From: Orbicella franksi | Taxonomy: Eukaryota | Reading direction: 5' to 3' | DNA: 64,000 nucleotides | Assembly (NCBI GenBank): GCA_964199315.1 | Contig: OZ116700.1 | Location: forward strand, 23,374,001-23,438,000 | Part shown: positions 1 to 64,000 of the stretch, piece by piece | Layout: every line of letters starts with the position of its first letter | Position numbering within the stretch: position 1 is the stretch's first letter | Translations under genes and position numbers: made by a program | Notes under the pieces: generated by a model | What the model was told of the DNA's origin: nothing | What the model saw: the letters and a program-made list of their open reading frames with translations, nothing else | Database searches by the model: none

Positions 1-23000: not shown

Positions 23001-24609
23001 CATTTTGAAAACAGGCTTTTTGATGACGATGGCGTCAGGATAAACATGTGGTTTTCCTCAAAAACAAATCCAAAATGGCCGACTATATTGCGCTTTGAAC
23101 CTGGGGAATGATTGAAATAAGCGTCTTGGGGGATAAGAATATTTTAAAACGGAAACTTCTTGAGGGAATCCTGCGTAACAGAACAATAAATTTAAACTCT
23201 TGACCTTTTTTGACAAAATAGCCTAATGTTAGTTGAGGATCAAGAACTGGAATTACCGGAATAATTTATACTTGAAGCGGAGAAATTTTAAACGGAAAGA
23301 AAATTCTATTCTTGTTTAACCGATTTGACCATGGTGGTGAATATAGACAAACCATTGCACAGGTCATTAACAAAATCTGTTACATTCCACACACAGGTTT
23401 TCTTTCCGGCATGGCTGGGAAATTTATTTACTTGCCACCTACAGGAGAGAACGCCTATTCCAGACTTTTCTTGGTTTAAAATATACTTTTAATATTTTGC
23501 ATATTTTCCTCAAAAAAAATTGAACAAAGCGTGGATGGTAATTTGTATACCCCACTTGGTAAAATTCGCTATTTATTTTCAAATGTCAGTTCCTTAACAG
23601 TGCTAGTGGCTTGTCGAGAATTCAGAGAAACGGAGAATCGAAGTATAGTCGCTTATTACGAACAGACTCGCTATCGGTATTTGTTGAGTACATGTAAAAA
23701 GCTTTCATGCGTGTCAAAACAAATGGCAAAAAAATTAACCAGAGCCGATGACTAATTATTACGTTGCGTTCCCGCCGCAAGAATAAAAAACTAGCCAATC
23801 AGCATAGCTGTAGTATCTTCTGACCAATTAGAGCACGGATTAGTTTACTGACGAGAAGTTCAGATACCGAAGGAAGAAAAGTAAATTTGTGAAGTGATGA
23901 TCGCTCTGGTTGGGGTTTGCACGGAGTTCGTGGGGAAACTTAGGTCAGTGAATTAATTTTTCTGCAAGAAATTTCTGTTATATTTGCATTACAATTAGTA
24001 TTTAAGAATAGATATATTAGCGGGGTTTGTTCCTATTGCAGTCGAGAAATGATTAGCTTACTTAAAACAGTGCTGATGATGTTCTTGGCAAATTCAGCTC
24101 AGGTTTATAAGCTTAGCTCAGTTGGTCGCTTTGTATTTTTCGAAACGACTTAGGCTTTAAAACTCCCACAAATTTGTGTCTAACCGCTAAGCAAACAATG
24201 CGTGGATTTATAGCATTCATCACTTCAGCTTACCAATTCTCATTGAAATGAAAAATGTCTTTATGTAAACACTGGTTTTTCTTTCTTTAAAAAATGGACA
24301 TTGTTTGTACTAACAAAATTTCGATTGGTGCTAGACGTAATATTTAAACAACATAAGCTTTAATGGGAGTAAGAAAATTTTTTGTCAGGCTTCTAATTCG
24401 ATAACGTTTGCAGTGGGTAATTATTTAATGAAGGCATCTCTTGATATTGGCTTGGCTTTTCAAAGCTTTCTTGGTCTTGAACTTCCAAAACATTTAATTA
24501 TCTTGTTCATGTATCTTCAAAACATTCATGTATCTTAAGTACTATTTGAAATTTACTAATTGAAATGGGATTTTTTTTTCTGGGGCCAGTGGGGGAGAGA
24601 CCTTTCTAA

Positions 24610-25265
24610 GGGTCTGTTCACATGGAAGCGGGGGACCCCGGGGAGATGAGGTACCTCACCTACCCCTGGTAAAGAAATACTTGCCTTCACATGTAACCCC
24701 AGGGACTTGGAGTGAGGTCCAAAATGTAATGCAATTGCATGGTCGCTAAGCATGCACATAAACAGAGAACTAACATTTGTTTTCTTCGTTTGTTCAGATG
24801 AAGCTGCTTTTCGCTTCAGTGTCATTGTTATTGTTGCAGACAAAACTTCAGTTTGATTCTGCTGATTAACCTGACTATCTGATTCCACGCTTAACTTTTC
24901 CAGCACTGTCAATTTCATCAGAGTTTTGGCAGTTTTGGTAGTGAAATCGTTGAAATAACTCGCCATGCTTGTAGTGGCTGGCAGCCACATTGTTCTGCCT
25001 TGTGTTTTGGCAGGCTTTGGCACAGTGATTTCATTACCCTGGTTAGGTGCGTTACCCTACTCCGCAGTTTTCACGTGGAGAAAACTCACCCCACTCAAGT
25101 GGGTCACCTGGACTGGCTGCCCAGGTAACCCGCCTTGGTGGGGTATCCCACCTAACATATGAACGTGATCAAGAAAAAAGAGAGATTGTATGGATTGATT
25201 GGTTACCCCACCAAGGCGGGGGACCTCACCTGCCTGAGGTCCCTGATGTCCATGTGAACAGGCCC
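24610..25265. mobile_element. PIF/Harbinger-like non-autonomous element
   Basis: TAA-GGGTCTGTTCACATGGA...TCCATGTGAACAGGCCC-TAA, with a 3-bp TAA TSD and subterminal inverted repeats. Confidence 0.8.
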
Positions 25266-25509
25266 TAAGTCAAACATGGACTGAAATATATTTTTCTTTC
25301 CTCTTGGCAGTACACACTAGTGCCAAAGGGAATACCCTCTTTCCTACATTCTGAACAGGGTTTTGGCAAATGACAACCAAATATTCAACAAGAATAATAT
25401 TCTTTATTTACAAATGTATTTACAAGTACATTATATATATACAACATCATCTATAGCCCCTTAATGTATCCTACACCCATCTTTATCCCTCTCTAATGTA
25501 TTCCATTAT

Positions 25510-25684
25510 TGTGCAGTTCAGGAAAATATCCATACCCACTCCATGGGGGTTACGGAAGAGGAGGCTTTCAAAAGCCAAAATTTTAAAGAAAAGTATGAAG
25601 CTAGACTGGAATTTCCAGAATGGTGTGGGGTTTAAGCTAAAAATTTTTCCACAGAAGGGTATGGATATTTGCTGGAACTACGCA
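25510..25684. mobile_element. Short MITE, copy 1
   Basis: TIR TGTGCAGTTCAGGAAAATATCCATACCC...GGGTATGGATATTTGCTGGAACTACGCA. Confidence 0.7.
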
Positions 25685-26228
25685 ATTTATACCAACATGG
25701 GTGGTAACTAATACATTTATATCATTTTCTACCTTTATGTATTGGTTTACTGCCCACTCTCTACATTGCCACCGGAAATTTAAATAAAACTAGTATGATG
25801 GGGTCCATACAAAGAAGTTATGTTTTGCTACATATATACTATTATCTGATCATTGAGATGGTCAAATTAATGGTACACTAAATTTGTGTAGAACCATCTA
25901 CAAAGAATTCCAACCTGACTAGATGCTAAATAGATGATCCTTGCTAGGGATGTTAGAAGTTCACTTACAGTGTCTTTAGCCATTTCCAGACAATTGCAAA
26001 CATATAATTTCATGTCAAACACTTCACTACCAGCGACACAATTAGAATTGATTTAACCCATTACATCATGAGTAAGAAAGTACTTGTAGTCATCAAAATT
26101 GTAATGTAACTTCATATTTAGTTTCTTATCCAAAATAAATTGAATTATGCAGAGAGGAAATTTCTTCTCTATCTCTAAAACATGAAAATGTGTGTGTTTA
26201 TCCATAGGATATATCACTAGGCAGTGAA

Positions 26229-26440
26229 TGTGTTGTTCCAGAAAATATCCATGCCCCTCCCACGGAAAGTTTTTCAGCTTGAACCTCCTCCCCCCCCCCC
26301 CCCCCCCCCCACCCCTCTGGAAATTCCATTTTAGTGCCATACTTTCCTTTAAAACATTGGGCTTTTGAATCCCTCCCTCCCCCTTGGAATTTCTGTTAAC
26401 CTTCCTTGGGGTGGATATGGATACTTTCTGGAACTACACA
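26229..26440. mobile_element. Short MITE, copy 2 (same family, internal poly-C)
   Basis: TIR TGTGTTGTTCCAGAAAATATCCAT...ATGGATACTTTCTGGAACTACACA. Confidence 0.7.
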
Positions 26441-27255
26441 ATACTCAAACACTGTTGTACCAATGTTTAAACTCTGGCTGAACTGTTGCATAAAATTATT
26501 ATGGTTTGTATTCATTTTAATATATACTTATAAACAAACAACTAAACAACAGAGTAGTTTTTTGCAACCTTAATAATAATTAATACGATTACAATACATG
26601 TATTGAGAGTTCAAAGGCATTCATTAACATAGCTAAGAATAAGTTGCTATGGATTTAAGGCATTCTGTGAATTGGGAACATTTAAATTTATATAATGTAA
26701 CTTACATCACGCTAGCACTAAATGTCTTTCCCTTGAGCACCATTAACTGGTCAGGCCCTACTCTTTTAGTTGATATTGCCTGGAAAATATTGAAACACTG
26801 AAATTTATTCTGCTATGCAGCACACTCTATACCAATGCTATATTTAACATGGTAATAACACACCTTGCTAAACCTTGATGCAGATCTTTAAGCACTTTCC
26901 TGCTCATCGCAAGAGATTTGCCTATATAAAAGCTTGTGGGTACATAAAACAGGGCTCACATTAATTTTATGGGAGGAAGTAACTGCTAAAATGTGCGCTG
27001 TTCCCATTATGTTAATTCTTGTTATTTTCCGCATCATACTGTCCAAATTGTCTTCCACATTTTAGCCATTAAAATGCACCTTTGCACTATAAACTATGGA
27101 AAACCCTGTGAAAAGAGTCTACAAGCACCTGTCATCAGTAAACACACTGTAGATCATATGAGTACCTAATCTCTCCTGGAACCACATAATGAGCTGTAAA
27201 TTAGCTCTTACAGCCAAAACTGATCAGTTGTTCTGTCCCTAGTCCTCATCAATTC

Positions 27256-30200
27256 TCAAAAGTGAGCAACAATTTCCGACAACATCTGAGAGTAATTCTG
27301 CTCCACATTCAGGGAAGGTAAAGTCACAGACTTGTCACCCTCATGAATTGATACACAAGAGAGTGACGTATTAGCCCCTGTAGTCTGCTTGTTGGAGTTT
27401 TCAAGTGAAAGTTGAGGAAACATCTTTTCTGCCAGGCTATCCATCATGCAGGGGTCCTCTTCCAGTTTTGGCAACTGGCAGTGAGTTAAGTCTGACTGTA
27501 CTCTTCTTGGTCTACAAGGAAAAAATAATTCATATGTGAACTTAGTACAAATATCGCATCATTTTGAACAGTGAATTAATTAAACACACTGCAAATTTTG
27601 TGGGTAGAGGTTGACTTATGCTCTTGAATTTGCTTGAGTACCTGCCCTAGCCATCACTCTCAAAAATTGGCTTGTATACCCTAGGCCTAAGCCGCTTATA
27701 TACAGTGTTAGACTACTAACAGTGCAATACTAACAAATACTAACAATGAGACCCCTTTGCATCGAATGGAAACATTTTTTGACACTTGGAGATTTTGTGT
27801 GCAAATTACAAAACATAACTGTTTTGCTGCATAATTGCCTTATCTTGCTGCAAAATAAAATGTTGTTCAGCTTGGTATAATCATAGTTTTTAATGTTTGG
27901 GAATTTCTGTTCAGTAATTATGTGTCCCATGATTTGAAGAATTTCCCATTTTGGTCATAGCAAGAAATTTGGCATAGTGGTGACACCATTGGAACTGGTG
28001 CAAATGGTGCAAAATGGAAAATGGTACTACCATTTCAGAAGTTCCATTTCTTCTATAAAAATTTCCGGTGGAGTTCATGAACCAAAAATGTGCATTTCAT
28101 TCACATTGTGACCAGAATTTCCAGAATTTTTTGTAAAATTATGGAAAAACAACCACTTTGTCAAATTTTATCTCTTTTGTGGAAATAACTCAATGTTAAG
28201 CTACATGTTAAGGTTATTGAAAAACCTCAAATACACTGGAATGAAACAGTTGTTTGTTGATAGGAAGTAAAATCATTGTGAAATTTGTTTTAATGTTGTC
28301 AGATTATAAAATTTAATGAAGTAAGGATTACTTGTGGAGCATTCACCATATGGTAACCACAGCAAATTGTGAAAATTGAACTTTTTGCAAGGGAAGTTAC
28401 TATAGCACAAGGTTACCTGAAATGCCCATGAAATACAAACTATTTTGCGTACAAACTGTTTTGAGTTTGAAAATGAATCTCTGCTTTGTTCTCACTGTAC
28501 ATACTATATTTAAGCTTCCTCGTATGCTGTATACCTGTAATGTCTCAGTCAAGCATTTTACTGTAGCAAATAATGTGCTGTAAGTAGAAGGAATTTATTT
28601 CACCATGCTGATGTTTATGCACTTCAAGCAATATCAAGAAAATCTGTTCAGTTGTTACAGTGTTGAAGGCCTGATATTGGTTCATTTTAAAACTGAATGC
28701 TCAATATACTTGATTGTTGGCTTCCTTTGGTTATGCTGCCTTTGTTAACAAAAAAGAGTTCATTTCCCTTCCCTGCCAATTTAGGACATGGAGTGCAGAA
28801 AATTTTCCTACCGAAGCAAATATCTTGACATATAACACATCACTGTTGGTCCAATACCAATCAGACAATGATGCTTTATAATGCAAACCCCTAGCTAATA
28901 AACACTGTCTCAAAAGTTTGAGTAGAATTAAATAATTTCCAAGTAGCTCAATGGTTTTTAGTAAGTATTTTTTGACTGGGGAGGTAAAATTACACACCAT
29001 ATCTTCTGCACTGTGAAACAAAATCTGTCACTAGTTGCAACTACAGTGTAGTTAGCAAACAAAAACAATTGTGTAGTCACACATGGTTAACAATATGATG
29101 AATATGCATGACTTAACCAATATGAACTGTAGGTGAAACTTATATGTGAGCAACTGACCACCATGTGAAAATATAACATATATATAATGTAAGTTATGGA
29201 CACAGCTGTTTTTTTAACTAGTTGATGTAAAAACATGAACACAACCAAATGTTTTATACTAGTATTAGGTACATGTACTATGGGTATGTTTGCTGTGCTT
29301 CTGCCTATGCATGGCAGTCAATTAAGTATGTTGTTTTGTACCTTCAGTACCTAACAAAAGTGGAACGTGTTCAAACAGAACCCTAACATAGAGCACTAGC
29401 ATGACCAAAACAAAATTCAGTTTTCAAACAAAGACAATGGCTTCCTGTGATAAAGATACTAGGGAGCTTAAACAAATCATGACGACAACGGCAACAAGAA
29501 CGTCACTAAACAAAAGGTTTAATGACCAAAACAATGGCTGTGCACATGGGTTATAATTCTTGGTACATATCTTTGCCTTCTGCAAAACAACAGCGTGAAA
29601 TGACCAAGTTCTGCGTCGTCTACTGAACGTGGACGACAACGGCTAATTTTTCGTATTTCCATTTGGAATTGAACAATGTCATTGCATATTTAGCCTGAGC
29701 ACGTTTTTAGAGCCATTGGCGTACCGAACAGATCTAGACAATCGTGAATTTTGCTGGTAAAATATAAATTCATTTTCTACTAGGCGTCGTCCTCGACGTC
29801 GTCATCGTCGGTGCCTAAGCTCCCTACTGTGATTTGGAGGTGTTAAGATTAAAATTAATGAAGACACTTTAAGAATTTTCTTCTTTAATTTCACTTGTTA
29901 GAATAGAGTGCAAGCAGGGTGTGGTTTTGGTTTAATCAGTCCTCATGCCAGTTTTATCAATCTCTTGACCGCAGACAACAATTTAGCCCCTGGCTTTGAT
30001 TAATGAGAACCTCTGTCTGACACATGAGCCACAATGAAACGTTCTAAGATGCTTTTGATTGTTATGCCCCTAGGACAAACTCATCAAGTCTGCTGACATA
30101 ATGATTGCAAAGTAATTTATATGAAAGAACCCAGACTGCCAAAAAAAAAAATTAGGTACATTCATGTCCAAAATATTATTTATCTTTGTTCCTTAAACCT

Positions 30201-33200
30201 AAGTACTAAATGTGAGGGTGTGCCATATTATATTACACCTCTAAATGAAGAGTGATCTTATTCATAGTAACAGTGTTTCAGTGGCTGGTTACAACTCCTT
30301 TGTTTGAAGTTGTTAAATATCTTGAAGTTCCACTATCACTCTGCTAACTAAGGAATGTTGCTGTTTGAATTAACCCATCACTCTACTTTTGGTATAAACT
30401 GGGATGCCTGGCCAGTTATAATACTTATAACTTAGTGAACTTGCACAAGGGATCTAGTATAGACAGTGATGACTCAGTTGTTAAGACTTGTGGAGACTGA
30501 TTGTTATTAAGACCATCTTGTCTCCTTTTTTAAATGGCTATTGTGTGGTTAGTTTTGTTTTCCACATAGCCTGAACCTCCTTCAGCTGTTTTATGTAAAA
30601 CAACCCAAACAATGATTAATTTCCGTTCAAAGGGCACTGGATTTTCCAGCCCGGTGTGAGAGAATTTTTAGGTGAAGCTAAGTGGTTAGTGAAAGTTAGT
30701 GGCAATCAGGATGGTTTTAAATTGTATATTTTATACTGCTGATGGACGGGATCAGTTAATACAATAACATGTGCAGTCTGTTGCATCAGGCAGCAGGATT
30801 CTAGCAGGAAGTCTACAAATTTTTATTGTGTACAGAAAAAAGTAAGGTAAATTCTCACCTTCCTCTTCGGATCACAAATTTCTTTGTCTTGTCCTCCTCT
30901 ACAGTCTCAAATAATTTTAAAAGTTGTTCTTGTGGAGAAGTAATCACCAACTTAGGCTCCTTTGGAGGTCGAGGCAAATATTTCTCTTCTGGAGGAGTCA
31001 CTGGCCTTACTTTGCTAACATCATAACTTGTGTTGTTGGCATTGTGAAATAATGGTGGTAATGATGATAGTGTCCCTTCTGTGCTCATTGAGCTATTCTG
31101 GATATCCTTTGGTTCTTGCCAAAATGACTGAGGCAGAGCTCGCATTCTCATTGGAAGAGGACCTGTCATAGTTAAGTGAAACATGAGCTTTTTTTTTATT
31201 TGGTTGAAATGTAAGTTTAAGTTATGCACTGATCAATGAGATACTTGCCACTTCAAAATTGAGAACACAAATTCTGCTTGGCAAGATTTACTCATCTATA
31301 TTGTTGTGAAATGAAAATCAAAGAACACTCATCTTTGGAAGGGTGCCCAACATTACTCCTCCTGAGGTGTTGAAAGTACGTTAACAGTTCCTTGAAGTAT
31401 GACTCATGGCACTGTACTGTGCCATATCCAAAAAAATTAAAATAATACCTCTTGTGAGTGGGAATCTAAAGAGTTGGTTTGGTTGTATTGAAACTACATA
31501 TCTAAATATGTATCACTGCTAGTAGCTTCACTCAATAAAATCTATTAAAGGCTCCTTAAAAGCCCTTAAATTAACATTACTTTGAGACCTGCTGCCTTAT
31601 GAGAAGTTGTGATATTGACTAATTTTTGTTCTAGCATTCTATTTTTAATTTGTCCGGTACGTTCGTTACCTTAGCTAAAAGTAAGGATATTAAATGAAGC
31701 TGATTCTTATCAAATTGCATTGGTGCAACTGTGAAGTTCTTTCACTGTTTGATATTTCCTACCGATTTGCTCAGCTTAAGCATATTTCTCAAATTTCTGT
31801 GTTATATAATTTGTCAAACATGTTGAATTGAATTCAGGCATTACAAGTGGAACTCTTTGCCAGCTGTTAAAAAGATATATATATCATGTGTAGCTTATCA
31901 GCATGCCTGTGGACAGTTAATATTTCAATGTAGACCCATATTAACCCTACAGCACATCTAGCCAGACTGTCTGGCTTGCTCTTCTCCTGTTCAACCACGC
32001 CTGAGATTCATTACCTAAAGATTTATGTTTCTGAATACAATACTATGACTCTTACCCACACATGTACTTTTTACAATCTGTGAGCGTTTGAAAATTGAGG
32101 CCAAAAATGACCCAAAACAAATCTTATTTTAGCTTTGTTGGCTTAACCAAATGATTAGCTCTATGATGTTAATCTAAACACTAACTAAACTAGGATATTT
32201 TGCAGCGGACTCTAGTTTATCAAAACTTAAGATAAAAGTCCATTGCCTCCTAATATATTTAATATTCAATCTTGATTTCAGAAGCCTTTTAACCATTTAC
32301 CACTGAGTTACGTACTTTTTCTTGAAGCAAATATCAAGAAAATAGAGCTTAATGAAAGATCATTGGCAAGTGCAGGAAACATAAAATCCATTTTGTAGAT
32401 ATAAGTACCATTTTGTGTTAATGAAAATAAGAAATCATTTTCAGTGATGTATATCAAATATTACTGCTTTGTATTAAGATCTTTCCCAGAGATTGTATTA
32501 AGAAAAGGGAATTATTATTCTATTACACTGAAGGCAATTTTAGACCAAATGTGACATGTTACAGAGATGTGAGGTAATTGATACTAAAGTTGGCTTGTAA
32601 TCACAAGAATAACAGCATTCCAAGTTTTGCAAAATCTTTAAAAACAACAATATTTAAGGTTCAAAGCATTCGGATTAATTCCAATTTCAGGTATTAATCA
32701 CACAGCATGTAGAAATTGCTTTGGATGAAAAGTTTCTCTGCTCTTTTTATTGAGATCAAAACGTGAAATCATAAGATTTGAAAATGTTGGCTGCAATATC
32801 GTGTCTGAGATCTGTTATGTCCATTGTTAGCTGTGAGTTGACAACAAGGAAAGAGAAATTAATGGCTGGTAAATGCACTTGCTTTTCTATAGAAGTCATT
32901 TATCAGTTGTCCTGCAAGTTGACAAGTGAATGTCAAATTAGGCCTGTTGTATTCCACATCAAGACTACTGAACAATCGCTGTCACTTGTCACTATACACG
33001 CATGCACCCCTGCATGCACCGTGCATATGTGCATCAGAAATTTGTTTGAACCCTGATAAAAAGTGACCTTTTGCTGCCACAAATCGCTTTTTCATACTTG
33101 TAAACCTTTATCAGTCTGCGGAAAAGTAGAATAAAATAGACGATGTCTGTGGTGGATGTTGCTCTTTTGATCTGCACGTTAGTGAACAGTTTTATTATTT

Positions 33201-35162
33201 ACGAAACTTTTGACCGTCAACTTGATATACTTAAAAAAGAAAAAACCAGAAAAAGGTCGATCTAAGTTAACAAAGGAGTGGAACCGACAACTCTGTCCTT
33301 TAATATATTCTTCTAGTCCCAATGAAAACCATTACCTGTATAACTTCGGCACAGTGAAGCGTAAATATACTTTCCTCAGTGATTAGTTTTAGAATTAACA
33401 TACTGCATACGTGTAGGAACTGTTACGCTAAATTTCTCTGATTTATTTGAAACTACATGCGCATTACACGAGCAAGTGTTACATCTAAGTGCAGTTGTTC
33501 AGATGAACTTAAGTATACAGGAGATATCGCACATATCGCGCACAGTTGTATTATGTATATCTGTCCGTGTTCGTCTATCCAAAACGTTAAGTGCCACAAC
33601 ATCTTTTGTGATGATGCCATCTTCACCTCGTACATTGTGTTGTGTTATACCACCGCTGCTCAGTGTGTAACCTCTGCTAGTTGAGCTCCTATTTCTGCAT
33701 GTTTCATCAGGGCACAATCATAAAACTACCGCTTAAACATTGAACTGTACATGATACGAAGGCGATTTGTTATGATCATGTTCGCGATTTGCATGACAAG
33801 CATTAGGTTCTGCCATGGTCACGAGATGTTTTAATAGATCTTCGACATGCTTAAAACTGATTTGGCATGTTCAATGCGGGAATTCGCGAAAAAAGGACTA
33901 AATCCTGAAGTATATTGCTTTGTGTGTAAACTGTCCTCATGTCAAATGTACAGTAGCGTGCAGGCATTATTTTACATTGGAAACTTAATAGTATTGCCAT
34001 TTGGTTTCAACTCGTCTTTGCAAACGTGTAATCAGTGAAGCTCGGCACGGTTCGTGCTAAGGAATAGACACCGCAAATAACTCGCTACTGCGCAGAAAGT
34101 TTTTGGCTAAATACAGAGACACTATGTCGATCCACGGACCGGCGGCCACATCACATATGAACGACGTCTATTCAGCTATCCGACGACCCTCTGTGGAAGT
34201 GAAATGTTTATATAAAACAAAGAGCCGCAAGTAAATACGACAACAATATATAAAGCGATTTTCACGAAAAATATGTTTGTTAGGTAAACGATGAACGAAA
34301 CAGAATAGGTGCTCTGGTCGCATACTTGTCTTTGAAAACACTAGCAGCATCGAGGCCGCTGTCAAAATCTAACAGAGCGCAGCTACCGCAGGGCAAGTTA
34401 CTTACCCGGCATTAAAACTATTCCCAAAGCGCAAGCACGCAATAGGAAAGTCACGTAGACTCAGGCCAGACTTATTTGATTGGTAATCTTAGTACAAGCC
34501 AACATCTTGTATCATGAATGAACTCTTGAAAATACAGTCACACCGTGAGAGAAGCTTGCGCTTGTTTTCAAGTAAATGAGATGTCATAAAACTTTCCACA
34601 CCGAAGGCCACTACTGCCGTCGTGATGATTGTACACGGCCAAATTCGTTTATAGCCTTGTTAGTGTTCGATTAGCATACCCCAACCACAAAGTATCACCC
34701 ACCAACCGATTATAGCAAAAATAAATCGTAATTTAAGTTAAATCTTGGTCGATTCACCGCAATCTACTAAGGTAGATCTCATTTGACTACTAATAAAGCG
34801 ATCGAAGGCGGCTGTGGGAGAGTCAGGCATCATTGAGTATCACAAAGTAACGTACCTCGCTTGGGTTTCAGTCTAGCTTCAAGCTTATTGAAGTCTGGTG
34901 ATGTCTCCCTTCGTTTCAGAGTAAGATTCCCAGCTTGGGATAGTAAAAGTCTTTGTTTTCGGCCTCTCTTAGATAGTTCCTTAGCGCCAGTTTCGCGGAT
35001 TGGACTCAACAACGCCGGAGCGGCGACCCTGTTTAGCGAAAGACTCTTGCCTCTCACAACAAGTGGAGGAGGCGATTGAGGGGAAGAAGGTCCGCACGGA
35101 CTTGGAGGAGACCTCCAGTTTAAAGTATCCTTTTGCTGAGTTCGTTTTCGTAGAGGATCCAT
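27256..35162 (-). CDS. Uncharacterised 288-aa protein with a YAP/TAZ/FAM181-type TEAD-binding omega-loop motif, an LxxLFxxV helix and an AT-hook-like motif; 3 exons
   Basis: Exons 35162-34856 (donor G|GTACGT), 31162-30859 (acceptor GACAG, donor AG|GTGAGA) and 27511-27256 (acceptor TTGTAG, stop TGA) join in frame (867 nt). The product contains PMRMRALPQSFWQEP (31154-31110), LLKLFETV (30923-30900) and RRGR|PRR across the exon 2/3 junction. Confidence 0.8.
29461..29825. mobile_element. Harbinger-like MITE
   Basis: ACT-AGGGAGCTTA...TAAGCTCCCT-ACT, with a 3-bp TSD. Confidence 0.7.
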
Positions 35163-59200: not shown

Positions 59201-61135
59201 CAGTCCTTTTTTTGGCTAACTACAGTACAATGGGTTTTGGGTTAAGAGCACTTCAAGCCGAATTTAAAGGTGTTGTAAACTAGTAACTGGCTTTATGAAC
59301 AAAATGACCAACAACAACAACAACAACCATTTCATTTTGCATAATACAGGGAATATCATTCAGCAAAAGAATACATTAAACTTAAATAAGCAAAAAAACT
59401 ACTCAAAATAGTAAAAACTAAACGAGCTGAGTAGTTACAAGAATTATTACGCTTTAAATCGGTTGTAGAAAGAGAGAAAAATATATATAGATATAAATAT
59501 AAAAAGACATGTAAGTAGTAACAGTACCAGTTAAAGACAGAGCATTGTTGAATTAAGAGCGTTAGTAACTTAAAGAAAAAATACTAAGCTAGCATTAAGC
59601 ATAAGAACTTACAAACTGCTTGGTCAAGGTTTGTTTAAATAAACGCGGAGATAAACTTTTTGTCTCTTCATCCAAATTGTTTCAGATAGAAGGACCAGAT
59701 AAATGTAGATTGAATTTACCATAATTAGTTCTAACCTGGTCGATACAATATGTTGACCACCATGTGTACAGCAATACTTGGGCATTATTTTGATACCATT
59801 GTTGCAGCATCAGCTTACAAATGATGTTAGTATAATAGCTGAAAAGTGCTAGAGACCATTTCTGGCAGTTCATAGTCTGATGTTTGTTTGAGTTTCATTC
59901 AGGTATCATATGGTGAAATGATTGGCTGTGATAACACAGAGGTAAGCATGTAATGATATCAATGTACTCCCTATTGTCATTCACCAGGACCTAATTTCCA
60001 GGCTGGAAATCTTTCTGGTTTGGCCTTTGCACAAGACACTTTGTACAACTTTCTGTCTGTCATGTGAGGGATGAACATACTGAAGTGCTCTTATTGTTTG
60101 CAGACAGACATACTGAAGTTGTACATTATGTCATAATTTTGCTACATTTGTTGGAAACAATTTCGTGTGTGACTATTTTGGCGCTGAATTTAATGACATT
60201 AACTTGCTGTTTCACTTTTAGTGTCCTATTGAATGGTTTCACTTCCCATGTGTTGGACTGACATCAAAGCCAAAGGGAAAATGGTTAGTTCAGATTTTCT
60301 TTTGTTGTTGAAGAACTACTTGGGAGGTAATGTCTTTAAGTGGTAGCTTTTTTGAATACCTGACTGAACCTTTAGTTTTCAGAGTAGACTAAAATACATG
60401 TAGAACACACAATTCTTATTCCTGATCTTGTGCGCAAAGACGTTATTTTGCCTAGTGGATCTTGACACCCAAAGTGTTTTTTTTTCTTTACCTTTTACGG
60501 CAAGCGTGATCACAGTGTAATTCAGACAGTCAACTTACATACATCGTTTTTACTGAATCCTTTGAATCAAGTGTAGGCCAGCTGTTTTCTTAAAGGAGAC
60601 AAATTATATTGCTCAGAACACCTTTAGTATCAACTGTGACTTCAATTAAAAATGTTTCTTATGCATTATGGGATGTGTGGGTCAGTACTGCGTGATCACA
60701 CGCAGATAAACTTACCACATGATTCTTTGCCAAGCTACTTAAGTCTGGCATTGTGGCAAATTGCCAATAATATTGACAGTCTACCGAAAAGTGTGCATTT
60801 ATAGCATTCTTAATTAAACAAATAGACTGTCTACCAGACTGTCTGCTTTCTCTGAAATATGAGTAACAGTGAGAGGTGGGAAGTGCCGTCAGGTACTCTC
60901 GCGTCAGTCGTTCGTGCATTCACCCTAAAATAAAAGGAAGAATAATTTGTTATATTTAATGTGGGAAGTATTCAAGGTAGGATGTACATTTGTTGGTCAC
61001 AAACATACACGTACTCGGCACAGAGGTACATTGTCGCAGAACTGATCAAAATAAATAAAATAATGAGAAATTTGATCTTTTAACGTTCCTTGCAGGTACT
61101 GTCCAAAATGTGCTCAAGAGAGAAAGAAAAAGTAA
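44473..61135 (+). CDS. ING4: Inhibitor of growth protein, ING4/ING5 subfamily (N-terminal ING helical domain, basic NLS linker, C-terminal PHD finger), 10 exons
   Basis: Exons 44473-44509, 46972-47043, 49616-49782, 54789-54888, 55695-55730, 57149-57218, 58543-58660, 59903-59941, 60222-60283 and 61096-61135, all GT-AG and in frame. Product: [36 protein letters not shown]...[29 protein letters not shown]...[62 protein letters not shown]. It may be co-orthologous to vertebrate ING4 and ING5. Confidence 0.95.
45799..46112 (+). mobile_element. tRNA-derived retroelement with 65-bp terminal direct repeats and an internal tRNA-like core
   Basis: tRNA-like 45921-45993 (A-box TAGCTCAGTTGG, B-box GGTTTAAATCC). 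Direct repeats at 45799-45863 and 46048-46112. A TAAGCTAATATT duplication lies at 45769-45780 and 46114-46125. Confidence 0.75.
46652..46718. repeat. Compound microsatellite (TAC)n(TGC)n(TGATAC)n
   Basis: Read directly from the sequence. Confidence 0.9.
47181..47450 (-). mobile_element. (TAGA)n microsatellite forming the tail of a minus-strand LINE-like 3' end
   Basis: About 11 TAGA units at 47181-47223, immediately after minus-strand AATAAAGG. The LINE assignment is inferred from the tail structure. Confidence 0.5.
50136..51392. mobile_element. Kolobok-like element containing a nested MITE
   Basis: TTAA-GGACGTT...AACGTCC-TTAA. Confidence 0.7.
50208..50809. mobile_element. Nested TA-TSD MITE (Tc1/mariner-type)
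   Basis: TA-CGTTATTACATGAAATTTTCACGACA...TGTCGTGAAGATTTCATGTAATAAGG-TA, with subterminal CGCGAAATTAA repeats. Confidence 0.8.
51404..52684 (+). mobile_element. hAT-like internally deleted element retaining a transposase-like N-terminal ORF (51784-52116)
   Basis: TIR CAGTGCTGTCATTAAG...CTTAATGACAGCCCTG. The 8-bp flanks only partly match (AGTGTTTG / AGTTTAGT). The ORF starts [18 protein letters not shown]. Confidence 0.6.
55203..55234 (-). ncRNA. Minimal hammerhead ribozyme core, mirror copy
   Basis: Reverse complement reads CUGAAGA-A-GGC-AACAGUAGUG-GCC-GAAA-UGUC (C15.2 changed to U). Confidence 0.6.
55309..55340 (+). ncRNA. Minimal hammerhead ribozyme core (Penelope type)
   Basis: CUGAAGA-A-GGC-AACAGUAGUG-GCC-GAAA-CGUC. 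Confidence 0.7.
55968..56170. repeat. Degenerate minisatellite with a TAGCTTTCACTC(C) core, about 7 copies; further copy near 56590
   Basis: The core recurs at 27-40 bp spacing. Confidence 0.75.
56254..56380 (-). pseudogene. Degenerate RecQ-like SF2 helicase N-terminal fragment (Q motif + Walker A)
   Basis: [30 protein letters not shown] has RecQ spacing (Q-x9-G-x-D-x7-GxG[K>R]). An adjacent frame then reads HALP, compare RecQ YQ[AL]PA. Confidence 0.55.
58695..59440. repeat. ~135-bp inverted repeat pair (tail-to-tail AATAAA-(GTT)n retroelement-like ends) around a ~480-bp spacer
   Basis: 58695-58830 matches the reverse complement of 59310-59440 with a few substitutions, and both arms share the same outer endpoint TTGTAACTACTCAGCTCG. 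Confidence 0.85.
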
Positions 61136-64000
61136 TTCAATATGACAGACACTTTGTACATGTTACATGTAGAAGTGGACAGTACAAGACCGCTGTACAT
61201 CTTGCATTCCCAACACAAAAACACAAACTCTGTTTGTGTATGGCACGCAATGGGTGAACCTTTATCAGATTGTTAATAATCCGGAGAATCGTTCTATTTA
61301 CACCTGAGACTTAAGTCAACGATCATTCATTGTGCCAGAGGCTTATAACTCCGGATTGAAATGAATTATGTATACATGTATATTCTTCTTAAATAGGACA
61401 TCCAAAGGTGAACCAACCGTTCAATTCCTGTCCGTTACTCTTTTACCTGTTTTAAGAGCATTTTATCGCTGCGAGAACTCTCTAATCCAGCATGCAGATA
61501 TTACCCTATTTTTATAGAGCGCTTGTAATATTGACATTTGTTAAATCCGTTTAGCTTTCAGTATAACCAACTCATCAAAAAATGCCTGCTATGAATATTA
61601 ACACTAATCGTTAACTGTAGAGATTAAATGTAGCTCGCCAAATGCGTCAATTTAGATGTAATTTGAATAGAAATGAAAGCGACTCAGGACGAGACTGGTA
61701 CGAATAAACGCGATGTAATGTACGAAAGAAACTGGCAGAGATACTTAATTTGAATATGGCACAAAACGTTTCTACGTTTGTTTTCAATGAAGTCCGTTTA
61801 GATTTACTTCATCGAAGTGGAGTTAATGTCGTGAGAAAGATTGTTGGGTTAAACTATTGTCTTTAATTTAGTTCCCTAAATTTTTTTTTGTTTGAAGAAA
61901 ATTTTAAATCCTTACGCAATGTAGTGATTGTCAACCTAGTTATGTAATATAGTGATCAGTAATACGCTAGCGGTAATGTACTTTTTTAACACTAGGTTGA
62001 TGAATTGGAAGTTTGCTGGTTAGAGGAACCTTGTTTCCATCATGTAATAACTACTCGCTCTTTATAACGCAGCAGTGACATCGCTTTTTAATGTATAAAA
62101 TTGTCCTCTTCCCAACAGTGGAGGGCTCTGTAAATAGTTATTGACTAAAATGAATAAAACTACTGACTCAAAACCTGCTTTGTGTTCATGTAACTCAGCA
62201 GTAACTGAAGTAATTCGAACCTACATTGCAAAAAAGTTCGAACGATTTAAATTTCGAACAAAAAAGGGTCCGAAGATAAAACAGTCCGAAATTTTTAAGC
62301 GTCATAAATATTTTCAGTGTAGTAGAAAACTTTTTAGGTACGTACTTTGTTGGGTGATGCCATCACATGTATTCAAGACCAATCACCATGATAGATATTG
62401 AACCCAGATTAGGCTTTACTCGCTCTCTTTTATCACAGGAAAGGAAACTTTTTGTGCTTTTATGAAGAACATAATGAGGATAAATTCCACTTGCAATGCA
62501 TGATTATATAAGCCCGGTTTCAAGATTATTGTATTACCAGTGGTGCTAGTCGTTTCCGCCTCATCGTCAATCATCACAATGGAAAAGTCCTCTTCAGTAT
62601 CTCTAATCTCCTTTGTAGAGTAAAATGTAGTTGAGAACTGACTGATTAACATACGCAATGGCTTGATAGGATTTGTTATTTTCTTGTCGGCTGGGGTATC
62701 GATAAAACCTTGAGGGTACAGTAAAACTCATTTGTTTCAGTCTAATTCGGCGAAAATTAAATCTGTAATAATCTGTAATTTAGGCAAAAATAAAATCTGT
62801 CTATGTTTCAGCCAAGTGCTCGAAATTTTTGTCCGAAAATTGTCCGAAATGAGATTAAAAGAGTTTTTGGTTTTCTTATTAAAGTGTTTGTAAATCTTAT
62901 AAGAATAGATCTTAAGAGATCCATCCCTTCCCCTCGGCATATCATAAATGAATGATCCCTTGACAGAAAACGACAGAAAAATATCAGCAGGGATCCTAAT
63001 ATGATTATAGAGGCATAATAGGCATAATATCTGCATGACTAGCTTACGTGATTTAGGCCAAAGTGACAGCTCCTCACAAAAAGACGTGAAAGAAAAAACT
63101 ACGAAGACCTCACTGTCATCGAACACTAAAGGCATGCAAAACTTAGTCCATGAAGACGAACAAGGACCCCCAGACTGTTCACAGATGTCGCATCTAAAAA
63201 TGTTCCCAAATAATCGGAAATGTCTGGAGGGTGGGTTTTATTATCATGGAACTATTTTTGATAAAAACTACAATATATAAACGAGACGTGCCTTATAGAC
63301 AACAGCAGGAAGTAGCTTTCGATACTTTATGGTCGAGAAGATTCGATAGGTTTTAATAGAAACGAATTAATCGTGATCATTGCCTGCATTTAGAGTGCTG
63401 AGAAATATTGCAATATATTTCTTTAGTAAATATGCAGAGAATTAAAATTTTTTAGTCGCTCAAATTTTCAGAAATTGAGTGTTGGTCGGTGAAATGATTG
63501 TTGATTAAATTGAGAGATTCCAGATCAGCTTACCAGTAAAAGTGCTGACAAAACATCTTTTTTCCTTGAACTTTCAGCTCTTATTCAACAATAATACTCC
63601 ACTCATAGTGTGATGGAAACATAATATTTTGCTTACCATGGCAACCAATTGGACTGTCGTTTAGTTGTGACGTCAGATTACGTAATTCGTAAAACTGCCG
63701 AAGGACGCAGATATAACATGCGGAATATGGCCAAAGGCAAATATAATCCATGAAGCAGACTACTTTACGTCTGCAACTAAATTTGTCTCTAAATCATTTT
63801 AAAGCGAGAAGGACAACAGTCTAATTATATTCAAAATATTTCAGAAATGACGCCTTGAAATGTCTCGGAACATACCACGACGTGAGCTGGTCAGATATAT
63901 CCGCCCTCGAAGATTAAGCCGCTTTTTATTTGTGCCAAGATCACTCCAGGGTAAATATACCAAGGATTAATAGCAAAGGAATGGCAACTGGCATCACTCC

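Follow-up and report, generated by a model that had tools for sequence, protein, structure and literature searches.

The window analyzed here, a stretch of 64,000 nucleotides from the coral Orbicella franksi (contig OZ116700.1, positions 23,374,001 to 23,438,000), carries on its minus strand a gene with three exons that encodes a protein of 288 amino acids. Its coding segments are:

34856..35162, minus strand: coding part of exon 1, from M1 to the first base of G103 (tblastn of the transcript-derived protein P0009; GT donor after ...AAGCGAG; RNA contigs)
30859..31162, minus strand: exon 2, from G103 to the second base of R204 (open reading frame and translation; splice joint; RNA contigs)
27256..27511, minus strand: exon 3, from the third base of R204 to the stop codon (tblastn at 100%; splice joint)

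The locus is a real, spliced, expressed and single-copy coral gene. The minus-strand open frame at 30855..31229 holds both a splice acceptor and a splice donor, and the stop-free minus-strand translation of 30858-31160 contains, exactly and at the same coordinates, the two motifs that a sequence-only reading of this DNA had quoted as a TEAD-binding module. The 288-aa product assumed in that reading exists as well, as seen from the three exons, the RNA splice joint and P0009. This transcript-derived protein of 288 aa, returned by our profile search, maps to the window in three pieces by tblastn with one substitution, and the window residue at that position agrees with Orbicella faveolata XP_020616320.1 (LOC110054284), which is the same product and is annotated as "uncharacterized protein". 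Exon 2 is present in RNA-library contigs of many runs from at least nine studies. When the contigs of four runs were mapped onto window positions 27200-33199, the splice joint 27511|30859 (GT..AG, minus strand) was found in three of them, contigs of 306 nt spanned exactly exon 2, and the loose contig end at 31164 was the reverse complement of the exon 1 end, i.e., the contigs run into exon 1. Contig depth over the exons was 5-10-fold that over the introns, and the gene is present as a single copy in the 497-Mb genome.

Intron 2 contains one further feature, which lies outside the gene product:

29455..29800, no strand assigned: interspersed repeat of about 345 bp (copies; RNA-contig depth)

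We scored 40 copies of this repeat at 87-92% identity on many contigs, with 2989 candidates at first look. RNA contigs, many of them partial, cover it at very high depth, and Rfam returned no match; the repeat is likely to be a transcribed element resembling a SINE or MITE.

The protein is built around exon 2. The exon 1 product is a disordered, basic and Pro/Ser-rich N-terminus that has neither a FAM181/PERCC1-type helix nor an LxxLF motif. Exon 2 encodes an omega loop, an LPPL motif, an RPVTPP motif, a strand followed by an LxxLF helix, and the first half of RRGRP. Exon 3 completes RRGRPRR and continues with a DP-helix motif and a C-terminal hairpin and helix ending ...EQNYSQMLSEIVAHF. Conservation was assessed in an alignment of 23 full-length family members from at least nine phyla, to which the counts below refer. 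The first of the two quoted motifs, PLPMRMRALPQSFWQEP, covers residues 104-120 (31160..31110, minus strand), and the conserved elements of exon 2 are:

31110..31157, minus strand: omega loop LPMRMRALPQSFWQEP, aa 105-120 (Pfam TEADIR3; match to the coral YAP loop; family-wide invariance)
31050..31061, minus strand: LPPL, aa 137-140 (L137, P138 and P139 invariant, L140 near-invariant)
30984..31007, minus strand: RPVTPPEE, aa 155-162 (PxTPP in 20 of 23 members; P156, T158 and P159 near-invariant)
30900..30953, minus strand: strand-like KLVIT and helix with LxxLFxxV, KLVITSPQEQLLKLFETV, aa 173-190 (conservation; AlphaFold2 helix)

Judged by its motif, the PxTP site within RPVTPPEE appears to have the shape of a proline-directed kinase site. 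A basic-flanked RGRP with the pattern [KR]x?[KR]GRP[KR] occurs in 18 of the 23 members, with R202 invariant. This motif resembles an AT-hook-type core and could equally be a nuclear localization signal; the Pfam AT_hook model gave no match at E up to 1 in the 10 family members scanned. In exon 3 the conserved columns are D223, P224, P236, L268, P269 and L281, and the family C-terminus consists of the DP-helix motif followed by a hairpin and a helix ending NYSQMLSEL. AlphaFold2 run on the family alignment gave a mean pLDDT of 53, with helices, strands and confidence peaks that coincide with the conserved motifs. It places strands at 255-267 and a helix at 277-287 in the C-terminal part, and no helix in residues 1-100. 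The coral protein is thus modeled as largely disordered and assembled from short conserved motifs. A complex prediction of residues 84-206 with the YAP-binding domain of TEAD scored 0.00, but with TEAD itself unfolded at pLDDT 27 this score weighs neither for nor against binding; the TEAD input was a metatranscriptome cDNA about 80% identical to the coral TEAD exons. The only gene with a TEAD YAP-binding domain that we detected in the genome lies at G000:C2:27706847-27709942 and has at least four exons.

The protein belongs to a conserved, unnamed family that ranges from cnidarians to amphioxus. An exhaustive HMMER search returned 61 family proteins, and a word-indexed profile search returned 150 matches with a best E of 1e-111. 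The cnidarian members come from scleractinian corals and a scyphozoan, and those listed on the lophotrochozoan side from molluscs, annelids, a brachiopod, nemerteans and bryozoans. Arthropods are represented by chelicerates, crustaceans, a myriapod, hemimetabolous insects and a beetle, and the deuterostome side by echinoderms, a hemichordate and amphioxus. The family is therefore not a coral peculiarity, and the suggestion that its architecture is an oddity of an early-branching animal does not fit its wide distribution among bilaterian invertebrates. Among the best 120 of the 150 matches there was no vertebrate member and none that bears the name PERCC1 or FAM181; the members are annotated as "uncharacterized" or carry evidently spurious automatic names. 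Our literature search found no paper on the family, on its locus names or on a fifth omega-loop family, and look-alikes in the ESM Atlas showed low recognition and no related named clusters.

A curated model confirms the omega loop, which is more than a look-alike. Pfam TEADIR3 (PF15238), a 16-position model with a curated gathering cut-off of 26 bits, matched the exon 2 peptide over all 16 positions with 35.1 bits (E 1.4e-8) and the full 288-aa protein with 32.1 bits, which upholds the identity first proposed for this motif. All 10 family members scanned scored between 27.5 and 33.8 bits. When the whole 497-Mb genome was scanned in six frames, only five sites exceeded the cut-off, with the exon 2 site scoring highest; a sixth site, which narrowly missed the cut-off, belongs to a second Vgll copy, located on a small contig. 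Since the remaining four sites above the cut-off belong to the coral YAP gene, two FAM181-type genes and one Vgll gene, the model is highly specific in the coral genome. The loop retains, in register, the counterparts of YAP M86, R89, L91, P92, S94, F95 and P99, which are reported to dominate the binding energy (PMC7784741). All YAP residues that cost >1.5-3 kcal/mol on mutation (costs from PMC7784741) are kept in the coral loop and invariant in the family. P106, M107, R110, P113, S115, F116 and P120 are the same in all 23 full-length members, and 10 of 16 positions are identical between the coral loop and the coral YAP loop. The YAP omega-loop peptide binds at about 4 uM (PMC7784741), and FAM181A binds TEAD solely at interface 3, where the omega loop alone is sufficient (PMC10146773). 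Judged by these residues, the coral loop probably binds TEAD interface 3. For the explanation as a whole, i.e., that exon 2 belongs to a gene of an unnamed family whose protein would dock onto TEAD by the loop, possibly as part of a permuted clamp, we estimate a probability of about 65%.

The second conserved element is the strand and LxxLF helix downstream of the loop. In the coral protein the helix reads LLKLFETV, and the gap of 62 residues between P120 of the loop and L183 of the helix is as first described. Both motifs are conserved in the orthologues, and L183, L186 and F187 are invariant in the 23 full-length members. The distance from loop to LxxLF varies from 54 to 179 residues, but the helix is always downstream; the pattern [LMIV]xx[LMH]F was found upstream of the loop in 0 of 23 members. 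The permuted order noted in the sequence-only reading is therefore a constant of the family. In the AlphaFold2 model residues 179-185 form a helix, and local pLDDT peaks there at about 70. A conserved, short hydrophobic stretch (consensus R-K-I-T-V) and a T/D cap stand in front of the helix, at a spacing like that in YAP, and acidic residues flank it (D/E before, E/D-x-V-E after). The segment FNKLEARL just upstream of the loop was also considered as an interface-2 element and ruled out, as it is unconserved even among cnidarians.

Profile comparisons did not bear out the proposed equivalence of this element to the part of YAP that occupies interfaces 1/2. In a PDB search at E up to 10, a strand-helix profile of 24 columns matched no chain of YAP, TAZ or Vgll, and in hhalign against the coral YAP exon it preferred a segment other than the YAP helix. 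Against skate FAM181B its best match was the LxxLF motif, weakly (P 0.027), and the pattern LxxLF-[DE]-x-V is common to the skate protein and the downstream helix. Against a mollusc FAM181-type protein "LF" alone was aligned. Acidic LLxxLF motifs are just as characteristic of activation domains. The downstream strand-helix is, by its residues, a candidate TEAD interface 1/2 element or a candidate activation motif, and going by motif resemblance only, the helix may use interface 2.

The protein could accordingly be a TEAD binder that uses the loop only, as FAM181A does, with the acidic LLxxLF serving in activation, co-regulator recruitment or nuclear export. That the helix profile matched neither YAP, TAZ nor Vgll in the PDB, and did not settle on the YAP helix when aligned to the coral YAP exon, speaks for such a division of labor, as do the acidic flanks, which are shared with many activation motifs, and the Pfam scan of 10 members, in which no other recognizable effector domain was found. 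The binding of FAM181A at interface 3 alone provides a precedent (PMC10146773). However, the YAP-like layout of strand and helix, with the R-K-I-T-V stretch and the T/D cap before the helix, speaks against a loop-only binder, and the best hhalign match in skate FAM181B is exactly the LxxLF motif. Furthermore, joining the YAP helix to its loop improves affinity from micromolar to about 60 nM (PMC7784741), and this gain gives a selective reason to keep helix and loop together. On balance we consider binding by the loop only unlikely.

Much less credible is the idea that the omega-loop-like motif serves a partner other than TEAD and that the protein is unrelated to TEAD. The motif has just 16 residues and the TEAD link of all members is predicted, but every other above-cut-off TEADIR3 site in the genome lies in a known TEAD-binding family, and the invariant positions match the TEAD-contact hot spots of YAP one for one (PMC7784741).

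The coral protein can also be compared with the known TEAD cofactors. Separate YAP, FAM181-type and Vgll genes are present elsewhere in the same genome, and the coral protein is therefore not an orthologue of any of these. With YAP/TAZ/Yorkie it shares M, R, L, P, S, F and P of the loop in register, and with YAP an LxxLFxxV helix behind a short hydrophobic stretch. However, the helix comes first in YAP and is joined to the loop by a linker of 4-15 residues, whereas in the coral family the loop comes first and the helix follows 54-179 residues on. The second F of the YAP loop is W in the coral protein, and only the loop aligns between the coral protein and coral YAP. The coral YAP exon itself (G000:C7:6838326-6838373) has the canonical order, with the strand VVHV, the helix LEALFHVV and the omega loop LPMRLRKLPPSFFKQP, followed by the start of the WW domain. 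The WW domains, HxRxxS LATS sites and PDZ-binding end of YAP/TAZ/Yorkie are absent from the coral protein. For WW domain, PPxY and LATS site this absence had been noted from the coral sequence, and it extends to the family: Pfam found no WW domain in 10 members and the pattern W-x20-23-W-xx-P occurred in 0 of 23, PPxY was not found in the 23 members, and HxRxxS/T is missing in 22 of 23, the single occurrence lying outside the conserved columns.

Vestigial/VGLL proteins resemble the family in that a strand-helix element and an omega loop occupy the same TEAD surfaces, but the Tondu motif of Vg (a VxxHF helix) precedes the loop, whereas the coral helix follows it. Vg_Tdu (PF07545) had no match at E up to 1 in 10 members. 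The genome contains two Tondu matches, on contigs C2 and C41, and both adjoin other omega loops. One is a Vgll-type gene (G000:C2:34502637-34504264) with Tondu followed by an omega-loop exon about 1.5 kb downstream; the second copy (G000:C41:11856-13028) has the same layout on a small contig and is possibly an uncollapsed haplotype.

FAM181A and FAM181B are, like the coral protein, long and disordered, with a loop ending SFW-x-EP. However, their strongly conserved N-terminal helix and basic box (SLLNF...KRKVNHRKYLQ.QL) are absent from the coral family, and where FAM181 has an LxxLF, it lies upstream of the loop and not downstream. FAM181B tolerates 54 residues between LxxLF and loop (PMC7784741). 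In hhalign the family profile aligned with a FAM181 profile of 15 members over the loop alone (19 columns, E 1e-4), in agreement with the earlier remark that the N-terminal FAM181 helix is lacking. The exon 2 profile retrieved from the PDB the FAM181A loop peptide alone, at E 1. Two single-exon FAM181-type coral genes (G000:C9:27840898 and G000:C6:17265898) have the N-terminal helix, basic box and omega loop, and the former matches skate FAM181B at E 5.6e-10. In the FAM181 alignment, the sea-anemone FAM181-type orthologues have apparently lost the loop consensus. A C-terminal "QNYSQ" similarity between our protein and a coral FAM181-type gene (hhalign 83%) was rejected as chance, as it is unconserved in FAM181 orthologues and disappeared with a larger profile.

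PERCC1 is a predicted TEAD cofactor with an SFW-type omega loop, no WW domain and a conserved C-terminal region, and its orthologues are reported in echinoderms, molluscs, annelids and chelicerates (PMC9710580). In all these respects, including the overlapping invertebrate range, it resembles the coral family. However, PERCC1 has an N-terminal helix in common with FAM181, and its interface-2 LxxLF stands directly before the interface-3 loop in a block of about 50 residues (PMC9710580). The coral protein has no predicted helix in residues 1-100 and no alignment to the FAM181 N-terminus, and the 40 residues before the loop are basic and proline-rich, without LxxLF in 23 of 23 members. The sequence-only reading had named orthology to FAM181 or PERCC1 as the case against itself; for FAM181 this case falls, as the coral has its own FAM181-type genes elsewhere, whereas the family is set apart from PERCC1 through PERCC1's published description only. 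That the coral family merely represents PERCC1 or FAM181 orthologues in invertebrates, with an arrangement already published, we regard as the least credible account of all, since the omega loop and conserved C-terminal region of PERCC1 (PMC9710580) and the overlap in phyla, the only argument for identity, stand against the missing N-terminal helix and upstream LxxLF, the 19 loop columns that alone align with FAM181, the FAM181-type genes at other coral loci, and the fact that no source names any listed member PERCC1 or FAM181.

We infer the mechanism, in each of its binding steps, from what was observed: the gene model, its expression, the motifs, their family-wide conservation and the separation from YAP, FAM181 and Vgll. 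Residues 105-120, the omega loop, would dock into interface 3 of the YAP-binding domain of TEAD, by analogy with the loops of YAP, TAZ, FAM181A/B and Vg. Docking at the same interface would in turn imply competition with these proteins for TEAD. Because the family has no WW domain, PPxY or conserved LATS site, it would not be under canonical Hippo control, although S115 (the counterpart of YAP S94) and the conserved PxTP site could still be regulated. A flexible linker of 54-179 residues would separate the loop from the strand and LxxLF helix. The linker has sufficient length for this second element to reach TEAD interfaces 1/2, where it might bind in turn and increase the affinity in a permuted I3-I1/I2 arrangement, a step to which we give slightly less than even odds. 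Nuclear or DNA contact and the recruitment of effectors could come from the basic RGRP motif and the hairpin-helix at the C-terminus.

On its motifs, the coral protein shows a variant architecture that is new among TEAD cofactors with an omega loop, TEAD binding being a prediction, and it is likely a fifth kind of TEAD cofactor. A stronger version is more doubtful and is put forward tentatively: that this is an ancient fifth TEAD-cofactor family, dating at least to the cnidarian-bilaterian ancestor, that engages all three TEAD interfaces in circularly permuted order (the loop, a long linker, then strand and LxxLF helix), has an AT-hook-type DNA contact of its own and escapes LATS. On this version the family would have been overlooked so far because no member had come to light in vertebrates, Drosophila or C. 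elegans.

Only a few cofactor families, namely YAP/TAZ, Vgll, FAM181 and PERCC1, compete to set the output of TEAD. If the proposed docking is true, corals, molluscs, annelids, arthropods, echinoderms and amphioxus would have an additional, Hippo-independent input to TEAD. The family would offer a clean natural test of what the loop contributes alone. Should the helix indeed occupy interface 2, it would follow that a TEAD-binding module can have its parts permuted, which bears on the evolution of disordered multi-motif interfaces and on the design of bivalent TEAD ligands.
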